Shown here in pieces: positions 1 to 64,000 of a stretch of 64,000 nt of DNA. The notes under the pieces were generated by a model. It was not told where the DNA came from. It ran no database searches and saw only the letters and a list, made by a program, of their open reading frames with translations. Source of the stretch: a virus (lineage: Duplodnaviria > Heunggongvirae > Uroviricota > Caudoviricetes > Ackermannviridae); the IMG/VR virus record IMGVR_UViG_2974693523_000001, positions 38,803-102,802 of that record. One strand, given 5' to 3'. The position numbers and the translations under genes were made by a program. Within the stretch, counting starts at the first letter, position 1, and the number at the start of each line of letters is the position of its first letter.

Positions 1-289
1 TATTTGTTTTAGAACCCATTGAATAACCTTCAAGTGAAACGTCTGTAACACCCTCAGAAACAATAACAGCCTTTACCCAATTTGCCACTTTTCTAAATCT
101 TTCTTCTTCTGTAGCATAAGGTTCTTGAACAAGAATATTGACGTTACCCTTTGCATAAGTTCCGTTCAATCTCTTTATTTTACCATAATTATAGAAACGA
201 ATGTTTTCAAACTTGTGTGGGTGTTCAGTATTCCAAACACAGATAGCGGGTGAGTTTATTGATAGATCTAATCCAGCGACAATAGCCAT
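1..289 (-). CDS. RuvC/YqgF-like Holliday junction resolvase, partial (C-terminus beyond window edge)
   Basis: Minus-strand ATG at 289. N-terminus MAIVAGLDLSINSPAICVW matches the RuvC-fold motif (xLGxDxGxxxxGxAv). No stop before position 1. Confidence 0.35.
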   Translation of the reverse strand, partial: MAIVAGLDLSINSPAICVWNTEHPHKFENIRFYNYGKIKRLNGTYAKGNVNILVQEPYATEEERFRKVANWVKAVIVSEGVTDVSLEGYSMGSKTN

Positions 290-335
290 AAAAATGCCTT
301 ACACGTTGTTAACCATATAAGGCATATAGTTGGAT

Positions 336-1190
336 TTATACAGACATTGGGTATTTTAGTGGTCCGTGACTCTGATAACAAATAACATCAAAATCATCAG
401 TGTTGCATTTGAGAACATCATCCCAGTCTTTGATGCGAGGGTTAATCCATAGAATAGGTAAATCCATTGGCTCACGTTGAATTTGAATAAGCATTGTATC
501 ATATTGGTCCTCATAAATATGAGGATTTACAATGATATGAGTTGCTTCTGTAGGTTTATTACCTGTGATGCGCGCCATTAAACAAAGGAAAACAAACACC
601 TGAATCATGTTGAAATTTAATCCAAGAGGGACATCACATGAACGTTGATATGAGATCAGTGATAGATCTTTTTGAATTAAACTAAAATGATGTTGGTACA
701 TACATGGGCGTAGACAAGCCTTGTCAAAATCATCTGGTTTCCAGAAAGTGATGATTTCACCACGATCGTCAATACCCATTTTTAAATTTTCATAGACTTT
801 TGTGAATTGATTAACACCACCAAAGTCATGACCAATAACGCCATAGCATTTACCCATATCACCATCGCCGCGATAGTGTGGGTTGCTAGTCCAAGACGGA
901 CTAGATGCGTTTGCCAGCCATGTTTTAGTGCCTAATGCTACAAAGTCATAGGCATTATCATATCCCCTTAGATAACCGAGTAACTCGGCTACAGCTGACT
1001 TCCAAAAACTTTGACGTGTTGTATCCATTGGTAAGTTATTAAAATAAGCGCCATCTTCGGACATAACGGGATTGTACTCAAAAATAGCTTTTTTAAGTGT
1101 TAAGCATTTTTTACCCGTTCTTTCATTATGGATCCAAGTACCTTCTTGAACCAACTTACGACAAAGGTTTATATATTGATGATCAATCAT
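336..1190 (-). CDS. thyA: thymidylate synthase family enzyme (ThyA/Td-like; dUMP-specific by conserved Asn)
   Basis: Motifs MIDHQYINLCRKLVQEG (matches ThyA N-terminus), RTGKK, IITFWKPDD, PCMYQHHF (active-site Cys), YQRSCDVPLGLNFN. Start moved to the ATG at 1190, which has GGAGA upstream. Confidence 0.7.
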   Translation of the reverse strand: MIDHQYINLCRKLVQEGTWIHNERTGKKCLTLKKAIFEYNPVMSEDGAYFNNLPMDTTRQSFWKSAVAELLGYLRGYDNAYDFVALGTKTWLANASSPSWTSNPHYRGDGDMGKCYGVIGHDFGGVNQFTKVYENLKMGIDDRGEIITFWKPDDFDKACLRPCMYQHHFSLIQKDLSLISYQRSCDVPLGLNFNMIQVFVFLCLMARITGNKPTEATHIIVNPHIYEDQYDTMLIQIQREPMDLPILWINPRIKDWDDVLKCNTDDFDVICYQSHGPLKYPMSV

Positions 1191-1425
1191 GTATATTCTC
1201 CGAGGAAAATTGTGGGAGTGCATTTATGCGCTTGATACTAAATGAACCACTTTCAGCGTTCATTATAACTAAAAAATTTTCGCTATCTACATCAAGAACA
1301 AAAATAGAGGTTTTACATTGTAGAAACTTTTTATAAAGCCATTGATAAACCTGTGGTTCTGAATACATGTTTACTGAAACACTATCAGGTTTTGTTTTTA
1401 AATGTTCTATGAATTTTTCAATCAT
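1183..1425 (-). CDS. hypothetical protein
   Basis: ORF; internal ATG at 1425 preceded by GAGGAA. Track start at 1452 is TTG. Confidence 0.4.
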   Translation of the reverse strand: MIEKFIEHLKTKPDSVSVNMYSEPQVYQWLYKKFLQCKTSIFVLDVDSENFLVIMNAESGSFSIKRINALPQFSSENIHD

Positions 1426-1783
1426 TTTGTTCCTCAACATAATTAATTTCAAAAACTGTAATAGCTTTAATTATAATCTCATACCATGCAGAACGAAAAC
1501 CTGATTCATGGTATGAGAATAAATATTTATCACCATTGATGTTCACAACACCGTTTTGTAATTCACCATTATTAGAGGCAATGGTCATAAAATCAAAAGC
1601 TTTTCTATGGGTTTCATAATTGATAACAAACCAATCTTTCTTTTGTTCGATAGCGCTTTCTAATAAACTGTTAAATTCTAGGATCTGCTCCTCAGATACA
1701 TCTGTATCTCCATTGAGAATTTCTTCACAACATATCATACCAAAAGTACTGATTCTTTTTGCTACAAATTCCATTTTAGTCAC
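1418..1783 (-). CDS. hypothetical protein (121 aa)
   Basis: ORF packed tightly in a same-strand operon. Confidence 0.5.
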   Translation of the reverse strand: MTKMEFVAKRISTFGMICCEEILNGDTDVSEEQILEFNSLLESAIEQKKDWFVINYETHRKAFDFMTIASNNGELQNGVVNINGDKYLFSYHESGFRSAWYEIIIKAITVFEINYVEEQND

Positions 1784-2312
1784 CTAATTTTATTTGTCTG
1801 TCTTGAGGTCTTGAAAAAACATATGCTTCGCTTAGATTGCAATAGGTAAGAAGCCAATTCACATTACCTGTTGAAACAATCATAGGCGCATTTGAATTAC
1901 CAACACCAAGGTAAATGACATCACAAATGTTATAGAAACGGCTGTTTAGTGATATTTTTACAATGTGATCAAAATCAACAATACACTCAAGAAGAAACTC
2001 ATTAAGTTCCTTTTTCATTTTTTCCATAGGTTGATTATCTTTTAGATCATCATATGGTGTAACTACCTCACGGGGCTCGATACACATATTCATTATTTCA
2101 AAAGAATACATGAGTCGCTTCACAAGGAATTGCCCTTTACCACACTTGATGATAAATTTTGAACCAGAACCCTTATTTCTTTCTTCTATAAAATATCTAT
2201 CCAAAATAGGATAGGCAATATTAGACGTATCAATAACCGTTTTATCCCATAGACGTAAAGGTAATTGAGAACTCAATATAGATGCAAATCTGTTAAGTTT
2301 CATTTTAAACAC
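1776..2312 (-). CDS. hypothetical protein (178 aa)
   Basis: ORF in a same-strand operon; 8-nt overlap with downstream gene. Confidence 0.5.
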   Translation of the reverse strand: MFKMKLNRFASILSSQLPLRLWDKTVIDTSNIAYPILDRYFIEERNKGSGSKFIIKCGKGQFLVKRLMYSFEIMNMCIEPREVVTPYDDLKDNQPMEKMKKELNEFLLECIVDFDHIVKISLNSRFYNICDVIYLGVGNSNAPMIVSTGNVNWLLTYCNLSEAYVFSRPQDRQIKLGD

Positions 2313-2314
2313 CT

Positions 2315-2665
2315 TTAAAATATAGCTGTAATGGATGTTTCAATAAATTCTGGTGCGACCAATGTGTAACGCTCAGGGCATAGCGCATTATCAGCAGTAT
2401 AGAACGCGATATAAACAACACCATTAATAATAAAACGATGTACATAGTTGCTATGTTCTACCGCGTTTTCAATGAACCGGAATGCTTTCTCATTACCTAC
2501 GCTACAGATATCAAAAATTTCTTCTTTTTTGCGACCAACAAACATTTGTAAAAAAGCAGAACGCATTTCAAAAAATTCTTCTTTTGTTAAATCAGAATTC
2601 ATCATGACAATATTCCTATTAAAAGTTATTTTGAATACTTTAAACCAAAAATCTTCAATAAACAT
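2315..2665 (-). CDS. hypothetical protein
   Basis: ORF; track start at 2692 is GTG and lies inside a hairpin. First ATG is at 2665. Confidence 0.4.
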   Translation of the reverse strand: MFIEDFWFKVFKITFNRNIVMMNSDLTKEEFFEMRSAFLQMFVGRKKEEIFDICSVGNEKAFRFIENAVEHSNYVHRFIINGVVYIAFYTADNALCPERYTLVAPEFIETSITAIF

Positions 2666-2677
2666 CAATTTTTTAAG

Positions 2678-2706
2678 AAAAAAAAAATCCACCCCGAAGA
2701 GTGGAT
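2678..2706 (-). terminator. intrinsic terminator (hairpin ATCCAC/GTGGAT followed by U-run on minus strand)
   Basis: A10 run, 6-bp stem and loop on the plus strand equal stem plus U-run on the minus strand. Sits immediately 3' of the tRNA-like element. Confidence 0.4.
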
Positions 2707-2716
2707 TTTAATGGGT

Positions 2717-2782
2717 TGGCGAGGGCGGGAGTTGAACCCGCTGTTTAGCTGTGCGGACTAAACAAAAACCTCTATCTACGCC
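2717..2782 (-). pseudogene. degenerate tRNA-like element (intact T-arm GCGGG-TTCAACT-CCCGC and acceptor 3' strand; no canonical D/anticodon arms; possible GCA loop)
   Basis: Manual folding: the T-arm and a 7-nt acceptor 3' strand are present, but the 5' acceptor partner and D-arm are not recoverable in about 66 nt. Confidence 0.3.
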
Positions 2783-2961
2783 TTTAATTTTTTGATGGTC
2801 CAGTCAAACAATGTCCACTTTGTTAGATAGCGATATGCATCTCTATAACTTTTAAACTGTGTTGCCTTATTAATATCCAAAGTATAACAGACATCACCTG
2901 GGAAACTAACAATATATTGTCTTTCACTGTTTGCTATAACAAACATATCACACCTTTAAAA

Positions 2962-3038
2962 TGGTGGGTCTGAGGGGAATTGAACCCCTGATCCTAGAGT
3001 TATGAGCTCTCCGCTTTAGACCGCTAAGCTACAGACCC
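2962..3038 (-). tRNA. tRNA-Met (anticodon CAT; could be initiator/elongator/Ile-lysidine type)
   Basis: Manual cloverleaf: acceptor GGGTCTG/CAGACCC, D-arm GCTT-AGCGGTCTAA-AGC, anticodon stem GAGAG/CTCTA with loop CTCATAA, T-arm AGGGG-TTCAATT-CCCCT, encoded CCA. Confidence 0.85.
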
Positions 3039-3706
3039 TTATAACGTATTAACTCCTTGATAGTATCAAAAGTGTTTGTATCAAGAAGTTTGATGTGTTC
3101 GCCTCTGATGATATACAATGGTTTAGTGCAATATGCCCATTTGCATTCATCCCTTTCTGTTTTATAACCCTTAACTTCTATAAAACATTCATAAGCGGGT
3201 AAATAAAAATCAGGGAAATATAAATGAGGACTTTCTCTCCAAATATACTCTTGAGGGTGTGTTTCACCTTCCCACTCTATGTTATTAGCATCAAGCCATT
3301 TGGCTACTAATAATTCCCAGTTACCCTTTAGTTTGTGGCCTCTGTATTCGATACAATTTCTTCCACAAACATTATTGGATGAATAAGAACTAGGGTTTTC
3401 AGAAACAGCCCTTTTCATCCTTTCTGAATGAGCCTTCCTTCTTTGATCAGTCCATTCAATGTTAGAACTCGCAACACTTAATTTTTCTCTAGTATCTTGA
3501 GAAACGATACACTCACGGCCTTCCTGTTTAGCTTTAGTGAATTGATTCTGACCATTACCTCTCCTTTCACTCATAGCTTTCAACCAAGCTTCTGATTTAG
3601 GTTTTTTAGGTTTGATGTTTATGTTATTCTTGCATGCGGACTCATGCACTGCTAAACCTCCAGTGTTCCCACATGTTTTCCCACAATATTTACATTGTAG
3701 CTGCAT
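3029..3706 (-). CDS. freestanding homing-endonuclease-like protein: N-terminal Cys/His zinc finger plus C-terminal PD-(D/E)xK nuclease core
   Basis: CKYCGKTC...HESAC zinc finger; C-terminal PDFYLPAYECFIEVKG fits D...ExK. Start moved to the ATG at 3706, where the preceding GAGG is an SD. The track's N-terminal extension (3707-3826) is built from tRNA remnants. Sits between tRNA genes. Confidence 0.5.
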   Translation of the reverse strand: MQLQCKYCGKTCGNTGGLAVHESACKNNINIKPKKPKSEAWLKAMSERRGNGQNQFTKAKQEGRECIVSQDTREKLSVASSNIEWTDQRRKAHSERMKRAVSENPSSYSSNNVCGRNCIEYRGHKLKGNWELLVAKWLDANNIEWEGETHPQEYIWRESPHLYFPDFYLPAYECFIEVKGYKTERDECKWAYCTKPLYIIRGEHIKLLDTNTFDTIKELIRYKGL

Positions 3707-3711
3707 AACAA

Positions 3712-3736
3712 CCTCTAACCACTGAGCTAAGGGGCC
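3712..3736 (-). pseudogene. tRNA 5'-half remnant (GGCCCCT-TA-GCTC-AGTGGTTAGAGG)
   Basis: Perfect tRNA acceptor-plus-D-arm signature with no matching 3' half nearby. Its GAGG now serves as the SD of the endonuclease gene. Confidence 0.45.
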
Positions 3737-3806
3737 AAAATTGGGAGCGGGATGGTTGATAGCCATCAGTATGTAATCCATCATAGGCAAGGCTTTGATG
3801 CCTTGG

Positions 3807-3842
3807 GTCTGTGTGCCTAGAATCACATACCTCTCCGCTTTA
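3807..3842 (-). pseudogene. decayed tRNA-Met-like remnant
   Basis: Shares the segments gggtctg, cctaga and cctctccgcttta with the intact tRNA-Met at 2962-3038, with internal deletions. Confidence 0.35.
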
Positions 3843-4115
3843 TTCTTCTGGTTCTTTCAAACTTTGTTCTTTTGAAAGATTGTTCATAATAAAATCGAAT
3901 AAAATTTCTGTTTTGTCTACGGACCAACATTCATGCCCATTTTTCATAACAGCAACAGAAACAGGTCTTCCTTTATCATCCCAACAATTAACTTCTGTAT
4001 AACAGGCACTTTGATCAGCGTCAATATCACCGTGGACTTGCTTGAACATCCACAATAGCTTCTGTTCATCGTTCATTTCAGAAATTAACATTTTATTCAC
4101 CAAATGGTTCTTCAT
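3840..4115 (-). CDS. hypothetical protein (91 aa)
   Basis: ORF between tRNA genes. Confidence 0.4.
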   Translation of the reverse strand: MKNHLVNKMLISEMNDEQKLLWMFKQVHGDIDADQSACYTEVNCWDDKGRPVSVAVMKNGHECWSVDKTEILFDFIMNNLSKEQSLKEPEE

Positions 4116-4323
4116 AAAAACGAAGCGGGTGTTTAGAGGCCATTAGGTTCACACAAAAAGACAACTCCTTTACATCTTCATGGATAATAGCGTCAGGGTT
4201 GTTTTTGTATTCCTTGCGTTGCTCTTGTGCAACCTGTAACACAAGTTTCACAAAGCCGTAAAGTCCTTTAGCTCGGATACCTTTTCTGATGTTCTCGACC
4301 AGTTGTTGATCTAAATTTTCCAT
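4093..4323 (-). CDS. hypothetical protein (76 aa)
   Basis: Track ORF starts inside tRNA-Arg. Internal ATG at 4323 is preceded by AGAGGTG. Confidence 0.4.
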   Translation of the reverse strand: MENLDQQLVENIRKGIRAKGLYGFVKLVLQVAQEQRKEYKNNPDAIIHEDVKELSFCVNLMASKHPLRFYEEPFGE

Positions 4324-4340
4324 AAACACCTCTAAACAAA

Positions 4341-4417
4341 TGGCGCGCTGTACAGGATTCGAACCTGTGACCACAAGCTTAGAAGGCTCGTGCTCTATCC
4401 TACTGAGCTAACAGCGC
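4341..4417 (-). tRNA. tRNA-Arg (anticodon TCT)
   Basis: Manual cloverleaf: acceptor GCGCTGT/ACAGCGC, D-arm GCTC-AGTAGGATA-GAGC, anticodon stem CGAGC/GCTTG with loop CTTCTAA, T-arm ACAGG-TTCGAAT-CCTGT, discriminator G, CCA. Confidence 0.85.
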
Positions 4418-4652
4418 ATAAATTAATGAGGGTTACGCCGTCCCTCTGCTACCGCTTGCCGGCCATTACGCCTCATCAAAGTAGCCGATTTATTTTATTG
4501 AAATCCTCTTAAGTCGAATATAATAGAGCATACCTCTAAATTCTTTATAGCCATGTGCCACTCAAAAGGATTTCAATAAAGGGGCTGTTTCAAACCCCTT
4601 GGAATGGTGTGGATTAACAATCGCTGACCTGTAATTGTACAGGCACCACACG

Positions 4653-5282
4653 CTAGTTCACAGCGTCACCAATATGACTGAGTTGGTGAACGTCCCCATT
4701 GTCTAGGGCATCTCTCCACCTAAGCAAGGCTTCTTTAACTTCTTTATTACTCTGAGTCATAGCTAAACGGTAAGCATATTCAGATTTTCTTCTGCGCCAA
4801 GCATAATGAGCTTCTAACTCTCTTTCAAAAAGACCTAGATATCCACGTTTTTTATTGAATGGGTCATTACATTGCGCTTTGAACTTACCCGCTACTTTAC
4901 ACCAGCAAACACCTATGAGATATTCTCCAGAACTAGCTTTGTGATCATTTATGAACGCATTAATTTGCCTTGTCACAAACATACATGTATCAGGTGAATA
5001 TAATTTGTTCCCTACTAGCTTTAAATCTTTGTCTAGTACATAATCAAACCCATCTGTTGGGTAATTAGATTCATACCATTCAGCAAAATTTTGGTAGTGT
5101 AACCAATCACCACAAACTTCACATTCTTTATACGTTGGTTGCCTAGAATGATATTTCACGTCGTAGCATCTCTGGAGCATACTTCTCCATTTTATGTACG
5201 AATCTGTTAGAACGCCATCTTGACTCGCTTTATGACGCCCCTTTTCATAGACACCAACACCAAACAATAATTTGTTTCTCAT
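4653..5282 (-). CDS. freestanding homing-endonuclease-like protein with HNH-like region and AP2-type DNA-binding domain
   Basis: YLIGVCWCKVAGKFKAQCN..RGYLGLFERELEAHYAW fits the AP2 pattern. N-terminal GVYEKGRH...YIKWRSMLQRCY and LDKDLKLVGNKLYSPDTCMFVTRQINAF resemble phage HNH/AP2 homing endonucleases. Sits inside the tRNA cluster. Confidence 0.5.
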   Translation of the reverse strand: MRNKLLFGVGVYEKGRHKASQDGVLTDSYIKWRSMLQRCYDVKYHSRQPTYKECEVCGDWLHYQNFAEWYESNYPTDGFDYVLDKDLKLVGNKLYSPDTCMFVTRQINAFINDHKASSGEYLIGVCWCKVAGKFKAQCNDPFNKKRGYLGLFERELEAHYAWRRRKSEYAYRLAMTQSNKEVKEALLRWRDALDNGDVHQLSHIGDAVN

Positions 5283-5840
5283 AACAAATGTACTCGACGA
5301 AAACTTCTCAAAATATACTTTCTCAAATACATTTTGAGAAGTGGGTTGGGAAAATACCCACGTCCCGTCTGTCTCACGACAGTCTCAATCTAGCGGGTCT
5401 TAGGCTCCCGTTAGAAGGGTTCTGTACGGCTTGAGGGATGTAAGCCACCAGAACTAGCGAAACACAACATTTGATCGCGAAATGGCATGTTTATAGCGGT
5501 TGACTTCCCGCGACTGGCAAAACCCCAGTCCATAGAGCGTGGTATGCGTTGCCTCACTCTTTTAAGCGGTCTTAATCTTAGATGAGGAATCCGTTAGCAA
5601 CAATGTTAATCGGATTGATTAAGACCGCTTAAAAAAGACCCCTACACTAAAGGGGTGAACATAAATTTATGTCCTTTTAAAACGCACTTTATCACATCAA
5701 AACAAACTTGAAAAATTTATTTTGATGTGACCCCTATACAGGGACCACAACTGACCTCCGAATCCCAACAAAACGAGGGTCACTGGTTTGCCATGCCATG
5801 TCTTACCAGCTTTAAACACTCTTGACAAAAAGCGCTTAAA
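5283..5840. other. 558-bp structured non-coding region (multiple perfect hairpins/palindromes); candidate stable small RNA(s)
   Basis: 14-bp perfect stem aagcggtcttaatc...gattaagaccgctt (5563-5632) with an internal aatccg/cggatt stem. 14-nt palindrome acataaatttatgt. 11-bp inverted repeat tcacatcaaaa/ttttgatgtga. No credible ORF. Confidence 0.4.
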
Positions 5841-5842
5841 GA

Positions 5843-5919
5843 TGGCGTCCACAATGGGATTTGAACCCATGACCTTTCCCTTAGGAGGGGAATGCTCTAT
5901 CCAACTGAGCTACGCGGAC
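5843..5919 (-). tRNA. tRNA-Arg (anticodon CCT)
   Basis: Manual cloverleaf: acceptor GTCCGCG/TGTGGAC (two G-U pairs), D-arm GCTC-AGTTGGATA-GAGC, anticodon stem TTCCC/GGGAA with loop CTCCTAA, T-arm ATGGG-TTCAAAT-CCCAT, discriminator G, CCA. Confidence 0.75.
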
Positions 5920-5921
5920 GG

Positions 5922-6011
5922 TGGTGGGTGCAGATGGATTCGAACCATCCCGTTTCAAACCTCATTCCTCACAAGGATATGCGCGACCTCTCGCTATTAC
6001 AGTTTACACCC
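5922..6011 (-). ncRNA. 90-nt tRNA-like RNA (intact acceptor GGGTGTA/TGCACCC, T-arm GATGG-TTCGAAT-CCATC, CCA) lacking a canonical anticodon/D arm
   Basis: Manual folding: the ends are perfectly tRNA-like, but the interior 55 nt folds as a GCGA-GAGG-TCGC hairpin and gives no 5-bp/7-nt anticodon arm. Either a type-II tRNA that needs tRNAscan-SE, or a tRNA-derived stable RNA. Confidence 0.35.
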
Positions 6012-6019
6012 AAATTGAA

Positions 6020-6106
6020 CACCCCGTGCAGGATTCGAACCTGCGTCACTTTCGGTATCTCGAGCACGAGTCTCCGACTAATCTTAACCGCTAGAATGAA
6101 CGGGGT
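6020..6106 (-). ncRNA. 87-nt tRNA-like RNA (acceptor ACCCCGT/ACGGGGT, T-arm GCAGG-TTCGAAT-CCTGC, no encoded CCA) with non-canonical interior
   Basis: Manual folding: acceptor and T-arm are perfect, the D-arm is weak, and the interior forms an extended interrupted hairpin TCGG-AGA-CTCG-TGCT-CGAG-ATA-CCGA instead of an anticodon arm. Confidence 0.3.
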
Positions 6107-6322
6107 GGTTGGCGGTGAGTAATTTAGCTAACTCACCTTATCAATTTATATTATTAAAGAGCTTTTGGGTGTTTTAAGTAAGGGCGGATTTTAACCCGCC
6201 CTGTACTTTGGACGCCCCGTTAAGTAACTAAGCTGCTGTTTTTGAACTGCTTATTCCTTAACTTGAGACCATTAAAACATGCTTAATTTATGAAAGCAAC
6301 ACATTTTTAATTTTTTTTTTTG

Positions 6323-6469
6323 TTACTCGTCTTCGTCTTCCAAACCACCACTCAATTCAATGTCAGGTGATTCACAAAATGGGCAAACTTCTGGCTTTAT
6401 GTGTGAATTACAAGAAATTGAACACTCTTCGTCACAGTTTTGACAAATTATACCGTAGACAACATCCAT
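6323..6469 (-). CDS. small Cys-rich (zinc-ribbon-like) protein, 48 aa, acidic C-terminus
   Basis: Own translation: MDVVYGIICQNCDEECSISCNSHIKPEVCPFCESPDIELSGGLEDEDE. GAGGA SD lies 8 nt upstream. Absent from the ORF track (under 60 aa). Confidence 0.4.
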   Translation of the reverse strand: MDVVYGIICQNCDEECSISCNSHIKPEVCPFCESPDIELSGGLEDEDE

Positions 6470-6514
6470 CTTAATATCCTCATGATTTGTTTGATGTTAT
6501 GCGTTTAATTAGTA

Positions 6515-7051
6515 TCATTTTCCTTCTAGAAAATCAGCTTCTTTGTTTCTTCTTGATTTATAGCGATCACCAAAATTTCTAAGATTTTTTACCACTGCTA
6601 CCCAATCATGTGATGTGACCTGCTTCCAGAAATTAGGCGTTTTCTTTGATAAATCACCATACTGAAATGATACAGAAGCAATAACGGTTGCCTGTCGCTT
6701 GGTAAGCTGTTCGAAAGGTATTTTACTAACTGCATTAAATGACTTAACTAATCTGTCTATGCTCTGTTTATGCGCTACAGCGTTGATCTCTCTAGCTTGC
6801 TCCTTTGTAACTGTCAAAGGTTTTAATTTTAGAGCGTTTAATGCTGATTCTTTTTTCAAACCAACATATGGTTTTAATTTATTGGCTATTTCAGGTTTAA
6901 AAAGTTTATCCAATTCAGCGCTAGTCCTTGCACCTATGTCAAAACCTGATGCTATGGTAACACCACTTTGACTGTTCTTTGGATCCGGAACATAACCCTT
7001 TAATTCAAAACCTTCTAATTTTTCTATAAATTCAAAATCTATGTTTTTCAT
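6515..7051 (-). CDS. lysozyme-family protein (T4-lysozyme/pesticin-like fold), endolysin candidate
   Basis: N-terminal LEGFELKGYVPDPKNSQSGVTIASGFDIG fits the EG..L..Y.D...G.TIG.G pattern of GH24/pesticin-like muramidases. Position next to the tRNA cluster mirrors T4 gene e. Confidence 0.5.
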   Translation of the reverse strand: MKNIDFEFIEKLEGFELKGYVPDPKNSQSGVTIASGFDIGARTSAELDKLFKPEIANKLKPYVGLKKESALNALKLKPLTVTKEQAREINAVAHKQSIDRLVKSFNAVSKIPFEQLTKRQATVIASVSFQYGDLSKKTPNFWKQVTSHDWVAVVKNLRNFGDRYKSRRNKEADFLEGK

Positions 7052-7085
7052 TTTTCATACCCCATTGTTGAATGGGATATTTAGA

Positions 7086-7120
7086 GAAAAAAAAAAAGAC
7101 CACTTATGTGGTCTTTTTTA
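7086..7120. terminator. bidirectional intrinsic terminator (A-run, AGACCAC-TTAT-GTGGTCT, T-run)
   Basis: Perfect 7-bp stem flanked by A11 and T6; lies between convergent ends of minus-strand genes. Confidence 0.6.
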
Positions 7121-7131
7121 GGATATGAAAA

Positions 7132-7614
7132 CTATTTCAAGGCAATAATTTTTGGTTCATCACCTTTGTTTAATGCCTGACCATCTAAGCCAACAAGTTG
7201 TGGTGTTGTCACTTGCTTAATGTCTTTTTCGTTCATACCTTCTTGCACCATTTCTTCAATAAGTGCTTTGGCTTCATTACGGCGTAAACGATCTAGAGCT
7301 TCTAATGATTCGTTATTACCAACGGTTACACTACCTTCAATAGGATCAACAACGTGACAATGAGTAAGATATACGTTGTCAAAGCCTAAAAGAACCATCT
7401 GCAATTCATGCAATACCATGATTGGATGACCTGTAATGTTTGCGGAGAAGTATCCTTCAACAACACCATTATTTTCTTTTACAACCAAAAAGGATGATGA
7501 AAAATAGACATAGTAGTCACCATTTTTCATCTCAATTAAAGGTTCTTCAGAACCTTTAAAAGTTTCTTTGTATTTTTCTGCTACTTGTTGACAGAAATTC
7601 TTTCTGATATCCAT
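7132..7614 (-). CDS. hypothetical protein (160 aa)
   Basis: ORF followed by the terminator at 7086-7120. Confidence 0.5.
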   Translation of the reverse strand: MDIRKNFCQQVAEKYKETFKGSEEPLIEMKNGDYYVYFSSSFLVVKENNGVVEGYFSANITGHPIMVLHELQMVLLGFDNVYLTHCHVVDPIEGSVTVGNNESLEALDRLRRNEAKALIEEMVQEGMNEKDIKQVTTPQLVGLDGQALNKGDEPKIIALK

Positions 7615-7619
7615 TATTG

Positions 7620-8033
7620 TTACCTTTTATCAAGTGTTATAGCGGTCTTATCCATAACATAAACAAGACCTACATAGTTTAGTGCCTCACATTCTGCACA
7701 CAATTTATTTCCAAAAACAATAACTTCTCTTGAATTTTTATTTTCATAAGTTTCAAGGAAATGTTGTAATGACTTGCATTTATTGACATATAGATCGGAA
7801 ACTTCTGAATCAATAAGATATACTTCTTTTGGGTAAGCAGGCAAACACTCGTATTCTAAGCCCTCAACAACAAAAACGGCCTCATCTTTAACTTTTTTCT
7901 TAACAAATTCTCGGTAGATTTTTGTCTGATTAAATAAATCAAAATCAGGATCCGCCATAAACAAGACGCTAACCTTCATGTTATATCCTCTCAAAAACTT
8001 TTTGAATTTTGTGACTAAGTTTATCATGGTCAC
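7620..8033 (-). CDS. hypothetical protein (137 aa)
   Basis: ORF; 5-nt spacing to downstream gene. Confidence 0.5.
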   Translation of the reverse strand: MTMINLVTKFKKFLRGYNMKVSVLFMADPDFDLFNQTKIYREFVKKKVKDEAVFVVEGLEYECLPAYPKEVYLIDSEVSDLYVNKCKSLQHFLETYENKNSREVIVFGNKLCAECEALNYVGLVYVMDKTAITLDKR

Positions 8034-8090
8034 ACCAACTATATGTGTTTAGTAAACCAATTTAGTGTATCTTACATTAGGAACAACATT

Positions 8091-8843
8091 ATGAAACAAT
8101 TACCTAAAATCCCGCGCACAAGACGTTCATTTACTTGTAAAGAAGTTAAGGGTGAGATTGTTTACCAAGCTTTTAGCATGGGTATGACTTCTGTATTACT
8201 AGAAGCAAAAGAAGAATCAAACGTTGGTGTTCTCCTTACTGCATTAGAGCACGTTGTTGAAGATGTTCTTGTTAGTGATCAGGATATTAAGAAAATCCCC
8301 ATTCACATTATTGAAAAAATATTTGTTAGGGCAAGATCCATTTCATTAGGTTCTGAAATTGACCTGAATTACACCTGTAAGAAAAAGGTTGTAATTGATG
8401 AAAATACATCACATGAATGTGGTGGTAAAATGGAACTCAAACTTGACTTAGACACTGTTGATATAGTTTATAATGAAGATTTTAAAAATGTGTTTGAATT
8501 AGAAGGTGGTTATTCACTTAAACTAGGTGAACCAACCATTGACAGATTTAAGAAACTTGAAAATGTTCTTACTGGTGAGACAAAAGATCCTAAACCAACA
8601 GATATTGTCAAATTATTTTTTGAGTGCATATACACTGATGAAGAAGTTTGGTCTGTTGATGAAATTGAAGAAGAACAGTTAGACCAATTTATCAAAGATT
8701 TGGATGCAAGCGTTATGTTGAAAGTAATTACTGATTTCTACGCTAAACTTCCATATTTTGGTACAAACATAGAACTAAAATGTCCTTCATGTGGTGCGCA
8801 ACACAAAACAACATTAAGGGGCGTCCAAAACCTTTTTCAATAA
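8091..8843 (+). CDS. hypothetical protein with C-terminal CxxC motif (250 aa from ATG at 8091)
   Basis: ORF; AGGA SD before ATG 8091; C-terminal KCPSCGAQHK. Confidence 0.5.
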   Translation: MKQLPKIPRTRRSFTCKEVKGEIVYQAFSMGMTSVLLEAKEESNVGVLLTALEHVVEDVLVSDQDIKKIPIHIIEKIFVRARSISLGSEIDLNYTCKKKVVIDENTSHECGGKMELKLDLDTVDIVYNEDFKNVFELEGGYSLKLGEPTIDRFKKLENVLTGETKDPKPTDIVKLFFECIYTDEEVWSVDEIEEEQLDQFIKDLDASVMLKVITDFYAKLPYFGTNIELKCPSCGAQHKTTLRGVQNLFQ

Positions 8844-9034
8844 CCCTCTCAGATCATAGTTTGGAAGAGTTTTTTCAAATGGTTGCCAGATCTTCTGAGT
8901 GGGGTATTGATGTAGCAACATTTTATGAATTAGTCCCGTGGCATGTTTTGTCAATTATTGACATCAACATTTTCAGAAATGAAGAAAAATTAAAAGAACT
9001 TGAAAAACGAAGAAATCTTGGTGGATTGAGTTAA
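8780..9034 (+). CDS. ORF overlapping the 3' end of the upstream gene in the +1 frame (possible frameshift extension or separate small gene)
   Basis: 64-nt overlap across a T5 homopolymer (8834-8838). A strong terminator follows at 9041. Confidence 0.25.
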   Translation: MSFMWCATQNNIKGRPKPFSITLSDHSLEEFFQMVARSSEWGIDVATFYELVPWHVLSIIDINIFRNEEKLKELEKRRNLGGLS

Positions 9035-9040
9035 AACAGA

Positions 9041-9072
9041 AGAGGAGCTTTATGAAAACTCCTCTTTTTTAT
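9041..9072 (+). terminator. intrinsic terminator (AGAGGAG...CTCCTCT + T7)
   Basis: 7-bp perfect stem followed by TTTTTTT. Confidence 0.7.
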
Positions 9073-9237
9073 TAATTAAACTAAATAATTTATTAGTTAT
9101 CTTATTAATTATCTTAATACAAAAAACCTGTGATGCTTCGTCGTCAGTTAAGTTCGTTGACACTCCTTAACTTCCTCCAAAGCATCATACAAAGTAGGTT
9201 TTCAAACGACAAGCAATTTTTTTTGGGGGTTTTAAAA

Positions 9238-10320
9238 ATGAATATCTGTTCTGATTTGAAATGGTTTTTTGGTATAGTTGAGGAACATAAAAAGCCCACT
9301 CTTGCAAAAGTAAGAATTTTTGGTGTGCATAACATTGATCCTAATTTACTCCCAACAGAAAACCTACCAGAAGCATCAATAATGAAAGGGACTAACAGTT
9401 CAAACATTAATGGTCTTGGTGAAAGTACAACAGGATTATGGGAAGGAAGTTTTATATTTGGTTTTAGTATTGATGAAGCTTACACAAACATCTACATTGT
9501 GGGTACATTATCAAACAGTGACGATCTACCAAACGCGGCACAAAACAATAAAGATGAATTGATCAACTTCATAAATTCCAGTCTAACAAGCTCTGAAGGT
9601 AAGGGTACGTCATTTAAAGAACCAGAACTTAAAACTAATTTTCAATACCCATACACGGATGTCACTGTCACAAAATCAGGTCATATAAAAATAGCTGATA
9701 ACACTAATGGTCAGGAACAACTAATAGAATCGCACCGGAACGGGTCTTACAACGCTAAACATGCGTCAGGTGATGTAGTAAACAAAACAACCAACAACCT
9801 TATAGACATCGTTCTAAACGACCACAATATGTTTGTGAAAAGACATTATAGATATAGGTCGCATGGTTCTTATAGTATGAGATTGGATGGAACAAATTAC
9901 ATGCAATCAAACAGACAAGAAATTGAATCAGCAAATATTCTTTTTAAAACAAATCTTTTTGAAGTAAACGGCAACACAAATGTCTACGGAAATCTAATTG
10001 TTTCATCATCAATAACAGTTCCATTATTGAAAGTGAAAAAAATTATTTGTGATGATATTGAAGTTTCAAACATTATGTTAGGCACTGCTGCTTTTGCTAA
10101 TCAAGCTGGTATAGCTGGAGGGTTAGGTGGTGTTTCACCTGTAAAAGGTTCAAAACCTGACGTAAACATACCTTCACCTATTGCATTAGAACAAGGTGAA
10201 AAGACAAATGAAGCATCAAACAGATCTCAAGAACCAGTTACTAGAAACTGGAAGAAAGTTTTAGATAAACTAGGTCCACTAAAATCATTAGTGGTTTATT
10301 GTTTAGGTAAGAGGGATTAA
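9238..10320 (+). CDS. hypothetical structural protein (360 aa from ATG 9238), possible baseplate spike/hub partner of the gp25-like protein
   Basis: Immediately precedes and is translationally coupled to the gp25-like gene. C-terminal region has beta-rich repeats (NVYGNLIVSSSITVPLL). No enzymatic motif. Confidence 0.35.
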   Translation: MNICSDLKWFFGIVEEHKKPTLAKVRIFGVHNIDPNLLPTENLPEASIMKGTNSSNINGLGESTTGLWEGSFIFGFSIDEAYTNIYIVGTLSNSDDLPNAAQNNKDELINFINSSLTSSEGKGTSFKEPELKTNFQYPYTDVTVTKSGHIKIADNTNGQEQLIESHRNGSYNAKHASGDVVNKTTNNLIDIVLNDHNMFVKRHYRYRSHGSYSMRLDGTNYMQSNRQEIESANILFKTNLFEVNGNTNVYGNLIVSSSITVPLLKVKKIICDDIEVSNIMLGTAAFANQAGIAGGLGGVSPVKGSKPDVNIPSPIALEQGEKTNEASNRSQEPVTRNWKKVLDKLGPLKSLVVYCLGKRD

Positions 10321-10322
10321 TA

Positions 10323-10697
10323 ATGAACGATTTTGATCTAACGTTTAAGAGACATCCCATCACTGGTGATGTGGCTCAACGCAATGGTACTAATGCCATA
10401 TTACAATCGGTTAGAAACATTGTATTAACAGCATCAGGTGACTGGAAAGCTGAACAGGGTTTAGGTGTTGGTGTTTACAAATTACTTGGTGAAAACAGTA
10501 ACGGGATTCTTACATTACTTAATCTAAAAACAAAAATAAATGAACAACTATCAGATTTTGAAAAACGTATTGAGATAAAACAAGTTGACATCAAGTATAT
10601 TAATGAAGATTATGGTATTAAGATTTACATCAGTTTTATTGTTAAAAACATGTCCCAAATTCTGGAACTAACCGAAACCATAAACGTTCTAAGGTAA
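10323..10697 (+). CDS. baseplate wedge protein, GPW/gp25 family
   Basis: HPITGDV...NAILQSVRNIVLTASGDW matches the gp25/GPW core (I.QSI..IL.T..GER). Size 124 aa versus T4 gp25 at 132 aa. Confidence 0.5.
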   Translation: MNDFDLTFKRHPITGDVAQRNGTNAILQSVRNIVLTASGDWKAEQGLGVGVYKLLGENSNGILTLLNLKTKINEQLSDFEKRIEIKQVDIKYINEDYGIKIYISFIVKNMSQILELTETINVLR

Positions 10698-10702
10698 AGA
10701 AA

Positions 10703-11089
10703 ATGGATTACACAAGAATCATACTACCCATGTTTGATTTTTTATCAAAGTTTGTTGACGAACATTCTTTAAGTAGACGTTTCATAACACGTGAAGTTGA
10801 ACGTCAATTTAAGGAAATTGTTGCTGATTTAAACAGACCTAAAATAACTGATTCCTTTGAATTTAAGTTTAGTAATAAAATTTATGTGCGCATCACATTA
10901 CCCCAAGGTTTGGAGCGCAATGAGTACGACGCTATTATTAGGGAAGTTGCACACAAACAACTTCAAAAGTTACCACCTAGTATTAGTGAAAAAATTAATT
11001 ATGGATATACCCTAGTTTCTTACCAGTTGAAATTGAGTAAGTTAGAAGGGAATAAACAGAAACCTTTTGTAGGGGTTAGATGGTTATGA
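10703..11089 (+). CDS. hypothetical protein (128 aa)
   Basis: ORF coupled to the gp25-like gene. Confidence 0.45.
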   Translation: MDYTRIILPMFDFLSKFVDEHSLSRRFITREVERQFKEIVADLNRPKITDSFEFKFSNKIYVRITLPQGLERNEYDAIIREVAHKQLQKLPPSISEKINYGYTLVSYQLKLSKLEGNKQKPFVGVRWL

Positions 11090-11508
11090 TAGCAGCATTA
11101 ATCTATTTGGGTTTGATTATTTTTATTGTTGAGATTTTCTACTACTACAACCCACCACAAAAAAGATACACTGATGGTGAAGGTGATGATCTACCAACAG
11201 AAATAAGATCGTTATTCAGTGCGATCTACAACGCGCACCCAATAACAGTGACTAAAAAATCGAAGCATATATGTGACATAACATTGAAAATTGAGATGTG
11301 TCGCTTTCAGGCTTTCATAACCCAACACAAAAGAAAGATAACCATTTTTGTCTTTACGTACTCACATGAGTACATTTATGAATCAACAAACATAGAACGT
11401 AACTTGATTCTACTAAACGCACTAAATGGTCACAGTGATGACATAATTGAGATCCCTGAGGCCTACAAAAAGTTGTCTAAGTATGACAAAGTCACATATT
11501 TTAAATAA
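11080..11508 (+). CDS. hypothetical protein (142 aa), N-terminal hydrophobic segment
   Basis: ORF; ATGGTTATGA start/stop overlap with the upstream gene. Confidence 0.45.
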   Translation: MVMIAALIYLGLIIFIVEIFYYYNPPQKRYTDGEGDDLPTEIRSLFSAIYNAHPITVTKKSKHICDITLKIEMCRFQAFITQHKRKITIFVFTYSHEYIYESTNIERNLILLNALNGHSDDIIEIPEAYKKLSKYDKVTYFK

Positions 11509-11535
11509 ATAATATGTTGTTTTTCAACAACTTAT

Positions 11536-11572
11536 AAAAAAAGATTCATTTTTTTGAATCTTTTTTTATTTT
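11536..11572. terminator. bidirectional intrinsic terminator (AAGATTCA/TGAATCTT flanked by A- and T-runs)
   Basis: 8-bp stem with a T-rich loop and T7 downstream. Confidence 0.55.
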
Positions 11573-11577
11573 TTCGC

Positions 11578-11605
11578 TTGCTAGTTTCTACCATCAATGT
11601 ATTAT
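11578..11605 (+). promoter_or_regulatory. sigma70-like early promoter (-35 TTGCTA, 16-bp spacer, -10 TATTAT)
   Basis: Hexamer match and spacing; lies about 70 nt upstream of the strongly SD-led gene at 11674. Confidence 0.4.
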
Positions 11606-11673
11606 GAATTCATCAAGTGAGGGAACAGTCCCACAAACCAAAAACCCAATGTAAACCTAAAAAGGAAAACATC

Positions 11674-12171
11674 ATGAAAACTGTAATCACTAACGGCATC
11701 ATCACTATCAACTTTGACAAAAATGCTAGTATCCTTGCAAACTTCAAAAATGCTAAAGAGCAAGGTTACCCAGGTGGTAAAACTGGTTTCTTCCACCTAG
11801 TAAAAGGTGATCAACCTGAAGCAGTAGGCTTCAAAATGGTTGAAGTAAAAACCGAAGCTAAGAAAACGCTTGAAGTTGCTCGCAAAAATCTAAACATTGC
11901 AACGTTCGCTGAAGCTGAAGCGGCGATCCATGCACTAAGCACAAGCTTCACTGTTCGTCAAGGCACCAAGTATGTTTACGGTAAAGCTCGCGGAACTGAA
12001 GGTCGTGTTCAAATTACTCCTAAAGTTGACGGCGTATACCGCGTTGAATACCACGGTACTGTTGACAAAGCAACTATGGAAAAATTCAACATGGTTAGCA
12101 AGCAACAATATGTGTACGCATTCCTTAACATGGATGAAGCTAAACAGCTAATCAAACAACTCGGTATCTAA
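11674..12171 (+). CDS. hypothetical protein (166 aa), likely abundantly expressed early protein
   Basis: AAGGAAAA SD before ATG 11674; own promoter and own terminator; codon use favours cgt/ggt/aaa. Confidence 0.55.
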   Translation: MKTVITNGIITINFDKNASILANFKNAKEQGYPGGKTGFFHLVKGDQPEAVGFKMVEVKTEAKKTLEVARKNLNIATFAEAEAAIHALSTSFTVRQGTKYVYGKARGTEGRVQITPKVDGVYRVEYHGTVDKATMEKFNMVSKQQYVYAFLNMDEAKQLIKQLGI

Positions 12172-12178
12172 TCAAACT

Positions 12179-12207
12179 AGGGTGGTAAAATTACCACCCA
12201 TTTTTTA
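12179..12207 (+). terminator. intrinsic terminator (GGGTGGTAA...TTACCACCC + T6)
   Basis: 9-bp stem followed by ATTTTTT. Confidence 0.7.
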
Positions 12208-12230
12208 ATCAAACCCATAGGGGAAAGTTT

Positions 12231-12635
12231 ATGTCTAATTTACGTCAATCAGTAGAAGTCACGCTTATTACCATCCACAATCAAGTTGGTACCATCCGAG
12301 TAGAACAGAAAATTGGTGCAATGCATATTGATATTGGTGGTAAAGTCACTAACGTTGTTTGTGGTGGTCTGAGTTGTCCTGTAATTGAACGCTTACCAGT
12401 ACCGCAAACCGCAAAGCTAGACAATGTACCTGTATTCTCTTACCTTATTCTTGTAGGTCACACCGATGGCCCAGATATTAAACAGGAATATACAGAAATG
12501 CTTATTGAGCATCATTTGAAATCTTTGTTTAATTATTACAATCACTGTCGCTCTGTTATGAAAGCCGCTGGTCGTACAATGCAAGAGTTTTCTTCTGGTT
12601 ACGGACTACATGAACTAGATCTGAAAGGTGTGTAA
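12231..12635 (+). CDS. hypothetical protein (134 aa)
   Basis: ORF with GGGGAAAG SD. Confidence 0.5.
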   Translation: MSNLRQSVEVTLITIHNQVGTIRVEQKIGAMHIDIGGKVTNVVCGGLSCPVIERLPVPQTAKLDNVPVFSYLILVGHTDGPDIKQEYTEMLIEHHLKSLFNYYNHCRSVMKAAGRTMQEFSSGYGLHELDLKGV

Positions 12636-13071
12636 GATGTGGTATGTTGAATTAAAAGAAAATGGTTCTGTTTGGTATTGTGGTGCACAACAATCAACCC
12701 AATGGTGCGTAAATCCAATATCTGGTGTAACTGAGAGTGTAGAAGGTTTTTCAAGTTATAAACACTTCTGCAGTGTTGAGAATGTTGGTAAAATTTTCTC
12801 AACCCGCTTAACACCAAAAGGTGAATTATCAACCTATGTGTTTACTGAAGATCCTTTAGACCCTTTGTTAAAGAAGCTTCTTGTAATAGCATTGGCAAAA
12901 AGTTTGGAAACAGAAGCTTTTAAAGCCGCTCAGTTGTGTAGTGATTTACAAAAGCGAATGTTTAGTGTTCTCAAAAATGAAGAATACAACTCTGTTGGAT
13001 TACACGCTCCGGTTACTCTCGATAAAAGTAATTTTTCTAAATCTGTTTGGATTGCAAGGAATTGGATATGA
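12628..13071 (+). CDS. hypothetical protein (147 aa)
   Basis: ORF, overlapping stop/start. Confidence 0.5.
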   Translation: MCKMWYVELKENGSVWYCGAQQSTQWCVNPISGVTESVEGFSSYKHFCSVENVGKIFSTRLTPKGELSTYVFTEDPLDPLLKKLLVIALAKSLETEAFKAAQLCSDLQKRMFSVLKNEEYNSVGLHAPVTLDKSNFSKSVWIARNWI

Positions 13072-13739
13072 AAACTAATCTAAAGTGTGTGTATGTTACC
13101 GAATATGGTGCTCAAGGTGTTTGTAATGCTGGTGTTTCACTAGTACGTAGCCCTGATGAATATAAACAAAGTTATCTTGCTGGTACACCTCATTTAACCA
13201 ATGTGAGCTTTGACAAACTTAATGAACCAAAATATATTCTTGTTAATGAACAATTTATTGGTGTTGTCATTACAACAGAAGAAAATATTGGTGAAATGAA
13301 AAGAGTTATGCGCGAGCATATCCATACACTCATCAAAAATTCTGTGGTCAAAGCACAAGAATATAAAGATGCGGCTGTTAAGCGTCTTGAATATTTTCAA
13401 ACAAAGATGCTTCGTTTTTGTAATAGTGCAAAAATGTTAGTCTTAACTGATGAAGGTGATCTTGAGATTATTACTGATGTTGAAGTACGCGGTGATCAAT
13501 ACATTGCAAAAAGTGATTTAGCACAATGTTCACTTCGTGGTAAAATGGGTGATTTCAAGCATATGTCCCACGCCTTTTTCTTTGTAATCTGTATGCCGGA
13601 TGCACCTAATGGTGAAGTTGAAACACTATTGAGGAATTATGCTGCGGATCAAATGATAGTTCTTGCTGGTCAATACAATAAGAGTTCTGATATTGTATTA
13701 GAGCGCGCTGCTAAACTGGTGTTAGGGAATTCAAAATGA
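13047..13739 (+). CDS. hypothetical protein (230 aa)
   Basis: ORF; its last 12 codons are duplicated downstream of the next gene. Confidence 0.5.
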   Translation: MDCKELDMKTNLKCVYVTEYGAQGVCNAGVSLVRSPDEYKQSYLAGTPHLTNVSFDKLNEPKYILVNEQFIGVVITTEENIGEMKRVMREHIHTLIKNSVVKAQEYKDAAVKRLEYFQTKMLRFCNSAKMLVLTDEGDLEIITDVEVRGDQYIAKSDLAQCSLRGKMGDFKHMSHAFFFVICMPDAPNGEVETLLRNYAADQMIVLAGQYNKSSDIVLERAAKLVLGNSK

Positions 13740-14053
13740 GTACAATCAGAAACCCGCTAGAGCTTTTAGCACAAGATCCAATCCAGCTAAGCTTGGTAAG
13801 CGTCAAATCAAAACTGATGATCATCATAACCAAGCTCATCAGAGAAAAATGTTGGACACAAGCTCAAGCGGCAAAGGAATTCGGTATATCACAGCCGAGA
13901 ATTAGCGACTTAATGAATGGAAAGATTTCAAAGTTCTCCATTGATACGTTATTAGAAATTCTAGGGTATTTAGGTTATTTATTGGACATCAAATTTAACC
14001 CAGAAGATGATAGCAATCCAATAAAAATGGACATAAAAAAGACAGCGGTGTGA
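13736..14053 (+). CDS. XRE-family HTH protein, HigA-antitoxin-like (orphan; no toxin gene adjacent)
   Basis: WTQAQAAKEFGISQPRISDLMNGKISKFSIDTLLEILGYLG fits the HigA/XRE HTH signature (LTQ..LA..LGVSQPRISDL..GK...SLD.L..LL). Confidence 0.55.
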   Translation: MSTIRNPLELLAQDPIQLSLVSVKSKLMIIITKLIREKCWTQAQAAKEFGISQPRISDLMNGKISKFSIDTLLEILGYLGYLLDIKFNPEDDSNPIKMDIKKTAV

Positions 14054-14083
14054 ACGCTGTCTTAAACCATATATATATTGTTG

Positions 14084-14122
14084 AGCGCGATGCTAAACTG
14101 GTGTTAGGGAATTCAATATGAG
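14084..14122 (+). repeat. direct repeat copy of 13700-13738 (37/39 identical) flanking the HTH gene
   Basis: gagcgcgctgctaaactggtgttagggaattcaaaatgag versus gagcgcgatgctaaactggtgttagggaattcaatatgag. Confidence 0.8.
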
Positions 14123-14516
14123 AAATATTCATTTTAAACTCTTCATTATGGATCTAAAACAGTTTGAATCCTATGGTCGTGTTGTTATCCATTGTCAAAC
14201 AATGGTGTACAATAGCGGGGAATATAGAGTTAACAACTTACCCGTGATTGGTGATATGCAATTTACTGAAGATTTTGTTAGACAGAATTTCAATTGCGTT
14301 ATCAAGGATGCTTCTGAATTAGCTTTAGTGTTTATTACCCCTTTTAATAATAGCGAACCTGATGCAATTGCTAGTGGTGTAAAAGCTGAAAAGATGTTCC
14401 GTGAATTTGTAGAAATTGACATTCTTTTCAAAAAGCGTGATCTTCTCGACCAACAAAACAAAATAGGTAACAAAATTGAAGATCTTGATTTTCTATTATC
14501 AAAGGTAAGGGAATAA
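14118..14516 (+). CDS. hypothetical protein (132 aa)
   Basis: ORF starting inside the right-hand repeat copy. Confidence 0.5.
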   Translation: MRNIHFKLFIMDLKQFESYGRVVIHCQTMVYNSGEYRVNNLPVIGDMQFTEDFVRQNFNCVIKDASELALVFITPFNNSEPDAIASGVKAEKMFREFVEIDILFKKRDLLDQQNKIGNKIEDLDFLLSKVRE

Positions 14517-14517
14517 C

Positions 14518-14943
14518 ATGATCTATCAAATAAAAGCAGTATCACAAGAACAAATTAAAACATCGGATAAGGTTGTTTTTCATACTTGTGTTCTATCAAC
14601 CAATGAAAATTCAGATGGTTTTGACGGCGAGTTAAAAGTAAAATCTCAAGAAAATTCAAAGGGTTCTGTTATATATCCTTTTTATTTTAATCGTGAAAAT
14701 CTTTTGCTGATGTTGTGTAAAGTCCACGCAAACAATGATCTTATCTACATTGTTTACCCTCTTTTTGAAGGTATTGATGGGTTTTACAAAAATGACGCTA
14801 TTTGTCAAACAGTTGAGACCATGCTTAGAATGTATCTTATAGGTGCAAGGGATATTACCCTGATGAACCTAAAAGACCAATCACAATCCATCGAAAAAAC
14901 AATCGATGGGATTAAACTTGAAATTGATAAAATAAGGTTTTGA
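14518..14943 (+). CDS. hypothetical protein (141 aa)
   Basis: ORF, operon packing. Confidence 0.5.
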   Translation: MIYQIKAVSQEQIKTSDKVVFHTCVLSTNENSDGFDGELKVKSQENSKGSVIYPFYFNRENLLLMLCKVHANNDLIYIVYPLFEGIDGFYKNDAICQTVETMLRMYLIGARDITLMNLKDQSQSIEKTIDGIKLEIDKIRF

Positions 14944-15419
14944 AAATGTCTAATTTTGTTTTGTTAAGTACAAAAAATGAACGTTATCCTAATGGTTCTT
15001 TAAAAATTTATGCTGAAGTAATGCATAACAAGGTTGAAGAACAAAGGCTAACGGCTTTCAATACCGCAGGTTTGTTAGGTGTAACTAAGGAAGATTTATC
15101 CTTTACCTATCAATCTGTAATCCTTACTACTGGTGTTCCACAAACAATTGATAGAAATTCACAAAAGGGTAAAATGTTTACTATTGTACCTCTTTTGATC
15201 AATCTATGCGATTCAATTTCTACTTCATCGGATCTTGAATTAAGCACAAAACACTATTTGTATGAGTATGCAAACGTTCATTTTCTAAGTCAAATGATTG
15301 CGGCAAACAACATCCATCTATTGGAAAATTTACAATCATTACAACATCTTGAAAATATTCGTCAAGAACTTTTAAAGAAAAATAAAGAAATTCTAACAGG
15401 TTATACAAAGAAACAATAA
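14940..15419 (+). CDS. hypothetical protein (159 aa)
   Basis: ORF followed by a terminator. Confidence 0.5.
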   Translation: MKMSNFVLLSTKNERYPNGSLKIYAEVMHNKVEEQRLTAFNTAGLLGVTKEDLSFTYQSVILTTGVPQTIDRNSQKGKMFTIVPLLINLCDSISTSSDLELSTKHYLYEYANVHFLSQMIAANNIHLLENLQSLQHLENIRQELLKKNKEILTGYTKKQ

Positions 15420-15446
15420 TTTGTCTTTTTGAATTTACCATGTTAT

Positions 15447-15480
15447 AAGGGGTGTAATTATTACGCCCTTTTTATTTTTA
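15447..15480 (+). terminator. intrinsic terminator (AAGGGGTG...CGCCCTT + T-run)
   Basis: Imperfect 7-bp stem followed by TTTTATTTTT. Confidence 0.5.
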
Positions 15481-15489
15481 AGAGGTTTT

Positions 15490-16167
15490 ATGAAAATTAC
15501 TAGTGATGCAATTGCGTTGATTGATGTAATAGGTGAAGCAAATGATAAAAAATCTAAGGCTTCAATTAGTTACATTCTTTCAAAGTTTGGTAGTACCAAA
15601 AAACATATTGAAGCCTGTATGGATTCACTTAAAAAACTTGATCTTGTGAATTATCTTGTGGGTACTGGTTCATACCACCTAACTGACAAAGGTAAAAATC
15701 TTTATCAAAATACTGTTGATGTAGAAGTCGTTCTAACTGATTATACTCGATCAAAATATTTTGATGATGAATCAAGTAAGTGGGTTAAATCAAACGTTGC
15801 ACCTACTGTAGAGCTTGTTGGAGATGTGATTGCATTAAACATGCCTTACGAGGATGATGCAAAGTTAGTAGAACAGATTGTTGGACGTGGACAGGTAATC
15901 TTTAATGAAAAACTCAACGAGTGTCAATACATTATTTCTTGTCGCTTCGGTGACACCATCTATGAGTTCACACCTTCATCAGATGTGCTGGTTATTAGAC
16001 CACGTTCTATACTTGTGGATGAAATGGCACAATTTTTAGATGAAGAGATCTCAACTAAGTTTATGCAAGAACACAAGGATTTCTTCATTAATCATAAAGA
16101 ACATATACTTCAAATAAGTAATGTTTCGTTTAACTTTAATTTTTCTGATTTAAGGAAATTGTCATGA
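15490..16167 (+). CDS. hypothetical protein (225 aa)
   Basis: ORF with GAGG SD. Confidence 0.5.
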   Translation: MKITSDAIALIDVIGEANDKKSKASISYILSKFGSTKKHIEACMDSLKKLDLVNYLVGTGSYHLTDKGKNLYQNTVDVEVVLTDYTRSKYFDDESSKWVKSNVAPTVELVGDVIALNMPYEDDAKLVEQIVGRGQVIFNEKLNECQYIISCRFGDTIYEFTPSSDVLVIRPRSILVDEMAQFLDEEISTKFMQEHKDFFINHKEHILQISNVSFNFNFSDLRKLS

Positions 16168-17411
16168 CTAAAAGTGTTATTCGTGTTAGTATTGATGCCA
16201 ACAATTTTCTAATGGCTGAGCTTGCTGGTTCTGATTCATCTAGCAATAAATATACTTTAGAACGAATTAATAATGATCTTTATCTTACAACCCCTTTTGT
16301 TATGAGCCCTTTTACAAAACTCGATGGATTAATTGCTCTTGATGTTTTGGAAAATTGCTTAGCTTATATTTACCCAAAAGATTTGACTGAAGTTATTGGG
16401 TACAATGAAAAATGTGAGCGCGTTAATTTTGCAATTCGTGGACCTCATTGTCCATATGTAGAAATGCTTGCGCTTAATCCTGATATAATGACTCAAAACT
16501 ATATTCAAACTATTATTGATCTCTTGGATAATAGAAGATTTTTCTTTGATCAAAAAACGGGATTCCCAACACTCAATAGCACAGGTTTGTCAATGGCTGA
16601 GGCAAGAAAAATTAAAGCTAATGAATTGAGCATAGAAAAAACACCACAACCAGACGAAACACAAGAACCAACTCAACAAAAGTCAAATAAGGTTTTCTTA
16701 CGCTATGTGATGAGTTGCTGCGGTACAGAAGTAAGAATGGAAGAATTTGATGTATGTACAGATCATCCGTCAGGACCAAAACATTCTTCTGAGTATAGTT
16801 TCAGTGTGGTTGGCACTACTGTTTATCTTTACGCGGTTATAGCTGTTACTCTTGATGAATATGTGACTTGTGATGAGTTTATGGAAAAACTGTATAACTC
16901 TCGTAAATGGCGTAAAAATTTAATTGATATGACTCAAGGTACGCCGATTCAAAACGCTTTTTTTGGAAGTGGTGTTCGTGGTAGTTTTGGTGAAGCTGGT
17001 AAGATCCTTAATTGTTTTGGTGATTTTATTGTTGAAGGTAAAAAGAATCCAGAAGAACCACAGGAACAATCTGGTGATCTTTTCGTAAAAATTATAGGTG
17101 GGGTTGAAGGAACTTTGAAAGATGTAGGTAACATCATTAACCAAGTCAAGCAAAGTAGTCAGCTTTCACAAGCAAAAGCTATGATTAAAACACTCTTGCA
17201 TGGTATTAAAAAAGGTGAAGTTGATGTGGTTGACGTCGGTGTTGACGTGCGCGGTAAGAAATACGCCCTACGCATGAACGATCAACTAGGAGCAAGTGAT
17301 TGGCTAACTCTCCACAAAGCGAAAATCTTTATGGGTGGGAAAGTTGATGTTGGCCGTTACATTGTACCCACCGCGATGATGGAGCAATTTAAAGAAGCAT
17401 TAGGAGAATAA
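16164..17411 (+). CDS. hypothetical protein (415 aa)
   Basis: Long ORF, overlapping start/stop. Confidence 0.55.
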   Translation: MTKSVIRVSIDANNFLMAELAGSDSSSNKYTLERINNDLYLTTPFVMSPFTKLDGLIALDVLENCLAYIYPKDLTEVIGYNEKCERVNFAIRGPHCPYVEMLALNPDIMTQNYIQTIIDLLDNRRFFFDQKTGFPTLNSTGLSMAEARKIKANELSIEKTPQPDETQEPTQQKSNKVFLRYVMSCCGTEVRMEEFDVCTDHPSGPKHSSEYSFSVVGTTVYLYAVIAVTLDEYVTCDEFMEKLYNSRKWRKNLIDMTQGTPIQNAFFGSGVRGSFGEAGKILNCFGDFIVEGKKNPEEPQEQSGDLFVKIIGGVEGTLKDVGNIINQVKQSSQLSQAKAMIKTLLHGIKKGEVDVVDVGVDVRGKKYALRMNDQLGASDWLTLHKAKIFMGGKVDVGRYIVPTAMMEQFKEALGE

Positions 17412-17413
17412 TC

Positions 17414-18322
17414 ATGCCTTATCTAAACGGACAAGAACTTTTTGAAAAGACTACGGGGCAACTGGTATTCTTTGACCGTTATCTCGATAAAACAGAAATG
17501 TTGATTTCTAAAGCTGTGACATACATGCACGAATGTCCAGATTCTGGTCAATGGGAGGAGCCCGTACCATCAGTTGCGAAATATGTTGTAGCTAGAGCTG
17601 ATTACACTGGCGTCAAACCTAAAGAATGCATACCAAAGTATTTGGCTAATGACATATTAAACGCTGAAGAAAAACTGCGTAAACTTGAAGAACGTTGTGA
17701 AGCCGCTCGAAAAAATTACGTTGCGGAAAGGGAAGCCCACGCTAACACTATGAAAGAGATTACTGAGCGCGCTAAACGTCTAACACCAAAACGTAAGCGG
17801 CAGATTGAGCTTGTGCTAGCACATCTAGAAGGTGTTGATCTGTATGTCATGAACGTGGGAAGTACATCATACGCGGTCAAGCGTCTAAGTGAATTCAAAG
17901 GTGATTATGGTGCCCGAATGTTGGGACTACACGGTGACTTCAGAGACGATAATAAGAAGTACGACTGGCACATCCATCAATATTCTGATGACTCCGGTAG
18001 CTGGACGCATTGCCTAGTTGCCCAAACTATGGAAGAGCTCAAAGAAAGGGCTTTGGAGTATAAGAAGACTCTTACTTCCGGTAATGATTGGCGAAGAGTC
18101 CACTTCCTGAAGTTCTTAGTGGAAAGGTTTCAATATGAGCTTACTGATGAAGAATTATCGGCAGTGCAAAAGGCTGATAAAGAAAAGGCTGAAGCGGAAA
18201 GTAAGCAGCGTGACAAACAAATTAATTCTCTTGTCCAACAAGCTGAGATTTTGGGTTATGTACTACATCCTCTCCCTCAAGGGGCTAACCTCGCACCCAA
18301 GCGACCAGAGCAACCATATTAA
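17414..18322 (+). CDS. hypothetical protein (302 aa), coiled-coil-rich
   Basis: ORF followed by a terminator. Confidence 0.55.
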   Translation: MPYLNGQELFEKTTGQLVFFDRYLDKTEMLISKAVTYMHECPDSGQWEEPVPSVAKYVVARADYTGVKPKECIPKYLANDILNAEEKLRKLEERCEAARKNYVAEREAHANTMKEITERAKRLTPKRKRQIELVLAHLEGVDLYVMNVGSTSYAVKRLSEFKGDYGARMLGLHGDFRDDNKKYDWHIHQYSDDSGSWTHCLVAQTMEELKERALEYKKTLTSGNDWRRVHFLKFLVERFQYELTDEELSAVQKADKEKAEAESKQRDKQINSLVQQAEILGYVLHPLPQGANLAPKRPEQPY

Positions 18323-18332
18323 CTAAATTATA

Positions 18333-18358
18333 GGCGGGATAATTCCCGCCTTTCTTTT
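18333..18358 (+). terminator. intrinsic terminator (GGCGGGATAATTCCCGCC + TTTCTTTT)
   Basis: 6-bp GC stem followed by a T-run. Confidence 0.7.
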
Positions 18359-18371
18359 AGGAGAAAATATC

Positions 18372-18722
18372 ATGACCAAGATACATTCACATAAACTAAA
18401 GAAACTAGCTGTAAAATTCCTAGAGCATTGTTTTGTTGCGGTTCTGTTGAGTATTGGTTATCTTATCCATCTATTACTTGAAACAAAAAGAAATTGGAAA
18501 AATTTAAGTTTCCACCAAGTAATAATGAATGATTCTGATTTTCATGAAGACGAAATTAGTTTATTGAAGTTTATTTGGTTATTATGTAATCTTGTACCAC
18601 TAAACGGTTATTATGTATCTGTTAATCCCGTTAAGCGTGGGTTATACATTGTTAATGGTCGCATCAATCGTATTTCTTTTGAGAGTAATTTCATAAATCA
18701 AGTTAAATCAGAGGAACTATAA
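18372..18722 (+). CDS. hypothetical membrane protein (116 aa)
   Basis: ORF with an N-terminal hydrophobic helix. Confidence 0.45.
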   Translation: MTKIHSHKLKKLAVKFLEHCFVAVLLSIGYLIHLLLETKRNWKNLSFHQVIMNDSDFHEDEISLLKFIWLLCNLVPLNGYYVSVNPVKRGLYIVNGRINRISFESNFINQVKSEEL

Positions 18723-19234
18723 TGAGAGTAATAGGATGGTTGTCGTTGTTTCTAAGTTTAAACACTTGGGCTATTACAAAATGTGATGTTGATTTCACAA
18801 CGGATCAATATCACGTAATGCAGAAAGCATATGACTATGCTGAACCAAAGGGGTGGGGATTTGTTATGGCTGCCATAGCATGGCAGGAATCATCAGCTGG
18901 TGAGGATCTAGTAAGATTTGAACCACCCTATACCTATAAAGATGTTAGTCTAGGTGTATTTCAAGTTCTCCTAAAAACCGCTATGGTTCATGAGAAATGT
19001 GATAATTCAAAATGTGCGGGTAAAATCCATCAAAACTTGCTAAACGACTTCCAGTACAACGCTGATCACGCTTATCAAGTTTTAATGTTTTGGGAAAAAG
19101 TGAGGGGTAGGGGCAACATTAAAGGAATATTAATGGGATATAATGGCGGTTACAGTAACTCAGATCGTTCCAAGCATTATGCTCATAAAGTGGCTGACAA
19201 AGTTGTCTATTTGAAAAATTGTGTGAGGTTATAA
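18722..19234 (+). CDS. secreted lytic-transglycosylase-like (SLT domain) protein
   Basis: Signal-peptide-like N-terminus; AIAWQESSAGE...SLGVFQV matches the SLT catalytic ES...G.MQ motif. Confidence 0.5.
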   Translation: MRVIGWLSLFLSLNTWAITKCDVDFTTDQYHVMQKAYDYAEPKGWGFVMAAIAWQESSAGEDLVRFEPPYTYKDVSLGVFQVLLKTAMVHEKCDNSKCAGKIHQNLLNDFQYNADHAYQVLMFWEKVRGRGNIKGILMGYNGGYSNSDRSKHYAHKVADKVVYLKNCVRL

Positions 19235-19425
19235 TGGTTTACGTTGCTGGTGAATACTCACTCATTTTTGTTAGTTTAATGGTTGTTTTTAATATGTTAC
19301 CTCTGCTCGACTATACAAGGTTCTTCATGAACGTTTGTTTGGTTATGTTGTACATGATTGGATTAATGAATAACGTCCACGAATTATTGTTTAATGTTTC
19401 TGGGACTGTTTTTATTGGAGAATAA
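19234..19425 (+). CDS. small hydrophobic membrane protein (63 aa)
   Basis: ATG at 19234 with GAGGT SD, overlapping TAATG with the upstream gene. Two predicted TM helices. Confidence 0.35.
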   Translation: MVYVAGEYSLIFVSLMVVFNMLPLLDYTRFFMNVCLVMLYMIGLMNNVHELLFNVSGTVFIGE

Positions 19426-19426
19426 A

Positions 19427-19945
19427 ATGGAAAATGAACAATTTATCACTTCTAAGGGTCTTGTTGTTATTAAAGGTGATTTGATAAAAGCCTATGTTAA
19501 TGATGATGTAAGTGAAATAGGTCATGGTGTTAACTGTCATTTTGTTGGCGCTGGATTTGCAGCTTTACTCGAAGAAGCTATTTACGAAAAACATGGTGTT
19601 AACTGTTACACCCAATTCAGAAATGAGCGTCACATTGTTGGTGAAGTAGTAGATCAACCCATTTTTAGTGATGTTATTTTCCATATGGTGACGCAACCAC
19701 AGCCTGGGCCATATGCGCGTTTAGACGCTATAGAGACATGTCTACGCAAGATCATTTTAAATCGTTACGTTAGCAGCATTAATATCCCATTTATCGGTGG
19801 TGGTATTGGTGGTCTGCCTGCTGATAAGGTTCTTATGTTATTAAACAAAATGGCTTCTGAGTTCAAAGAAAATCAAAAATGTTTAGTTCTTTGGTTACTA
19901 CCAGAATTCTACAACACTGCGAAATTATTCTATAAGGTGAAGTAA
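19427..19945 (+). CDS. Macro-domain (ADP-ribose binding/processing) protein
   Basis: GDLIKAYVNDDV..HGVNCHFVGAGFAALLEE and IPFIGGGIGGLP fit the macro pattern GD(I/L)T..VDAIVNAAN..GGGV and G.GI.G.P. Start moved to ATG 19427, which has GGAGA upstream. Confidence 0.45.
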   Translation: MENEQFITSKGLVVIKGDLIKAYVNDDVSEIGHGVNCHFVGAGFAALLEEAIYEKHGVNCYTQFRNERHIVGEVVDQPIFSDVIFHMVTQPQPGPYARLDAIETCLRKIILNRYVSSINIPFIGGGIGGLPADKVLMLLNKMASEFKENQKCLVLWLLPEFYNTAKLFYKVK

Positions 19946-20616
19946 TGAGTACAATTTTTGATTGTAAAGGTGGTGGTACCAACCAATTGGTCACACTGGA
20001 TACCGAAACACTTTCTAAATGGAGTGATGCTGTTGTATTGAGTATTGGGGTAACTGGTGGTGATATTACAATACCCACAACATTCAATGAATTAATTGAA
20101 AGTGGTTCATTCATTAAACTAGACGCAAAAGACCAATCTATTTTAGGAAGAAAAACATCCCCTGATACAGTTGATTGGTGGCGCAAACAATCACAAGAGA
20201 ACAAAATTGCTAGTTTCTACCCATGTGAAAATGATATTAAAATTTCACAATTAAAGGGTATTCTAATCAAAAAATTTGAAGAACTATGCGGTACGGGTAA
20301 TAGAGTCTATGCAGATCGTAATCTTTTTGATTTTTCCAAACTCCAACATATGTTTGAAGAAACACTGAAAACTGAAATTCCGTGGGATTATCATAATCTT
20401 TTTGATTTTGCAACTATGTTTAAAAGTTGGGGTGTTGGTCGTTACGCATCAATTTTTCCAAATGATATTCCTCCACGATTCGGATTCATATACCATGATC
20501 CTCTACATGATGCTGCACTGGACTGGTTAAGAACCCAACATGCTTTAGTGAAAATTGGTGTTCTTGACTTTGGTGAAGAATACAAGTTCAATGGGTTGTT
20601 TTATGAAAAACTATGA
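19945..20616 (+). CDS. DEDDh 3'-5' exonuclease (T4 DexA-like)
   Basis: LVTLDTETL (Exo I DxE motif) and YHDPLHDAALDW (Exo III H...D motif). Confidence 0.55.
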   Translation: MSTIFDCKGGGTNQLVTLDTETLSKWSDAVVLSIGVTGGDITIPTTFNELIESGSFIKLDAKDQSILGRKTSPDTVDWWRKQSQENKIASFYPCENDIKISQLKGILIKKFEELCGTGNRVYADRNLFDFSKLQHMFEETLKTEIPWDYHNLFDFATMFKSWGVGRYASIFPNDIPPRFGFIYHDPLHDAALDWLRTQHALVKIGVLDFGEEYKFNGLFYEKL

Positions 20617-20803
20617 GATAAGATCCAACAATCAAGGAAAAACTGTAGGTATTTACAGAAGATCTGATGGTTCACCGGTTGTTGTTCGTAATTTTAGTTG
20701 GTTTTCAAATAACTCATTAACGTCTGCAACCAAAGAACTTAATGAAATAATGGAAATTTTAGAACAGGAGAAGGAATATGAACAACAAAGAAACTCAAAA
20801 TAA
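20600..20803 (+). CDS. hypothetical protein (67 aa)
   Basis: ORF from ATG 20600; overlaps the upstream gene end. Confidence 0.35.
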   Translation, partial: FMKNYEIRSNNQGKTVGIYRRSDGSPVVVRNFSWFSNNSLTSATKELNEIMEILEQEKEYEQQRNSK

Positions 20804-20854
20804 GTCACCAAATTTACCTAAATCTCGTTCGTTTGGGCGCCCAAGAGGGTAGTC

Positions 20855-21250
20855 ATGAAACTATCCAAAACAACACTATCCAATACCCTGATTTGGATAT
20901 ATCTTAATCAAAACACAAAATTCCAACGCAAGGAAGTCCTCCAAGCGTTGGAGAATCATTTTATTTGCCTACCTGATGGTAAAATAGCCTTAACCAAATC
21001 AGGGCTTCTAATGCTGTCTACAGCGAATTCTCCCATATGGGATACATACACATTTCTAGAAAAACATGGGTATTTTATAGATGTTACCCCTACCAATAGG
21101 GATACCATTGTATTCAGACATTCAACACTACCATTAGACGATAGTTTGTCTTTAGTTGTTTTTCAAAACCTTACTTCGTTATATGATAAGAACAATAAAC
21201 TTATTAACAAATACGTTATTCTTAAGAGGCTGAAAAATGCTAACCAATGA
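20855..21250 (+). CDS. hypothetical protein (131 aa)
   Basis: ORF. Confidence 0.45.
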   Translation: MKLSKTTLSNTLIWIYLNQNTKFQRKEVLQALENHFICLPDGKIALTKSGLLMLSTANSPIWDTYTFLEKHGYFIDVTPTNRDTIVFRHSTLPLDDSLSLVVFQNLTSLYDKNNKLINKYVILKRLKNANQ

Positions 21251-21695
21251 AGAACAAATAAAGAAAATTATTGATGATCTAGGTCAACAAGCTTTGGTCA
21301 GTACCAAGAAAATGGAATATACCCAGTTTGTTATCAACAAACAGCCTTCCGTAAATGCACATAGTTACATGATCAAATTGACCCAGCCATTCTCTGGTGA
21401 TGAACTAAAACTTGTTGTGAAAATTGCAATAGCTAACATTTTTTCATATTGTGAGTCAGTAACTGACGTTGTTAATGATCTCAAAGATGTTCTTGAATCT
21501 GATGCCGCTCTAACTATGATTGAGTTGGATATGAAAAATGATATGACTGTTCTTTATTTTGGTAATCATAAAACTGTTTTTTATTCAATAAACACATATA
21601 ACAACAATGTTAATTTATTGAAGGAATATCCATTATCCCCTTACACCATTTCACAAATGCTTTCATTTTGTGCTGGTTCTCAGTTGGTACAATAA
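21237..21695 (+). CDS. hypothetical protein (152 aa)
   Basis: ORF. Confidence 0.45.
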   Translation: MLTNEEQIKKIIDDLGQQALVSTKKMEYTQFVINKQPSVNAHSYMIKLTQPFSGDELKLVVKIAIANIFSYCESVTDVVNDLKDVLESDAALTMIELDMKNDMTVLYFGNHKTVFYSINTYNNNVNLLKEYPLSPYTISQMLSFCAGSQLVQ

Positions 21696-21696
21696 T

Positions 21697-22161
21697 ATGG
21701 TTACATTAGAGAAAATTAGACAAAAATTCCCTGAACATTATCGCGTAACTTTTGGCTTTCAAGAAAGTGATTTTGAGGTTTTGGATAATAGTGACAAATT
21801 CTTACCTTTAATGATCAGTCCAGAACTTCTTACAAACATACATCTATCTTCAACACCACTTTTGAAAAATAGTGATGTAGTTGGCATTGTTCATAGTCCA
21901 GAAGTTTTACCACAAAATGAAAATTTTGTTGGTATACCTTGTAGATTTTCATTTAATGTTAATGAAACAATTGACAAGGCATTAGTCAAACAACTTCTTA
22001 ACATAAGATTTATCATCAGTAATATGGGTGGACCAAATAGATTGATTGGGTTTTATGTATTTGAAAATAAAACTAAAACTAAAGAAATGCCAGTAAAGGA
22101 ATTAGCTGCGTTTAGACTAGCATTAATGAATTTAAACAAAGGGAATAAAAATGGTTGTTAG
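21697..22161 (+). CDS. hypothetical protein
   Basis: ORF from ATG 21697, right after the upstream stop. Confidence 0.45.
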   Translation: MVTLEKIRQKFPEHYRVTFGFQESDFEVLDNSDKFLPLMISPELLTNIHLSSTPLLKNSDVVGIVHSPEVLPQNENFVGIPCRFSFNVNETIDKALVKQLLNIRFIISNMGGPNRLIGFYVFENKTKTKEMPVKELAAFRLALMNLNKGNKNGC

Positions 22162-22390
22162 TATTATTGATGCACTGAATCAAATTAGTTTGACCAACAT
22201 AAAGTATCAAATTCTAAACAAAGCGCTTACCAAAGCGAACAAGAAGCGCAACCACACCGAGATCACTCTGGTTACTGATGTAACACCCAACCAGTTGATT
22301 AGTAATGAACGTGTAGGTGTTATTGTTTGGATGGACAGATCAGAATATCAAAAAATAATTGATTATGTTAATGCTGGAGGTGAGAAATGA
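22151..22390 (+). CDS. hypothetical protein (79 aa)
   Basis: ORF. Confidence 0.4.
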   Translation: MVVSIIDALNQISLTNIKYQILNKALTKANKKRNHTEITLVTDVTPNQLISNERVGVIVWMDRSEYQKIIDYVNAGGEK

Positions 22391-22875
22391 AAACACATCT
22401 TTTAAAAGGCACGGGCTGTAAAGTACGAAACGAATCTGAGTATGGTATTGCCGTAGGGATCTATTTGGCTGCAGGTTGTTCTATCTGGCCGTGGCATAAA
22501 GGATGGCAAGGGCTACCAGAAGGTGAAGACCATATTGTGATCTCGTGGGAACCTCGCGGTATCATGGCTCAGGCTGGTTGTCCCAAACAAGTTTTTGAAA
22601 ATATTATGGAACTAATCTATGAGTTCCAACGCAAGGTAGATACGATGTGTGTTATACGTGTTTATCTACACGACGATAAAATTCTATATCTTGCGCGCGG
22701 TGTTGGTAAAAATGAACCGTTTATGCTTACCTCTGTTTACTCAGAAGCTTGGCAAATGGATCGGACTTGTGCTGAGCAAACTATGAAAAGTCTCGAAGAA
22801 TATTCAAAGAAACGCGATCTATACAGGGATTTGACGGTAGTTCCTCTAATGTGGGTTGAAGAATATGGATACTAA
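22387..22875 (+). CDS. hypothetical protein (162 aa)
   Basis: ORF, ATGA overlap. Confidence 0.45.
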   Translation: MKTHLLKGTGCKVRNESEYGIAVGIYLAAGCSIWPWHKGWQGLPEGEDHIVISWEPRGIMAQAGCPKQVFENIMELIYEFQRKVDTMCVIRVYLHDDKILYLARGVGKNEPFMLTSVYSEAWQMDRTCAEQTMKSLEEYSKKRDLYRDLTVVPLMWVEEYGY

Positions 22876-23275
22876 CAACGACAAGGCTCAAGATTTGATT
22901 GCCGCCCTAGAGTGGGAAAAGAGTCTTAAGCGCGAGCATACGGTTGATGAGGTTTTGAAGACTGAAAAAGACCGTTGTATTACCATCGGGTTCGTTGACG
23001 CCCTATGCGGGCATAAGACGGATATTAGAAACTTACTAGCCCGCATTGATGAGGAGACTAGAGCCATATCAGAAATGACCAGAAGCGGTGAAGTCACCAC
23101 GGTTCTGATCACTAACTCGCGTGGTTCAATTAAGTTAGAAGTTAATGGTTCTGAGCCACTAGTATTCATTGATGAAGCAGAAGTTCCATCTAACTTAGAA
23201 ACCCTACGTCGTGAAGCCCGACGCCTAGATCGCGAGCTGTTAGAGAAGGAGCGTAAGTTATGGAAGCGGAAATGA
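22856..23275 (+). CDS. hypothetical coiled-coil protein (139 aa)
   Basis: ORF. Confidence 0.45.
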   Translation: MKNMDTNNDKAQDLIAALEWEKSLKREHTVDEVLKTEKDRCITIGFVDALCGHKTDIRNLLARIDEETRAISEMTRSGEVTTVLITNSRGSIKLEVNGSEPLVFIDEAEVPSNLETLRREARRLDRELLEKERKLWKRK

Positions 23276-23529
23276 AAATAGTATTAGCCCAAGAAGAAGA
23301 TATCTATTGTCCAACATCTACCCTACCCCCTAAAGTGTGCCCGACGTGCGGGGGCAAGTCTGGAACCAGATCAGGGCACAGTACGATGGATTGTGTCAAC
23401 AACATGAAGAACCTTCTTCGTTTGACCTACACGTATATTGAAGCGACAGAGGAACATACTAACGCGGGTGAGAAAATCCGTTCACGTATGCTAGACAAGC
23501 TCAAAAACTTCAACCCTAACAAGGGGTGA
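23260..23529 (+). CDS. small zinc-ribbon protein (89 aa)
   Basis: CPTSTLPPKVCPTCGG...DCV: two Cys pairs. Confidence 0.4.
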   Translation: MEAEMKIVLAQEEDIYCPTSTLPPKVCPTCGGKSGTRSGHSTMDCVNNMKNLLRLTYTYIEATEEHTNAGEKIRSRMLDKLKNFNPNKG

Positions 23530-23591
23530 TCACTTTACAGCCGCGCATTTTCAAATTAATATGACCCTGAATAATTTCGGGGTTTTATTTT

Positions 23592-24233
23592 ATGAATATT
23601 TTTTATCTCTCACACAATGTTGAAGAATGCGCCCGCCATATGATTGACAAGCATATTGTCAAAATGCCGCTTGAGTCTATGCAGCTACTTTCAACAGCCG
23701 TTAGGCTTACTGTAGGCGTTTCTAAACCCTTTGTTGATGACACTGGCGCCACGCATTATGTTAACGTCTTAGAGGGTGAGAGAGTTCTGTTTGCGGATGT
23801 GTGCGTAGCGCATTACGCCGACGGCTCAACCAAGCGCATCACATTACGCCACGACAGCAAACTTCCCAAACATGTGATCGCACTTGATTTCATTAAGCAG
23901 AAGCCTTATTACGATCCAGAAACTCAGCGGGCGTTGGCTATAAGCCATGTCAACCATCCCTCTAATGTATGGGTTCGACAGTCTATACAGAATTTTAATT
24001 GGCTTAAGGATTTGACACTTGCAATGGAGTGTGAATGGAAGCTTAGGTATGCGCATCCAGAACACGTAAGACATAAATCAGTACAGTTGCTTGACGTAAT
24101 GCCGCAACCGATTCTAAACGATTCTGGCTTTACTCAACCGACTCCGGCGATGCCAGACAAATACAAGGTTGAAGGTGATAGCATCGCTTCTTATTGGAAT
24201 TATTACCGCGCTGAAAAATTGTTGTTGCAATAG
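23592..24233 (+). CDS. hypothetical protein (213 aa); weak resemblance to pyrimidine-dimer DNA glycosylase (DenV) N-terminus
   Basis: N-terminal LSHNVEECARHMIDKHIVKMPLES loosely resembles T4 endonuclease V's [20 protein letters not shown]. The rest is unrelated, so this is tentative. Confidence 0.3.
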   Translation: MNIFYLSHNVEECARHMIDKHIVKMPLESMQLLSTAVRLTVGVSKPFVDDTGATHYVNVLEGERVLFADVCVAHYADGSTKRITLRHDSKLPKHVIALDFIKQKPYYDPETQRALAISHVNHPSNVWVRQSIQNFNWLKDLTLAMECEWKLRYAHPEHVRHKSVQLLDVMPQPILNDSGFTQPTPAMPDKYKVEGDSIASYWNYYRAEKLLLQ

Positions 24234-24292
24234 TTGTTTTTTCAATATACTATGAATTTAACTTCTTAAGGCAAACTATAAGGAAAGCCAAA
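24225..24292 (+). promoter_or_regulatory. promoter (-35 TTGCAA, 17 bp, -10 TACTAT) plus conserved 5'UTR cassette CTTAAGGCAAAC-TAAAGGAAAGCCAAAATGAA
   Basis: The same UTR and SD block is found at 32906-32941 and 33240-33274. Confidence 0.45.
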
Positions 24293-24577
24293 ATGAACCA
24301 GTACAACAAAGCAATCATCAAAGCGGCAGTCGCTCAAGGCTATTGGTTATCAGTAGCGGATGAAGAGGGTGTTATCCTAACCCGTACCCAAAACGTCGAA
24401 GCGGTTGAGACCCACGTTGATGACGTGGATGAAGCTGTGGTGATCGTGCGCGCTAACAATGACGGCGTATTCACAAAAATCGGCTGTTTATATTTTGCTG
24501 ATAGTGAAATGTATGACTACACGGCCAATGACTTCATTGAGCGTATTGTTCAATCAGTGCAAGACACTCGTCTATAA
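24293..24577 (+). CDS. hypothetical protein (94 aa)
   Basis: ORF led by the conserved UTR cassette. Confidence 0.5.
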   Translation: MNQYNKAIIKAAVAQGYWLSVADEEGVILTRTQNVEAVETHVDDVDEAVVIVRANNDGVFTKIGCLYFADSEMYDYTANDFIERIVQSVQDTRL

Positions 24578-24588
24578 GGAGTACAGTC

Positions 24589-25062
24589 ATGGAAAAGGTA
24601 TGTGTAGCAGTTGACCACAAACACGACGATTCTAACGGCGCGTACAGCATCTTTTATATGTGGGATGGCAAGGAAGTTTCCACAGAAGGTGGTATGTACT
24701 CCGGTTTAGCTTACAATCACTATTCGGTAGACGCTTCTGAAGAACAAATCAAGGCGGCTAGTGATTACATGCGTGAAACTGCTGAAGAGGGGTATGCCTA
24801 CAACAGAAACGCAAATTGTTTTCGTGGTGATTACACTTATATTGGATGTGTTGTTAAGCTGGCGCGCTCACGCAAAGCCCCGAACAACACTGAACTAGAA
24901 GTGATTGATTATATTGATCGCTTTTACAATAAAAAGTTCCACAGTTGGGTAGAAGCTAAAATTGTTGTTCAGAATTCTGATGGCAACACATACTATGTTT
25001 CTGTGGGTTGTATTAAGGAAGTTGTGAAAGGTGTTAAGGAATTGCCTTATTGGGTGAAATAA
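24589..25062 (+). CDS. hypothetical protein (157 aa)
   Basis: ORF followed by a terminator. Confidence 0.5.
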   Translation: MEKVCVAVDHKHDDSNGAYSIFYMWDGKEVSTEGGMYSGLAYNHYSVDASEEQIKAASDYMRETAEEGYAYNRNANCFRGDYTYIGCVVKLARSRKAPNNTELEVIDYIDRFYNKKFHSWVEAKIVVQNSDGNTYYVSVGCIKEVVKGVKELPYWVK

Positions 25063-25089
25063 TAGGTCTGTTATCAGAATAAAAAAGAA

Positions 25090-25120
25090 AAGAGCGGCTA
25101 AAGCTGCTCTTTTTTGTTTG
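25090..25120. terminator. intrinsic terminator (AGAGCGGC-TAAA-GCTGCTCT + T5), A-run upstream so potentially bidirectional
   Basis: Hairpin plus TTTTTGTTT. Confidence 0.55.
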
Positions 25121-25231
25121 TTGTAATAATAGTCAGTAACTATCTGTTACCTAACTTAACCCCATTGACACAGTAGACACACTACAACCTACATTATCTG
25201 TTGCAATTTCAGTACTTGTTTTAAGACCTTC

Positions 25232-25573
25232 TTAGTAACGTGGATAAACACAAACAATGAGTTCTCTGTTAGCAGACAACCCAGATGATGTGAACTTATA
25301 CTTACCACCTACAATTCTGGTAGATGGAATTTTGGTTGATTCAGTTGTTGTGAATGGTGAACCTTCTAACGGTTCCCATGCGGTTTCTTCAAAGCAAATT
25401 TGTTTTTCAACTGATATTGTTACACCACCCGTAGAAGCGGGGACAACATGGGTTAGGGTGTCAGTTGAAGGATCGCGTTCAAATACACCCCATTCAATAT
25501 AGAGTTCAGCAATTTCTGGGTTGATTTGGATTACTTTTTCGGGGTTTGTGTTTGTTAGATAAATCTTTTGCAT
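25232..25573 (-). CDS. hypothetical protein (113 aa)
   Basis: Lone minus-strand ORF in a plus-strand block. Confidence 0.4.
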   Translation of the reverse strand: MQKIYLTNTNPEKVIQINPEIAELYIEWGVFERDPSTDTLTHVVPASTGGVTISVEKQICFEETAWEPLEGSPFTTTESTKIPSTRIVGGKYKFTSSGLSANRELIVCVYPRY

Positions 25574-25676
25574 GATATAAACCTCTTGTTACGTTTGTTC
25601 TATTTAGTGAAAAGTTTACTTCGTTGTTGATTCATGTTATGTTGATGCAAATTAATCCCAACTAGGAATTTTCAAA

Positions 25677-26657
25677 ATGTCTAAAGAAGATCTAAACAAA
25701 ATCAAAGAATCAAAACCAAGTGAGGTTACTGCGGCTCAATTACGAAGCCTCTACAACAACATTCTCACCCGAACTGATGAAGCAAACAGAACAATCGGTT
25801 CAAAAATGAAAATGATTGATTTTGATGAAACTCAAAAAGAAGTTCAAAAGGCTTACGTTACTATCTCTCGCATGTCACGAAAAGAAAGTCGTGTAGGTAG
25901 TTTTCTTTCAAAAATTTTGCCTGATGCAGCATTTAATAAACTATACGATAAAGCTGCCGAAGAGTCTGTTAACGGTAAAACGGTTTTGGAAATTTCCAAT
26001 AATCTCATTAAAAGTGTTGAAGAACGCCGTCAGCGTGTAGAAAACATTTATGGCGATCTTGTAGATTTGCACAATAGTATTGTCGCAGCTCATAAAGAAC
26101 TTAATGCAGTTATTGAAGGTATTGATGAGCATTTGGATGAATTTGATCCCGTTGAGCGAGTGAAAATGATTGCACTTAAGAGTGAAATGCTACTCACGTC
26201 ACAAGCGCACGAAGACAATATCATTACATCGAAGGGTACGATTAAGACGGCAGAAAACGCCTTAATGTTGTATTCAGGCATGATTCCAAGTATCCGCGCC
26301 CAGATCAACGATGGTCTGTCTATTCGTAGCGCACTAAAAGAGCTTGAGAACATGACAGAAATCACAGAACAAATTACTGAATTGTGTAATGCTGTGCGTG
26401 AAGATAACCGAGCTGTAATGACACAACAACTAATGACAACACTTGATAAAACAGTTATTAGTGAAAAACAAATTCAGCGGCTTGTTAGCAACCAAAATGA
26501 ACAAGCAAAACTTCACAAACAGCTATCCGAACAAATTCAACTTGTAAATAATCGTCGTGAAAACATGGTTAATAAGCTGCAACAACTTGGCGAGACATCA
26601 AAAGTAAAAACAGCATTGTTGAATAATAAGGATGTGTTTGATGGATACGGTTGCTAA
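25677..26657 (+). CDS. hypothetical coiled-coil protein (326 aa)
   Basis: ORF with AGGAAT SD. Confidence 0.5.
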   Translation: MSKEDLNKIKESKPSEVTAAQLRSLYNNILTRTDEANRTIGSKMKMIDFDETQKEVQKAYVTISRMSRKESRVGSFLSKILPDAAFNKLYDKAAEESVNGKTVLEISNNLIKSVEERRQRVENIYGDLVDLHNSIVAAHKELNAVIEGIDEHLDEFDPVERVKMIALKSEMLLTSQAHEDNIITSKGTIKTAENALMLYSGMIPSIRAQINDGLSIRSALKELENMTEITEQITELCNAVREDNRAVMTQQLMTTLDKTVISEKQIQRLVSNQNEQAKLHKQLSEQIQLVNNRRENMVNKLQQLGETSKVKTALLNNKDVFDGYGC

Positions 26658-27471
26658 CGTACGACAACAAAGAATTTCAGCAATAAAACATATTGTTCCT
26701 GAACCTACTGAATTTCAAAAAAGTTGTTTAGAACCAGCATCCTATTACAAGGATGTTTGGTTCAACTATAGACAAAATTTGAAAAATTCTTGTTACAAAC
26801 CTTCACCTAATGGTTTTGCAATGCTAGAAAAACATGAATTAGGTACATCAGGAAGACAACTTGGTGAAACATTGTACCGATTGCAAATAATCAAAATTTG
26901 TGAAGAACTGATGTGGGCAAAGTTTATTGAATCTAGTATGTTATCTTCTGTAATGGCTTTATCCATGGCGTATAAAAAACAGAATGATTCAATCTGTAAT
27001 ATTTTATTCCCTATTTCAACCAATTCAGATATTTATGGTCTTGCCAATGATTCACGTATTGATATTCTTGATGTTTATGGATTAACAAATTTTAAGAATG
27101 CAATTCACAATATTGTGAATGATAAAACAAAGGATTTAGAAAAACCTAGTAAGGAAAAATCTGAATACATTTTCAAAATGTGTGTTGGTGCGGCCAGAGC
27201 GTATGGATTTGATAATTCTGATTCTGATTTCTTTACATTAATTTCGGCTATAGGTAACATCAGAACGTCTGATGAAGAGATCTGGAAATTCTGTATCACT
27301 TACATGTTTGAAATAATCATTGGTGCGTACTTAACAATGGTAAGAGATAGAAAATGGGGTGTTTCTTATTCTTCTAAGGCTATTGTTCTAACAGATGCAG
27401 AAAACATACCTACAACACTAAGAAAATACTTTGTTGGTATTTCTTCCGAACCTTTGTTTTACTGCTCGTGA
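26632..27471 (+). CDS. hypothetical protein (279 aa)
   Basis: ORF. Confidence 0.5.
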   Translation: MCLMDTVANVRQQRISAIKHIVPEPTEFQKSCLEPASYYKDVWFNYRQNLKNSCYKPSPNGFAMLEKHELGTSGRQLGETLYRLQIIKICEELMWAKFIESSMLSSVMALSMAYKKQNDSICNILFPISTNSDIYGLANDSRIDILDVYGLTNFKNAIHNIVNDKTKDLEKPSKEKSEYIFKMCVGAARAYGFDNSDSDFFTLISAIGNIRTSDEEIWKFCITYMFEIIIGAYLTMVRDRKWGVSYSSKAIVLTDAENIPTTLRKYFVGISSEPLFYCS

Positions 27472-28037
27472 GGATTAATAAAATGGCTATTTTTAGTTCT
27501 GCAGATATGGAAGATATGAACCAAAAACAACCAAGAAGATTAAACGTTGTTGATAAGGTTGAGTTGATAGGTGTTGGCTATGAATCAATTCTAGACCTAC
27601 ACATCATTAAATCCCATACAGAGGATATGGATCGCATCCTTGGTCTCCCTAATGGCGTTGAACATATTCAAGTAAGAATAAAGGATGTTTTGTTTCAGTA
27701 TGATGAAAAACATAAAAAATTAATAGTATCACCAAGAAACTCCAACACAATGTTTTTCAATTCAAAAATTGAAGTCTATAAAGAAATTGTTTCTCTAATG
27801 GATCAGTGGATGAAATCACTAACAACCCCAGACACTGAAACCCTAATAGAAGTGGCATCACAAATTGCAAAACAATCAATTGAACAACACTTAAAAATCT
27901 TCACTCAAAGTCTTATCAAATTAACTGATACATTAGAGAAATCAAACGTTGTATTATCGGGGATGAATGATCTTGCTAAGAAAGCAGAATGCATTCGAAA
28001 AGATTTTGATTCTATAGGTTCTTTATTTAAGGATTAG
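27468..28037 (+). CDS. hypothetical protein (189 aa)
   Basis: ORF. Confidence 0.5.
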   Translation: MRINKMAIFSSADMEDMNQKQPRRLNVVDKVELIGVGYESILDLHIIKSHTEDMDRILGLPNGVEHIQVRIKDVLFQYDEKHKKLIVSPRNSNTMFFNSKIEVYKEIVSLMDQWMKSLTTPDTETLIEVASQIAKQSIEQHLKIFTQSLIKLTDTLEKSNVVLSGMNDLAKKAECIRKDFDSIGSLFKD

Positions 28038-28039
28038 TT

Positions 28040-28363
28040 ATGAATACCGCAGCTATGCTCTATATTAATCACGGTCAGGCCAGATTTATGTTGAAAAAGA
28101 AATCAATTATTAAAATCATGGCTGGTTTTAAAAATGGTGTGGATAAAAGTAAACCCGCAATTGGCATCAAGTATGAAAACTCGCATAGCGAACTACAGAT
28201 AATTTTCGATGAAGACTATACCGCCGATGTGGTTGCCAAAATTCGTGATAAGCTTGTTAAACTCACTAGAAATACTTGGTGGTCATCAACGATCAATATA
28301 GACAACTTTATTAAAGAAGTATTGGCTGAAAAACAATTACAGGAGCAATCCAATGAAAACTAA
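28040..28363 (+). CDS. hypothetical protein (107 aa)
   Basis: ORF. Confidence 0.45.
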   Translation: MNTAAMLYINHGQARFMLKKKSIIKIMAGFKNGVDKSKPAIGIKYENSHSELQIIFDEDYTADVVAKIRDKLVKLTRNTWWSSTINIDNFIKEVLAEKQLQEQSNEN

Positions 28364-28613
28364 ACTAGTGGTTTTAGGCAAACACTTTACCGAGCGTATC
28401 TATATTGATGACATTGATTATATTCAAGAAGTTTCATCTGATGCTAATGGTAAACCAAAAGTTAAGTTACAGATTCAAAACGATAGTGGTGGCGGCTATT
28501 ATGATACTTTTATTCTATTTTCGGGTGAATCTAATAAAGATGAATTTCTAAGACAAGTTCAATGTCTAATGTGTAATCCTACAGGTGCGGTGCATTATTT
28601 TGAATTGATATAA
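28353..28613 (+). CDS. hypothetical protein (86 aa)
   Basis: ORF. Confidence 0.45.
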   Translation: MKTKLVVLGKHFTERIYIDDIDYIQEVSSDANGKPKVKLQIQNDSGGGYYDTFILFSGESNKDEFLRQVQCLMCNPTGAVHYFELI

Positions 28614-28647
28614 ATCACTTGTATCTATTAGGTTTTCAGTGTAATTT

Positions 28648-28677
28648 AGCCCCATAATGATCAAAAGGGGCTTTTTT
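28648..28677 (+). terminator. intrinsic terminator (AGCCCC...GGGGCT + T6)
   Basis: 6-bp GC stem, 13-nt loop, TTTTTT. Confidence 0.55.
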
Positions 28678-29001
28678 ATGAAACTTAAACATGGTATCCC
28701 CACCACATCAAGCATGGGTGCAATGTTAGCGCGCACAGGTGTGAGTGGACGTTCATTCTTAATGTCAATTACCTACGGTCAAGAGCGCCACCGCGTAGCG
28801 GGTAAATTTAACGCGCTTATCATTCGTGATGGTAAACACTGGCAAAGTGATTTCGAAACGCTAGAGAATCGTCTGTCTGAATTAACAGAAGGTCTTCAGC
28901 TTCGTCTAGTGAACCAACCAAACGGTATGAAGCACGGGTTAGCTCTGGTTTGTAACCCGCGCTTCAATGAAGGATTTCAAAATGGAGAATCCAATGTCTA
29001 G
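28678..29001 (+). CDS. hypothetical protein (107 aa from ATG 28678)
   Basis: ORF; start placed after the terminator. Confidence 0.45.
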   Translation: MKLKHGIPTTSSMGAMLARTGVSGRSFLMSITYGQERHRVAGKFNALIIRDGKHWQSDFETLENRLSELTEGLQLRLVNQPNGMKHGLALVCNPRFNEGFQNGESNV

Positions 29002-29920
29002 TCTTGTTAATAAAATTGTTGGTTTATTTTATGAAAAACCATCAACCCATTATATTGAACACACTATGGAAACTCATCTTAGTGTGAGTGTTAGTGAAAC
29101 TATCAAAACCCAAATGCAAAAGGGTCGTGATAAGGGTTATCACTCTTGGTGGCATAACCAACGTTGCACTAAAGAAGATCTTCATCTATCACTCCAGAAT
29201 GCTGTAGACCGCGGTGATTATTCAACCGCTATGATCTTTTCAGCTATGTTAGAGTTCCGTGCCAAACACGAACTGGAACAGGTTGTTGTAAACCCGTTTG
29301 AAATTCTTTCGCAAACAAAATTTGTTCTTAACCGATTGCGCGTAAACATGTATTCGGATAATTTAGAATATCTTCAGCATGTATATGAAGCTTATATCCT
29401 TAATCAAGATTCAATGATTAGTGATGATTTTGTTATGGATAATGGTGAAACAACCTTTGCTGATATGCTTGTGACTAAACTTATTGAGAACAAACTATTA
29501 GCAAAGCCGTATCATATCATTTTTGTTGGGGTTCCACATACCGCAAATGATCTAACACTTACGGGTAATTGGGATGTTATTCCTCAAGGTGAAGTCTATC
29601 CAGTTGAAGAAGATCGGATGATAATTGATCATTCAGGTATTGAATATCATATTGATGATTCTATTTCAACATTTATCTTCCAAAAATCTACAGAAGGTGC
29701 AAATGTTGTTTTGGGTGGTCATAATCTACCTTACTTTATTGATGTTCTGTGTGATGATGGTAGAAAGAATGATCTGTACCTAGTGTACACTGGTGACACT
29801 AACGACCGTGAAAGTGTTTTCAATAAAAATAAATATGTCTTTATGGGAAAACACAAATTAACAGAAACAAAAAACAAATATTCTTTCCGAGGTGAACCAT
29901 GTCAAGCAGTATTTCTATAA
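28994..29920 (+). CDS. hypothetical protein (308 aa)
   Basis: ATG 28994 with GGAGA SD; 8-nt overlap with the upstream gene. Confidence 0.5.
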   Translation: MSSLVNKIVGLFYEKPSTHYIEHTMETHLSVSVSETIKTQMQKGRDKGYHSWWHNQRCTKEDLHLSLQNAVDRGDYSTAMIFSAMLEFRAKHELEQVVVNPFEILSQTKFVLNRLRVNMYSDNLEYLQHVYEAYILNQDSMISDDFVMDNGETTFADMLVTKLIENKLLAKPYHIIFVGVPHTANDLTLTGNWDVIPQGEVYPVEEDRMIIDHSGIEYHIDDSISTFIFQKSTEGANVVLGGHNLPYFIDVLCDDGRKNDLYLVYTGDTNDRESVFNKNKYVFMGKHKLTETKNKYSFRGEPCQAVFL

Positions 29921-30762
29921 ACACTGAAAAGAAACTAGAAAAGTTTCTTAAATCATATCATAAAGGCGTTGATGCCGAGGGTATGGTAAAAGCTCTTTCA
30001 GACGATGTTGTCTCAATTGAGTTTGTAATTGGCGATCCTATTCTAGCGGGATATTTGACGGCTACGAAGAACACCGTACCTCAACTACCCCAACGGAATC
30101 TAACAATTTCCATCAAACCATCTAGTAACGTTACCGCGACTTACGGTTACGTGAAGAATGGCGCTTGTGGTCAATTCAGAAACGTTTTCAAACTATACGA
30201 AAACTATTTTGGTCCTAGCAATACATTTTTTGTTCTTAAAATGACGAATGAACAAACTGTAGAAGTGCCTGCAATAATGTTTATGAATTATCTGTTAGGT
30301 ATTGTATGGAATGAGACTGTCAACAACTTTCTTGTGTCGAAGTTAGTTTATCAATCAAGAAATATCTTTAGTCGTTATTCATCAATGCTTGCTGGTTATA
30401 TCATTTGTTTGTTCTTTAAAAATTTACCAGCAGAAACATTTGTTTTTGGTTTAAGAAAAGTTGAATACAAAAATCAAAACGTATTGGGTAGTTTCGAACT
30501 GTATGTTACATCATATAATAGAACTGATGTATTCACACACGAAAAATATCTTAAGAATTTTTCTGATAATACATGTCTGTTAGTTGATGTTGGTTCAGGT
30601 AGTTTCTTTGTCAATGTAACCCGTGACAATGTAAACAACGCTATTTTTGGTGTTAATATTGACAAACACGGGTTTACTGAGGATTTCTATTTTTCTTTGT
30701 CTGATTATACAGATAATAAAAATGACATCCTTAATGAAGTACGTAATTCATTTAGTTTTTAG
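29899..30762 (+). CDS. hypothetical protein (287 aa)
   Basis: ORF. Confidence 0.5.
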   Translation: MSSSISINTEKKLEKFLKSYHKGVDAEGMVKALSDDVVSIEFVIGDPILAGYLTATKNTVPQLPQRNLTISIKPSSNVTATYGYVKNGACGQFRNVFKLYENYFGPSNTFFVLKMTNEQTVEVPAIMFMNYLLGIVWNETVNNFLVSKLVYQSRNIFSRYSSMLAGYIICLFFKNLPAETFVFGLRKVEYKNQNVLGSFELYVTSYNRTDVFTHEKYLKNFSDNTCLLVDVGSGSFFVNVTRDNVNNAIFGVNIDKHGFTEDFYFSLSDYTDNKNDILNEVRNSFSF

Positions 30763-30773
30763 AGGGATGTGAC

Positions 30774-31127
30774 ATGGCGGTTGCTATTGGTGTTCTTATT
30801 TTTGTAATTGTGTCTATTATTATATCACTTACACTAGCCAGATTTATGGCTACTGTTAAGCGTGATACAAAGTTATTGATCGGTCTTATTGACTTAAAAT
30901 TTGATGATCCAGAAGTCAAAAATGTAATTGTTTTTTCTAAACAAAATTCTATGTCTGGTAGATTTATTGTGGAGGAACTTGGTGAAGTAGGTATTCCCGT
31001 TGAGGATTACTTTCTAACTGATACATCCATAAGAACAGATATAGAAGAACATGTTAGTAAACTTGGTTATAAAATTCATTTTGAATTTGACGGAAAGTTT
31101 TTAGATCATCTACGAATTTATAAATAG
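30774..31127 (+). CDS. hypothetical membrane-anchored protein (117 aa)
   Basis: N-terminal TM helix. Confidence 0.45.
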   Translation: MAVAIGVLIFVIVSIIISLTLARFMATVKRDTKLLIGLIDLKFDDPEVKNVIVFSKQNSMSGRFIVEELGEVGIPVEDYFLTDTSIRTDIEEHVSKLGYKIHFEFDGKFLDHLRIYK

Positions 31128-31205
31128 TTTTTTCATTAAGTTTTATTGAAGTAAATTATTCTTGAACTGCCCAAGTGGGCTTCCAACAACAAACGGAGTT
31201 ACACA

Positions 31206-32849
31206 ATGTTCTCTTTAATTTTAACGATTTTGTTCATCGGTCTGGCGGTGGTAGTACCGTTCCTAGCACCGAACAAGTTTGCCAAGGTTGGCGCTGCTGT
31301 AGGCTTCGGTCTACTAGCCTTTGTTACTATGGCAATGACATCAGTTATTTCAATTCAAAAAGATCACATTGGTTTGAAGTATCGTTCTATTTTGGCTACT
31401 AACCTTCCAGCTGGGCGCATTATGATGCCCCGTGATGAAGAAGGCACCATTTACAAAGGTCCCCAACCAGATTGGTTCACCGAGGGTACGTACTTTATCC
31501 CATTTGTGAACGTGTTCTTCGATATTAAAGAAGTTCCAAAGGTTGAAGTTCCACCTAACCATTATCTGAAACTTGTTGCCCGTGACGGTAAAGATCTACC
31601 GAAGGGTGAAACAATGGCTCCCGAGTGGACTGGTTCATTTGAAGACATGCTTAGCCCAACTTCATTCCTGAACGGCGGTGGCTACAAAGGTTCTCAGCTG
31701 ACAGTTCTACCCCCTGGAAAATACGCCATCAATACGGATTTTTGGGTGGTTTCTCTAGGCAAGGCAACTGAAATCGAAACTGGTCAAGTGGGTGTTGTGC
31801 GCTCAAATGTGGCAAGCGGTCGTGTTGAGTGTCCTAAAGTAACCCAAACAGGTTCGGCACAAATTCAAGCAACGCTAGTCCCTCGTGGTTGCCGTGGTGT
31901 ATGGGCTGAGTCTCTAGAGCCTAACAAGTATTACCTACACGATGACGCCTACAAAGTAACGATCATGTCTACACGCGCTACTTCATGGGTCTATGCAGGC
32001 GGATACAAACGTCGTACTATTTCTCTAACAGTGGGAAATGATGGTTCTATTATTCAAGAACCAGATACAACGGCAGTTGGTTATGAGCCATCTAAACACG
32101 CTGGTCAAGCAGTTATCGCTAAAACTAACGATGGTCAAGAAGTACCAATCGAAATCCGTTTGCAAGCGCAAGTTCAGGCTAATAGCGCTTCGCGGGTGGT
32201 TGCTGGTGTGGGTGATTTAACTGCGGTTGAAGATCGTGTGGTTGCGCCTATTGTTAATGACATTGTGAGACAGATTGCAGCAACGGAAACCGCTTTGAAT
32301 TTGATGTCTAAACGCCAAACAATCATTGAAGCTCTTGAAAAAGCTGTTATTCCAGAAGCTGCTAAAGCGGGTGTGACAGTGACTGAAGTGCGTATCGATG
32401 ACATTGTTATTCCACCAGAAGTAACGCTCCCACAACGTCGTACCACACTAGCGACAAGTTTGGCAGCAACTTACAAACAAGAGAAAGCAGCCGCTGAAGC
32501 GCGTAAAGATTCAGAGAATGCTATTGCAGTAGCTAACCAACAAGGCACGATCGTTGCTGCACAAATGGCTCGTGACGCTGCCAAGCTGTACGGTGAAGGT
32601 GAGCGTGATCGTCTGGTCGCGGTTGCCGCAGGTCAGAAAGCTCAACTGGATGTTATTGGTCGTGAGAAAACAGTGGAACTACAAATGTTTGAGCGCTTGA
32701 TGCAAGCTGTTGAGAAGAACCCAAGTATTATCAAGGTTCCGGTCATTAGTGTGCAAGGTGGCAACGGTGGTTCATTGGAAGGTGCGGCGGCTGTGCTTGG
32801 TGCAAGCAGCAACATCGGTCAGTTCATCGGTAACACCAGTTCAAAATAA
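31206..32849 (+). CDS. SPFH/band-7 (flotillin/HflK-like) membrane protein, 547 aa
   Basis: Two N-terminal TM helices, then a prohibitin-like core (IQKDHIGLKYRS...) and a long Ala/Gln/Glu-rich C-terminal coiled coil. Architecture typical of SPFH proteins. Confidence 0.5.
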   Translation: MFSLILTILFIGLAVVVPFLAPNKFAKVGAAVGFGLLAFVTMAMTSVISIQKDHIGLKYRSILATNLPAGRIMMPRDEEGTIYKGPQPDWFTEGTYFIPFVNVFFDIKEVPKVEVPPNHYLKLVARDGKDLPKGETMAPEWTGSFEDMLSPTSFLNGGGYKGSQLTVLPPGKYAINTDFWVVSLGKATEIETGQVGVVRSNVASGRVECPKVTQTGSAQIQATLVPRGCRGVWAESLEPNKYYLHDDAYKVTIMSTRATSWVYAGGYKRRTISLTVGNDGSIIQEPDTTAVGYEPSKHAGQAVIAKTNDGQEVPIEIRLQAQVQANSASRVVAGVGDLTAVEDRVVAPIVNDIVRQIAATETALNLMSKRQTIIEALEKAVIPEAAKAGVTVTEVRIDDIVIPPEVTLPQRRTTLATSLAATYKQEKAAAEARKDSENAIAVANQQGTIVAAQMARDAAKLYGEGERDRLVAVAAGQKAQLDVIGREKTVELQMFERLMQAVEKNPSIIKVPVISVQGGNGGSLEGAAAVLGASSNIGQFIGNTSSK

Positions 32850-32863
32850 TTCTAAAATTATTT

Positions 32864-32941
32864 TTCAAAAGGGGCTTGCAAAGGCCTCTTTTTCATTTTA
32901 TAGTGAACTCAACTTAAGGCAAACACTAAAGGAAAGCCAAA
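32864..32941 (+). promoter_or_regulatory. terminator-promoter-UTR cassette (hairpin AAAAGGGGCTTGCAAAGGCCTCTTTTT; -35 TTGCAA inside the hairpin, -10 TATAGT; conserved UTR)
   Basis: Own inspection. The same module recurs upstream of 33275 and 34842. Confidence 0.5.
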
Positions 32942-33184
32942 ATGAAAGTACAAGAAGCACACAAAAACAATTTTATTAATATTGTTAATAAGGGTTATCT
33001 ACTTTGTGTAACAGATAGCATGGGTAAAACATTACTTAAACCCACAAACATCGTAGATTCTGTTATTATTGTTGTTGAAAATAATAGATATTCAGACGTT
33101 TGGGCATACGATCCTAATAGAACGGGACAACGTTCAAAATATAAACATTTAAATCAGTATGTGACATCAATTCAAAGTAGTTAA
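32942..33184 (+). CDS. hypothetical protein (80 aa)
   Basis: ORF behind the cassette. Confidence 0.45.
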   Translation: MKVQEAHKNNFINIVNKGYLLCVTDSMGKTLLKPTNIVDSVIIVVENNRYSDVWAYDPNRTGQRSKYKHLNQYVTSIQSS

Positions 33185-33196
33185 TAAAATTATTTT

Positions 33197-33274
33197 TCAA
33201 AAGGGGGCTTTTCAAAGTCCCTTTTTCGTTTTATTATGATCTAAACTTAAGGCAAACACTAAAGGAAAGCCAAA
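33197..33274 (+). promoter_or_regulatory. second copy of the terminator-promoter-UTR cassette (-10 TATTAT)
   Basis: Sequence similarity to 32864-32941. Confidence 0.45.
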
Positions 33275-33481
33275 ATGAACGCTCTAGAAATTGCTAATGA
33301 AGTCCTAACTGAAATGAACGTAATCATTCCTGTTGAACTTGTTAACGCTGCGGGCTTTACCAACTTGAAAGAGATGGTGATGCACAACGCAACAACCCGC
33401 CGTCTTTTTGTTGGAATGTTTGTTGAACGCTGTGGTTCAAATGATGCTGCTATTGAACTTCTACAAAGCTGGAGCGCGTAA
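33275..33481 (+). CDS. hypothetical protein (68 aa)
   Basis: ORF behind the cassette. Confidence 0.45.
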   Translation: MNALEIANEVLTEMNVIIPVELVNAAGFTNLKEMVMHNATTRRLFVGMFVERCGSNDAAIELLQSWSA

Positions 33482-33672
33482 TGGAATACATTGTACAAGG
33501 AAGTTTTGAAACTATCCTATTGGTGGATGGTTTGGCCATTAATCTGATAACCGGAGAGATATGTGATGTTAATGTGGATTCTGGACACTCTACTCATGTT
33601 TGCAGCACTGTTCTGTGTGCTTGCTGTGGTAGTAGTGATAATGCGGATAACGTTCTGCTATCGCGGGATTAA
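33481..33672 (+). CDS. hypothetical Cys-rich small protein (63 aa)
   Basis: ORF; conflicts with the overlapping 33566 ORF, and only one is likely real over 33563-33672. Confidence 0.25.
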   Translation: MEYIVQGSFETILLVDGLAINLITGEICDVNVDSGHSTHVCSTVLCACCGSSDNADNVLLSRD

Positions 33673-33823
33673 GCGCATAAAACGCATGATTGCGCGCAAT
33701 GGCGTTCCTGATTTATGTTGCTGTGGTGATATTCGTGATAATCACGGGTGGGGTACAGGTCATGCATTTGTAAGTCAGGATGATTACTTTTTTCAAAATG
33801 CTTCTAAACATTACAGAGTGTAG
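33566..33823 (+). CDS. small membrane protein (TM helix plus Cys-rich cytoplasmic tail)
   Basis: ATG 33566; strongly hydrophobic helix LMFAALFCVLAVVVVIM. Confidence 0.35.
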   Translation: MLMWILDTLLMFAALFCVLAVVVVIMRITFCYRGIKRIKRMIARNGVPDLCCCGDIRDNHGWGTGHAFVSQDDYFFQNASKHYRV

Positions 33824-33831
33824 TTAATATC

Positions 33832-34029
33832 ATGGATAATGAAATTCTATTTTGGTTACAAATTCTTTACTATGGGGTAAGTGGTGGCTTAGTCTTTCTG
33901 ATATTTCTAGCCTTTCGTAATGTCGTAAGGAAAAAGGATATGCGTTCTTTCGTTCTTTTTCTGGCAATGTTAGCAATTTATATCAATATGGTGTTGCTCA
34001 CTCACAAAGTCTCAGGGGGTGCGTTGTGA
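33832..34029 (+). CDS. small membrane protein (65 aa, two TM helices)
   Basis: ORF, hydrophobic. Confidence 0.4.
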   Translation: MDNEILFWLQILYYGVSGGLVFLIFLAFRNVVRKKDMRSFVLFLAMLAIYINMVLLTHKVSGGAL

Positions 34030-34278
34030 GAGACTGGAGCATCAAAAGAAAGGTGATGGCGGTGATTGGCGTCTCCGCCTATTTGTTTATGGTAGGTCAT
34101 ATGTTCTATCAATACATTGGGTGAAATATGGAAGACTTGAAAATTGTTATACAGGGTTTGAAGTATTGGAAGTGTTGGAAGTGTTGGAAGGATTTGACAT
34201 GGCGCGGTCGCGTTGGATTAGTTACCCTAACGTCAATAGTCTTGGCCCAGGTTGTGATCGTGGTGTCGGTGGTGTACT

Positions 34279-34578
34279 ATGGCTCAAACCTCTAATATAA
34301 AACGTCTGTCCTGTCATAAAGTAAAAGGTAACCCCTATTACCTACTGACTATAATCCACAACGGTGGTGAGCTAGGGTATTACCTAGAGGAGCATATGGT
34401 CAAGGAATTTGGTTTAACCCATTCGGTGGACGCGCTTTTGAACCTTATGGGTGGGCTTTCTTTTATCACAGAAAATCTACCTAGAGAAGAAGTTGAGAAG
34501 TGTGAAATGGAATTAGACTTACTGACGCAAGCTAGGGAATTTATTGGTTCTAAGCGAGTTTTAGAGAGGACTTTTTAA
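34279..34578 (+). CDS. hypothetical protein (99 aa)
   Basis: ORF. Confidence 0.4.
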   Translation: MAQTSNIKRLSCHKVKGNPYYLLTIIHNGGELGYYLEEHMVKEFGLTHSVDALLNLMGGLSFITENLPREEVEKCEMELDLLTQAREFIGSKRVLERTF

Positions 34579-34761
34579 ATGGTTGTTGCTATAGCGTTTC
34601 TTCTTCTTTATGTTTCTGCTCTATTTTATGTAGCGGGTGTAATAAATAACAATATTCTGTTGGGTTTAGTTGCTGTTCTTGTTGGTTTATTGGACGTTTG
34701 GTTTGTGTTGGACCCAGAGTTCTTTGGCTTTGTGATACCTGTGGAAACTATTTGTAATTAA
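34579..34761 (+). CDS. small membrane protein (60 aa, two TM helices)
   Basis: ORF, hydrophobic. Confidence 0.4.
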   Translation: MVVAIAFLLLYVSALFYVAGVINNNILLGLVAVLVGLLDVWFVLDPEFFGFVIPVETICN

Positions 34762-34764
34762 TTT

Positions 34765-34803
34765 TGAAAGGGGCTTGCATTAGCCTCTTTTTCATTTTAA
34801 TAT
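34765..34803 (+). promoter_or_regulatory. third copy of the terminator hairpin plus promoter (-35 TTGCAT, 17 bp, -10 TAATAT)
   Basis: Similarity to 32864-32904. Confidence 0.45.
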
Positions 34804-34841
34804 GACCTCATCAAGTAAACATTTGGCCTCAGGAGGCTACC

Positions 34842-35207
34842 ATGAAAACTAGAATTCTACTCACCGTAATGGCATCAGCAATTTCTTTCAACGCTTTTTC
34901 TGCTTCTGGTACTCAAGTCGAGCCACGTATGATCCCAGAATTCGCGGGTTATATCGACGGTATTGCGCATCTATGTCCGGAAAATGAAGAAATTCTTCGT
35001 ATCCAAGAGAAGTCGTTTTTGGCTGGTATCACGCGTGATTACCGCGAGGGCTCAGTACAAGAGCGCGTATATAACACTAACTTCAAAACAACTTCAGAAT
35101 CCAAGTTCATTACTTGTGAAGAATTTGTGAAGTATCTTGACAAACAAGAGAAAATTCTAGACAAGTTCATTGAAAAGTACACTATGTTCAACACTGCAAA
35201 ACGATAG
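34842..35207 (+). CDS. secreted/periplasmic protein with signal peptide (121 aa)
   Basis: MKTRILLTVMASAISFNAFSASG has a signal peptide with an AXA-like site; GGAGG SD. Confidence 0.5.
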   Translation: MKTRILLTVMASAISFNAFSASGTQVEPRMIPEFAGYIDGIAHLCPENEEILRIQEKSFLAGITRDYREGSVQERVYNTNFKTTSESKFITCEEFVKYLDKQEKILDKFIEKYTMFNTAKR

Positions 35208-35218
35208 ATAGGTGAATC

Positions 35219-35497
35219 ATGTCTAAACAAAGTAAAGAGGCGGGTCTAGAGTTTATCATTGCTAAACTCAAAGAAGCTTGGAAAGAACTACTGTTCACGG
35301 ATCGTGCATCGCTTGCCCGTGGCACAGCCGCCCTTCAAGACGCTCGCAGTCGTATTGTAAACCACTACGACATTGACGTTGATCATGACCTACCGTTTGA
35401 ATTTGTCCAGCTGAGTTTGGCTTGTGGCTACGCGGAAGATCGTGATTATGGAAATGCTGTTAAGCATTTAAGACAAATTTTGAATGGAATGAATTAG
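35219..35497 (+). CDS. hypothetical protein (92 aa)
   Basis: ORF. Confidence 0.45.
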   Translation: MSKQSKEAGLEFIIAKLKEAWKELLFTDRASLARGTAALQDARSRIVNHYDIDVDHDLPFEFVQLSLACGYAEDRDYGNAVKHLRQILNGMN

Positions 35498-35504
35498 GTG
35501 TGTT

Positions 35505-35759
35505 ATGCTCGAACATATAGCTAAAAGATTCAATGCGAATGCACGTCGTAAACATTTCCTTAATCGTATCGTTAATCACATTGAAAAAGGTGAGCGTCGT
35601 CAAGCGCTGAACGTGCTTGAAAAGGGTGTGCGTGGGCGCTATTATACTGGATTGCCGCGCGCAGAACGTCCTCTAATCCTTCTTTGTGTTTGGTTGGTAG
35701 ATATGGGAAAACCAGAGAAGGCGCTAGTGTTAATTAAACGCATGGTTGAGGAATCATAA
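35505..35759 (+). CDS. hypothetical protein (84 aa)
   Basis: ORF. Confidence 0.45.
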   Translation: MLEHIAKRFNANARRKHFLNRIVNHIEKGERRQALNVLEKGVRGRYYTGLPRAERPLILLCVWLVDMGKPEKALVLIKRMVEES

Positions 35760-35760
35760 A

Positions 35761-35985
35761 ATGTGCCAAGTTATTATTGATAATGTCCCGGACATAATTG
35801 CCAAAATTGAAGAAGGTGCATGGAACTTTGCACAATGGGATCTTGAAGCATTGATCTCCAGTTGTGAAATTACTCCATTACAGGCTGATAAATTGAAAAA
35901 CGCAAAAGCTGATTTGATTGTAGGTCGTGGTGATGTTTGTATTTCAAAACTGAATGCTATTCTTAGTGAATGTCAGTATCTATAG
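35761..35985 (+). CDS. hypothetical protein (74 aa)
   Basis: ATG 35761 right after the upstream stop. Confidence 0.4.
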   Translation: MCQVIIDNVPDIIAKIEEGAWNFAQWDLEALISSCEITPLQADKLKNAKADLIVGRGDVCISKLNAILSECQYL

Positions 35986-35995
35986 GTGGAACATG

Positions 35996-37717
35996 CAATG
36001 TAAATGTGGTGGGGATTGTCCTACAGATATTGAAAAATTTACGGTGAAGCAGGTAGATGAATGTCTATCTGTTTCACATCCTTTGAAGCCTATATCATTA
36101 CCAGCAACGTTAAGATCTGGTGTATGTAAAGCGTGTGGTCGTCGTTCACTATCGTTTTATTACGAGGCTAATGGTGTTAAACTAACCGAACTAGTTAAGG
36201 CATCTAAAACTAGTCCTAAACCGAAATCAAATGCAAAACCATTATGGGGAAAACCAATAATGAATCAGAATATCAATCCCAATTTTGACATCATTTCTAA
36301 ATTTGTTGAAGAATTAACTTCTGCAAAAGGTGGTGACAAAAAGATCGTTCTTCAGAACTATGCTAATAATGCTGACGTTTTCCGTTACATTAAGTTGGTT
36401 CTTGATCCGTCTCTAACACTTTATCAAAAACTTGATGACAAAATGCGTCAACCTTTTGGACAGTTTTCAAAGCCTGCAATTACCATACCATCATTGGATA
36501 ATGGTCTTATTGCAATTCTTGAATTCTTGCGTCTAAAAGCTATTGCAAAAGAAACCCGTGGTGATAACGGGTTAGCTCTATTCCGTTGTGTCTATACATT
36601 GGTCCCAAAACAATACCATAATCTTATTGATTGCTTTGTTCTGCGTAACCTAAAAGCGGGTGCAGGTGCAAAAACAATCAACTCTGTTGTACCTAAAACA
36701 GTGATGGAAATTGGTTATCAACGCTGTGAATCAGGCACAAAACAAATGATTCAACAGATCATTGATCAAGAAGGTGAAGTGTATATTCAGGAAAAAGAAG
36801 ACGGTATGTTCCTGAATGCGGTAACTGATAAGGATGGATTGATCGTTGATTTTTATTCTCGCTCAGGTAACATTCTAAAGTCAAAGAGCTTGAGTAAAGT
36901 TGCCATGGAAATAGAAGTACAAGAATTCTGTTCTAAAGTTCTTCTTGGTGAGTGTCTAGTTTTTGAAAATGGTCTATTACTTGACCGTAAAACAGGTAAT
37001 GGATTATTGAACAGTATTATTCAAACCGGTGAAGATATTGGTGATGAATACGAAATTGTTTATATGGTTTGGGACTATGTTGAGCGCGAAACATGGGAAG
37101 CGGCGCGCAACAATAAAGAAACCAAAGCATTGCTGAATGATCCTGTTCACCGTTACACCCCATACAGCTACAACTACGAAACACTGGAACTCATTTTTAG
37201 TGGTTGTAAAAACGTGAAACATGTTTGGAATAAACGTGTTACTGATGTTTCTGAAGCCATTTCTATCTTCAAGGATATTCTAAAACGTGGTGGTGAGGGT
37301 ATTGTTGCAAAAAGTCCAAAAAACTATTGGTTTGATGGAACATCACAAACAATGCTCAAATTCAAGGCTGTCATTGAAGCAGACTTTATTTGTGTTGGTG
37401 TTAATGAAGCCGATGCAAATGGTAAGTATGCGGGAATGGTTGGTTCTCTTGAAATGGAATCACATGACGGTTTAATCAGATTTGGTTGCTCCGGTATGAC
37501 AGATGAATTCCGCAAAGAAGTTACTGAAAATCCTCAGTCATTTATTGGTGGTGTTTTTGCTGTTAAGTTTAACCAGATCATTACCAATGAAACTGATCCT
37601 AGTATATTCTCAGTAACGTTTCCTCGTTTAGCTAGTGAAAAACGCTTGGATAAACTAGAAGCAAATACATATGATGAAGTAATTAAGATCATTGAATCTT
37701 ATTTTGAATCTCTGTAA
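35996..37717 (+). CDS. ATP-dependent polynucleotide ligase (nucleotidyltransferase superfamily) with N-terminal zinc finger
   Basis: Motif I KEDG (IQEKEDGMFLNAV), motif IV/V EGIVAKSPKNYWFDG...MLKFK, N-terminal CKCGGDCP...CKACG. AGGTGG SD before ATG 35996. Confidence 0.55.
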   Translation, partial: QCKCGGDCPTDIEKFTVKQVDECLSVSHPLKPISLPATLRSGVCKACGRRSLSFYYEANGVKLTELVKASKTSPKPKSNAKPLWGKPIMNQNINPNFDIISKFVEELTSAKGGDKKIVLQNYANNADVFRYIKLVLDPSLTLYQKLDDKMRQPFGQFSKPAITIPSLDNGLIAILEFLRLKAIAKETRGDNGLALFRCVYTLVPKQYHNLIDCFVLRNLKAGAGAKTINSVVPKTVMEIGYQRCESGTKQMIQQIIDQEGEVYIQEKEDGMFLNAVTDKDGLIVDFYSRSGNILKSKSLSKVAMEIEVQEFCSKVLLGECLVFENGLLLDRKTGNGLLNSIIQTGEDIGDEYEIVYMVWDYVERETWEAARNNKETKALLNDPVHRYTPYSYNYETLELIFSGCKNVKHVWNKRVTDVSEAISIFKDILKRGGEGIVAKSPKNYWFDGTSQTMLKFKAVIEADFICVGVNEADANGKYAGMVGSLEMESHDGLIRFGCSGMTDEFRKEVTENPQSFIGGVFAVKFNQIITNETDPSIFSVTFPRLASEKRLDKLEANTYDEVIKIIESYFESL

Positions 37718-37723
37718 TTCCGT

Positions 37724-37756
37724 TTGCCCCTTTTAATTAAGGGGCGTTTCTCTTGT
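37724..37756 (+). terminator. intrinsic terminator (GCCCC-TTTTAATTAA-GGGGC + GTTTCTCTT)
   Basis: Hairpin followed by a T-rich tract. Confidence 0.5.
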
Positions 37757-37766
37757 GTGGTGTATT

Positions 37767-38444
37767 ATGTCATACGAATTAACTGATTTCGATAAAATTG
37801 AATTAGAAGATTCCTTTATTACTTACCAAATATGGGAGGGAATACGCTCTCATTTTGCATATGATAAATATAATTGGGAAGATTACGGCCCAAAATCAAA
37901 CCTGAAATTTGAAAATTATATGAATCATAAACATAGGATGCACTTCCTAAAACTTCATAGACGTTTCAAAGGTAAGCGTGGTGAATTAACTGCTCATATT
38001 GCCGCTAATTTTATGGTTAATCCAAAATTCTTCATAATGTCAGCTTTGTCAAAAGAAGCTTTTAAAAATGCTCTTGAATATAACGCAATATTTGAAGACT
38101 TTGAGTTAAACTTTAGACAGTGGGTTATGGTTAATATTCCTGTTATCATGCAAGAGCATAATGTTACCAGCTTTATGGAGCTGATTAGAGTAAAGGAATA
38201 TGATGAGCCTTGGCTTTTATCAGCTATTAGTAATAACGATGTACCAGAGTGGTTTGCTGTCGGTTTAGACTTGATGATCAACTACCGAGTTAGATACAAT
38301 GAAGCATACAGTGAACATTTTGTATGGCAGGGTAATAGTAAGCGCATTTCAAAACTTTTACCTTGGTTCCCGTTTAATGATGCAGAAATAAATTCGTTGC
38401 GAGTTTGGCTAACAAAATTCCTAAAAGAAAAGGGGCTTAATTAA
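37767..38444 (+). CDS. hypothetical protein (225 aa)
   Basis: ORF from ATG 37767. Confidence 0.5.
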   Translation: MSYELTDFDKIELEDSFITYQIWEGIRSHFAYDKYNWEDYGPKSNLKFENYMNHKHRMHFLKLHRRFKGKRGELTAHIAANFMVNPKFFIMSALSKEAFKNALEYNAIFEDFELNFRQWVMVNIPVIMQEHNVTSFMELIRVKEYDEPWLLSAISNNDVPEWFAVGLDLMINYRVRYNEAYSEHFVWQGNSKRISKLLPWFPFNDAEINSLRVWLTKFLKEKGLN

Positions 38445-38458
38445 GCCCCTGTTTTTAT
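38427..38458. terminator. bidirectional intrinsic terminator (AAAAGGGGCTTAATTAAGCCCCTGTTTTT) between convergent genes
   Basis: Perfect 8-bp stem flanked by A- and T-runs. Confidence 0.65.
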
Positions 38459-40164
38459 TATGGTAGGACCAATGCTCTTTGTGGTCCTCCAAAATCACTG
38501 TCTGAATAATCAACAGTGTATATTTTATCGTTATTATAGTTGTGCTGGACGTTGCTAGAGTTACTTGAGTTTTGTTGTATTATGGGTGAATTAGTTGGGT
38601 TAGGTGTAGAATCAAACACTGACATCTTTTCAGTGTTCTCTTTATCCCTGTCTATTAAATTTTGCATCATGCGTTTTTGTGCTGCTTCCATTTGTGCGTC
38701 AAAACGCTCTAATTCTTCTGGTGTTGCTGTATCAAGTTCTATTGGATCAATACCAGTATCTGGGTCAGTTTCTCTTAAACTACTTCTATATCCACCAACT
38801 TGACGGAGCATTGTTTCTTTCCCAGGAGTCCAATCTGGTAGCCAATCTACTAAATCCATTATTTTACCAAGCATGTCATCAAACATACCTATAAAAAAGT
38901 TGTTTAATACATCACCTACAGTGGCAATTTTTTCATGTAATGCATCCAAAGCGGCTTGTTTTACCACTGACATTCTTTCTTCAGCTTTTTCTACCAAGTT
39001 CATATTTGCCACAGTGTTAACAGCATCACGGATCATTCCCTTAACGTTTTCATATATAATTCCTGGGATGTCAACAAGATCAGTACCTAAACCTATACCG
39101 TCAAATGCTTGACCAAGATACCCAGTAATGTGATTAAGAATATCAACTGGGTATTGGAGTATATTTCTTGTGATTGTTCTTATTGTTTCACCTACATTGG
39201 TTTCAAAACCAAGTAAGTCGGCACCAAGATCAAACAGATCACCAACACTTCCTAATAGTTGCATTGCACCAGCTTGAAGACGCTCGGCAATGGTTACGTC
39301 AGTTTTACCTAAAATTTCTTTAGCGTCAAAGAAACCCATACCAAATTCAATTACAACCGCAGCAAGAGCAAGTGGTCCAACCTTTAAGAAATTCAATGCT
39401 TTCTTTAACATAGGTACAACCGCGCCGAAAGCCAACATTGATGCCAATGCACCGCTCATACCACCAAGTACAGACGACATTAAATTATCCAACATGCCTT
39501 TCTTTTCTTCTATTTCTTTTGGCATTGTTGTACTTGATGTTGATTCAAATTCTGGATTGTTTTCAGTTTGTTGTAAGCTAAGAAGATCAGCTTCTGCTTG
39601 ACGCTGTAATTCAGCTTCAACCATCAACTGTCTCTGTTCCTGTAACTCTTTAAGAATAGGATTGTCAACATCCCAAACGCGCAAAAGTTCATAAAGAACA
39701 TCTAATTGACGATTATTAACATCCAAAATTTTATCAGAATAATCATTGCTCTCGCGCTGTAATTCCTGAGATGTATCATTTTCTATCTCAGGTTCTGAAA
39801 CTTGTTTTAATGTTTCTAATTCTTTTCGAAGTAATTCAATTTGCTCGTTTCTATCCTTGGATGCATCAGCATCAATTTTTTCCCTATACGCTTGCTGTTT
39901 CTCATAAATTGAGCGCAACGCTGCAAACATAGGGCTTGCTGAAGTAGCTGCCGCGATCATTGCACCCGTATTTGGTTTCAACGATGCCATGAGCGTTCTA
40001 GACACATCCTTAAATGTGCTATTAATCTGTTCATTGATGCTTGCGCCTTGTTTAGCAAATTCATCAATATTTTTTGAAATTCTAGAGATGTCGTCAGACG
40101 TAACGTCACGGCCTTTAGCCTTAGCGACGCGCATTTCATCAAGAATTTTAGAAATGTCAGCCAT
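38458..40164 (-). CDS. coiled-coil/Gly-hydrophobic-rich 568-aa protein, tape-measure-like (T4 gp29-size) candidate
   Basis: Long coiled-coil N-terminus, central Gly/Ala/Met-rich hydrophobic block (LGGMSGALASMLAFGAVVPMLKKALNFLKVGPLALAAVVIEFGMGFF). Size is close to T4 gp29 (590 aa). Last gene of a 4-gene minus-strand operon. Confidence 0.35.
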   Translation of the reverse strand: MADISKILDEMRVAKAKGRDVTSDDISRISKNIDEFAKQGASINEQINSTFKDVSRTLMASLKPNTGAMIAAATSASPMFAALRSIYEKQQAYREKIDADASKDRNEQIELLRKELETLKQVSEPEIENDTSQELQRESNDYSDKILDVNNRQLDVLYELLRVWDVDNPILKELQEQRQLMVEAELQRQAEADLLSLQQTENNPEFESTSSTTMPKEIEEKKGMLDNLMSSVLGGMSGALASMLAFGAVVPMLKKALNFLKVGPLALAAVVIEFGMGFFDAKEILGKTDVTIAERLQAGAMQLLGSVGDLFDLGADLLGFETNVGETIRTITRNILQYPVDILNHITGYLGQAFDGIGLGTDLVDIPGIIYENVKGMIRDAVNTVANMNLVEKAEERMSVVKQAALDALHEKIATVGDVLNNFFIGMFDDMLGKIMDLVDWLPDWTPGKETMLRQVGGYRSSLRETDPDTGIDPIELDTATPEELERFDAQMEAAQKRMMQNLIDRDKENTEKMSVFDSTPNPTNSPIIQQNSSNSSNVQHNYNNDKIYTVDYSDSDFGGPQRALVLP

Positions 40165-40165
40165 G

Positions 40166-41356
40166 TTACACCTCTTTGAATAGTGAATCTTTTATTATTT
40201 CACAACTTGTTGTATATTCTTTTGTTGTAAAAGTTCTCTTGATGTTAGTTAGTAGATATCTTCCTCTAATAAACGTTTCTGGATACTTTTTACCATCAAT
40301 TGTCACTTCTGTATTAATTGGGTCAAATTCATAAACGTAACCTACTCTCAGGTGATCGCCCGCTAGGGTTACAAACTTAAATCCAAATTGGTCCAATATC
40401 TGCACAAAGTAATCCCGATAAACTTTAAAAGAGTGTGAATTATCATCAAGTTTACCTTGCCAAACAATAGCCGAATCTTGTAACATGTACGGGATTTTGT
40501 TTTTCTCTAAAGTGGGTACGCTATTGAAAATTGATTCGTAACTGGTACTTACTTTTTCACAACTTTTATTTCTTGGGTCAAAGAAAAATTGGTTTCTGTT
40601 TGGTAGTGATTTTGCTAATTCATGATGGTTAAATGTATTGCGCTTAAACTCTAGTTTTCTTATTGTAAACAATTGTCTAAGACCATCATCATCAGTTAAA
40701 CCCAATGGCTCATAGTAAAATTTACCTGAACTAGGCAGTGACAATAACTCACCAATTGACTTGAAGTTATAACCCTCAACATCTTCATAAAATAGGAAAG
40801 GTGTTTTGTCTAAACCATATGCGCGTGAACAAGCCCATCTAATTCCAGTTAATGGAGAACAATAAGGCATTGCTGAAGTTTGTTTATTATTGATTGTTGA
40901 AATACCCACACTAATTTTCTTTTCTGTTTGTGTGTATTTCAATAAAGTTTTTACCAAAGAACCATAATCACCGTTAAAAGGTATACTGTATGTTTTCTGT
41001 GAATCAATAAATGCTTCTTCTGTAATAAGTTGATAGCGTATGGCTGCAGCCATGTTCATTTGTATTTGCTCGCCATGACACTTGACAACATATTTCAATT
41101 CTGTTGTTTTGTCCATACCAGCGTTTTTGTATTTTATGGTAATAAGTTCACCACCAAAAATGGCTTGGTTGAAGCGAATATTAGATGGATCACCAACGAT
41201 AAGATTACCTGTTGATGTCATTTGGAACAATGAATGGTAAATATTCATTTCTATCAGAAAGTCTTTAATATCCCACTCATTACCATAACGATCGGTAAGC
41301 GTCAATTTAATTATTTCAAAGTGGTTTGATGGGGTAAAACCTATGTTATTAGCCAT
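40166..41356 (-). CDS. putative baseplate hub protein (gp27-size, 396 aa)
   Basis: Size match to T4 gp27 (391 aa) and operon context; weak N-terminal pattern similarity. Confidence 0.3.
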   Translation of the reverse strand: MANNIGFTPSNHFEIIKLTLTDRYGNEWDIKDFLIEMNIYHSLFQMTSTGNLIVGDPSNIRFNQAIFGGELITIKYKNAGMDKTTELKYVVKCHGEQIQMNMAAAIRYQLITEEAFIDSQKTYSIPFNGDYGSLVKTLLKYTQTEKKISVGISTINNKQTSAMPYCSPLTGIRWACSRAYGLDKTPFLFYEDVEGYNFKSIGELLSLPSSGKFYYEPLGLTDDDGLRQLFTIRKLEFKRNTFNHHELAKSLPNRNQFFFDPRNKSCEKVSTSYESIFNSVPTLEKNKIPYMLQDSAIVWQGKLDDNSHSFKVYRDYFVQILDQFGFKFVTLAGDHLRVGYVYEFDPINTEVTIDGKKYPETFIRGRYLLTNIKRTFTTKEYTTSCEIIKDSLFKEV

Positions 41357-41885
41357 TGAATTTTACCTCTATTTCATCAACAACTTGTTGGACGTAAGCT
41401 TCTAAAAGAACTTTTATGTTTCTTTTCTTATCGTTCATTGCATAGGCATGTTCCAAATAAGTGACGGGTTTTAGACTAAAACGTGAAATGATAAGGCTAT
41501 CACTCTCATTTTCTAAACCCCACAAATACTTGAGTCCTCTTATATCAGTTTTTGTTCCGCGTGAATCAACATAATGTGAAATTGAGTGGGGATTAATAAA
41601 TGATTCTTCAAGTTCTTTATTGATAGCCGATTTGGATTTAGGCCATTGTTCTTCTAGACTGTGAATATCATTCATTAAGAAAATAAGATAAAAATATTCA
41701 CTATCACCATAATAGCGTTGAGCAATATCGCGAGGATCCTCACCATCACCTATTTCGTATGGTAAATAACAAAGCGGATTGTTTTTGATCTCGGGTTTGA
41801 TGCCTACTCTTCTAGTCAAATTGGTCACTTTGACATAAGAGCCATCCAAATATTGCATCCAACGAGCTGGTATTACATCAAGCAT
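41349..41885 (-). CDS. putative baseplate hub component (gp28-size, 178 aa)
   Basis: Size match to T4 gp28 (177 aa); operon context only. Confidence 0.25.
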   Translation of the reverse strand: MLDVIPARWMQYLDGSYVKVTNLTRRVGIKPEIKNNPLCYLPYEIGDGEDPRDIAQRYYGDSEYFYLIFLMNDIHSLEEQWPKSKSAINKELEESFINPHSISHYVDSRGTKTDIRGLKYLWGLENESDSLIISRFSLKPVTYLEHAYAMNDKKRNIKVLLEAYVQQVVDEIEVKFNG

Positions 41886-41896
41886 GATTTAACCCC

Positions 41897-42859
41897 TTAA
41901 AAAGTATCTTCATCATCAGTAAATCTACCTTTATGAAGTTGTTCCATTTCGGTAAATGTTAATGAAAGTTTTATGGCTGGAAGTGAGTTGTCTTCTCTAT
42001 TAACGTTATATTCACCATCTGGTGTGTAGTCAACCGACGCATTAGTTAGAGCACAAGTGGATAATCGGTGTAACCATACGTTCCTCTTTGCTGTGCCGTC
42101 ATCATCAATATACATAAACGTTATATCAAATGTTGAAGGTCTTAAGAAATATGCAGAACCTTCAGCTCTGTATTTATATTCAGGGTATTGGTGAAACTTA
42201 AAACGTCTTACAATAGATCTAGCAACTTGCATTTCTTCAGAGCTTCTTGGAGTAAATTTGAAACTTACTGAAAAATCCCTATTACCTACACCTTTGAATA
42301 AAACCTCAACGAATGGATTTGTCAAAGTACCTGTATAAAATTCTATCGCGTCTGCCGCGTTAATAGGTGTTAATGCTTGTACCGCACCACCAATCATTCT
42401 TTTTAGTTCTTCACTAACTGTATTTTTCACATCACCTAGAGTAATGTTTTCAAAGTTACCATATGCTTGGATTGCCCTACCAGCTAAACCCAAACCTGAC
42501 GCACCCCATTGAACACCATAATTTGTAGTTATTGATGAAGGCATATGCAATGCAATTGACTCAGTTGATCTTACGTTTCTGGTACCTGCATAGCGTGATA
42601 TTGAGCCCGCTGCTGACTGGTTAACAACAGGTGATTTAAAAGGTGATTCTACGTCGTTCTCTGTGCGTCTTTTAGCTGTTTTAAACCTAGTACCTTGGAT
42701 AGTGTTTATATTAAACAAAATAAAGTGGCCGTGACCACCATCACTACTAAAGAGATCTCTTGGATAAACTAATTGGGCATCCTTCTGGGTATCACCTTTC
42801 AGTTTCTTTATCTCTTTTTCTGTTTCTGTTGATTGAGTAATTTCTTTAGGGATAGCCAT
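41897..42859 (-). CDS. putative baseplate/tail-tube junction protein (gp54/gp48/tube-fold-like, 320 aa)
   Basis: C-terminal ...LPAIKLSLTFTEMEQL resembles tail-tube-family C-termini. 320 aa equals T4 gp54. Confidence 0.3.
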   Translation of the reverse strand: MAIPKEITQSTETEKEIKKLKGDTQKDAQLVYPRDLFSSDGGHGHFILFNINTIQGTRFKTAKRRTENDVESPFKSPVVNQSAAGSISRYAGTRNVRSTESIALHMPSSITTNYGVQWGASGLGLAGRAIQAYGNFENITLGDVKNTVSEELKRMIGGAVQALTPINAADAIEFYTGTLTNPFVEVLFKGVGNRDFSVSFKFTPRSSEEMQVARSIVRRFKFHQYPEYKYRAEGSAYFLRPSTFDITFMYIDDDGTAKRNVWLHRLSTCALTNASVDYTPDGEYNVNREDNSLPAIKLSLTFTEMEQLHKGRFTDDEDTF

Positions 42860-42910
42860 AATGTAAACCTCTAAACTAGATATTGATTATTTAGTCTTTA
42901 TGGGGTTCAC

Positions 42911-43516
42911 ATGGCTTACAATTATTTTCAGGGTTATTACCACCCAAAAAATCCTCAAAAGTATGAATTTCCTAGCGGTCCTAAGAAAATTTATCCATAC
43001 CATAGATCAGGTCTTGAATTTTCAGCTTTCAAATGGTGTGATACTAACAGCAATGTTATTTCTTGGTCAAATGAAAGAGTTGTAATCCCTTACATAAGTC
43101 CAGTTGATGGAAAAAGACATAATTATTTTATGGATTTGAAAATAACTGTTAAGACTTCTGAAACCACAGTAAAAACGGTGTTGGTTGAGATCAAGCCAAT
43201 AGCGCAAACAAAAGAACCACAACGACGTGGTAGGCCGGAAACATATTTGGAAGCATGTCGTACATATGCAGTCAATAAAGCTAAATGGGCAGCGGCGGAA
43301 GCGTATGCAAAGAGTCAGGGTTTTGGGTTCATTATCTGGACTGAACACGAATTAATTGAAGGTTATCAAAATGATGCTGAGTTAAAACAGCGTATGAGAG
43401 AACATCAGAAGAAAGTCAGACAAGAAAAAGAAATGAATAACGTAAGAAGACAAAGAGCCCGCGCAATGGCTAAGGCTCTCAAGGATAGAATAAAATCAGA
43501 TATTAACATTTCTTAA
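42911..43516 (+). CDS. T7 endonuclease I-family junction-resolving nuclease with basic C-terminal tail
   Basis: RSGLEFSAFKW...VVIPYISPVDGKRHNYFMDLKI...LVEIKP parallels T7 gp3's SGLEDKV...VPYVIP...YTPDFLL...VETKG catalytic E/D/E/K layout. Confidence 0.5.
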   Translation: MAYNYFQGYYHPKNPQKYEFPSGPKKIYPYHRSGLEFSAFKWCDTNSNVISWSNERVVIPYISPVDGKRHNYFMDLKITVKTSETTVKTVLVEIKPIAQTKEPQRRGRPETYLEACRTYAVNKAKWAAAEAYAKSQGFGFIIWTEHELIEGYQNDAELKQRMREHQKKVRQEKEMNNVRRQRARAMAKALKDRIKSDINIS

Positions 43517-44558
43517 CTTCATTAAAGCGGGTTTCAGCAACAATCCCCTTGAAAATGTTATTCCTTATGATGTTAAGAACTTCTTTAATACCCCTATTTT
43601 TTACCATGTCATTTATATCTTTTTCATACACGTTCTCAGGGAAGAGAACTACACGTTTATTAGCTTCTATAATTTTTGAAATACCCCGACACACTTCACT
43701 ATTTCTATACTGATTATCAGGTATGTAAATATCACCGTCAAATTTTAATAGATTGGCGTCAGCAGTTGCCACACAATTAGGAATAAACAAACTATCAATT
43801 GGACCTTCAACAACCAACTTAGGTTTTGAAAAATCCAATCTTTCTAACCCAAAAGTTTTTTCAGTGTTTTTTGTCTTTTTACAAGTTAGATAGCGAAGTT
43901 TTGCATCAGCTTGAAATGAACGTCCCTGAATAACTTGGATCTTACCTGTGGTCCCATAAAACGGTATAACTAGACGTGGTTCATCATTGATTAATTTCTT
44001 TACTGGTTCTGTTTCCTCTGGATCAAAAGATTCACAAGTCTTTTTCCAGTCATTTGTAAACCAGAACAAATCAATTGCAAAATTAGGTAAGTTACGACCT
44101 ATTACATATTTCTTAGCGTAATGATCGTCAGGTAAATCCTTTAATCTAACCATTGTTTCAAATACAGGATCTGTTACTGTTTGTGTTGGTTTAAACAAAG
44201 GCATTGGTCTAGCTTTTATAGCTTTAGCCCTTTGCTCTTCTTGTTCTATTTGATCAATGGTTTTTCTTTGTCGTTGACCATCAGCTGACTGTTTAAATTG
44301 CTCAAAGAAATACTCGTCAGCTAATAAATTATTAACGTTTCTTAAGAACGTCCCCATTCTTGCATTACGCAATACATCACAGTTATGGCAATAGTAATGA
44401 TAAGCATCAGTTTCATTTCTATAAATCAAATAACCACGGCGCTTCTTAGTATCATTACAAAATGGACATGAAAAACGGGCGAGACCTCCACGCTCCCACC
44501 CGAATCTTTCCAAATTTCCTGCGACTCTCTGAATAAAGTCTTCGTCAACTTCCCGCAT
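43503..44558 (-). CDS. DNA primase (T4 gp61-like; zinc ribbon plus TOPRIM)
   Basis: CPFCNDTKKRRGYLIY...YHYYCHNC zinc ribbon as in gp61; central acidic TOPRIM-like region. Confidence 0.5.
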   Translation of the reverse strand: MREVDEDFIQRVAGNLERFGWERGGLARFSCPFCNDTKKRRGYLIYRNETDAYHYYCHNCDVLRNARMGTFLRNVNNLLADEYFFEQFKQSADGQRQRKTIDQIEQEEQRAKAIKARPMPLFKPTQTVTDPVFETMVRLKDLPDDHYAKKYVIGRNLPNFAIDLFWFTNDWKKTCESFDPEETEPVKKLINDEPRLVIPFYGTTGKIQVIQGRSFQADAKLRYLTCKKTKNTEKTFGLERLDFSKPKLVVEGPIDSLFIPNCVATADANLLKFDGDIYIPDNQYRNSEVCRGISKIIEANKRVVLFPENVYEKDINDMVKNRGIKEVLNIIRNNIFKGIVAETRFNEVKKC

Positions 44559-44567
44559 TGAATTACC

Positions 44568-45305
44568 TTAATTTGTGTAATTTCTTATAATGTCATGAAC
44601 TTGGTGTATCTCGGTATCAGTTAATAATACGCCCATAACCTTCTCAATGTTAGTCATTGGTGTAATAACTTGCTCACTTGTGTTATCTTTAGCGAACGCC
44701 TTAGATATAAAAGTGATATCTGATACAACTTCAGGTCTATTGATCAATTTAGCCATTTCTTGTGATGGCATTAGATCACCATCAACACAAATTTCATCAA
44801 CTGCATTAACAAAATTCAAAATATGTTCTAGCATATTGTTAACTTCTTTGCCATAACGAACATTCTTGTTGAACTGCTTACCACGGAACATCATATAAAC
44901 AGCCTGAGGACTCATGTTACTCATAATGTTTACTGGGTAAATAAAGTTACCTGAGAATCCTGGGTATAGCTTCATAGCAATACAGATGAGTCTTATAGAC
45001 TTTTTGTGATATTCCTCAGTTAACTCATAAGGATCATGTTCACTCTTCTGGAACAATAGCACAGAGAAAGGGGTGTATGTTAGCTCACTGAGATACATCA
45101 AATCAATAACTCGATTCTTGATGTGGGTCAAAAATAAAGAAGTTGTTATAGAGAACATAGTGTTTTTCCTTAATAACCATTCATTGACTTTATATCGCTG
45201 AACAATAAACAATACCACATATTTTATTAGGTTATACAACATATTGCCCAGAAACCCAGAAATTGCTGCCACTACTAGTGTGACCTCAATAGAAGTTGTA
45301 TTCAT
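44568..45305 (-). CDS. hypothetical membrane-anchored protein (245 aa)
   Basis: ORF with N-terminal TM helix. Confidence 0.45.
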   Translation of the reverse strand: MNTTSIEVTLVVAAISGFLGNMLYNLIKYVVLFIVQRYKVNEWLLRKNTMFSITTSLFLTHIKNRVIDLMYLSELTYTPFSVLLFQKSEHDPYELTEEYHKKSIRLICIAMKLYPGFSGNFIYPVNIMSNMSPQAVYMMFRGKQFNKNVRYGKEVNNMLEHILNFVNAVDEICVDGDLMPSQEMAKLINRPEVVSDITFISKAFAKDNTSEQVITPMTNIEKVMGVLLTDTEIHQVHDIIRNYTN

Positions 45306-45312
45306 TTGCTAT

Positions 45313-45447
45313 CCTTAAACTTCATGTCGGTCATAAAACAAAGAAGTTGTTTAAAGAAGTTGTTTGTGGGAGAACACTATGTTCTCCCTAAACTTCGTGT
45401 CGGTCAAAAACAAAGAAGTTGTTTAAAGAAGTTGTTTAAAGAAGTTG
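45313..45447. repeat. iteron-like region: two ~55-bp direct repeats (45313-45366, 45388-45447) each holding 2-3 tandem 13/14-mers AGAAGTTGTTTAA, separated by an 8-bp-stem palindrome GGGAGAAC-ACTAT-GTTCTCCC
   Basis: Own inspection of the intergenic sequence. Confidence 0.8.
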
Positions 45448-45450
45448 CGT

Positions 45451-46497
45451 TCATTTCACCGCCTTGAAAGTTTCTCGCATGGCTGAAACCACTTGATGTA
45501 ATGCAGCCCCGCAGTCAAGACCTTCCATTACCGTATTGTAGACCGCTTGGTAAGTTAAACCTGCTTCTTCAAGGAACATTTCAACCATATCTTTCTTATC
45601 CCTTGGACTCATCCAAGGTTCATTAAATGTGCTTAGAATGTAATAAGTGACGCTCTTAGGACTGAACGGAGTTTTAGTTGTGTCTACTTCGAATAGCTGG
45701 TTGTAATAAGCCAGCTCATCTTCGCGTAGTTTGCGCGGGAGCTCCGTTGCCGTTGAGGTCCCAACATTTACGCCCGCAGTAATAACGTTGATTTCACCTT
45801 TCTTAACACCACAGTGATCAACAAGATTTTTCAGCATTTCATGAGAAATATCGCTCTTTCCTTGAGCACCAGTATGTTTGAATGCCTCTAAGTCAAACTT
45901 AGGCAAACAGTCAGAAGGCATTGGTTGGACTTCAGTTAATTCTTTAGCAATTTGCTCACTGCCGAATGCAATACAATCGCGGGCTTTCACAGAAGCACCA
46001 ATATCAACACCGGAGCGAATCTGTTCAACTTCTTCATGTGAAAATAAAGGCCAGCGCGCACCATAACCTAGTTCAGTAGGTTCGTACTTGAATCGGAGTT
46101 GCATTGAGTTGCGTAGCTGTTCCTCTTGGCGCACTAGAACTTCTTCAGGTACGTTGTGGACGTCGGTATTACCGTGACGATTTTCCAACACCAAACTAAT
46201 AAACATGTGGCCATGACGCTCAGCATACTCTTGGTATACGCGAACATCACTTTCACGCGTTGATGTGTTATGCACCACGACACCACTCAGGTGGGGGTTC
46301 TGGAGCAGAGCCAGACAGCGTTCCTGACACCACGCATGAGCCAACACGGTCTTCTTAGGATCGTATTGATAGTTGCCTTCGCTATCCGTGAAATAATCAT
46401 CAGCCGCTACAATACCAAAACCGAAACGTTCAAACATTTTAGCGAGGGTTGTTTTGCCCGCGCCGCTGACTGCGCGCAAGAAAATTAAGCTTTTCAT
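45451..46497 (-). CDS. P-loop kinase, dNMP-kinase (T4 gp1)-like N-terminal domain with extra ~150-aa C-terminal domain
   Basis: MKSLIFLRAVSGAGKTTLAKMF..AADDYF resembles T4 gp1's MKLIFLSGVKRSGKDTTADFIM. Start set to ATG 46497. Confidence 0.45.
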   Translation of the reverse strand: MKSLIFLRAVSGAGKTTLAKMFERFGFGIVAADDYFTDSEGNYQYDPKKTVLAHAWCQERCLALLQNPHLSGVVVHNTSTRESDVRVYQEYAERHGHMFISLVLENRHGNTDVHNVPEEVLVRQEEQLRNSMQLRFKYEPTELGYGARWPLFSHEEVEQIRSGVDIGASVKARDCIAFGSEQIAKELTEVQPMPSDCLPKFDLEAFKHTGAQGKSDISHEMLKNLVDHCGVKKGEINVITAGVNVGTSTATELPRKLREDELAYYNQLFEVDTTKTPFSPKSVTYYILSTFNEPWMSPRDKKDMVEMFLEEAGLTYQAVYNTVMEGLDCGAALHQVVSAMRETFKAVK

Positions 46498-46804
46498 TTT
46501 TGTATGTCCCATTGGTTAGTTCGAATTTATCACAAATTTCAACGGCTTTGCTGTCAAGCCAAACCATCACTTCTTCTGGCGTTAACGCCATAAATTTAAA
46601 GGTAACCCAATCCCAGCCAATACCGCCGCTGGAGTTGCGTGTAATCACTCGCACCGATGCATGGTACTTATTGCTACCGACATGATAAACAATTTGTCCC
46701 ACACGCTTACCAGCCGCACTAATGTGGAAATTGCGACTTGTGCGATACTTTTCAACGGCCTTAGCAACGTATTTGAATTTGGTTACCATAATACGTTTAG
46801 TCAT
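46439..46804 (-). CDS. hypothetical basic protein (121 aa)
   Basis: ORF; 58-nt overlap with the downstream gene leaves the end uncertain. Confidence 0.35.
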   Translation of the reverse strand: MTKRIMVTKFKYVAKAVEKYRTSRNFHISAAGKRVGQIVYHVGSNKYHASVRVITRNSSGGIGWDWVTFKFMALTPEEVMVWLDSKAVEICDKFELTNGTYKNEKLNFLARSQRRGQNNPR

Positions 46805-46805
46805 A

Positions 46806-47243
46806 TTAAATCTCTTCAGAATTAATTTGTTCTAAAACTTGTTCAACTTGTTCAACAAGTTTTGAGATCATTACCCAACGATCTTCATTTTTATAAAGAA
46901 GTCCTTCAGCACGGGCAACACAGAATTTACTAGCTGTTTTCTCTACTGGGAAAAATTTGCTGTAACCAATATTTGGTAGCAAGTCGTAAAATGCTGCCGA
47001 ACGGATTCGGTTAAACTCAAAGAAGTTGTCGATAATTTCTTTACCTAGGTCAAAACTACCAAAGTTAAGTTCCGGACCGCACTCAGGGATCACAATAAGT
47101 GTACTAGGTTCCCCATCAACAACCTGAACATCAAAATTTTCAATTTGATCGCGTTTAGCTAAAACCGCGCGCATATAAGAAACAAAGTCAACGCCGTTTT
47201 CTTTGATGTACTTAACTAGGATTGGGTTTACTTGAATTTTCAT
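46806..47243 (-). CDS. hypothetical protein (145 aa)
   Basis: ORF. Confidence 0.45.
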   Translation of the reverse strand: MKIQVNPILVKYIKENGVDFVSYMRAVLAKRDQIENFDVQVVDGEPSTLIVIPECGPELNFGSFDLGKEIIDNFFEFNRIRSAAFYDLLPNIGYSKFFPVEKTASKFCVARAEGLLYKNEDRWVMISKLVEQVEQVLEQINSEEI

Positions 47244-47291
47244 TTGGCTTTCCTTATAGTTTGCCGTTGAACTAAGAGGGATACTAAAGTG

Positions 47292-47320
47292 AAAAAGGGG
47301 CTAATGCAAGCCCCTTTTTG
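47292..47320. terminator. bidirectional intrinsic terminator (AAAAAGGGGCTAATGCAAGCCCCTTTTT)
   Basis: Perfect 7-bp stem flanked by A5 and T5. Confidence 0.65.
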
Positions 47321-47324
47321 AAAA

Positions 47325-48038
47325 TTATTTATATTTTTCCAAAATAAATTTTCTTAAACCTTCAGTAAATGCCCAACACGCTTGCCCATAAGGATCTGAA
47401 ACCCACTTAACTCTATTATTACCATATTGTTCAGACGCCTTTTCTTCACTGTATTCTGCGCAATCAATACAGATTGGATAACCATGATCAACATCTAAAG
47501 AATCACAAAACGAATGCATTAGAATAGAGGCAGCTTTTTTCTGAAATTCGGTCATACCACCATAATTTACAAAATAAGCACAAAGACCAGATCCAGAAGA
47601 AAAACCACAGAATAAAACACCTTGAAGTTCTTTGTCAACCTTACTTTGATCACTAATTCGTGTCAAGAATTCACGTCTATCTAAAAGTAAATCCAATGAA
47701 GTTACTATGTCTTCTGAAATAAGTTTGATGCAATGATCATTCAAAAGAGTTTTCATTAATGATCTGCCCAGATTACGAATATAGGCATCCCTTGCACTCA
47801 TATCCATTAATGTATGAACTTTTCTTGTAAGTTTTAGAATACGTGCTTGGATAAACTCACTTTCTTGTGTTTCGATTCCCAATCTTGTATTAGACAATGC
47901 ATTAGACAAAGAAATTAGACGGAGTAAATGAGTGTCACTAAGTTTATTATTCTTAATGTCACTAAAAACCGAAATTAGATGTTTATCAATTTCTTGAGAA
48001 ACACTTTTGAGTGTTTTATCAAATATTTCTGATTTCAT
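47325..48038 (-). CDS. paralog family member 1 (237 aa), unknown function
   Basis: Shares SGLC...FC...YPICIDC...KWVSDPYGQACWAF motif series with the four genes upstream. Confidence 0.55.
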   Translation of the reverse strand: MKSEIFDKTLKSVSQEIDKHLISVFSDIKNNKLSDTHLLRLISLSNALSNTRLGIETQESEFIQARILKLTRKVHTLMDMSARDAYIRNLGRSLMKTLLNDHCIKLISEDIVTSLDLLLDRREFLTRISDQSKVDKELQGVLFCGFSSGSGLCAYFVNYGGMTEFQKKAASILMHSFCDSLDVDHGYPICIDCAEYSEEKASEQYGNNRVKWVSDPYGQACWAFTEGLRKFILEKYK

Positions 48039-48060
48039 GTTAGTACCTATTAACCAAAAG

Positions 48061-48801
48061 TTAAAAAGTTGAAGGAGTAGAAATTGTCAAAAACTCACTT
48101 TCCAAATACTTTTTGAAATTGATTACATGCTCCCAGCGCGCTTGACCATAATCACTTGAATCCCACTTCAACAAGTTTGTATCAAATTGTCTTTCTGCTT
48201 CTCTAGCATCGTAATTACCCAAACAAATTGGATAGAAAGTATCCACTTTTAAATTACGGCAATATTCTTTGTGAAGACGGCTGACAACACCATTTTCAAA
48301 AACTGTGATACCTTTTGTTTTTTCACTAATGTAGCTACAGAAACCGGATGTAATGTTACAATCCAAAACATTCACATAATTTAACTTTTTGATTTCTTTA
48401 TCTTTTAACAAGTCACTTATTTCAGTGATTACACCACGGTTTTCTAACAGTTTATCAACTAATTGAATGGAATAGTTAATACCATATCGATTGTTAGCTG
48501 CTACATTACCAAGCGCAACCATCAAAGAGTGATACAGATTTTTAGTAAACCCACTAAAAATTAAAATATCATCAATTGACTTAACATCAATAGAAATTTT
48601 TTCTAAAGTTTTAGCAACTATATTTGATACTTCGAGTCTAAATTCCGATCTATGACCATAAAACAGTGCATTATCTTTCAGACATCTAAGAAGACATTTT
48701 AGTTCATCTACATTTTCTTTATCAAATTCTACGTCTTTTAGAGCTAAGAATTCATTCTCTAGCATTTGCGCAAAAGAATCTACTTGTGTAATTGTGAGCA
48801 T
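48061..48801 (-). CDS. paralog family member 2 (246 aa)
   Basis: SGFCSYI...YPICLGNYDA...KWDSSDYGQARWEHV. Confidence 0.55.
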   Translation of the reverse strand: MLTITQVDSFAQMLENEFLALKDVEFDKENVDELKCLLRCLKDNALFYGHRSEFRLEVSNIVAKTLEKISIDVKSIDDILIFSGFTKNLYHSLMVALGNVAANNRYGINYSIQLVDKLLENRGVITEISDLLKDKEIKKLNYVNVLDCNITSGFCSYISEKTKGITVFENGVVSRLHKEYCRNLKVDTFYPICLGNYDAREAERQFDTNLLKWDSSDYGQARWEHVINFKKYLESEFLTISTPSTF

Positions 48802-49538
48802 TATTTCACCTCATCTTCAACATCAATAAATGATAGGAAATCTTCAATAAATTTCCAGCGCGCTTGACCATAATCACCTTTATCCCATTTAGGTTCTTTA
48901 CAGTATAGTTGCTCAGCAATCTTTTTATTGTATTCACCAACACAAACGGGGAAAACGTTACTGACATTGATTTTCTTACAGTAAGTGTGAAGAAGACGCT
49001 CAAAGATTTTGTACTCTAATGAAGAATCTAAATAATTCTCTACGGCTTCACACATACCACAATTAAGTGAAAGTGTACCATCAATAAACCAAATTTGTTT
49101 ATCTTCATCGTAAGCCCCACAAAATTCGGATTTAGATGCGTACTTAATGATCAACTTCTTATTGCCTAAAATAGTTCCGATACAGTGGATAACGGTACTG
49201 CGAATGTGATATGAATGAAGGCCTAACTTTGATACATAATCTTCCAAAATAGAACCAGTCCGGATCATAGCGTGTTGAATTTGTCTAAATTCATCATAAT
49301 TGAGTTGTTGTAAAGTTATTTTTTCAAAAAATTTGTAAATGAATTGATTAATAGTACCCTCACAATGTTTAAATCTTTCATCTATTGGGATAGAAGATGA
49401 CTCTGTGAACATTGTATATATGTACACAATATGATGGTAATTTTTGATAGAATCAGAGTAAAGATTTTCATCTTTTATCAACTCTTTTAAGTCTGTAAAA
49501 TAATTTTCAATAATTATTGAAACGTTTTTGGTGTTCAT
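48801..49538 (-). CDS. paralog family member 3 (245 aa)
   Basis: NCGMCEAV...FPVCVGEY...KWDKGDYGQARWKFI. Confidence 0.55.
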   Translation of the reverse strand: MNTKNVSIIIENYFTDLKELIKDENLYSDSIKNYHHIVYIYTMFTESSSIPIDERFKHCEGTINQFIYKFFEKITLQQLNYDEFRQIQHAMIRTGSILEDYVSKLGLHSYHIRSTVIHCIGTILGNKKLIIKYASKSEFCGAYDEDKQIWFIDGTLSLNCGMCEAVENYLDSSLEYKIFERLLHTYCKKINVSNVFPVCVGEYNKKIAEQLYCKEPKWDKGDYGQARWKFIEDFLSFIDVEDEVK

Positions 49539-50272
49539 TTTTGTGCCTCAATTTGTTGAAATTTGTTAAAGATGAAATTATAGAAATTTTCTACCATTTT
49601 CCAACGCGCAGCCCCATAGGGATCTGAACCCCACTTGAGAACTGAGCCATGGTATTGTTTTTCTGGTGCATCACCACAAGCGCTGACAGGATAGTTTGGG
49701 CTTAAATTATTAGCTTCACAAAATTGTGAAAATAGTGTATCCGCAAGATCGCGAAATACATCGTCTTGAGAGCTTTTAAATCTTTTATCAAAAAACTTAC
49801 ACAGACCAGAAGTTAGATCTAAAGCGCCGTTACGCATGTAGAAATCAATATCATCTCCTAATTTAGTTAATCCAGATAACTTATCACACGTTTTAATAAT
49901 ATCATGTTTATTTCTTAAGAGTAGATAAACCGTTGCTTTAATATTGTTCAACATGACCTTATTGTTAAGTGAAACCTTAACAAGATAACGATTTAAGATA
50001 ACTGACAATTCTCTACAGGATGATGAAAAATCCAAGTATTGTTCTGCATTTTCAAACTTTGTGTTGTCCTTCAAATACTCAATAATTGGTGTGGCAGCGC
50101 AGTTGACTTCACTCTCAAGGTTAAGATCACCGCAAACAAGACACTTTAATGGTTCGTGGCGTAGATAATTTGCAGTGATTATCAATTTGTTGATTGTTTC
50201 TATGTGGACAATATGATTGTCAGCTGTACGGACTAAATCACCTAGATGATTAAACAATTCATTTTTGTTCAT
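49535..50272 (-). CDS. paralog family member 4 (245 aa)
   Basis: SGLCKFF...YPVSACGDA...KWGSDPYGAARWKMV. Confidence 0.55.
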   Translation of the reverse strand: MNKNELFNHLGDLVRTADNHIVHIETINKLIITANYLRHEPLKCLVCGDLNLESEVNCAATPIIEYLKDNTKFENAEQYLDFSSSCRELSVILNRYLVKVSLNNKVMLNNIKATVYLLLRNKHDIIKTCDKLSGLTKLGDDIDFYMRNGALDLTSGLCKFFDKRFKSSQDDVFRDLADTLFSQFCEANNLSPNYPVSACGDAPEKQYHGSVLKWGSDPYGAARWKMVENFYNFIFNKFQQIEAQK

Positions 50273-50317
50273 GAGATTTTCCTATTAAAGTTTATCAAAC
50301 CTAACCACAATAAAGTG

Positions 50318-50345
50318 AAAAAGGGGTTTTGTAAACCCCTTTTTG
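50318..50345. terminator. bidirectional intrinsic terminator (AAAAAGGGGTTTTGTAAACCCCTTTTT)
   Basis: Hairpin flanked by A- and T-runs; near-copy of the 47292 terminator. Confidence 0.6.
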
Positions 50346-50349
50346 AAGA

Positions 50350-50721
50350 TTAACCTTGGTTTAACTCCCAAGCACCTAACATGAATTCAAACGCTTTTGC
50401 TTTCCATTTTTCATTAATGAATCCGTGCCCGTTAGGTCTTCCCGAATAGACAAGCCAAGCATAATCATGGCTATAATTAAACTGGTATTCAACTGGCTCA
50501 CTATCCTTCTGTAACCAAATTTTTGTTAGATTAGGGAATCTTGGTGTATCTTCAAGAATACTTACGTGTTCACAAAGAACAATCATACCCCGTTTGACAC
50601 CAAGTAATTCTAATTGTTCATTAGATTCATGAACTTCAGCAAAAAATTTCTCACCTATTTGAATATAGGCTGCATTGGCATCAAACATTTTTTGACTCCG
50701 CTTTTTCAACAATGTAATCAC
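50350..50721 (-). CDS. hypothetical protein (123 aa) embedded in the paralog array; possibly a truncated/diverged relative
   Basis: C-terminal ...GHGFINEKWKAKAFEFM loosely echoes the paralogs' PYG.ARW.F tail. Confidence 0.4.
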   Translation of the reverse strand: MITLLKKRSQKMFDANAAYIQIGEKFFAEVHESNEQLELLGVKRGMIVLCEHVSILEDTPRFPNLTKIWLQKDSEPVEYQFNYSHDYAWLVYSGRPNGHGFINEKWKAKAFEFMLGAWELNQG

Positions 50722-51451
50722 GTAGCTCTTTTACAAAATTCCAGCGCGCTTCACCATACGGGGTTCTTCCCCACTTGATATGATTTTTATTCCACTCAAA
50801 AGAACCACTAGTCCATCTAGTTGAAAGAGTAACTGGGAACACACGATGATAACCTTTTTCAGTACAGAAAAGTGAAATAAGTATATCAGCAATCTCACGA
50901 TCATTCCCACTAAGTCTTTCATCAAAAACATGACACAAACCAGCGGTCAGTTTGACTGTATCATATGAAAAACTTATTGCTGAGGTGCGATATCTTTTAC
51001 TATCTTCATAGAATTCAGCTTTTGAAATATTGGAGCAGAATTCTTCTATTCCCTGCCTTAAGGATAACAATCTATCGAGAACTTTAATAATGTATTCAGT
51101 TCCAAAATAAATACCATACTGATTAACAATCCTTTGACAGTAGCTATTAACCATTTTTGAAACTTTGGTAATCACCGAAATAGAATCTTTAACCGTTTTA
51201 CAATCAACAAGAAAATCATTAATTATCTCTTTGAGTTGTACGGCATATTCATTATATTCTGGTAATTCGTTATAGAATTGAACTGGATCTGTAGACCATT
51301 CCTGTACTTGTTCCTTAAGTAACAGAATTTTTTCATATTGTTCTTTTGTTTGGTTTCTAAAACAATCAGTATTTAGAGTGTTTCTGAAATCTCTAACAGT
51401 GTCAGAAACTTTAGCATTTAACCCAGGTTGTTCAATGTTTATTGTGATCAT
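50681..51451 (-). CDS. paralog family member 5 (256 aa)
   Basis: AGLCHVF...FPVTLSTRW...KWGRTPYGEARWNFV. Confidence 0.55.
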   Translation of the reverse strand: MITINIEQPGLNAKVSDTVRDFRNTLNTDCFRNQTKEQYEKILLLKEQVQEWSTDPVQFYNELPEYNEYAVQLKEIINDFLVDCKTVKDSISVITKVSKMVNSYCQRIVNQYGIYFGTEYIIKVLDRLLSLRQGIEEFCSNISKAEFYEDSKRYRTSAISFSYDTVKLTAGLCHVFDERLSGNDREIADILISLFCTEKGYHRVFPVTLSTRWTSGSFEWNKNHIKWGRTPYGEARWNFVKELRDYIVEKAESKNV

Positions 51452-51460
51452 GTTATACCC

Positions 51461-52066
51461 TTAATGATTATTAAACTTAACAACGTTACAAGAACCTTTT
51501 AAGATTTCAGGTTTTTCAAAAACTTCATTCACATTTATCACTTCACCCGCTTGACTAGCCATTACTAGTTGTCTATATGCCGAGTAAAGATAATCCATAT
51601 GACCTTTTTCATTACACTGATCAAAGAAGAATTCAATAGTATCTTTTTCCTTTTTGTTTAGCAACCCATCATTCCTTTTTAGGTATGCTGATTTATGCAC
51701 AAGACAGCGTATAAGGGAGGGAACATGAGTTTGCTTCACTGTTGCATTGTTTGTTACTTCAAGCAAACCCCATCGTTCTGGTAGCTCATCAACGCTTATT
51801 AAACCTTTCGGCGCAATATAAAATCTGTAATGACCTACACCCCGAGACGGATCCTTTCTGTGTGGTTTTGTTTTATCCTTTAAGAAATCACTTCTGGTAG
51901 CTTTTGCTTCAATGTTGATCATCACACCTGCACGATAAGCTGCAACATCCACAATTTCCCTTGTTGTTGCGCATTTATGCTCTTTAAAGACTGCACCACA
52001 ATTCATTTGATTAGTTGCATACTTTGCCGCTATCATTACTAATTCTTCATGACTAAACATAATCAC
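51461..52066 (-). CDS. PD-(D/E)xK nuclease, VRR-NUC-like
   Basis: IVDVAAYRAGVMINIEAKAT fits D-x(n)-E-x-K. Immediately downstream of Dam, overlapping it by 14 nt. Confidence 0.4.
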   Translation of the reverse strand: MIMFSHEELVMIAAKYATNQMNCGAVFKEHKCATTREIVDVAAYRAGVMINIEAKATRSDFLKDKTKPHRKDPSRGVGHYRFYIAPKGLISVDELPERWGLLEVTNNATVKQTHVPSLIRCLVHKSAYLKRNDGLLNKKEKDTIEFFFDQCNEKGHMDYLYSAYRQLVMASQAGEVINVNEVFEKPEILKGSCNVVKFNNH

Positions 52067-52904
52067 TCTCCATTAATATAATCTTATGTTTTTTCGCAAG
52101 CTCCTTGAACAAAAATACATCAACATTTTTGATAGCGATCATTTCACGAACTGGTTTCCTACCACTAGCATCACATGACACAGAACGTCTAGCCATATAA
52201 CAGAATACCTTAAACCCTGCATCCTTATACAGATTAATGATTTCTGGCTCGTATGAATTGGTTGTAACTGTAGGACAAACAACATTTTCTAATGATTTGG
52301 CCAGTTTAACTTGGTCTTCATAAGTGAATGTGGTTTGGGAGTAACTTACAAAGGTTTTGAAATAAGGTGGGTCAACAAACAATAAATCATTAACCAAAGA
52401 CATATTAATGACATTAACAAAATCATCAATAATAAACTGATAATTTTCAATCCATTTTTGATGCGAGCGAAGATTACCTCTTATGTTTGGTGATTTTATA
52501 TTACCAAATGGGGTGTTAAATCCAGTCTTTTTAGAAAAACGACATAACCCGTTATAGCACGTCATAATGAGGTAGTAAAAATATTGTGCTTTTAGTACAT
52601 CACTCTGGCTGCTAATTCCATAAGGTGTTTGATTAAACAAATCACGAATATGTTCATAATTTTCCTTCGTATTTGTTATGTCAATATCCATATACAACCC
52701 ATTTTGCTTGATTTGTGTCCAGAAATTGATCACGTCGCGGGAGTTATCGTTAAGAATTGCTCGCTTAGGGTGTATGGCTAACGTAACTGAACACCCTCCA
52801 CAAAATGGTTCAACAACGCCTTCTAGTTTTAGACAACGATGTAATTCTCTAAGAAATGTGGTGATCCAACGTTTACCGCCTACCCATTTAATTGGTGGTT
52901 GCAT
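52053..52904 (-). CDS. dam: DNA adenine methyltransferase (Dam family, GATC-type)
   Basis: N-terminal KWVGGKR (SAM-binding) and catalytic DPPY (LFVDPPYF). Confidence 0.7.
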   Translation of the reverse strand: MQPPIKWVGGKRWITTFLRELHRCLKLEGVVEPFCGGCSVTLAIHPKRAILNDNSRDVINFWTQIKQNGLYMDIDITNTKENYEHIRDLFNQTPYGISSQSDVLKAQYFYYLIMTCYNGLCRFSKKTGFNTPFGNIKSPNIRGNLRSHQKWIENYQFIIDDFVNVINMSLVNDLLFVDPPYFKTFVSYSQTTFTYEDQVKLAKSLENVVCPTVTTNSYEPEIINLYKDAGFKVFCYMARRSVSCDASGRKPVREMIAIKNVDVFLFKELAKKHKIILMESDYV

Positions 52905-52917
52905 AGATTTTCCTCGT

Positions 52918-52943
52918 AAAAAAGCCCCTATAATATGGGGCTT
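52918..52943 (-). terminator. intrinsic terminator on minus strand (AAGCCCCATATTATAGGGGCTTTTTT)
   Basis: 7-bp stem plus U6 when read on the minus strand, downstream of phoH. Confidence 0.6.
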
Positions 52944-52969
52944 AAATTAGCATAATTGAGTATTGTGAA

Positions 52970-53833
52970 CTAAATGTTCTCGAATTCAAAAATCTCAATC
53001 ATTAAGCGTGTAATTCCACTTCGCACACAATGTTCTTTCTTGAATTCGATAATAGGTACAATAATTTCCCAAGGTTCTGGTTCGCCACCATCATTGATCT
53101 TTTGCTGAATGCGTTTGTTTGATGCATCAATAGCCTTAACAAAGCGCATAAATGGCGAGCCTTTAATGCGTTCGTTCTCTTGCCTTACATCGCCATTAAG
53201 GAAAACCTTTGACGTCTCACCCGCACGAGTAGACAGATTCTTAAGTTGTTCGAGTGTCATTTCCTGACACTCTTCACCTAGAATAACTGTATCATCCCAC
53301 GATGAACCTTTAATGCTTTCTAGTTCGCGCATACGCACAGCACCAGTGGCTAAAAGGTAGTTATAGAAACCATCACTACCTGATGGTGTTCTACATGTTT
53401 TCTTAATGTTATCAAGAATAGGACTTAACCAAGGCAGGAGTTTTTCTTGTTCAGTTCCGGGATTGAAACCTGTTGAGTGGCCTGTTGGAACTGGTGAACG
53501 TGTTAGAATGGCTTTAGAGATTGGGGAGTGGGGACTTGCAATTAATCTTACCATTGCAGCCGCTTCACAAAATGATTTAGCTGTACCTGCGGGACCTATT
53601 GCAATAACCAAAGGTGCATCTAAACAAGCATTGAACAGATCTGCTTGGGCATCATTCAATGGGATAAATGGCTCAAACTTCATACCACCTTTTGCATAAC
53701 TATCCCATTCATGCGCTTGTTCATCTGCTTTTTTTACACGGTCAGATTTATTGCCTTTAGATTGTGGGGCCATACTTGGTTTCCTTATCATTTTAGTAGA
53801 GAGGAGGAGCTTTCGCCCCTCATTCTTCTTCAT
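52970..53833 (-). CDS. phoH: PhoH-like ATPase
   Basis: Walker A AIGPAGTAKSF and PhoH-like downstream blocks (LATGAVRMRELE...ILGEECQ). Confidence 0.6.
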   Translation of the reverse strand: MKKNEGRKLLLSTKMIRKPSMAPQSKGNKSDRVKKADEQAHEWDSYAKGGMKFEPFIPLNDAQADLFNACLDAPLVIAIGPAGTAKSFCEAAAMVRLIASPHSPISKAILTRSPVPTGHSTGFNPGTEQEKLLPWLSPILDNIKKTCRTPSGSDGFYNYLLATGAVRMRELESIKGSSWDDTVILGEECQEMTLEQLKNLSTRAGETSKVFLNGDVRQENERIKGSPFMRFVKAIDASNKRIQQKINDGGEPEPWEIIVPIIEFKKEHCVRSGITRLMIEIFEFENI

Positions 53834-53967
53834 CTGATTCTTGCTTTTTCTTTTTCAAGAGACCAGTTGTTGCCATGTCACCAGTTGTTGACGTAGGCGC
53901 TTCAGATTCTTCTAAATCACTTTTGTTTTCATGAGTTAAAAGAAATTCTTTGAATCTACCCATAGGA

Positions 53968-54723
53968 TTAACCTTGCTTTTCAATGATCTTGTTAGCTAG
54001 TCTTTCCTTACTTTTATCCTTAACACCAAAAGAATTACCAATTTCACGGACTTCTTCCATTTCCATTGCCATTAATTGGTCAAAGGTGTACTTGGTTACT
54101 TCTTCAGTTTCAGTTGGTTGCTCAACTTCAGTTTGTTCTACGACTTCTTCAGTTTCAGTTGGTTGCTCAACTTCAGTTTCAACTTCAACCTTAGTTTCTG
54201 ACTCAGTTGTTTCTGTTGGCCAGTATGATTCTTCATCTGATTCAACATTTTGGGTAGGTATTAAATGTGCGGGTGGTGTTGGAATTAGATCAGCACCTGA
54301 AGGCAAATCACCATGCACCATGTCTTCTGGCATCACGGGCAAAGCTCCAGGGAATTCACTTTGTAATTGAACTGTTTCTTGCGGTATAAACTTTTCTTCT
54401 ACAAATGTTTGTGGTTGTGAATTGAAATCTTCAACACCAAACACAACAAGAGGAGAAAAATGTTCAAAGCCGTACTTGTTTACAGTTTCAGCCCAGTATT
54501 TTGGGACATATTTATCAACTTCATTACTAACAATTTCATTACCTTCTGAAGTTAAGAAATTTTCATAAAGAATTTGATCTAAACCAAAGATTTCATAAGA
54601 GATAGAAAACCCCTTATTATCAAAACAGTTAGGGACTGCCCATCCATATTTTGTGGCAAAAGCAATACCTTCACGCGGTTGTGGTCTTGTATTCAAGTAC
54701 AATTGTATTGATTGATTGTTCAT
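53968..54723 (-). CDS. hypothetical protein with acidic tandem repeat (TEVEQPTETEEV x2) and Rho-N/SAP-like C-terminal helix-hairpin
   Basis: In-frame DNA tandem repeat at about 54090-54176; C-terminal FDQLMAMEMEEVREIGNSFGVKDKSKERLANKII resembles the Rho N-terminal domain. Confidence 0.45.
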   Translation of the reverse strand: MNNQSIQLYLNTRPQPREGIAFATKYGWAVPNCFDNKGFSISYEIFGLDQILYENFLTSEGNEIVSNEVDKYVPKYWAETVNKYGFEHFSPLVVFGVEDFNSQPQTFVEEKFIPQETVQLQSEFPGALPVMPEDMVHGDLPSGADLIPTPPAHLIPTQNVESDEESYWPTETTESETKVEVETEVEQPTETEEVVEQTEVEQPTETEEVTKYTFDQLMAMEMEEVREIGNSFGVKDKSKERLANKIIEKQG

Positions 54724-54734
54724 GATTAATTACC

Positions 54735-55589
54735 TTATTTGTGAATCCAGTTATCTAGCTTTAATTGGTTGATATAACTAGGGAGATCATGTTTTGGGGA
54801 CCAACCTAATTCTCTAACCGCATCAGTGTGTAATTTTGCACTCATCCGGTTACCCATTCGCTCAGGTTTGAATTTAATTTCACCACCAAACATAGTGGCA
54901 ACATCCAAAATAGAGTAATTGTCTTGATGTCCTATACCATATAGATCACCACTACCATGCTTTCCTACGCGAATAAGACCATCAACAATGTCACTAACAT
55001 GCGTAAAGTTACGCTCTTGATTTCCTGGGAGTGTAACGTTAAGTGGTTTACCCCTGAACATGTTGCTTCTAAAGATACCAATAACGGTACCATAGCGCCC
55101 ATTTGATATTTCTCTAGGACCATAAACGTTGTAGAAATAAGTGATTGCATAATCTATGTCATACCACTTTGCATACTCTTTTAGAGTTTCAACGTTTTGG
55201 GATTTTGATAAAGAATATGGTGAAGTTGCATCACCGAACGCTGTACTACTTCCCGCATATACAATTTTCGCACCAATATCACGAACATAATTAAAGACCG
55301 TTCTGGTACCCACAACATTAGATTGGAAAACTTTATCAACATCATCAAAACTTTCTTCAACGCGCGAATACTCACCTAAATGAAAAATAATATCAGGTGT
55401 TATTTCGAGTTGATAAATTTCAAATGTATGCATATGATGATATGTGACACCACTCACATGGTTATTCATACTACCAGTGGAATAATTATCAAGACTATGT
55501 ACTTCATAACCTTCATTAACTAAAGCTTCACATAAATGGGAGCCAATAAATCCAGCCCCACCCGTTACCAATACAACTTGCTTTTTCAT
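54735..55589 (-). CDS. NAD-dependent nucleotide-sugar epimerase/dehydratase (SDR; UDP-glucuronate decarboxylase/4-epimerase-like)
   Basis: Rossmann VLVTGGAGFIGSHL, catalytic YxxxK region (YSLSKSQ), 284 aa. Confidence 0.65.
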   Translation of the reverse strand: MKKQVVLVTGGAGFIGSHLCEALVNEGYEVHSLDNYSTGSMNNHVSGVTYHHMHTFEIYQLEITPDIIFHLGEYSRVEESFDDVDKVFQSNVVGTRTVFNYVRDIGAKIVYAGSSTAFGDATSPYSLSKSQNVETLKEYAKWYDIDYAITYFYNVYGPREISNGRYGTVIGIFRSNMFRGKPLNVTLPGNQERNFTHVSDIVDGLIRVGKHGSGDLYGIGHQDNYSILDVATMFGGEIKFKPERMGNRMSAKLHTDAVRELGWSPKHDLPSYINQLKLDNWIHK

Positions 55590-56860
55590 TAGTCTTTACC
55601 TGTAATATCACGAGAATAAACGTTAGTTGTTCCGCAGTACATTTCAAGCCTATCATCAACTCGGTTAGCGACAATAACATCTGTCATTTGACCAAACTGT
55701 TTTAGATTTTTGATGACTTTACAACCCATATATTCATTTTCTGTAATGCTAGGATCATAAATAACAATGTAATCTAAAACATCTTTACCAATTTTTTGAA
55801 GTTCTTTAATTAAATGAGAAGATGGAGACTCACGGTGATTGTCAGAACCCGCTTTCATAGCTAGTAAATAGATGCCAATGCGTTGATACCCATAACTAAG
55901 AATATCGTTTGCTATGAATTTAATGCGTGAGTCATTTGATGCAACAATGGCATTAATGATGTCTCTTGGGATTAGTGTATTCGGCTCTCCGTTAAACGTA
56001 GACGCTAATTGTTTTGTGTCCTTGGGGAAACAATAACCACCGTAACCAAACGACGGGTTAGCATACATGGAGCCGATTCTGCGATCACTTGTAACACCTG
56101 CCATAATATCAGATGATTTAAGTTCGTTTTCCAATGCAAAACTATCAAGTTCATTAAAAAATGCTACACGCATGGCAAGGTATGCGTTTGAAAACATTTT
56201 AACTGATTCAGCCGACTGAGTTGACATTTTTAAGCATTTAACTTCACTTGAATTGACACAAGCATTTTTCATCATACTAATATAAAGATTAGCAATTTCA
56301 GTTTGGTCATAAATGTTATCATAACCAATTATAATTCGGTCTGGGTTTCGGTTATCAAGAAATGCTTGACCCTCACGAAGAAATTCAGGTGAAAACATAA
56401 TATCAACACCTGTATCAGCTGATAATTTACCGCAATAACCAATAGGGATAGTTGACTTAATGACAATATTTGCATCTGGTTTAACTTTAAGAACGTCTGC
56501 AACCACTTTTTCAATAATTGATGTGTCAAATGATTGTGTTTCTGTATTGTAATTGGTGGGCACACAAACCATAACAAAATCAGAATCAGTAACAGCGCTT
56601 GATATATCAGTGGTTGCTGACAGACATTTCGTAATATCCTTACGATTTGTTTCCATAAGACGATCTGCAATTTTATCACGTACTGGTAAAATACCACTAT
56701 TGATCATCTTGACACGTTCTTCATTAATATCATTAACCACAACATTATGGTTATATTTGCTGTTGTTATAAGCTAAGAGAACAGCCATTGCAGAACCAAC
56801 ATAACCACTACCAATAATTGCAATTTTCATAGGAGTATCCTTTTGTTTAACAGTGTGCAA
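55589..56860 (-). CDS. ugd: UDP-glucose 6-dehydrogenase (UDP-glucose/GDP-mannose dehydrogenase family)
   Basis: N-terminal MKIAIIGSGYVGSAMAVLLA Rossmann and catalytic GGYCFPKDT. 423 aa. Confidence 0.7.
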   Translation of the reverse strand: MHTVKQKDTPMKIAIIGSGYVGSAMAVLLAYNNSKYNHNVVVNDINEERVKMINSGILPVRDKIADRLMETNRKDITKCLSATTDISSAVTDSDFVMVCVPTNYNTETQSFDTSIIEKVVADVLKVKPDANIVIKSTIPIGYCGKLSADTGVDIMFSPEFLREGQAFLDNRNPDRIIIGYDNIYDQTEIANLYISMMKNACVNSSEVKCLKMSTQSAESVKMFSNAYLAMRVAFFNELDSFALENELKSSDIMAGVTSDRRIGSMYANPSFGYGGYCFPKDTKQLASTFNGEPNTLIPRDIINAIVASNDSRIKFIANDILSYGYQRIGIYLLAMKAGSDNHRESPSSHLIKELQKIGKDVLDYIVIYDPSITENEYMGCKVIKNLKQFGQMTDVIVANRVDDRLEMYCGTTNVYSRDITGKD

Positions 56861-56895
56861 ACTATAGCAATTTTATCTTCATAAACATATTTAGA

Positions 56896-56924
56896 AAACA
56901 AAAACGGGGCAAAAAGCCCCGTCT
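56896..56924 (-). terminator. intrinsic terminator on minus strand (GACGGGGCTTTTTGCCCCGTTTTTGTTTT)
   Basis: 7-bp GC stem plus U-run, downstream of the 644-aa gene. Confidence 0.6.
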
Positions 56925-56940
56925 TAATTAACAACATTTA

Positions 56941-58875
56941 TTAATGTTTGTCAGCTTCACTAGTAGCGAAAGCACCTTTAGAATCAGCACGGATTTTACC
57001 ACTATGATACGCAATGGTTACATCCTCAGAAACGTAGTATTTACAACAACGAATCTTACGAGCGTTGTAATCTTGTGGGATAGCAACAATGTCAGCTGGA
57101 CTTAATTTTGCGCGCATGATCTTACTGTCAACCTTTGAGTAACCAGACATACGATTAACGTAATCCAACGAACAAACGTGAAGACCTTGAGTACATGTGG
57201 CTGATGTACTTGGATCTATTTTTGAACGGTCCATGTAAACAGTAGAACCAACAGAGTTGTCAATCTTATTAGTGTAATCATCACGATAGAACTTGTTAAC
57301 CGCTTTATAAACGTATAGATCACCGTCTTCACAGATCTGAACATCACCAAACTTCATAAAGTGTGGGATCCGTTCAATAATATCATCCAGTGGGTTTTGG
57401 AACATCTTCTGAATAAAGTTATCCAATGCATTTAGAGCGGCATAATCACCCAACTCGAGTAGGTGTTCAACTCGGTTTTGAATAATTGAAATTGATGGAT
57501 GTACTTTTACATCTTTAATCTTAATTACAATACCTTCACCTACACTGTATTTGAAGTGAATACCTTCATAAGCAGAAATGTCTTTAATACCTTGAGCGGC
57601 AAGGAACGCGGCGTTATTATCACCCATAACTAAACAGCGATAGACCTCGTCATACCCTGTACTTCCTTTGGTCACAGTGATTTGTTTACCACTTTCCAAT
57701 TCAATCATTTGAATCTGTGTGGCTGTTGAGAATACGCGATAACCACCACCTGATTGAGGTACCAAGTCCTTATTATCACAACTCATACGCTTCTGATAAA
57801 CTTTTTCACTAACTTTAATAAGCAATTGCTCATTATTGCGTTGAGTTTTTGTAACATCAACCTCGGTTAGATCATAGCTTTTATCAGCAATATCACGAAT
57901 GATAAATTCTTTGATGATATTTGAATCAGGGCTAATTTCAATAGTATTACCTTCGCGATCAATAAATTGACCTAGTGTTTCCGCTTGTAGAATGATCTTT
58001 AAATCGTATGCAAAACCACTAGCAAATTCACAAGCAACAACCTCACTTTCGTTATCCAATTCTACTTCATCACCTAACAGAAGTAAGGTTTGGATATGCT
58101 CTAGTTTAATGCTGTCAACATTTTTCAATAGTTTAGAGCAATCAACTACGACTGTTTTTAAGTCGTTTTGTGAAACAACAAAATAGTTACGATTAATTGA
58201 GCGATCTTCAATATTCGTATCTTCACTGTTTTTAAAGATAAAAATTGTCCCAGGCATCATATCTTTAAGGATTTGTTTACTTACGGCAAGTGATGCAATT
58301 TCACCTTCTTTAAAGTATTCAATTTTCAAAGCCATAAGTTTGTCTAGCTTATTACGACTCCAACCTAATTCATCCATATACTGTTGTTTTGTTTTAACAC
58401 CAGTTTTGATATTCTCTTGGATTTCAATTAAGGTTTCAGGTGGGATTTCAGTAAAATCACCTTTTTTAGCCGTTGCCAAAACATCTTTAAATCTATCAAG
58501 ATTTTCAGGTTTAGAAGCAAAGTTGTTGAAATCCATACGGCCTTGCTCAATAAGTATTTCTAAACGATACTTACTAGGGATATTATATTTTTTCATTATC
58601 CCAGGACGTGAAAGACGTTCTGTATTTACGCCTTCATAATCCATATAAACCTTAACCGCAAGCCCATCAGGGATTTTGCTTTCTACAGGTTTTTCTTTTT
58701 CGGTTACAGAGGTTTTTTCAAACTTCTCTTTTGCGCGAGGTACCAACAGGCACGTTTTATACATAGACAAACCAATACGACCTTTGATTTGTTCCCTTGT
58801 CAGACCTTGTTGGACATACTCAAAAATTCTTTTTAGAAGATCTAAATCTTCCATTTCTTTAATAAACACTGGCAT
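56941..58875 (-). CDS. hypothetical protein (644 aa), co-oriented with the GHKL gene
   Basis: Long ORF with no recognisable motif; own terminator. Confidence 0.5.
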   Translation of the reverse strand: MPVFIKEMEDLDLLKRIFEYVQQGLTREQIKGRIGLSMYKTCLLVPRAKEKFEKTSVTEKEKPVESKIPDGLAVKVYMDYEGVNTERLSRPGIMKKYNIPSKYRLEILIEQGRMDFNNFASKPENLDRFKDVLATAKKGDFTEIPPETLIEIQENIKTGVKTKQQYMDELGWSRNKLDKLMALKIEYFKEGEIASLAVSKQILKDMMPGTIFIFKNSEDTNIEDRSINRNYFVVSQNDLKTVVVDCSKLLKNVDSIKLEHIQTLLLLGDEVELDNESEVVACEFASGFAYDLKIILQAETLGQFIDREGNTIEISPDSNIIKEFIIRDIADKSYDLTEVDVTKTQRNNEQLLIKVSEKVYQKRMSCDNKDLVPQSGGGYRVFSTATQIQMIELESGKQITVTKGSTGYDEVYRCLVMGDNNAAFLAAQGIKDISAYEGIHFKYSVGEGIVIKIKDVKVHPSISIIQNRVEHLLELGDYAALNALDNFIQKMFQNPLDDIIERIPHFMKFGDVQICEDGDLYVYKAVNKFYRDDYTNKIDNSVGSTVYMDRSKIDPSTSATCTQGLHVCSLDYVNRMSGYSKVDSKIMRAKLSPADIVAIPQDYNARKIRCCKYYVSEDVTIAYHSGKIRADSKGAFATSEADKH

Positions 58876-58944
58876 GATATTTCCTCAAACTAATGGGAGT
58901 AGGTGGTCTGACATATAATATCAAACCACCAATTAGTGAATAAA

Positions 58945-61900
58945 CTAAATTTCGTCGTCTGTATCCGCTAAAGCATCAATTACATCAACTACGAAATTAT
59001 AAACAACTTCAGTCTCGTCGTTACTTTGTGAAAGAACGGTATATTTGTAGAACAATCTTAAATCATCGGATTCTAGATATTTTTCAAGTATATCCTCAAT
59101 TTCATAAAGTGCTGACTTGATAGGTTTATTACAAACACTAGACTTTGAATATTCTCTAATAGATTTAGCAATCTCAGTTCTTAAATTATAATTAGAGATG
59201 TAACAAACACCACTATCAATCCAATCTCTAATAAGTTGATTTTCATAATGATTAGGTATCATGTTTGCTCTTCGATAAACTTCTTCATATTCAAGACGTT
59301 TTGTTAGTTTCCGCAACACATTTTTTTCGGAGAAATTATCGGATTTATTAATACCAAAACGCGAAGTAAATGGGGTAAAGATATCTAAGTAAGACTCCCA
59401 GAATTTATAAATTCTTTGATAATGGCGCTCTAACTTAACAACTTCACTATTTTGAGAAGCAATTTCTAATAGATATGCACCAACTTTTAAATCTCTATGT
59501 GATTTTGTAGGTCTAAACTTATCATAAGATTTTTTGAAACATTGCTTATGATAAGATAACTGTTGTTCCGTAAATGAATTAGGAACATACAAATTAGCGG
59601 TTGACATAAATTTAAAGTCTTTCACTAAATCATGTTTGTTAGGTTGAATATTATAAATTTCGCGGGTTTTATTAGAGATAATAGTATCAATAAGTTTTGA
59701 AACACCTAGAGAAATACATGTATCCAACATTTCTTTAAGAGGTACAAAAACTTCTTTGTGTTCCTCAAAGAATTTTCTTCCAACAACACGTACCCCGATA
59801 ACACGCTCATGATAAGAACTTTTGATTAGATCTAATTCATCAGAATATTGTTTAATACCTTTTATCTCAAGATTGATAGTCGATACACTGTTGATCTTTT
59901 TACCTAAGTTTGAATCTTCATGTATCTCGTGACCACGCAAATAAACAAACGGTATTTGTTTGTTTTCATTTTGTGCTTCTTTGATCCACTCCATAAGCTT
60001 TTCACCTGAGATAGGGCACCATTTATGATGCTCAATAACGGTAATACCCTTTAACTTCTTGATATTCTCAAGAGTGATTTCCTCAGGTTTTATGGCAATA
60101 TTATCAACGTGATAGATCTCAGCACCTACAGACTCAAAATATTCGCGTAAAAATGCATAGACTTTGAAGCTTGTGTCACGGTTCATTAAAACTTTATTAA
60201 AGCAATCATTTGCAAGAACTTTTAAATGTTCACTAACACGTACCTCATAAAGTTCAAAAGACTTTTCTTTTATTTCTTCTTCAGTTGGTAAAATATCCAT
60301 CAAATCAGTTTCTTGACGATCTCTGATTAATGACATTCTAGCATCTATTAGAAACTCTTCGGGTTTTGGTGCAAAAGTATATCCAAATTTTTCTTTTAAT
60401 GTGCCGCTATAAAATGCATCTTCAATATCGGTAGCAAATTTTTCTTTAGATATACCGTACACTTTATTGAGTATTAATGACGTTAGCTTACCATCTATAG
60501 TGATTGGTGTTAGATAAGGATAGTATCGGTTTGTTTTATCTACTTGTGATAATTGTGATACAAGATTTGAATACAGTTCTTGAGCCTTTTTAAGTGCCCC
60601 TTGACCATCCATAAAAACAAAATAGTTTTTGTATGGTGTGCCATCAGATCTGAATTGCGGGTAGATATATTTTGTGTCAATATCGTATCGACAATATTTA
60701 CTTAGTGAAAAATCACGACCTTCGGCATAACCATATTCAGTAATTTGTTTACTAGAACCAAAATTAACGTGATTCCCCATAAACTCAACACCCAACATAT
60801 CACACATATAGGTCGTCGGATTTACACAGGTATCTTCCTCAATTACTGCTTGTGTAGGTAGATAATCACGAAGAATTTCAGTGTTGAACATTGTTTTAAG
60901 TTTTTCAAAGTTTTTGATCTTCTCAAAAATATTGTTCCCAATACGATACGTTTTAAGAAATTCAGTTACTTTATTTACCGCTTCACCAAGAACATCCTCT
61001 AAAACCCTGATAGTGTGTTGATCATATTCAAGGTCTTCACGTGAAGGTTGCATATTTACTTGGCCAATATCAAAGAACGTGTAGGTATCACGTTGTAGAC
61101 ACTGAAAGAAGTGTGAAATATCATACGACAACATGTTTATATCAATAGGATAAACAACACCACCTTGAACGGCATAGTGACGACCGGTACCACCAGAGGT
61201 AATATAAGTGTTATGGAAATAACTAACAAAATCAGGTTTTCTTACAATAACTTTCTTATTAGTGAATAAATAAGGTGTGTCAAAGAAACGCATAACTTTA
61301 GAAAGAGCTGAACTAAATTTCTCAATACGATCAACTGTTACTGGTACGCGAACAGTCATACCGTTATATTCTTGCCCTTTGACCATTGGGATGGGTTTAG
61401 GTAAACCATATTCATCACACGAAATTAATTCGGCTGTTGGCATACGCTGCGAATCTTCATAAATAAAGATAATGTATTTTTCACCATTAAAGCGTGTTTC
61501 AACTGTATATGAATCAGAGATAGTTGAAGGTGATTTTGCACCCAGTCCAAACCCACCAATTTGTGAATTGTCATCATCCTTAGGACTGTCAAATAGTGTG
61601 GTGTACATACCACCAGACCAAATAACCTTACCATTAGGACCAAACAAGTACATTTCTTCAGGTTTTGTCATTAACGCTCTTTCTTCTTCTGAAGCGTTAA
61701 TATAATCTTGATTGAATAAAGGTAGTCCAAGAATTTTTTCAAGTGGTAGACCAACACCAAAATCCTCACATTCGAAATAAGGTTCTTTTTCGGTTGGTAC
61801 GTGAAGATTAAATGGTTTATTGAAAGGTGCAAGCCACTCAAGTTCTTTATTGTTTTCAAAATAAAGCTTGTTAGCGTAAACGCTTTGAGTGTGAGAGACC

Positions 61901-62109
61901 GACATAGAGGGACGATGTTTTTGATCTCGTAGTTTATGTGCATCAACACAATTTGACACTAATTCACGCGCCACAGCCTCTTCTTTGTATCGATACAGTG
62001 TATCAACCAATGTGCGAATTGTTTTTGCTGTAGCCTTAATTTTAAAACCTACACCACCAAGCATTTGATCTGAGTTGACGAATCCAGAATTAGGGGTATT
62101 AAATTTCAT
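58945..62109 (-). CDS. 1054-aa protein with N-terminal GHKL (Hsp90/MORC-type, HATPase_c_3-like) ATPase domain; remaining ~800 aa unassigned
   Basis: Bergerat N-box ELVSNCVDAHK (compare Hsp90's ELISNASDALDK) and G2-box IGGFGLGAKS...YTVETRF (compare Hsp90's IGQFGVGFYS...VTVTSK and MORC's FGNGFKS). No TOPRIM EGDSA motif. Confidence 0.5.
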   Translation of the reverse strand: MKFNTPNSGFVNSDQMLGGVGFKIKATAKTIRTLVDTLYRYKEEAVARELVSNCVDAHKLRDQKHRPSMSVSHTQSVYANKLYFENNKELEWLAPFNKPFNLHVPTEKEPYFECEDFGVGLPLEKILGLPLFNQDYINASEEERALMTKPEEMYLFGPNGKVIWSGGMYTTLFDSPKDDDNSQIGGFGLGAKSPSTISDSYTVETRFNGEKYIIFIYEDSQRMPTAELISCDEYGLPKPIPMVKGQEYNGMTVRVPVTVDRIEKFSSALSKVMRFFDTPYLFTNKKVIVRKPDFVSYFHNTYITSGGTGRHYAVQGGVVYPIDINMLSYDISHFFQCLQRDTYTFFDIGQVNMQPSREDLEYDQHTIRVLEDVLGEAVNKVTEFLKTYRIGNNIFEKIKNFEKLKTMFNTEILRDYLPTQAVIEEDTCVNPTTYMCDMLGVEFMGNHVNFGSSKQITEYGYAEGRDFSLSKYCRYDIDTKYIYPQFRSDGTPYKNYFVFMDGQGALKKAQELYSNLVSQLSQVDKTNRYYPYLTPITIDGKLTSLILNKVYGISKEKFATDIEDAFYSGTLKEKFGYTFAPKPEEFLIDARMSLIRDRQETDLMDILPTEEEIKEKSFELYEVRVSEHLKVLANDCFNKVLMNRDTSFKVYAFLREYFESVGAEIYHVDNIAIKPEEITLENIKKLKGITVIEHHKWCPISGEKLMEWIKEAQNENKQIPFVYLRGHEIHEDSNLGKKINSVSTINLEIKGIKQYSDELDLIKSSYHERVIGVRVVGRKFFEEHKEVFVPLKEMLDTCISLGVSKLIDTIISNKTREIYNIQPNKHDLVKDFKFMSTANLYVPNSFTEQQLSYHKQCFKKSYDKFRPTKSHRDLKVGAYLLEIASQNSEVVKLERHYQRIYKFWESYLDIFTPFTSRFGINKSDNFSEKNVLRKLTKRLEYEEVYRRANMIPNHYENQLIRDWIDSGVCYISNYNLRTEIAKSIREYSKSSVCNKPIKSALYEIEDILEKYLESDDLRLFYKYTVLSQSNDETEVVYNFVVDVIDALADTDDEI

Positions 62110-62175
62110 GGTAATCCTCTAAAATTAAATAAAATAACAAGAAATTATGATTACAATAACACAAAAATATTCATA

Positions 62176-62200
62176 ATAAAAACCCGCACTAGGCGGGCAT
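62176..62200 (-). terminator. intrinsic terminator on minus strand (GCCCGCCTAGTGCGGGTTTTTATT)
   Basis: Stem plus U5 downstream of the gene at 62216-62731. Confidence 0.55.
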
Positions 62201-62215
62201 TTTATGAATATTTAA

Positions 62216-62731
62216 TTACTTCATATTTGGTGGTAAAATTAAACCAGATTCTTCATCAGGTTTTTCATCACCAAACATTTTAATTAGTCTATCTTCAACA
62301 CTAATCTTTTCAGATTCTTCGAAATCCAAATCTAAAGAAACACGTTCTTCAACTAATTTTGGTGGTGTGTAAATTTTACGATCAATAACTTCAACTTCAT
62401 CCTCACCATTAGTCTGTTTAACCCTGAAGCTCATGACTGGTTGTCCTTCATCACCAAGTTGTAGAATATGCTCAAAGCGTACACGAACATTTTCTTCCCA
62501 AATCTTTTCCTGATCTTCTACTTTTTCCGCTGTTAGATCATTTGCTAAGCGAGTGAAAAATACATCAAGTGTAAGCATATCAAAAACAGGCTTAACAGTT
62601 AGATCAACAAATTGAACTTGACTAAGATTAATACTTTCCAAACCAAGATAACCACGGACATTGGTTAGGAAATGATTTAGTCTTTCTTCATTAATATTAA
62701 AAGTTAATTGCATTGTTTTATCCTCAATCAC
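62216..62731 (-). CDS. hypothetical acidic protein (171 aa), downstream of the helicase (loader/accessory candidate by position)
   Basis: ORF, overlaps the helicase stop by 8 nt. Confidence 0.45.
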   Translation of the reverse strand: MIEDKTMQLTFNINEERLNHFLTNVRGYLGLESINLSQVQFVDLTVKPVFDMLTLDVFFTRLANDLTAEKVEDQEKIWEENVRVRFEHILQLGDEGQPVMSFRVKQTNGEDEVEVIDRKIYTPPKLVEERVSLDLDFEESEKISVEDRLIKMFGDEKPDEESGLILPPNMK

Positions 62732-64000
62732 TACTAAAATTCCAATTCAATACGCTATCAGCTTCACTCAAACTGGCGTTTTTCTTGACCATGGTTTGGA
62801 GTTCTTCTTTACGTATTTTATCGGATATTGATGTTGTTTGCTCATCCATAGGCTGGATAAGACTATTACTGAATTTTTGCATACTGTTATCCAGACTTAA
62901 TCTGAATGTTCGCATTTTATCCTTGTCATCGTAACGACTCTTAGTTTGAGTAGCCGTACATTGTTTTAGCAATACGTCTGCTTCTTCCCTGCCTAGAACG
63001 AGCATAAAGTCAGCAACCTTAGGAATACTAATCGCATCAGCAACATCGCCTGTCTTTGCATTTAGACCGTCTTGTTTGTCACGTTGTAACTGCATCGCAG
63101 TCCAAACAGGTACATCAAATTCAAAGCCTAAACTACGAAACTCACGAGCAACTGAACCGAAATAGGTGTTTGTATTACCTATCATATGGATTGGTAGTCG
63201 GTTACTAATAGCTTCTGTAATGTAGTCAATTACAATGAGATCTGGTTTTACACCATATTTCATGTAAATTTCTTTGATGTAATGTCTAAAGTGACCTATA
63301 TGCGCAGTTCCAGGAGCATATTCTTTAATGAATAGTTGACCTGAGCATTTCCTTCGTTTTTTATCAACCGCTGCCAAATACTCTGGTTTAGTTAATTTTT
63401 CCAAACGATCAAAATCCATACCAAGCATCCTAGCATCGGTACGGTGACGGATTTTCTTCTCTTGTATTTCTAGGGTAAAATAAAAAACGTTTTTACCCAT
63501 TTCAACTTGTTCTGCTGCTCTATCAATCAACCAAGTGGTTTTACCCACGTTGATACCTGCCAAAACAACATTTAGGGATTTTGTTTCAACACCACCTCTA
63601 GTAATAACATTCATATAACTTATGTCATCACCAAAAGGTAATTTAACCCCCTCAACATTCATTTCATCATAATGCTTTCCAGCCATTTCCCAATAAATAT
63701 GACCTAGGTCTTCTTTAAATGAGATGCTGAGTGCATCCTGAAACAACTCAGGTAAAATATTAGGATCTCCATCCTTTTCTTCACCTGCATATATTCTTGA
63801 AGCTTTTCTTACCGCGTTTGCTAATGCACGATCCCGAGCCCATCCTTCAGTCTCTTTTATAAGCCAATCATAATGTTCGTTACCGGCTTCCATGTCAGTA
63901 ACAATTGATAAAGCTTCATTATAAATAGATTCCGAAAGTTTAGAACGCTCTAATTTAACCACCAGAACTTCTGGGGTTGGGGCTATACCATACTCATTAA
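62724..64000 (-). CDS. DnaB-family replicative helicase C-terminal (RecA-like) domain, gp41-like; 5' end beyond window
   Basis: Walker A LNVVLAGINVGKTTWL, DnaB-like H2/H3 (DLIVIDYITE). The reading frame stays open from 63962 to the window edge, so the gene is 5'-partial. Confidence 0.55.
   Translation of the reverse strand, partial: NEYGIAPTPEVLVVKLERSKLSESIYNEALSIVTDMEAGNEHYDWLIKETEGWARDRALANAVRKASRIYAGEEKDGDPNILPELFQDALSISFKEDLGHIYWEMAGKHYDEMNVEGVKLPFGDDISYMNVITRGGVETKSLNVVLAGINVGKTTWLIDRAAEQVEMGKNVFYFTLEIQEKKIRHRTDARMLGMDFDRLEKLTKPEYLAAVDKKRRKCSGQLFIKEYAPGTAHIGHFRHYIKEIYMKYGVKPDLIVIDYITEAISNRLPIHMIGNTNTYFGSVAREFRSLGFEFDVPVWTAMQLQRDKQDGLNAKTGDVADAISIPKVADFMLVLGREEADVLLKQCTATQTKSRYDDKDKMRTFRLSLDNSMQKFSNSLIQPMDEQTTSISDKIRKEELQTMVKKNASLSEADSVLNWNFSSD

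Follow-up and report, generated by a model that had tools for sequence, protein, structure and literature searches.

Analysis of a 64-kb window from the Vibrio phage vB_VchM_Kuja indicated that the tRNA operon of this phage, which runs along the minus strand between about 6.13 and 2.68 kb, is probably a mosaic that recombination has assembled around two mobile gene cassettes, and that two tRNA-like elements in it, designated B and C, would act as non-decoding RNAs. Every feature of the locus lies on the minus strand, and an intrinsic terminator (2684..2709) marks the end of the operon. Exactly three tRNAs were called by ARAGORN and Rfam, all on the minus strand and with scores of 66-71 bits: tRNA-Met(CAT) at 3038-2962, tRNA-Arg(TCT) at 4417-4341 (71.2 bits) and tRNA-Arg(CCT) at 5919-5843 (66.7 bits). 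These are the three canonical tRNAs recognised in the first-pass annotation. The tRNA-Arg(tct) of the phage VPALA is the orthologue of the Kuja tRNA-Arg(TCT), and the tRNA-Arg(CCT) allele of the strain L081 differs from that of Kuja by compensatory changes in the anticodon stem. No tmRNA was called.

Elements B (6011-5922) and C (6020..6107, with its module at 6106-6021), both on the minus strand, were identified by their folds and by a scan for T arms with an adjoining 7-bp acceptor stem. B has an acceptor stem of 7 bp including one G.U pair, an encoded ACCA end and the T arm GAUGG-UUCGAAU-CCAUC; it lacks both the D arm and the anticodon arm, and carries a hairpin 1 (GCGA-GAGG-UCGC) and a hairpin 2 of 6 bp with a 5-nt loop. 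The acceptor of C (ACCCCGU/ACGGGGU) is Watson-Crick paired at 7/7 positions and its T arm (GCAGG-UUCGAAU-CCUGC) is canonical, while its D arm is weak (3/4 bp, with GG in the loop) and the position of the anticodon arm is occupied by the extended hairpin UCGG-AGA-CUCG-UGCU-CGAG-AUA-CCGA. The modules are 86 nt in size. On both strands of the window, i.e. 128 kb, the scan returned a single chance match apart from the three tRNAs and B and C themselves, so that B and C are far beyond chance expectation. Neither was called as a tRNA by Rfam (best score about 15 bits) or by ARAGORN at default settings. The fold and the scan confirmed the earlier description of B and C as having an acceptor stem and a T arm without an anticodon arm.

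It might be supposed that B and/or C are decoding tRNAs of unusual design, whose anticodon loop is interrupted by a short intervening sequence or expanded for frameshift suppression, or whose architecture is type-II or Sec-like. Their length of 86 nt is that of a type-II tRNA, ARAGORN set to an 80% threshold gives C an 8-nt loop with ctcg as its 'anticodon', and the Rfam tRNA-Sec model spans all of B with 14.9 bits; moreover, tRNA(CAU)-like genes that lack a D arm and covary strongly lie elsewhere beside the endonuclease family found in this operon, which implies that phages do carry non-canonical decoders. However, no loop of 7 nt and no candidate anticodon persists across the lineages: the central arm of C is 26 nt long with the tetraloop UGCU in Kuja and 45 nt long with the tetraloop GUGA in the relative L080, and each of the three lineages has its own loop in hairpin 2 of B (GAGGA, CUAGA or CAGA). 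The Rfam scores are also well under the gathering thresholds, and the tmRNA search made no call. We consider a decoding role highly unlikely.

B is present in VPALA/SUMAE and in L080 as well as in Kuja. With hairpin 2 left aside, Kuja and VPALA share about 97% identity in B, compared with about 80% for the neighbouring tRNAs and about 65% for coding DNA. Across the lineages, hairpin 2 shows two doubly compensated pairs, further singly compensated pairs and no broken pair. The L080 counterpart of C has the same acceptor and T arm as Kuja and a perfect D arm, but its central hairpin is wholly replaced by an unrelated one (fold z = -4.55), the base stem changing from UCGG/CCGA to UUUGG/CCAAA. The covariation statistics are thin, as the distinct sequences compared number three for B and two for C. 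In the strain L081, which is 98.3% identical to Kuja, B and C show no difference at all, and conversion patches occur in tRNA-Arg(CCT) and gp184. The likeness of B and C between Kuja and L080 could in part be due to the recent transfer of the cassette and not to selection, a concern that does not touch the comparison of B with VPALA.

The first-pass annotation had regarded B and C as eroding, and some observations agree with the view that A (a third tRNA-like element, described below), B and C are tRNA pseudogenes in neutral decay after endonuclease-driven duplication or replacement. In VPALA the position of C is occupied by a tRNA-Arg(cct) with practically the same acceptor sequence, and an intact tRNA-Arg(CCT) lies 100 nt away in Kuja; the acceptor stem of A is broken and its D arm absent; genuine tRNA debris is close by; and about 8% of the acceptor-plus-T-arm modules in 74 phage loci have no tRNA call, which means that odd copies are common. 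Against this, B outside hairpin 2 is conserved above functional tRNAs and far above coding DNA between lineages that are about 35% diverged, the stem changes in B and C are compensatory with none disruptive, and C keeps a perfect acceptor and T arm, with the D arm also kept in L080, while only its central arm is swapped for another well-formed hairpin. Since the change in C is confined to one arm, neutral decay is disfavoured for this element. Pure erosion is in our view unlikely. Because B and C are conserved above the neighbouring tRNAs and protein genes and change in a compensatory manner, they look functional rather than eroding. Both retain an acceptor stem and a T arm, and C also has a D arm with GG in its loop; these are the parts by which RNase P, the 3'-trimming machinery and the CCA enzyme recognise a tRNA. 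The place of the anticodon arm is taken by a hairpin specific to the lineage. Most likely, the processing that releases tRNAs from a polycistronic transcript also excises B and C, which would then persist as stable RNAs without a decoding role, comparable to species 1 RNA of T4.

Two spacers of the operon are structured. The larger one (5283..5842, minus strand; fold z = -10.3) is a 560-nt ORF-free chain of long hairpins. In its alignment between Kuja and L080, all of the 171 pairs are paired in both sequences, and 12 pairs are doubly compensated, compared with 0-1 in slid-partner controls. No Rfam family matches it, and apart from the known L080 counterpart no homologue outside Kuja was found in the phage database. 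The smaller spacer (235 nt; 4418..4652, minus strand; fold z = -4.5) contains a mini tRNA-like stem, in which GUGUGG (4651-4646) pairs with CCACAC (4612-4607) followed by CA, and a long hairpin at about 4580-4494, with the inverted repeat I1 lying within the spacer; compared with L080, it has 65 pairs, six of them doubly compensated and none broken. Judged by these comparisons, the two spacers are structured RNAs with compensatory changes.

Hairpins and tRNA-like modules of this kind could also act as DNA, serving as nuclease recognition or recombination sites or as cruciforms: the T4 enzyme SegB has the T-arm motif GGTTCRANTCC as its recognition sequence in DNA, tRNA-like sequences coincide with the cassette boundaries, and long perfect inverted repeats are numerous. 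Nevertheless, each of the 14 one-sided changes in the 560-nt spacer (14/14) gives a G.U pair in the minus-strand sense, which would be A-C on the other strand and mismatched in a DNA cruciform, and the conserved single-stranded segments and encoded ACCA of B suit an RNA product. We therefore regard a purely DNA-level role as very improbable, and the reading of these elements as RNAs is preferred.

Between the two spacers lies a 209-aa ORF (4653..5282, minus strand) annotated as 'HNH endonuclease'. It comprises an N-terminal beta-beta-alpha element with an invariant D-K-D...N...N pattern and a C-terminal AP2 DNA-binding domain. The position of the catalytic His of HNH enzymes is an invariant Lys, and neither structural nor Pfam searches matched an HNH nuclease; on these grounds the HNH identity was rejected, and no recognisable nuclease site was found in the ORF. 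Of the earlier assignment "HNH/AP2", only the AP2 part stood.

Sequence comparison showed that L080 3044-4699 is 89% identical to Kuja 6057-4417, whereas the flanking genes are 63-72% identical; the AP2 proteins are 97% identical. This supports recent exchange between diverged phages of a 1.65-kb cassette that includes the 3' part of C, B, tRNA-Arg(CCT) and the AP2 ORF. We propose that this cassette 2 consists of C, B, tRNA-Arg(CCT), the 560-nt structured RNA, the AP2 ORF and the 235-nt structured RNA, and that it moves as a single block between diverged phages. Kuja 4417-2740 is absent from L080, Kuja having 1.7 kb of extra genes there, and at the junction L080 carries a chimeric pseudo-tRNA with an acceptor stem of 3/7, as would be expected from tRNA-gene recombination. 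As the block from C to the AP2 ORF is so much more alike than its flanks, there is good support for turnover through mobile cassettes, and it is for B and C that the earlier picture of endonuclease-driven erosion failed. The view of both ORFs of the operon as mobile-type genes was upheld, and their distribution is sporadic.

The other ORF (3029..3706, minus strand) is a predicted freestanding endonuclease gene of 225 aa matching phrog_15137 (1.3e-28). As previously proposed, it combines an N-terminal C2HC zinc finger with a PD-(D/E)XK core, which is like that of T7 endonuclease I; its family profile matches PDB 1m0d (E = 3.6e-7), and the residues C5, C8, H21, C25, E131, D166, E177 and K179 are invariant in the family. 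The gene had been annotated as 3029-3826. Since all aligned homologues start M-x(1-3)-C-x2-C, we concluded from the alignment that ATG 3706 is the true start and that the annotated N-terminus is wrong, in agreement with the earlier correction; GAGG (3715-3712) is located 5 nt ahead of this ATG. At the other end, the ORF overlaps tRNA-Met(CAT) by 10 nt, its TAG stop being U8-A9-G10 of the tRNA, and the same overlap occurs in PhaxI, L029 and L058.

In IMG/VR the family was found at 54 loci, most of them in tRNA clusters; the tRNA starting at the ORF end is tRNA-Met(cat) in 19 and tRNA-Ile(tat) in 8, some with the 10-nt overlap. In CkP1, AsFcp_4, L050 and L065 the ORF lies within the anticodon loop of a tRNA whose halves join into a perfect cloverleaf, and in IME341 it occupies the T4 segB slot between tRNA-Ile/Met(CAU) and tRNA-Arg. 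The gene contexts support a tight linkage of this Zn-finger/PD-(D/E)XK family, in many phages, to tRNA(CAU) genes, beside or inside them. Cassette 1 would be a freestanding homing-type endonuclease whose family, judging from context, targets tRNA(CAU) genes; it would leave a broken tRNA(CAU) copy upstream, i.e. the 5' half and older debris, and the intact tRNA-Met abutting its 3' end would replace the lost function. The analysis shows the anatomy of the sequence, its conservation and covariation, the exchange of the cassette and the context of the endonuclease family, while transcription and processing of the operon, nuclease activity and its target sites, and what B and C do are inferred.

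The broken copy is an orphan tRNA(CAU)-type 5' half, GGCCCCTTAGCTCAGTGGTTAGAGG (3736-3712), which together with the leader AATTTT covers 3712..3742 on the minus strand. This half shares 31/33 nt with PhaxI and 22/25 nt with the intact tRNA-Met(cat) of VPALA, and in both PhaxI and CkP1 the homologous ORF has leader and half in front of it; no matching 3' half was found within the 64-kb window. Kuja and PhaxI share 94% identity in the half but only 40% in the adjacent proteins, which simple "debris" does not explain. Just upstream, a T-arm-like hairpin (GAUGG-CUAUCAA-CCAUC, then CCGCUCC; 3744..3767, minus strand; inverted repeat I2) is, by its sequence, a tRNA 3'-end remnant, and PhaxI has a tRNA 3' remnant (...CCUCAGACCCCGCCA) at the equivalent position. 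Farther upstream is a deleted tRNA-Met remnant (3804..3842, minus strand), in which TAAAGCGGAGAG (3842-3831), an exact 12-mer of tRNA-Met such as 1 of 500 shuffles reaches, is followed colinearly by CTAGG and then CAGACCCA. Both the 5' half and the deleted tRNA-Met copy had been noticed before within the misannotated N-terminus, and these matches substantiate them.

Element A (2782-2717, minus strand) is a degenerate D-armless tRNA-like piece. Its T arm is GCGGG-UUCAACU-CCCGC, and its 8-bp stem bears the 7-nt loop CCGCACA, without U33 or a purine at 37. Read contiguously, the acceptor pairs at 5/7 positions; 7/7 is reached only with a 7-nt bulge (GGC[GUAGAUA]GAGG versus CCUCGCC). Perfect acceptor stems and TΨC arms had been claimed for all three elements: the T arms of A, B and C and the acceptor of C fit this claim, that of B does so with its G.U pair, and that of A, being interrupted, does not. 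The 5' strand of A overlaps the stop codon of ORF 2776-2946. Its T arm, 3' acceptor strand and terminator are 86% identical to L080 4748-4804, which is the 3' part of the chimeric pseudo-tRNA-Arg(UCU), and the two L081 substitutions in A both preserve pairing. Element A, the tRNA-Met remnant, the orphan 5' half and the T-arm-like hairpin are probably leftovers of tRNA-gene recombination.

Several known systems resemble parts of this locus. I-Ssp6803I, a PD-(D/E)XK homing endonuclease encoded in a group I intron in the anticodon loop of Synechocystis tRNA-fMet (PMC1995217), shares with ORF 3029-3706 the nuclease class and the association with a tRNA gene whose anticodon is CAU; among relatives of the Kuja ORF, the insertion site is C34|A35 in the anticodon loop of tRNA(CAU) genes. 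Unlike it, the Kuja ORF is freestanding between a broken and an intact tRNA; no sequence relation between the two was detectable, PDB searches returning T7 endonuclease I only, and Rfam found no group I intron around the Kuja family, the non-coding part of the insertion being only about 50 nt. The freestanding HNH-AP2 homing endonucleases of phages (PHROG 953/374) match ORF 4653-5282 strongly and with a genuine AP2 fold, and the ORF is, like them, sporadic and widespread in Vibrio phages; the differences are that the match is confined to the C-terminal half of the long profile and that the invariant Lys stands in place of His. GOLLD and ROOL are, like the 560-nt spacer, covarying structured RNAs of about 0.5 kb adjoining phage tRNA genes, but Rfam matched the spacer to neither of them nor to any other family, and the spacer looks like a chain of long hairpins known from two sequences.

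The closest analogues of the Kuja locus are segB and the species 1 RNA of T4, a parallel which had been drawn before and proved sound. The T-arm motif of tRNA genes is what SegB recognises, and the enzyme drives the inheritance and co-conversion of the T4 tRNA region (PMC2330249), and tRNAs are associated with segB across phages (PMC13096335). The nucleases differ, with a PD-(D/E)XK/Zn-finger enzyme and an AP2 protein in Kuja and a GIY-YIG enzyme in T4. The Kuja RNAs are 86-90 nt long with full 7-bp acceptor stems and precede tRNA-Arg, whereas T4 rnaC (species 1) is 139 nt long and the T4 stable RNAs follow tRNA-Arg; no sequence homology was seen. In T4 as in Kuja, the tRNA operon is broken by a freestanding gene of homing-endonuclease type and genes for stable RNAs (rnaC and rnaD, the latter encoding species 2, in T4; putative in Kuja) adjoin tRNA-Arg, and rnaC, like B and C, combines a canonical T arm (CCGGG-UUCGAAU-CCCGG) with a closing stem and extra hairpins.

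The window proved to be 100% identical to the genome of Vibrio phage vB_VchM_Kuja (Ackermannviridae, Kujavirus), in which all genes across 2.6-6.5 kb are carried on the minus strand. Along this strand, the operon begins with two small hairpins 5' of the tRNA-like element C (6106-6021), followed by the tRNA-like element B (6011-5922), tRNA-Arg(CCT) (5919-5843), a 560-nt ORF-free spacer, a 209-aa ORF (5282-4653), a 235-nt spacer and tRNA-Arg(TCT) (4417-4341). Two small ORFs and a stretch of tRNA debris (about 135 nt) come next. The 225-aa endonuclease ORF (3706-3029) that follows has its stop codon inside tRNA-Met (3038-2962); beyond this tRNA are a 56-aa ORF, a third tRNA-like element, A (2782-2717), and a strong terminator (2709-2684) at the operon end. 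The three tRNAs described as intact in the first-pass annotation are exactly those called by ARAGORN and Rfam, with scores of 66-71 bits. No Rfam family besides tRNA was matched in Kuja or in the comparison phages VPALA, PhaxI, IME341, CkP1 and AsFcp_4. Just upstream of the tRNA operon, at 6323-6469, there is a 48-aa ORF with two CxxC pairs and a weak HypA-like zinc-ribbon match, which is kept in the related contigs L080 and L081.

Both strands of the 64-kb window were scanned for modules comprising a 5-bp T stem, a UUCRANY-type loop and an adjoining 7-nt strand pairing at 7/7 positions with an upstream 7-mer. The scan yielded the three tRNAs, B, C and one chance match; B and C, each 86 nt in length from acceptor end to acceptor end, are real and far above chance expectation. 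A perfect acceptor stem and TΨC arm had been ascribed to all three elements; this holds for B and C, which have the canonical acceptor stem and T arm, and fails for A, which has the T arm only and an acceptor pairing at 5/7 positions. The canonical anticodon arm (5-bp stem, 7-nt loop, U33 and purine 37) is absent from A, B and C, and fold inspection agreed with the earlier remark that none of them has a foldable arm of 5 bp and 7 nt. At this place the stem of B has 6 bp and its loop 4-5 nt, and the arm of C is extended to 26 nt (45 nt in L080) and closed by a tetraloop.

None of the three elements was called by ARAGORN at default settings or by the Rfam model RF00005 at its gathering score (29 bits). 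For B and C the best Rfam score was about 15 bits in a small-window search, and C could be folded by relaxed ARAGORN only with an 8-nt loop. Type-II and Sec tRNAs were rejected as readings of B and C because the anticodon arm is not conserved, and tmRNA because ARAGORN -m was negative. A search of IMG/VR with exact and gapped motifs of B gave zero matches, and one metagenome scan for a B homologue gave none, returning five chance matches only.

The two elements were then compared between lineages. The gene order in VPALA and SUMAE is tRNA-Arg(cct) - B - tRNA-Arg(tct). The Logan contig L080 (10.3 kb) was found through a 97%-identical homologue of the 209-aa ORF, and L081 is a strain 98.3% identical to Kuja. 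The coding DNA of Kuja is about 65% identical to that of VPALA and 63-72% identical to that of L080. Outside hairpin 2, B of Kuja and B of VPALA differ at two positions. Hairpin 2 has three sequences in three lineages (CCUUGU-GAGGA-AUGAGG, CCUAGC-CUAGA-GUUAGG and CCUAGC-CAGA-GCUAGG), with two doubly compensated pairs and zero broken ones. In L080, C has the same acceptor stem and T arm as in Kuja, and its D arm is perfect, the loop containing GG. Its central arm, of unrelated sequence, again makes a clean hairpin, and the element as a whole has a cloverleaf fold (z = -4.55). The position of C is that of tRNA-Arg(cct) in VPALA, the acceptors are alike (ACCCCGU in C, GCCCCGU in VPALA), and the differences at pairs 1-72 and 50-64 are compensated. 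From the common position and acceptor, C therefore probably descends from a tRNA-Arg whose anticodon arm was replaced. The first-pass annotation regarded the cluster as eroding. For B and C this has to be given up: judged by the compensated hairpin 2 of B and the arms kept in C, the two elements are conserved across lineages. Selection evidently keeps the tRNA-processing handles and one hairpin, the sequence of which would be free, or pressed, to vary.

The 209-aa ORF (5282-4653) had been described as an HNH/AP2 endonuclease. It matches PHROG 953 (3.6e-72) over profile positions 194-390 of 420 only, and searches of Pfam, NCBIfam and PDB sequences gave nothing. A confident AlphaFold model (pLDDT 93) was obtained from 43 homologues. 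In this model a three-stranded sheet is packed on a helix and matches solved AP2 domains, by which the predicted AP2 DNA-binding domain was confirmed. A beta-beta-alpha element with an HNH-like layout lies in the N-terminal half, and its residues D84-K85-D86, N92 and N108 are invariant. Since the catalytic His of the beta-beta-alpha-metal fold is missing and a Lys takes its place, the HNH part of the description was not confirmed.

The two spacers flanking this ORF both behave as structured RNA in the comparison of Kuja with L080. For the 560-nt spacer the fold z is -10.3, and 171/171 predicted pairs are paired in both sequences, 12 of them doubly compensated, the structure being derived from the same two sequences. 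All of the one-sided changes (14/14) yield G.U in the minus-strand sense, and controls with slid partners gave 0-1 double changes. In the 235-nt spacer 6 of 65 pairs are doubly compensated and 0 are broken; a mini acceptor-like stem at 4651-4605 has one of these six as its first pair. Neither spacer matches an Rfam family, and blastn of the 560-nt spacer against the phage collection found Kuja itself only. The alternative that the 560-nt spacer is a decayed N-terminal HNH domain was dismissed because the homologues of the ORF are full length at about 200 aa and because the spacer covaries as RNA.

Positions 3044-4699 of L080 are 89% identical to Kuja 6057-4417, in a background of 63-72%. The block extends from inside C to the last base before tRNA-Arg(TCT), and the 5' part of C is likewise conserved, across the swapped hairpin. 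Directly past the block, L080 carries a chimeric pseudo-tRNA in which a good D arm, a T arm and an anticodon arm with UCU are combined with an acceptor stem paired at only 3/7 positions; its 3' acceptor strand plus terminator are 86% identical to element A of Kuja. L080 is therefore without the 1.7 kb that Kuja has between tRNA-Arg(TCT) and A, and the junction resembles the product of crossing-over between tRNA genes. Element A has a 5' strand, GGCGUAG, that reaches 7/7 pairing only when the 7-nt GUAGAUA is bulged, and an 8-bp stem with the 7-nt loop CCGCACA, in which C33 and C37 stand in place of U33 and a purine. In blastn against the phage collection it matched Kuja itself only, plus terminator-like noise. 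Given its homology to the 3' end of the L080 pseudo-tRNA at a crossover-like junction, A is best read as the kept 3' part of a terminal tRNA.

The differences between L081 and Kuja are clustered. Six of them fall in tRNA-Arg(CCT), where two stem pairs are changed in a compensatory way, and the small ORF gp184 (4093-4323) is 13.9% diverged beside neighbours at 0-0.3%, which marks it as a sharp recombination patch. This clustering indicates that short conversion tracts are frequent. L081 also carries an IS605-family TnpB/OrfB gene (L081:41-1270) in place of the baseplate-hub side of the Kuja locus. Homologues of the pesticin-like lysozyme other than those of L080 and L081 come from unrelated phages.

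All homologues of the 225-aa ORF (3706-3029) start with M-x(1-3)-C-x2-C. The annotated 40-residue extension, which consists of tRNA debris, is therefore spurious, and the start proposed earlier, ATG 3706 with GAGG 5 nt upstream, was confirmed; the RefSeq entry YP_009854102 needs its start moved accordingly. The family is invariant at the zinc finger (C5, C8, H21 and C25) and at E131, D166, E177 and K179. Its nuclease core aligns to T7 endonuclease I (1m0d) with the PD...ExK motif in register, at E = 3.6e-7 for the family profile. For the ORF itself, PHROG 15137 was matched at 1.3e-28 and Pfam PF05367 at 23.2 bits, under the 29.1 cut-off. The assignment as a zinc-finger PD-(D/E)xK protein was supported.

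The occurrence of this ORF is sporadic, as for a freestanding homing gene: it is present in Kuja, L081 and PhaxI and absent from VPALA and L080. In many phages the family lies inside tRNA clusters or splits tRNA(CAU) genes. The homologue in the Kuttervirus PhaxI is preceded by the same leader and tRNA 5' half and has the same 10-nt overlap with tRNA-Met. That of the T4-like IME341 lies between tRNA-Met/Ile(CAU) and tRNA-Arg, which is the slot of segB in T4. An alignment query retrieved 54 IMG/VR loci, most of them within tRNA clusters; searches of IMG/VR with the baseplate-hub protein or the single ORF protein found no relatives. The tRNA starting at the ORF end is tRNA-Met(cat) in 19 of the 54 loci and tRNA-Ile(tat) in 8, and in several the TAG stop of the ORF forms U8-A9-G10 of the tRNA. 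The ORF splits a tRNA gene at the anticodon loop in Citrobacter phage CkP1 (L012:1416-2161), Aeromonas phage AsFcp_4 (L011:1563-2326) and the IMG/VR loci L050 and L065; the joined halves form perfect cloverleaves, that of L050 being read by ARAGORN as tRNA-Leu(UAA). The junction in CkP1 and AsFcp_4 is compatible with CUC/AUAA, that is, a CAU anticodon cut between C34 and A35. The ORF fills nearly all of the 669-691-nt insertions, leaving about 50 nt of non-coding DNA, and Rfam detected no group I intron in these two loci at E <= 1. In CkP1 and IME341 the ribosome-binding site is held in a hairpin. From these tRNA-linked contexts we conclude that the family is probably of homing type and specialised on tRNA(CAU) genes.

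Directly upstream of the ORF in Kuja lies the orphan 5' half of a tRNA gene (3736-3712). It agrees with the intact tRNA-Met(cat) of VPALA at 22/25 nt and, together with its AATTTT leader, with the PhaxI equivalent at 31/33 nt. The tRNA-Met remnant has an exact 12-mer, reached in 1 of 500 shuffles, followed by colinear CTAGG and CAGACCCA; between remnant and orphan half there are a T-arm-like hairpin and a 7-mer. These matches uphold both tRNA fragments reported from the sequence. No 3' half to pair with the orphan GGCCCCU half was found anywhere in the window. We conclude that in Kuja the orphan half would be the broken target copy and the downstream tRNA-Met its working replacement. The orphan half plus leader (3712-3742) is 94% identical to L005:2501-2533 of PhaxI, even though the nuclease proteins beside it share only 40% identity and the tRNA-Met genes that follow have visibly diverged. 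Debris alone does not account for this.

In 74 phage loci surveyed, we found 30 distinct acceptor-plus-T-arm modules uncalled by ARAGORN, against 337 called tRNAs (about 8%), which makes it probable that the "tRNA regions" of phages encode non-decoding RNAs beyond those recognised. Further tRNA-like genes are present in VPALA (L002:4213-4297 and L002 ~3884-3947) and PhaxI (L005:4615-4699, "tRNA-OTHER"); they have canonical acceptor, D and T arms and, for the anticodon arm, an irregular 26-30-nt arm of C-like design. Another family occurs in uncultivated phages, where 76-nt tRNA(CAU)-like genes that lack a D arm are placed exactly at the 3' end of ORFs of the nuclease family (L017:1272-1347, L021:1984-2059, L025:2139-2214, L027:2139-2214, L031:2179-2254 and L072:1818-1894). 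ARAGORN left these genes uncalled. Their acceptor stem has 7 bp, and their anticodon arm is bulged, has 9 bp and carries a loop that in most cases reads CUCAUAA or CUUAUAN; besides the T arm there is a 14-nt connector (GUAAUYGGUUACAUG). Compensatory changes occur in 16/21 pairs. Escherichia phage PhaxI also has, within a 2.3-kb ORF-free region (L005 240-2570), unannotated DNA at L005:885-1041, of which about 130 nt are 70-84% identical to unannotated DNA of many other phages with genomes of about 41-85 kb, among them HK633, IME11, Sa179lw, phiEa104 and several Klebsiella phages. This stretch matched no Rfam family, and its surroundings are rich in long hairpins and tRNA-like T-arm pieces.

Going beyond the observed anatomy, conservation, covariation, cassette exchange and family context, we propose that the locus would be read as a single polycistronic transcript, in which RNase P and 3'-end processing enzymes would cut every tRNA-shaped module; the products would be the three tRNAs, the stable RNAs B and C, and segments bearing the ORFs. 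The PD-(D/E)XK enzyme may cut sensitive tRNA(CAU) alleles of co-infecting relatives, and repair would then copy the nuclease gene with its flanks, as in SegB, whose gene and flanks are copied by repair after cleavage (PMC2330249). Broken or redundant tRNA copies would decay afterwards. Recent work connects phage tRNA clusters with evasion of host defences that cleave tRNA, and homing endonucleases with the fast remodelling of these clusters (PMC13096335). A further reading, which we consider improbable, is that B and C, perhaps with the 0.5-kb spacer RNA, form a new "tRNA-scaffolded" class of phage RNA carried as mobile-cassette cargo. In such RNAs the acceptor, T and D arms would give processing and stability, and the fast-changing hairpin at the anticodon-arm place would be the functional, arms-race part, for example as a decoy or inhibitor directed at tRNA-binding enzymes or at host nucleases that target tRNA in defence. 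Linked to this, the ribozyme-free splitting between C34 and A35 in T4-like phages might point to tRNA splicing or repair by a protein-dependent route.

The Kuja locus is a clear natural case of tRNA genes exchanged by cassette, with a broken copy beside its replacement, and ARAGORN, Rfam and genome annotation miss at least two conserved tRNA-shaped RNAs and one 0.5-kb structured RNA in it. T4 is the known precedent both for homing endonucleases within a phage tRNA cluster and for stable RNAs resembling tRNA. What is new is two unannotated, conserved families of tRNA-shaped RNA with a variable hairpin at the anticodon-arm place, a covarying 0.5-kb RNA inside the same mobile block, a T7-endonuclease-I-like family apparently devoted to tRNA(CAU) genes and at times splitting them intron-free, and direct comparative evidence for cassette exchange. 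When the C/B region was compared by distant blastn with the phage collection, T4 included, the hits listed were tRNA-gene regions and unannotated DNA, with rnaC and rnaD not among them. The closest analogue of B and C is the species 1 RNA of T4 (rnaC), in which extra hairpins accompany a closing stem and a canonical T arm; like it, B and C are encoded in a tRNA operon and combine a T arm and a terminal closing stem with the lack of an anticodon arm.

Follow-up and report, generated by a model that had tools for sequence, protein, structure and literature searches.

In the tRNA region of bacteriophage T4 the genes run in the order tRNA-Ile, segB, tRNA-Arg, rnaD, rnaC; the last two, which follow tRNA-Arg directly, encode the stable species 2 and 1 RNAs, whose function is unknown, and the target of SegB is the conserved T-psi-C region of the T4 tRNA genes themselves (PMC2330249). 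Terminators, hairpins and RNA processing all serve to control endonuclease genes in T4-type phages; the hairpin of seg43(25) stands upstream of the ribosome-binding site and leaves it uncovered (PMC2988022).

This arrangement, in which a free-standing homing endonuclease sits between tRNA genes on one strand and structured non-tRNA RNA lies directly downstream of tRNA-Arg, is shared by Vibrio phage vB_VchM_Kuja (Ackermannviridae), the source of the 64,000-nucleotide stretch of DNA analysed here (the window, to which all coordinates refer). The neighbouring genes are all on the minus strand, in the order tRNA-Arg(CCT), interval 5283-5842, HNH, tRNA-Arg(TCT). The Kuja record carries no annotation for 5283-5842. 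The original prediction had correctly placed this 558-bp gap between tRNA-Arg(CCT) and the 209-aa 'HNH' ORF (Table 1), called it ORF-free, and considered it too structured for a spacer and a possible source of sRNAs. Its longest ORF is at most 57 aa and its six-frame fragments have no PHROGs match; in general terms the broader claim is borne out, since the helices are specific to one RNA strand and persist, with compensatory changes, in a relative that has diverged. The gap was found in two relatives alone, both of them Logan contigs (L011 and L009), one being 98% identical.

We conclude that the gap is a real non-coding RNA region of a familiar kind that has been evolutionarily kept, and that it is neither an intron remnant nor junk. 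The best explanation, to which we assign a probability of roughly 0.55, is that the interval is a minus-strand non-coding RNA that provides termination, processing and insulation within a tRNA/small-RNA cluster where a free-standing homing endonuclease gene has settled. Within 5283-5842 there is no tRNA match, no T-arm motif (GGUUCGAAUCC-type) and no acceptor stem; two tRNA-like elements (tRNA-like1 and tRNA-like2) sit outside the gap, at 5920-6105.

Table 1. Structured elements and genes of the Kuja tRNA-Arg(CCT)-HNH locus, in the order in which the minus strand is read
Feature	Position	Strand	Basis or remark
tRNA-Arg(CCT), encoded CCA	5843-5919	-	ARAGORN; Rfam tRNA 66.7 bits; gap begins right after
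Hairpin 1, 14 bp, part of 3' trailer	5809-5841	-	1-2 nt after tRNA CCA
Conserved stem-loop	5747-5787	-	Alignment; 92% identity to L009
Short hairpin UCCCU-GUAU-AGGGG	5729-5747	-	61% identical to L009
Hairpin 2, 19 bp, AT-rich (tcacatcaaaa repeat)	5692-5730	-	-20.3 kcal/mol minus vs -11.2 plus; 3 G·U
Small hairpin formed by the 14-nt palindrome acataaatttatgt	5657-5674	-	Fold
Intrinsic terminator: stem 5638-5656 and U6 tract 5632-5637	5632-5656	-	Terminator scan
81-nt long hairpin, candidate RNase III-type processing site	5557-5637	-	Inverted-repeat search and fold
GC-rich core, ~215 nt, eight short helices	5343-5556	-	~50% GC vs ~37% background
Core helices a-c	a 5534-5560, b 5512-5530, b2 5496-5511, c 5457-5478	-	Invariant (L009 comparison)
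Core helices d-g	d 5419-5454, e 5389-5415, f 5369-5382, g 5341-5361	-	Compensatory/repairing changes
18-bp hairpin, candidate barrier or weak terminator	5303-5342	-	UUUU after it; 20 nt upstream of HNH ATG
Linker to HNH ATG, 20 nt, no Shine-Dalgarno	5283-5302	-	100% identical in L009 and L011
'HNH' (AP2-related) free-standing homing-endonuclease-like ORF, 209 aa	4653-5282	-	PHROG_953 at 3.6e-72
Second structured spacer, 3' of HNH ORF	4418-4652	-	z -4.8

Folded as minus-strand RNA, the gap (5283-5842) has a minimum free energy of -211.6 kcal/mol, compared with -146.7 +/- 6.9 kcal/mol for shuffled sequences (z -9.35); the plus strand gives a z of -7.8. The corresponding values in L009 are -8.26 for the sense and -5.69 for the antisense strand, and in both phages the sense strand is the more stable by 32-42 kcal/mol. 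Wherever a long stem departs from Watson-Crick pairing, the sense strand has G·U. The strand asymmetry is evident in individual elements, including hairpin 1 (-16.7 kcal/mol on the minus strand vs -6.5 on the plus, with three G·U pairs) and the hairpin that precedes HNH (-20.6 vs -11.9 kcal/mol). The long hairpins, which are AT-rich, are the source of this thermodynamic signal; taken alone, the stretch 5343-5556, which is GC-rich, folds no better than shuffles (z -1.0 and -1.4). Three of the four best inverted repeats of the 64-kb window sit inside the gap.

The motifs first described for the gap were recovered, in part as pieces of larger structures. The 14-bp stem aagcggtcttaatc/gattaagaccgctt is present at 5563-5576 / 5618-5631 and belongs to a longer stem of 21 nt at 95% complementarity (5557-5577 / 5617-5637), which also encloses the inner stem aatccg/cggatt. 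The palindrome acataaatttatgt occupies 5659-5672, and the tcacatcaaaa/ttttgatgtga repeat (5692-5702 / 5720-5730) grows to 18-19 bp if minus-strand G·U pairs are allowed. Two other hairpins had to be redrawn: the one placed at 5348-5372 exists, its true coordinates being 5343-5366, and the one placed at 5649-5672 conflates two elements that are both present, the hairpin of the terminator and the palindrome. The long hairpins at 5303-5342 and 5809-5841 had been missed.

Comparison with L009, whose flanking proteins are 53-67% identical to those of Kuja, provides the principal evidence that these structures are maintained. All 15 local helices are kept, the hairpins being retained even where sequence identity falls to 44-65%; the structure was derived from the same three sequences, of two lineages, that are used in its support, and 97.8% of the 149 pairs examined are paired. 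Compensatory pair changes number 11, against 0-2 in slid controls and in none of 500 shuffles, and one-sided changes always yield G·U on the minus-sense RNA, never A·C. The variable patches are the hairpin tips in all four long hairpins, with conserved stem bases. Template switching in quasi-palindromes is able to mimic compensatory change. Because 15 helices are held, with compensatory changes and one-sided changes confined to G·U, we interpret the gap as maintained RNA structure and not as junk. The original prediction had reserved the verdict of neutral junk for a gap lacking transcription, conservation in relatives and an Rfam match; no family in Rfam matches 5283-5842, yet its structure is clearly conserved. 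Differences between Kuja and L011 fall in clustered patches, so patchy exchange acts here; the only one across the gap, 5672 A to G, turns an A-U pair into G·U. The anticodon stem of tRNA-Arg(CCT) likewise shows compensatory pair differences among Kuja, L011 and L009.

The interval is otherwise confined to Kuja in the collections searched. Among 50,697 phage records, blastn in its distant mode matched Kuja alone. Exact conserved k-mers had no genuine match in IMG/VR, JGI metagenomes or GTDB genomes, the k-mer scan giving one chance 20-mer match, without extension, in a Burkholderiaceae MAG, and a search for related loci with the lysozyme and baseplate hub returned distant tRNA-less contigs or nothing. 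The whole interval is absent from VPALA and SUMAE, syntenic phages that lack HNH, and from TSW001.

Read on the minus strand, tRNA-Arg(CCT) is followed by a 3' trailer of ~205 nt that contains four hairpins and ends in a conserved intrinsic terminator. Hairpin 1 is kept in L009, with a U-A pair replaced by C-G and one mismatch repaired. Within the conserved stem-loop, 31 nt at 5753-5783 (GUGACCCUCGUUUUGUUGGGAUUCGGAGGUC) are invariant in all three sequences. At the site of the short hairpin (5729-5747) L009 forms a hairpin of 7-8 bp despite the low identity, and hairpin 2, at 60% identity, persists with three compensatory pairs. The terminator stem (5656-5638) comprises six pairs, four of them G-C, followed by CUUUUUU, which is the form of a predicted Rho-independent terminator. 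It has been rebuilt in L009, where hairpin and U6 are retained and the stem bases differ. A candidate remote match of the trailer to VPALA reached E=0.014 in nhmmer, only the terminator being significant in local alignment (score 31 vs a null maximum of 29).

The 81-nt hairpin consists of a lower stem of 21 bp and an upper stem, separated by an internal loop of 10 nt, and the 5' arm of the lower stem takes up the U-tract of the terminator, pairing it with a downstream A-tract. Together with the terminator it has a z of -8.9. It is 94% identical to its counterpart in L009, where one change is compensatory and two give wobble pairs, and VPALA likewise has a terminator followed by a hairpin that absorbs its U-tract. 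With 21 pairs, the lower stem of 5557-5637 reaches the minimum of ~20 bp of uninterrupted double-stranded RNA expected of an RNase III substrate; further long stems in the gap have 18-19 bp. Stems of 18-21 bp are long enough for RNase III.

Beyond this hairpin lies the GC-rich core, 95.8% identical to L009 over 5367-5556 and conserved to the degree of the tRNA bodies. All five substitutions in its stems preserve or repair a pair, and not one indel separates Kuja from L009 across 5343-5637. The core has neither an Rfam nor a PHROG match. In the hairpin that lies between core and HNH, L009 keeps the base of the stem, has a replaced tip and shows two compensatory pairs. No Shine-Dalgarno sequence occurs inside or after this hairpin (5342-5303). 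Because it sequesters no ribosome-binding site, the classic I-TevI/mobE mechanism does not apply. Promoter searches (a sigma-70 scan, TTTACT-N17-TATAAT and TATAAATA) found none conserved inside the interval, and TATAAATA is not enriched in the window; the sole sigma-70-like site in the Kuja gap, TTCTCA-17-TATATT, lies within hairpin 5303-5342, and its -10 element is lost in L009.

The HNH gene is 98.1% identical to that of L009 at the nucleotide level (four synonymous and eight non-synonymous changes, dS ~0.03) and is a recent arrival. The 209-aa protein has no Pfam match. Its homologues are of ~200 aa (the closest 189-208 aa), some with the AP2 domain PF00847; they occupy tight intergenic slots without a leader RNA, and the same family is found in unrelated loci (gp46/gp45, terminase, recT). 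A leader forming part of an HNH cassette was ruled out, the homologues in vB_VmeM-32 and in three Logan contigs lying 0-180 nt from their neighbours. The PHROG_953 profile matched at positions 194-390 only, so we also considered whether the gap might be what is left of the N-terminal half of a once longer HNH; the length of the homologues and the absence of any six-frame PHROG match ruled this out. On the far side of HNH, the second spacer (4418-4652) contains a stem-loop, a terminator-like hairpin (~4575-4600) and, at 4494-4580, a hairpin of 20 bp; it also has an 85-nt element, likewise conserved, that adjoins tRNA-Arg(TCT). This spacer is also strand-asymmetric (-30.8 vs -19.6 kcal/mol), and its conservation is a mosaic with a variable hairpin tip.

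In the mechanism that we propose, the gap would be transcribed with its neighbours from the minus strand as non-coding RNA. The transcript of tRNA-like1, tRNA-like2 and tRNA-Arg(CCT) would mostly stop at the terminator (5656-5632), the ~205-nt trailer being freed as an RNA of the 3'-ETS type, and read-through RNA would be cleaved within the 81-nt hairpin, whether by RNase III or by another such enzyme. The core and the pre-HNH hairpin would limit both transcription and translation of the endonuclease and protect the tRNA genes from it, a role akin to that of the terminators and hairpins of mobE, segB and seg43(25) in T4-type phages. The core may itself be a stable RNA, like the species 1 and 2 RNAs of T4. 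Were the core purely a leader or insulator, its 96% identity over 215 nt, loops included, would be unexplained; since the divergence of the core (4.2%) is near the synonymous divergence of HNH (~3%), recent co-conversion with HNH could be an alternative source of that identity.

The very strong primary conservation of the core and of 5753-5783, loops included, is what would be expected if the gap encoded one or two independent trans-acting RNAs to which the adjacency of HNH was incidental, namely a ~205-nt species from the tRNA-Arg(CCT) precursor (5842-5632) and a ~300-nt species made up of the long hairpin and the core (5637-5303). The pair-keeping or pair-repairing core substitutions (5/5) also speak for such RNAs, the pre-HNH hairpin with its UUUU could terminate one, T4 has two stable RNAs right after tRNA-Arg, and the promoter-proximal RNA of VPALA ends at a similar terminator. 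However, the promoter and target searches were empty, the invariant 22-mer having no complement elsewhere in the window; a covariance model of the trailer (R1) found nothing in VPALA, SUMAE or TSW001; the distribution amounts to three sequences; and the conservation of the core may reflect recent co-transfer with HNH. We therefore advance trans-acting RNAs only tentatively. It is likewise a possibility of the lesser kind that the 81-nt hairpin and the eight-helix core (~5303-5637), 94-96% conserved between two Vibrio Ackermannviridae lineages, constitute an undescribed stable phage RNA with its own function, either a cluster RNA akin to T4 species 1/2 or one that both travels with and serves the endonuclease gene, the 205-nt trailer then being a second RNA, of the 3'-ETS type. 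A more sceptical reading takes the gap to be functionless passenger DNA, dragged along by repeated homing and patchy recombination of HNH, with hairpins produced by template switching and a similarity to L009 that reflects recent exchange. HNH is indeed 98% identical between phages with deeply diverged backbones, Kuja and L011 differ in clustered patches, the divergence of the core resembles that of synonymous sites in HNH, and VPALA, SUMAE and TSW001 manage without the interval. Passenger DNA nevertheless sits badly with variable patches at the tips of 4/4 long hairpins whose stem bases are kept and with a terminator rebuilt from other bases; one-sided changes that on the transcribed strand give G·U without exception, and never A·C, are unexpected for palindrome processes at the DNA level, and co-conversion tracts should run unbroken from HNH, yet divergence is highest in the 64 nt next to it. 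This reading is accordingly doubtful.

That homing endonuclease genes usually adjoin their target, and that two phages with HNH differ to an unusual degree at the gene-proximal tip (5303-5342), would fit the suggestion that the gap or its gene-proximal hairpin is the recognition or landing site of the HNH endonuclease. Such a site is very unlikely: no allele was found that has the interval and lacks HNH, the HNH-less syntenic phages VPALA and SUMAE lacking all of it; the RNA-strand-specific G·U pairs point to function in RNA, not DNA; the HNH family also occurs in the unrelated loci named above; and the T4 precedent, SegB, targets the tRNA T-psi-C region (PMC2330249). The suggestion of a degraded group I or II intron that formerly carried the HNH ORF is essentially refuted. 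Structured RNA does flank the ORF on both sides (558 nt upstream, 235 nt downstream), but no intron emerged from Rfam searches of the window (gathering score), of 2500-7000 (E<=1) or of 5283-5842 (E<=10), which matched only tRNAs and generic look-alikes (a RyhB terminator at 19 bits, plant miRNA precursors). With no matching family the intron reading is without support, and with intact tRNAs and an intact ORF as flanks no exons remain to be joined. For group I (RF00028) there is no match to the core model, no host gene is interrupted and an intrinsic terminator, incompatible with an intron core, lies inside; for group II there is no Rfam match and the only ORF encodes the 209-aa HNH/AP2-type protein, whose homologues are free-standing. 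Hidden small protein genes, for example a 48-codon GTG ORF at 5411-5557 (-), are scarcely credible. A 60-codon open frame, the lack of Kuja/L009 indels in 5343-5637 and a stop that is kept (TAA to TAG) would accord with coding, yet there is no Shine-Dalgarno sequence, the start lies inside the 21-bp stem, L009 shows two non-synonymous changes to one synonymous, PHROG gives no match, gene callers are silent at the site in L009 and L011, and substitutions track helices and not codons. An upstream ORF at 5279-5377 that overlaps the start of HNH (ATGA) carries a frameshift in L009.

The locus is a compact example of a lytic phage in which a selfish endonuclease within the tRNA cluster is surrounded by termination signals, putative processing hairpins and conserved RNA. 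The module of a terminator and a hairpin that pairs with its U-tract, found also in VPALA, may be a reusable form of punctuation in these phages. If the core is a stable RNA, it joins the T4 species 1 and 2 RNAs in a small and poorly understood class, and would be a testable non-coding gene for the biology of V. cholerae phages. With the region present in three sequences only, its practical weight is modest.

Several described systems resemble parts of the interval. Like the HEARO and IscB omega RNAs, it places structured, conserved, GC-rich RNA directly upstream of an HNH-annotated ORF; unlike them it has no Rfam match, the Kuja protein has 209 aa and no RuvC domain, and its homologues work without such an RNA. 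The partner protein of the IscB type combines RuvC and HNH in about 400-500 aa. The predicted 18-21 bp stems between transcript units recall the RNase III hairpins of the T7 early region and the T4 tRNA precursors (RNase III/E), although an internal loop is typical of T7 sites whereas the Kuja stems are perfect, and the pairing of a terminator U-tract is unusual. As the trailer of the last tRNA, ending at an intrinsic terminator, 5842-5632 resembles 3'ETS-type RNAs; the E. coli 3'ETS-leuZ is ~50 nt, compared with ~205 nt in Kuja. With T4 rnaC and rnaD there is no homology, only generic T-arm 11-mer matches that fall in tRNAs and not in the interval; in contrast to these RNAs the Kuja interval lacks T-arm and acceptor features and has an internal terminator, and segB encodes a GIY-YIG endonuclease whereas that of Kuja is of the HNH/AP2 type. 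Kuja differs from mobE, segB and I-TevI in having no sequestered ribosome-binding site and showing no conserved internal late promoter, and from T4-type leaders in general in that its own is far longer (~350 nt) and has a conserved GC-rich core, which HNH homologues do without. What Kuja shares with the control of mobE, segB, I-TevI, segF and seg43(25) is the placement of hairpins or terminators at the endonuclease ORF together with poor expression signals, and, as in seg43(25), its hairpin stands upstream of the start and covers no ribosome-binding site.

The 2.2-kb query 4300-6500 of the window matched Vibrio phage vB_VchM_Kuja (NC_048827; Ackermannviridae, Kujavirus; host V. cholerae O1 El Tor) at 100%, and every gene between about 300 and 8030 lies on the minus strand. 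The features of the locus are collected in the table.

Features of the Kuja locus, with identity to the Logan contig L009 and folding energies of separately folded hairpins (segment; kcal/mol, minus vs plus strand)
Feature	Position	Strand	Identity to L009	Folding energy	Remark
Pesticin-type lysozyme	7051-6515	-			first in transcription order
Zinc-ribbon-like ORF, 48 aa	6469-6323	-
tRNA-like element 1	6105-6016	-			unannotated
tRNA-like element 2	6012-5920	-	89%		unannotated
tRNA-Arg(CCT)	5919-5843	-	91%
558-bp interval	between tRNA-Arg(CCT) and HNH ORF	-			no annotation in record
Hairpin 1	5809-5841	-	86%	5806-5845; -16.7 vs -6.5
Segment	5733-5805	-	82%		31 nt invariant
Hairpin 2	5692-5730	-	60%	5690-5732; -20.3 vs -11.2
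Segment	5657-5689	-	44%
Terminator	5632-5656	-	65%
Long hairpin	5557-5637	-	94%
GC core	5367-5556	-	95.8%
Helix g		-	67%
Pre-HNH hairpin	5303-5342	-	70%	5301-5344; -20.6 vs -11.9
Last 20 nt before HNH	5283-5302	-	100%
'HNH endonuclease' ORF, 209 aa	5282-4653	-	98.1%
Structured spacer, 235 nt	4652-4418	-			after HNH ORF
Hairpin in post-HNH spacer	4490-4585	-		4490-4585; -30.8 vs -19.6
tRNA-Arg(TCT)	4417-4341	-

The structure of the interval is beyond chance, confirming the earlier observation: its MFE against dinucleotide shuffles gives z -9.35 (minus) and -7.80 (plus), and it holds ranks 1, 3 and 4 among the 20 strongest inverted repeats of the 64-kb window. All motifs listed in the original prediction were found, along with two long hairpins absent from that list (5303-5342 and 5809-5841). 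Long AT-rich stems are the source of the folding signal; the GC-rich stretch 5343-5556 (about 50% GC vs about 37% in the surroundings) is by energy alone not unusual against shuffles (z -1.0 and -1.4). The longest ORFs do not exceed 57 aa, and none of eight stop-free fragments of the interval matched in a PHROGs search. When each hairpin is folded separately, the minus-sense RNA is far more stable than its complement, because every imperfection in these stems is a G·U in the minus-sense RNA and hence an A·C mismatch in its complement; the hairpins at 5806-5845, 5690-5732, 5657-5674 and 5301-5344 together contain nine G·U pairs when read as minus-strand RNA, against zero for the plus strand. 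This strand-specific pattern points to selection acting on RNA in the tRNA/HNH sense rather than on DNA cruciforms.

A DNA search of the interval against 50,697 phage records matched none except Kuja. Protein searches with the HNH ORF and the lysozyme gave, respectively, one 97% match on Logan contig L009 and a 99% match on Logan contig L011; the protein clusters comprise Kuja, L011 and L009 only. The distribution of the interval is tiny (three sequences). Over 5.6 kb, L011 and Kuja share 98.3% identity, and their sole difference within the interval (5672, A to G) converts an A-U pair to G·U. L009 is a truly diverged phage, with flanking proteins 53-67% identical to those of Kuja and upstream intergenic DNA that is unalignable, while window 6057-4417 aligns at 89%. 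Identity to L009 is strongly mosaic across segments, and all hairpins re-form at the same place even at 44-65% identity; the terminator takes the new form ACCCUUC-CUU-GAAGGGU, with U6 after it as in Kuja.

Counting 15 local helices as one structure in the three-sequence alignment, in effect a comparison of two lineages with the structure derived from the same sequences, 97.8% of cells are paired and 11 pairs are changed on both sides yet still paired (sliding the partners by 1-3 columns leaves 0-2; none of 500 shuffles reaches 11). Where only one partner changes, the outcome is a G·U pair or the repair of a G·U or an A·C to G-C; A·C is never created. Five of the eight substitutions in the GC core (5367-5556) fall in stems, and all five keep or repair the pair. 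In L009, helix f changes U-A to C-G, helix d U·G to C-G, and helix e both A·C to G-C and U-A to U·G, while helix g, just beyond this segment, changes U-A to C-G. The L009 sense strand is the more stable (-228 vs -186 kcal/mol; z -8.3 vs -5.7). Template switching in quasi-palindromes can yield paired changes, but would not yield the G·U asymmetry.

The suggestion that the interval encodes sRNAs or structured RNA is supported in its general form. Rfam matched three tRNAs only (gathering score over the window; E<=1 over 2500-7000). At E<=10 the interval alone gave generic look-alikes, including a RyhB-terminator resemblance (19 bits) and plant miRNA-precursor models on the long hairpin, with no intron, ribozyme, riboswitch, HEARO or tRNA signal, which leaves the degraded intron-like element unsupported. 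Comparison with phages lacking the HNH gene, also proposed originally, showed the whole interval to be absent there, and the landing-site reading is not supported. The syntenic Vibrio phages VPALA and SUMAE have the order SSB, RuvC, tRNA-Met, HNH, tRNA-Arg, tRNA-Arg, baseplate; for Aeromonas phage TSW001, the shared order extends no further than an adjacent tRNA-Met and tRNA-Arg pair within a large tRNA array. The two tRNA-Arg genes lie about 100 bp apart in all three, the gap in VPALA and SUMAE containing only a homologue of tRNA-like element 2, and all three lack the 558 nt, the Kuja-type HNH ORF and the 235 nt. As a whole, the interval fits no described RNA family. Its parts are of familiar kinds (tRNA trailer, intrinsic terminator, processing-type hairpins, endonuclease leader), with one conserved element, the GC core, besides.

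Two gene-content observations concern these relatives. A 409-aa TnpB / IS605 OrfB (Cas12f-like) gene at 41-1270 of L011 (Logan ERR11172810) adjoins the homologue of 7620-8033, where Kuja has the divergent baseplate-hub gene, and is apparently an IS605-family element carried by a lytic phage of the Ackermannviridae. In TSW001, an apparent unannotated ORF of about 63 codons (about 5540-5730, minus strand; read by eye), preceded by AAGGAG as a good Shine-Dalgarno sequence and hydrophobic at its N-terminus (MLNVLLLVGIVVGSGSW...), lies inside a roughly 630-nt GC-rich 'non-coding' gap upstream of tRNA-Arg(CCT).

The 209-aa ORF had no match in a Pfam search and matched PHROG_953 'HNH endonuclease' at 3.6e-72; some relatives have an AP2 domain. 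Its closest homologues are 189-208 aa long, so the ORF is complete, ruling out the interval as a decayed N-terminal half of the gene. Elsewhere, homologues sit tight against their neighbours (between gp46 and gp45 of vB_VmeM-32, about 180 nt from the neighbour; overlapping or 60-120 nt away in three Logan contigs), which places the long RNA outside the mobile unit of the gene family. The arrangement suggests that the HNH gene settled into a pre-existing RNA locus. By eye, the HNH motif of 4653-5282 (minus strand) has D-K where D-H is expected (VLDKDLKLVGNKLYSPDTCMFV). Relaxation or degeneration of the nuclease is one possibility; another is a protein that acts mainly as an AP2-type DNA binder.

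Between Kuja and L009 the HNH gene shows four synonymous and eight non-synonymous changes (dN/dS about 0.6), and a dS of about 0.03 within so diverged a backbone implies that it must have been exchanged recently, as expected of a homing endonuclease gene. The GC core and long hairpin, which diverge from L009 by only 4.2% and 6.2%, could have travelled along by co-conversion. Yet the 64 nt closest to the HNH gene rank among the most diverged, the variable patches coincide with the tips of all four long hairpins, stem bases being conserved, and near-identity beside variable arms is also seen in tRNA bodies; for these reasons we favour constraint over co-conversion, roughly 2:1. Patchy exchange nonetheless clearly operates at the locus, since Kuja/L011 differences are clustered.

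Six of these fall inside the 77-nt tRNA-Arg(CCT) gene and a seventh beside it at 5920, against a single difference in about 860 nt downstream (5842-4978). The anticodon stem reads UUCCC/GGGAA in Kuja, CUUCC/GGAAG in L011 and UUUUC/GAAAA in L009, all kept paired through compensatory changes; the clustering could reflect patch recombination or diversifying selection, such as evasion of a host nuclease aimed at the anticodon stem-loop. Directly upstream, the elements at 5920-6012 and 6016-6105 (minus strand) each have an acceptor stem and canonical T arm (GAUGG-UUCGAAU-CCAUC and GCAGG-UUCGAAU-CCUGC) and no normal anticodon arm; neither ARAGORN nor the Rfam tRNA model detects them. Element 2, which ends in ACCA and varies in its middle arm, is conserved in VPALA and SUMAE (82%) as well as in L009 (89%). 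Element 1 lines up with the place of tRNA-Arg(CCT) in VPALA and may be a decayed tRNA. T4 species 1 RNA, which has a T arm too, offers a conceptual likeness. The spacer 4418-4652 (minus strand) is highly structured (z -4.8) and contains a stem-loop that is conserved, a hairpin resembling a terminator (GGGGUU-UGAAAC-AGCCCC-UUUAUU) and another hairpin of 20 bp; L009 has a different tip on this last hairpin, in part through a 17-nt insertion. Its 85-nt element 4418-4502, adjoining tRNA-Arg(TCT), is about 97% identical in L009, which keeps it yet lacks that tRNA. A tRNA-like remnant at about 2683-2783 (minus strand), GGUUCAACUCCCGCC...CGCCA, lies downstream of tRNA-Met, precedes a strong terminator and has weak Rfam matches (Tymo_tRNA-like, 19.6 bits; RNAI; rnk leader); its L009 homologue (4748-4804) directly follows the conserved block, a place taken in Kuja by tRNA-Arg(TCT).

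In the interval itself, the trailer (5842-5632) opens with a hairpin 1-2 nt past the encoded CCA and ends in the terminator, whose U-tract also supplies the six bases that open the 5' arm of the following hairpin, a 21-bp perfect stem (U6-AAGCGGUCUUAAUC ... GAUUAAGACCGCUU-AAAAGA). Stems of such length are adequate substrates for RNase III, and read-through transcripts would, judging from stem length, be cut here. A two-part module like window 5557-5656 (minus strand), different in sequence, occurs in VPALA at 5395-5480 (minus strand): CCCCCC...GGGGG-CUUUUU, then a 17-bp hairpin pairing those U's with downstream A's. Its position differs, being upstream of tRNA-Arg(CCT), and this recurrence argues for a reusable functional unit of terminator and U-tract-absorbing hairpin. 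The GC core, which may itself be a stable RNA, and then an 18-bp hairpin followed by UUUU precede the HNH AUG, which has no Shine-Dalgarno sequence; promoter searches of the interval gave no conserved site.

The best reading of the interval, in view of this module architecture and of precedents in T4-type phages, is a zone that would serve termination, processing and insulation around a recently acquired endonuclease gene in a tRNA/small-RNA cluster. In T4-type phages, terminators, RNase E processing and hairpins control free-standing endonuclease genes, the hairpin of seg43(25) lying just upstream of the ribosome-binding site without covering it (PMC2988022). In T4 itself, segB lies between tRNA genes, and tRNA-Arg is followed by two stable RNAs (PMC2330249).

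Follow-up and report, generated by a model that had tools for sequence, protein, structure and literature searches.

Putative genes for two tRNA-shaped RNAs without anticodon loops beside a tRNA-Arg gene of Vibrio phage vB_VchM_Kuja

Stable tRNA-like RNAs have been known from the phages T4 and T5 since the 1970s-80s. T5 (NC_005859) carries rna1 and rna2, annotated as ‘tRNA-like stable RNA with unknown functions’, and rna3, a ‘putative tRNA-like RNA’, in a tRNA cluster that is interspersed with HNH homing-endonuclease genes. In T4, rnaC and rnaD (species 1 and 2 RNAs) adjoin tRNA-Arg and the homing endonuclease SegB, and a role has not yet been assigned to these RNAs (PMC3014915). The 3′ 91 nt of rnaC combine a 7-bp acceptor-like stem and a GGTTCGAATCC T-arm (CCGGG-TTCGAAT-CCCGG) with a non-tRNA interior, whereas rnaD ends in CCA but gave no match for an acceptor stem plus T-arm in our scan.

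Here, we analysed a window of 64,000 nt from Vibrio phage vB_VchM_Kuja (Ackermannviridae), in which two elements, designated E1 and E2, carry no annotation in the GenBank or RefSeq records. Our analysis confirmed the observation, made from sequence, of two adjacent tRNA-like elements; they adjoin a genuine tRNA-Arg. By analogy, we would place E1 and E2 among the T4/T5-type tRNA-like stable RNAs, as added members of a kind already known: both lie in a cluster of tRNA and homing-endonuclease genes, as in T5, and in both, as in T4 rnaC, acceptor-like stem and T-arm enclose an interior that is not of tRNA type. The T5 RNAs are, like E1 and E2, tRNA-like yet not tRNAs. In particular, the fold of T5 rna2 (8-bp acceptor stem, D-like hairpin and extended central arm) corresponds to the design of E2 and of E3, an independent element of the related phage SUMAE, and the T-arm of rna2 reads GCAGG-TTCGAAT-CCTGT (compare E2 in Table 1). 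However, blastn detected no similarity between the T5 RNAs and E1/E2, and rna1 and rna2 are larger (125-144 nt) and their interiors branch. On gels, the T5 RNAs appeared as stable species, whereas E1 and E2 are predicted from sequence. Sequence similarity to T4 rnaC/rnaD is likewise nil; rnaC has a 48-nt 5′ extension, unlike E1 and E2, and the T4 pair comes after tRNA-Arg, whereas E1 and E2 come before it.

Layout and detection of the locus

E2, E1 and tRNA-Arg(CCU) are arranged head to tail in this order on the minus strand (Table 1), with tRNA-operon-like spacers of 2-8 nt. The tRNA-Arg(CCU), whose anticodon stem covaries between Kuja, L015 and L013/L023, starts 2 nt past the CCA of E1, and the two probably share one transcript. 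A promoter-like site is located upstream of the tRNA-Asn remnant, E2, E1 and tRNA-Arg, and the AGCTCTTTAA motif around it was also found in the relatives L013 and L023. Behind the E2-E1-tRNA-Arg unit follows a structured trailer of about 200 nt, and the terminator-like hairpin likely ends the transcription unit; L013 keeps a hairpin and T-run at this position with a different stem sequence. HNH endonuclease genes flank the locus, and between the two tRNA-Arg genes we found neither a group I intron nor another known RNA (Rfam, E ≤ 1). The locus also harbours a split tRNA-Met, the 5′ half of which abuts an endonuclease ORF, and a 65-nt mini tRNA-like element.

Table 1 Features of the Kuja locus in window coordinates
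Feature	Position	Strand	Remark
Sigma-70-like promoter match TTAAAA-16-AATAAT	6150..6177	−	consensus scan only
tRNA-Asn(GUU) internal-deletion remnant	6110..6137	−	minihelix: acceptor stem and GCCA only
E2, putative tRNA-derived RNA gene, 92 nt	6016..6107	−	dissection, pair table and variants
E2 D-arm ATTC-TAGCGGTTAA-GATT	6080..6097	−	one U.U mismatch in Kuja and L023
E2 extended arm GUCGG-AGA-CUCG-UGCU-CGAG-AUA-CCGAA	6051..6078	−	replaces anticodon stem-loop; outer stem covaries
E2 T-arm GCAGG-TTCGAAT-CCTGC	6028..6044	−	stem invariant across all variants
E1, putative tRNA-like RNA gene, 90 nt	5922..6011	−	sequence and four distinct variants in relatives
E1 hairpin 1, GCGA-GAGG-TCGC	5983..5994	−	invariant save G28A in L024/L025
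E1 hairpin 2, 6-bp stem, 4-5-nt loop	5960..5976	−	sole hypervariable part of E1
E1 T-arm GATGG-TTCGAAT-CCATC	5933..5949	−	canonical; A-U to G.U in L013
tRNA-Arg(CCU)	5843..5919	−	ARAGORN and Rfam, 66.7 bits
Intrinsic-terminator-like hairpin and T-run	5638..5656	−	about 190 nt downstream of tRNA-Arg(CCU)

With at most one mismatch, GGTTCGAATCC occurs four times in the 64 kb (0.43 expected), and all four matches fall in tRNAs or in E1/E2; the exact motif is found in E1, E2 and tRNA-Arg(UCU). A whole-genome scan for a T-arm combined with a perfect 7-bp acceptor stem yielded nine matches, and the five that are not AT-rich correspond to three tRNAs, E1 and E2. Folding stability by itself was unremarkable for the two elements (z = −1.25 and −1.46).

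ARAGORN at default settings called no tRNA at 5922-6107, and neither E1 nor E2 reached the gathering score of any Rfam family, the best result for RF00005 being a local T-arm match of 15.2 bits in E2 (gathering score 29 bits). ARAGORN and Rfam made no tRNA call for the orthologs in L002, L013 and L023 either. Two other RNA classes were considered and rejected: a tmRNA was not called by ARAGORN or Rfam at default, with only spurious permuted calls at the 70% threshold, and the match to the Y RNA-like YrlA (RF02553; 21.2 bits, E = 0.08, against a gathering score of 69) covers the T-arm of E1 together with the D-arm of the next tRNA. Apart from generic tRNA/T-arm matches, blastn searches of 50,697 phage records with the locus and with each element returned only Kuja, SUMAE and VPALA.

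Architecture of E1 and E2

An earlier note on this DNA had described a 7-bp acceptor stem and a canonical T-arm in both elements, and both are present. Acceptor stem and T-arm are common to canonical tRNAs (RF00005), E1 and E2, and D-arm and variable loop to canonical tRNAs and E2; in contrast, the 7-nt anticodon loop and the anticodon are missing from E1 and E2, and the acceptor stem of E2 has 8 bp. The ends of both elements are of tRNA type, with a 7-bp acceptor stem, a TTCRANY-type T-loop and a discriminator plus CCA; Kuja E1 and L013 E2 encode this CCA, whereas Kuja E2 and SUMAE E1 do not.

The acceptor stem of E2, ACCCCGT/ACGGGGT, extends to 8 bp as CACCCCGT/ACGGGGTG, the eighth pair falling one base past the end coordinate given in Table 1. 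The D-arm is fully paired in L013 (AATC/GATT), and E2 also has the A at position 26 and a 6-nt variable loop. Its anticodon loop is swapped for a closed helix capped by a tetraloop, while the rest of the tRNA body is complete. This arm contains exactly the interrupted hairpin reported before (TCGG-AGA-CTCG-TGCT-CGAG-ATA-CCGA), and the description of the E2 interior as ‘non-tRNA’ is thus correct for the replaced anticodon loop, but not for D-arm, position-26 A and variable loop, which are retained. The segment enclosed by the arm is 18 nt long in Kuja, as against 34 nt in L013, and although the two sequences are dissimilar, both versions form a tetraloop-capped helix; in L013, the inner helix has 13 bp and a GUGA loop. 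Stability of the arm amounts to z = −2.15 in Kuja and z = −5.0 in L013 (0/500 shuffles), and the minimum free energy fold of the L013 ortholog is the E2 cloverleaf. Kuja E2 shows possible signs of wear, i.e. the U.U mismatch of its D-stem, a G.A mismatch at the base of the arm and a TTCA tail (U-UCA), in which UCA stands where L013 E2 encodes CCA.

E1 is a looser cloverleaf consisting of two small capped hairpins and long, near-invariant linkers. Its acceptor stem GGGTGTA/TGCACCC has 7 bp including one U.G pair, and its 3′ end is formed by a discriminator A followed by an encoded CCA, in agreement with the note, which was also accurate on the 55-nt interior with GCGA-GAGG-TCGC. Hairpin 1 has an alternative, D-arm-like register, GCG-[AGAGGUCR]-CGC (5981-5994); G28A breaks the first register by a C.A mismatch and occupies a loop position in the second. 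The GG of this hairpin could pair with the T-loop. The loop of hairpin 2 was found as GAGGA, CUAGA or CAGA.

Several further ideas on the interiors were rejected. Linker pairings of E1 are broken in L013 (AAAC/GUUU) or in SUMAE (CUGU/ACGG), and inspection by eye for a kissing contact of the E1 loop with the arm of E2/E3 revealed no co-varying complementarity. As to antisense targets, the E2 arm has no complement of at least 11 nt elsewhere in the genome, and a single 13-nt complement of the E1 5′ linker upstream of gp045 (0.23 expected) was treated as chance. Coding on the plus strand (ORFs 5892-6122 and 5921-6094) was dismissed, as L013 differs in length by 16 nt and the reading frame is not maintained there.

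A 5-bp anticodon stem with a 7-nt loop, U33 and a conserved anticodon is absent from E1 and E2, and since neither has an anticodon loop, neither is expected to read codons. Could an intron or an expanded loop nevertheless be removed or tolerated, so that a decoding tRNA results? The full tRNA body of E2 would be in line with this idea, and ARAGORN, when introns are allowed, reads SUMAE E3 as a tRNA-Thr(AGU) with a 14-nt intron; yet the same program (-i, default thresholds) made no call for Kuja E1 or E2. If the inner helix is taken out, as derived by hand, the remainder amounts to 6 nt for Kuja and 4 nt for L013 without a common anticodon, and the E1 loop of 4-5 nt differs in every phage. In addition, small tRNA introns of the bulge-helix-bulge type are not known in bacteria. 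Unusual decoders are therefore, in our view, scarcely credible.

Conservation and covariation in relatives

Relatives were obtained by protein look-ups in Logan assemblies, and the comparative sample comprises four distinct variants of E1 and three of E2. E1 is carried by Kuja, L015, L023, L024/L025, L013 and SUMAE/VPALA (six relatives of Kuja, namely four Kuja-like Logan contigs and the phages SUMAE and VPALA), E2 by all five Kuja-like contigs, and every carrier has the same non-tRNA interiors. No match was obtained in IMG/VR by pattern scans for E1 or by scans for the neighbouring baseplate hub (single protein, alignment), nor in a genome scan for the E1 core, and one metagenome scan gave chance or unrelated matches only. 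In the Ackermannviridae K362, BX-1 and TSW001, the syntenic position is free of tRNA genes, and where other contigs carry a homolog of the HNH gene, its context is unrelated. SUMAE E3 follows an E2-like design, with an 8-bp acceptor stem, a canonical D-arm, a closed extended arm, a 5-nt variable loop and an ACCA end.

Among the 22 consensus pairs of E1, there are two doubly compensated ones and three with single changes of the G.U type; all five variable pairs are still paired, and the only broken cell is a C.A. The changes in hairpin 2 concern the pairs 39-49 (U.G to A-U), 41-47 (U-A to C-G) and 40-48 (G.U to G-C). A shuffle control for the covariation in E1 was not significant, as 203 of 500 shuffles reached the observed value. 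In the outer arm stem of E2, pair 27-43 occurs as G.A, G-C or U-A, pair 29-41 as C-G or U-A and pair 30-40 as G-C or G.U, while the acceptor and T stems have zero changes among the variants. Pairs of E2 and E3 were tabulated by script; MAFFT misaligned the D-arm and the 3′ strand of the arm. Taken from these alignments, the stem changes appear to respect pairing, unlike in plain pseudogenes, which in a sample as small as this is indicative, not significant.

Are E1 and E2 nonetheless plain relics, that is, dead tRNA genes (E2 an ex-tRNA-Arg) that were damaged by indels or endonucleases and hitch-hike in an HNH co-conversion tract, with transcripts as functionless by-products? The locus does contain debris, namely the deleted tRNA-Asn, the 5′ tRNA-Met half and the 65-nt mini element. 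For the tRNA-Asn remnant, relatives hold an intact tRNA at the orthologous position, as expected of a pseudogene: it is intact in L023, L024 and L025 and missing from L013. Between Kuja and L013, the block from E2 through the HNH homing-endonuclease gene is 92-98% identical, whereas the hub proteins share 54%, which fits recent homing; part of the ‘conservation’ therefore stems from recent co-conversion and not from purifying selection. In SUMAE, the slot upstream of E1 holds a genuine tRNA-Arg(CCU) with a similar acceptor stem (E2 acceptor positions 2-7 are those of this tRNA), and for this reason E2 probably descends from a tRNA-Arg. The sole exact bacterial match to the E2 T-arm plus 3′ acceptor strand, a tRNA-Arg(ACG), speaks for relics as well, as do the U.U and G.A mismatches and the absent CCA of Kuja E2. 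E2 is devoid of A20 and C35, the identity elements for ArgRS.

On the other hand, substitutions in the stems leave pairing intact with few exceptions, three pairs being doubly compensated, and both versions of the replaced E2 segment fold into a well-formed capped helix. The E1 scaffold is better conserved between Kuja and SUMAE than real tRNAs are: E1 is 87% identical overall and near-invariant outside hairpin 2, compared to 81%, 83% and 63% for the shared tRNAs, although the flanks are unalignable and the baseplate hub proteins share only 52% identity. Moreover, E1 and E2 are kept throughout the Kuja-like genomes, while the true tRNA-Asn of this operon varies among them between intact, deleted and absent. 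The earlier proposal of tRNA-like RNAs instead of decaying copies is thus borne out by interiors shared among relatives and by stem changes that mostly preserve pairing. The note had named plain tRNAs at these positions in relatives, with disabling indels in the Kuja copies, as the pattern that would refute it. For E1, this pattern was not observed, as all relatives have the non-tRNA interior with compensatory changes and none has a plain tRNA; for E2, it was largely not observed either, all five Kuja-like contigs having the capped arm and covarying stem, with the tRNA-Arg(CCU) upstream of E1 in SUMAE as the one caveat. All in all, we regard plain relics as unlikely, albeit worth serious consideration.

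The same substitutions bear on the idea that E1 and E2 act in cis, either as RNase P punctuation for tRNA-Arg and its trailer of about 200 nt or as DNA recognition or homology sites of homing endonucleases. In T4, the tRNA region is spread by SegB, which recognises the T-arm motif GGTTCRANTCC within tRNA genes (PMC2330249). The exact GGTTCGAATCC in E1, E2 and tRNA-Arg(UCU) and the flanking HNH endonuclease genes are compatible with a DNA site, and the tight operon packing followed by a structured trailer is compatible with punctuation. A DNA site, however, does not account for compensatory changes in arms that are distant from the T-arm, and for mere punctuation the invariant single-stranded linkers of E1 would be superfluous. 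For the cleavage of tRNA-Arg, RNase P requires no tRNA-like element upstream. We hence consider an action in cis decidedly improbable.

Proposed function of the RNAs

What, then, might these RNAs do? We suggest, at slightly better than even confidence, that E1 and E2 are non-decoding tRNA-shaped RNAs that are processed, stable and act through their tRNA body. One promoter would drive a transcript of tRNA-Asn (or its remnant), E2, E1 and tRNA-Arg(CCU), from which the host tRNA-maturation machinery would excise E1 and E2, with RNase P cutting the 5′ end, exonucleases trimming the 3′ end and CCA being repaired or added. In gamma-proteobacteria, tRNA 3′ ends are matured mainly by exonucleases, and ‘RNase Z’, as named in the note, is for this reason less apt. 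The products would build up as L-shaped RNAs of about 90 nt, E2 presumably being a remodelled tRNA-Arg-type body in which a closed helix of variable length replaces the 7-nt anticodon loop, and E1 a more derived cloverleaf with capped hairpins. For RNase P processing and stable accumulation, we rely on the architecture, the 2-8-nt spacers and the precedents in T4 and T5, with E1 and E2 as putative counterparts of T5 rna1/rna2/rna3 and T4 rnaC. As selection seems to act on the tRNA body and on arm pairing, the RNAs most likely work through the body, and the likeliest role would be that of a mimic, decoy or scaffold for a factor recognising the tRNA elbow and acceptor end. While architecture, conservation, covariation and genomic context of E1 and E2 were observed directly, transcription, processing, stability and the mimic role are inferred.

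The use of a tRNA body for processing and stability has parallels. In engineered tRNA scaffold RNAs, the body serves this purpose and a hairpin of interest takes the place of the anticodon arm; this is exactly the layout of E2, though scaffolds are artificial and share no homology with it, and a cargo role of the E2 arm would be hypothetical. The tRNA-like RNAs of the gammaherpesvirus MHV68 also employ a tRNA body for processing and stability and are not aminoacylated, but they are eukaryotic, driven by RNA polymerase III and without homology to E1 and E2. The geometry of E2 and SUMAE E3 has a counterpart in tRNA-Sec and allo-tRNAs (family features according to PMC7609411 and PMC5389517): the 8-bp acceptor stem and 5-bp T-stem (8/5) add up to a 13-bp stack, a non-7/5 geometry, whereas E1 is 7/5. 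An unpaired discriminator followed by CCA is found in register in L013 E2 and SUMAE E3. By contrast, the long variable arm, the 6-bp D-stem with 4-nt loop and the UCA anticodon of tRNA-Sec are missing from E2 and E3. The 8-bp acceptor stem may further keep E2 off EF-Tu, as reported for tRNA-Sec.

A more specific reading, which we put forward as speculative and quite unlikely, takes E1 and E2/E3 as a functional mimic pair, in which the invariant body provides for processing, stability and factor binding and the capped arms, which are unlike even in phages that are otherwise near-identical, diversify under selection in an arms race. Each phage of the clade has one E1-type and one E2/E3-type element, and the body would be bound by a host or defence factor; the pair could, for instance, decoy or inhibit a defence or toxin that targets tRNAs, or represent hairpin effectors on a natural scaffold. 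If true, this would be the first function for T4/T5-type tRNA-like RNAs. If E1 and E2 are relics instead, the locus would still clearly illustrate the remodelling of a tRNA cluster by homing endonucleases.

As non-decoding, tRNA-shaped RNAs, the previously unannotated E1 and E2 would extend the phage tRNA-like RNAs to another family, the Ackermannviridae. They also offer a small comparative series, in which acceptor stem, D-arm, T-arm body and arm pairing are constrained, while arm length and loop sequence are free. Our results also suggest that genes of this kind in phage tRNA clusters are systematically overlooked by annotation pipelines.

E1 and E2 in the tRNA operon of Kuja

The window shares 100% identity with Vibrio phage vB_VchM_Kuja (Ackermannviridae, Kujavirus; record position − 38,802 = window position). 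E1 and E2 are two tRNA-shaped genes, structured and conserved, that lack an anticodon loop and lie packed in a tRNA operon. Every tRNA gene of the window lies on the minus strand, as do both elements, with E2 followed head to tail by E1 upstream of tRNA-Arg(CCU), 2 nt from the end of E1. Their site is without any annotation in GenBank or RefSeq, and ARAGORN and Rfam recognised neither element, nor the orthologs.

An earlier note had described two ~90-nt tRNA-like RNAs with intact ends and non-tRNA interiors. Its structural statements were all correct, and three refinements were added. The acceptor stem of E2, given there as 7 bp, is present, but the helix comprises 8 bp and begins at 6107. In the interior of E2 the anticodon loop is indeed replaced by a closed, capped helix (the arm), whereas the D-arm, the A at position 26 and the short variable loop are kept, leaving a full tRNA body in which the anticodon loop alone is exchanged. 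Hairpin 2 of E1 (6-bp stem, 5-nt loop) is not an anticodon-like arm. That the pair are intron-containing or otherwise odd decoders appears exceedingly improbable.

The T-arm motif occurs four times against 0.43 expected, always in tRNAs or in E1/E2, and a whole-genome scan for a T-arm with a perfect acceptor stem behind it gave nine matches, five of them not AT-rich, namely the three tRNAs, E1 and E2. Judged by folding energy only, the two elements do not stand out (z = −1.25 and −1.46). The features of E1 and E2 are not due to chance.

Features of the Kuja window and of related contigs
Feature	Source	Position	Strand	Basis or remark
E2	Kuja	6107-6016	−	CACCCCGT-TC-ATTC-TAGCGGTTAA-GATT-A-GTCGG-AGACTCGTGCTCGAGATA-CCGAA (acceptor 5' strand to arm), then AGTGAC-GCAGG-TTCGAAT-CCTGC-ACGGGGTG-TTCA
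E1	Kuja	6011-5922	−	GGGTGTA-...-GATGG-TTCGAAT-CCATC-TGCACCC-A-CCA
E1 hairpin 2	Kuja	5960-5976	−	
Sigma-70-like promoter match	Kuja	6177-6150	−	consensus scan
tRNA-Asn(GUU) remnant	Kuja	6110-6137	−	acceptor stem and GCCA only: GGTGAGT-TAGCTAAATT-ACTCACC-GCCA
tRNA-Arg(CCU)	Kuja	5843-5919	−	ARAGORN, Rfam; copy compared
tRNA-Arg(CCU)	L015	3402-3478		copy compared
tRNA-Arg(CCU)	L013	7040-7116		copy compared
tRNA-Arg(CCU)	L023	1974-2050		copy compared
Trailer	Kuja	5638-5842	−	
Terminator-like hairpin	Kuja	5656-5638	−	
Non-coding HNH flanks	Kuja	5290-5635; 4420-4650	−	~350 nt; ~230 nt
HNH gene	Kuja	4653-5282		>1,000 phage homologs
tRNA-Arg(UCU)	Kuja	4341-4417	−	ARAGORN, Rfam
Endonuclease ORF	Kuja	3029-3826	−	abuts 5' tRNA-Met half
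5' tRNA-Met half	Kuja	3727-3750	−	GGCCCCTTAGCTCAGTGGTTAGAG
tRNA-Met	Kuja	2962-3038	−	ARAGORN, Rfam
Apparent endonuclease insertion	Kuja	2962-3826	−	
Mini tRNA-like element	Kuja	2713-2779	−	GGCGTAG ... GTTTAG-TCCGCACAG-CTAAAC ... GCGGG-TTCAACT-CCCGC-CCTCGCC-A-ACC
Complement to E1 linker	Kuja	~1453-1465	−	GCUAUUACAGUUU
E3	SUMAE (L002)	2752-2842		
Mini tRNA-like element	SUMAE (L002)	2422-2486		
TnpB gene	L015	41-1270		
Chance match	L008 (Ga0268261_10071788)	1635-1822		metagenome contig

Conservation and covariation in relatives

Sequence searches of the phage collection returned only Vibrio phages SUMAE and VPALA, mutually identical in this region, and IMG/VR, metagenome and genome scans gave no useful homolog. 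Five further contigs were obtained via protein look-ups in Logan assemblies (L013, L015, L023, L024, L025); L015 is nearly identical to Kuja, and the neighbouring baseplate hub protein of L013 shares 54% identity with that of Kuja. A pattern-scan hit in metagenome contig L008 is a chance match unrelated to E1, in which a tRNA-like 3' half is joined to its own reverse complement, giving a long inverted repeat across a T-arm.

E1 is present in every relative found (SUMAE, VPALA and all five contigs), in four different versions. Its overall identity between Kuja and SUMAE is 87%, compared to 52% for the hub proteins and 81%, 83% and 63% for the shared tRNAs; it is near-invariant except for hairpin 2, its flanks are unalignable, and its neighbours in SUMAE differ from those in Kuja, with tRNA-Arg(CCU) on one side and tRNA-Arg(UCU) on the other. 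The RNAalifold consensus holds 22 pairs. Hairpin 2 contains two doubly compensated pairs (U.G to A-U and U-A to C-G), single changes of the G.U type affect three pairs, and the one broken cell, C.A in L024/L025, is no longer broken when hairpin 1 takes the D-arm-like register GCG-[AGAGGUCR]-CGC. Covariation across related phages was named in the earlier note as a check. For E1 a slid-partner control gave a clear result (100% of cells paired versus 29-49%); a shuffle control, on so few sequences, was not significant. For E2, covariation appears at three pairs of the outer arm stem: 27-43 (G.A, G-C or U-A), 29-41 (C-G or U-A) and 30-40 (G-C or G.U).

All five Kuja-like contigs carry E2, in three different versions, and neither the 8-bp acceptor stem nor the T-stem varies among them. 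Over a ~1.7-kb block Kuja and L013 share 92-98% identity; the segment enclosed by the arm is nonetheless wholly different, with 18 nt, a 4-bp helix and a UGCU loop in Kuja and 34 nt, a 13-bp helix and a GUGA loop in L013, where the minimum free energy fold of E2 is a perfect cloverleaf and the arm reaches z = −5.0 (matched by 0/500 shuffles). After the 8-bp stem the tail reads U-CCA in L013 and U-UCA in Kuja. SUMAE has no E2; instead it has E3, of the same design (8-bp acceptor stem, canonical D-arm, 4-bp stem around 21 nt, 5-nt variable loop, A-CCA), so that every phage carries one RNA of the E1 type and one of the E2/E3 type. What selection maintains is the body and the pairing of the arms rather than the length of an arm or the sequence of a loop, and we therefore favour a role of the tRNA body as mimic, decoy or scaffold.

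E3 is one of two further unannotated tRNA-like elements beside the tRNAs of SUMAE (and VPALA); the other, a mini element of 65 nt, has the acceptor GGTGTGG/CCACACC, the hairpin GTCT-AATATTA-AGAC and an odd T-loop, TGCGACC.

Probable remodelling and tRNA loss in an endonuclease-rich locus

We infer that E2 is probably a remodelled tRNA-Arg-type gene: its acceptor positions 2-7 are those of SUMAE tRNA-Arg(CCU), which fills the slot upstream of SUMAE E1, and the only exact bacterial match to its T-arm and 3' acceptor strand is tRNA-Arg(ACG). Homing endonucleases abound at this locus, and E1 and E2 could be plain relics hitch-hiking with such an enzyme, which we consider unlikely. Between the promoter match and E2, tRNA-Asn(GUU) is intact in L023, L024 and L025, an internally deleted remnant in Kuja and L015, and absent in L013; a true tRNA is thus being lost in the same operon, whereas both elements are retained every time. 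The Kuja/L013 block is near-identical although the hubs share 54% identity, a sign of recent co-conversion, and what these two have retained in sequence is therefore poor evidence of function. The Kuja-SUMAE comparison of E1, the compensatory stem pattern, the well-formed replacement arm of E2 and the tRNA-Asn contrast survive this objection. That both elements serve as cis-acting punctuation or DNA-level endonuclease sites seems quite improbable to us; T4 SegB does recognise GGTTCRANTCC, the T-arm motif (PMC2330249).

Several further observations concern the surroundings. The 5' tRNA-Met half matches that of SUMAE tRNA-Met and adjoins the start of the 265-aa endonuclease ORF, whose 3' end overlaps another, complete tRNA-Met; the arrangement resembles an insertion of a homing endonuclease by which one tRNA-Met was split and a substitute introduced. 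The 65-nt mini element of Kuja pairs at 5/7 acceptor positions (6/7 in L015) and gives a weak Tymo_tRNA-like match (19.6 bits, E = 0.55). The ~200-nt trailer from tRNA-Arg(CCU) to the terminator resembles a structured RNA: RNAalifold (Kuja, L013, L023) predicts 72 pairs, 8 doubly compensated, including a 13-bp hairpin immediately 3' of the tRNA, and entire hairpins are exchanged for hairpins of different sequence. Over most of their length the non-coding flanks of the HNH ORF show 95-98% identity to L013, interrupted by small patches that are fully replaced, and they have no Rfam match, group I introns included. Among near-identical phages, the tRNA-Arg(CCU) anticodon stem shows compensatory exchanges (TTCCC/GGGAA, CTTCC/GGAAG, TTTTC/GAAAA), a turnover unusually fast for a tRNA. 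In L015, an IS605-family TnpB (OrfB/Cas12f-like) gene lies beside the locus, ~3 kb upstream of the tRNA genes; none is listed in the Kuja annotation of the matching stretch.

Known phage RNAs and a candidate function

We propose that E1 and E2 would be co-transcribed with tRNA-Arg, cut free by RNase P, trimmed and CCA-repaired at the 3' end, folded into L-shapes via the D-loop GG and the T-loop, and would build up as stable RNAs incapable of decoding. The 13-bp acceptor/T stack of E2 and E3 may also keep these RNAs off EF-Tu, by analogy with tRNA-Sec. The feature reported in the earlier note is real, and its interpretation as processed, stable tRNA-like RNAs is supported in part: we hold it somewhat probable that E1 and E2 are functional RNAs of this type, with much lower confidence in any specific role. 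A 13-nt perfect complement to the invariant 5' linker of E1 lies ~18 nt upstream of the gp045 Shine-Dalgarno sequence and ~27 nt before the start codon; at a chance expectation of 0.23, coincidence is quite possible.

Assignment of E1 and E2 to tRNA, tmRNA, YrlA, tRNA-Sec/allo-tRNA or intron-bearing tRNA failed in each case. In the T5 RefSeq record, rna1 and rna2 are annotated as 'tRNA-like stable RNA with unknown functions' and rna3 as 'putative tRNA-like RNA', all three situated amid tRNA and HNH genes; the fold of rna2 comprises an 8-bp acceptor stem, a D-like hairpin, an extended arm and a T-arm that reads GCAGG-TTCGAAT. T4 rnaC, whose 3' 91 nt are tRNA-like, and rnaD adjoin tRNA-Arg and SegB, and their roles are unknown (PMC3014915). 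E1 and E2 have design and context in common with these RNAs, but no detectable sequence similarity. They belong to an already known, functionally unexplained kind and are not a new category; as a conserved pair of RNAs that lacks annotation but comes in a small comparative series, they make an old question open to experiment.
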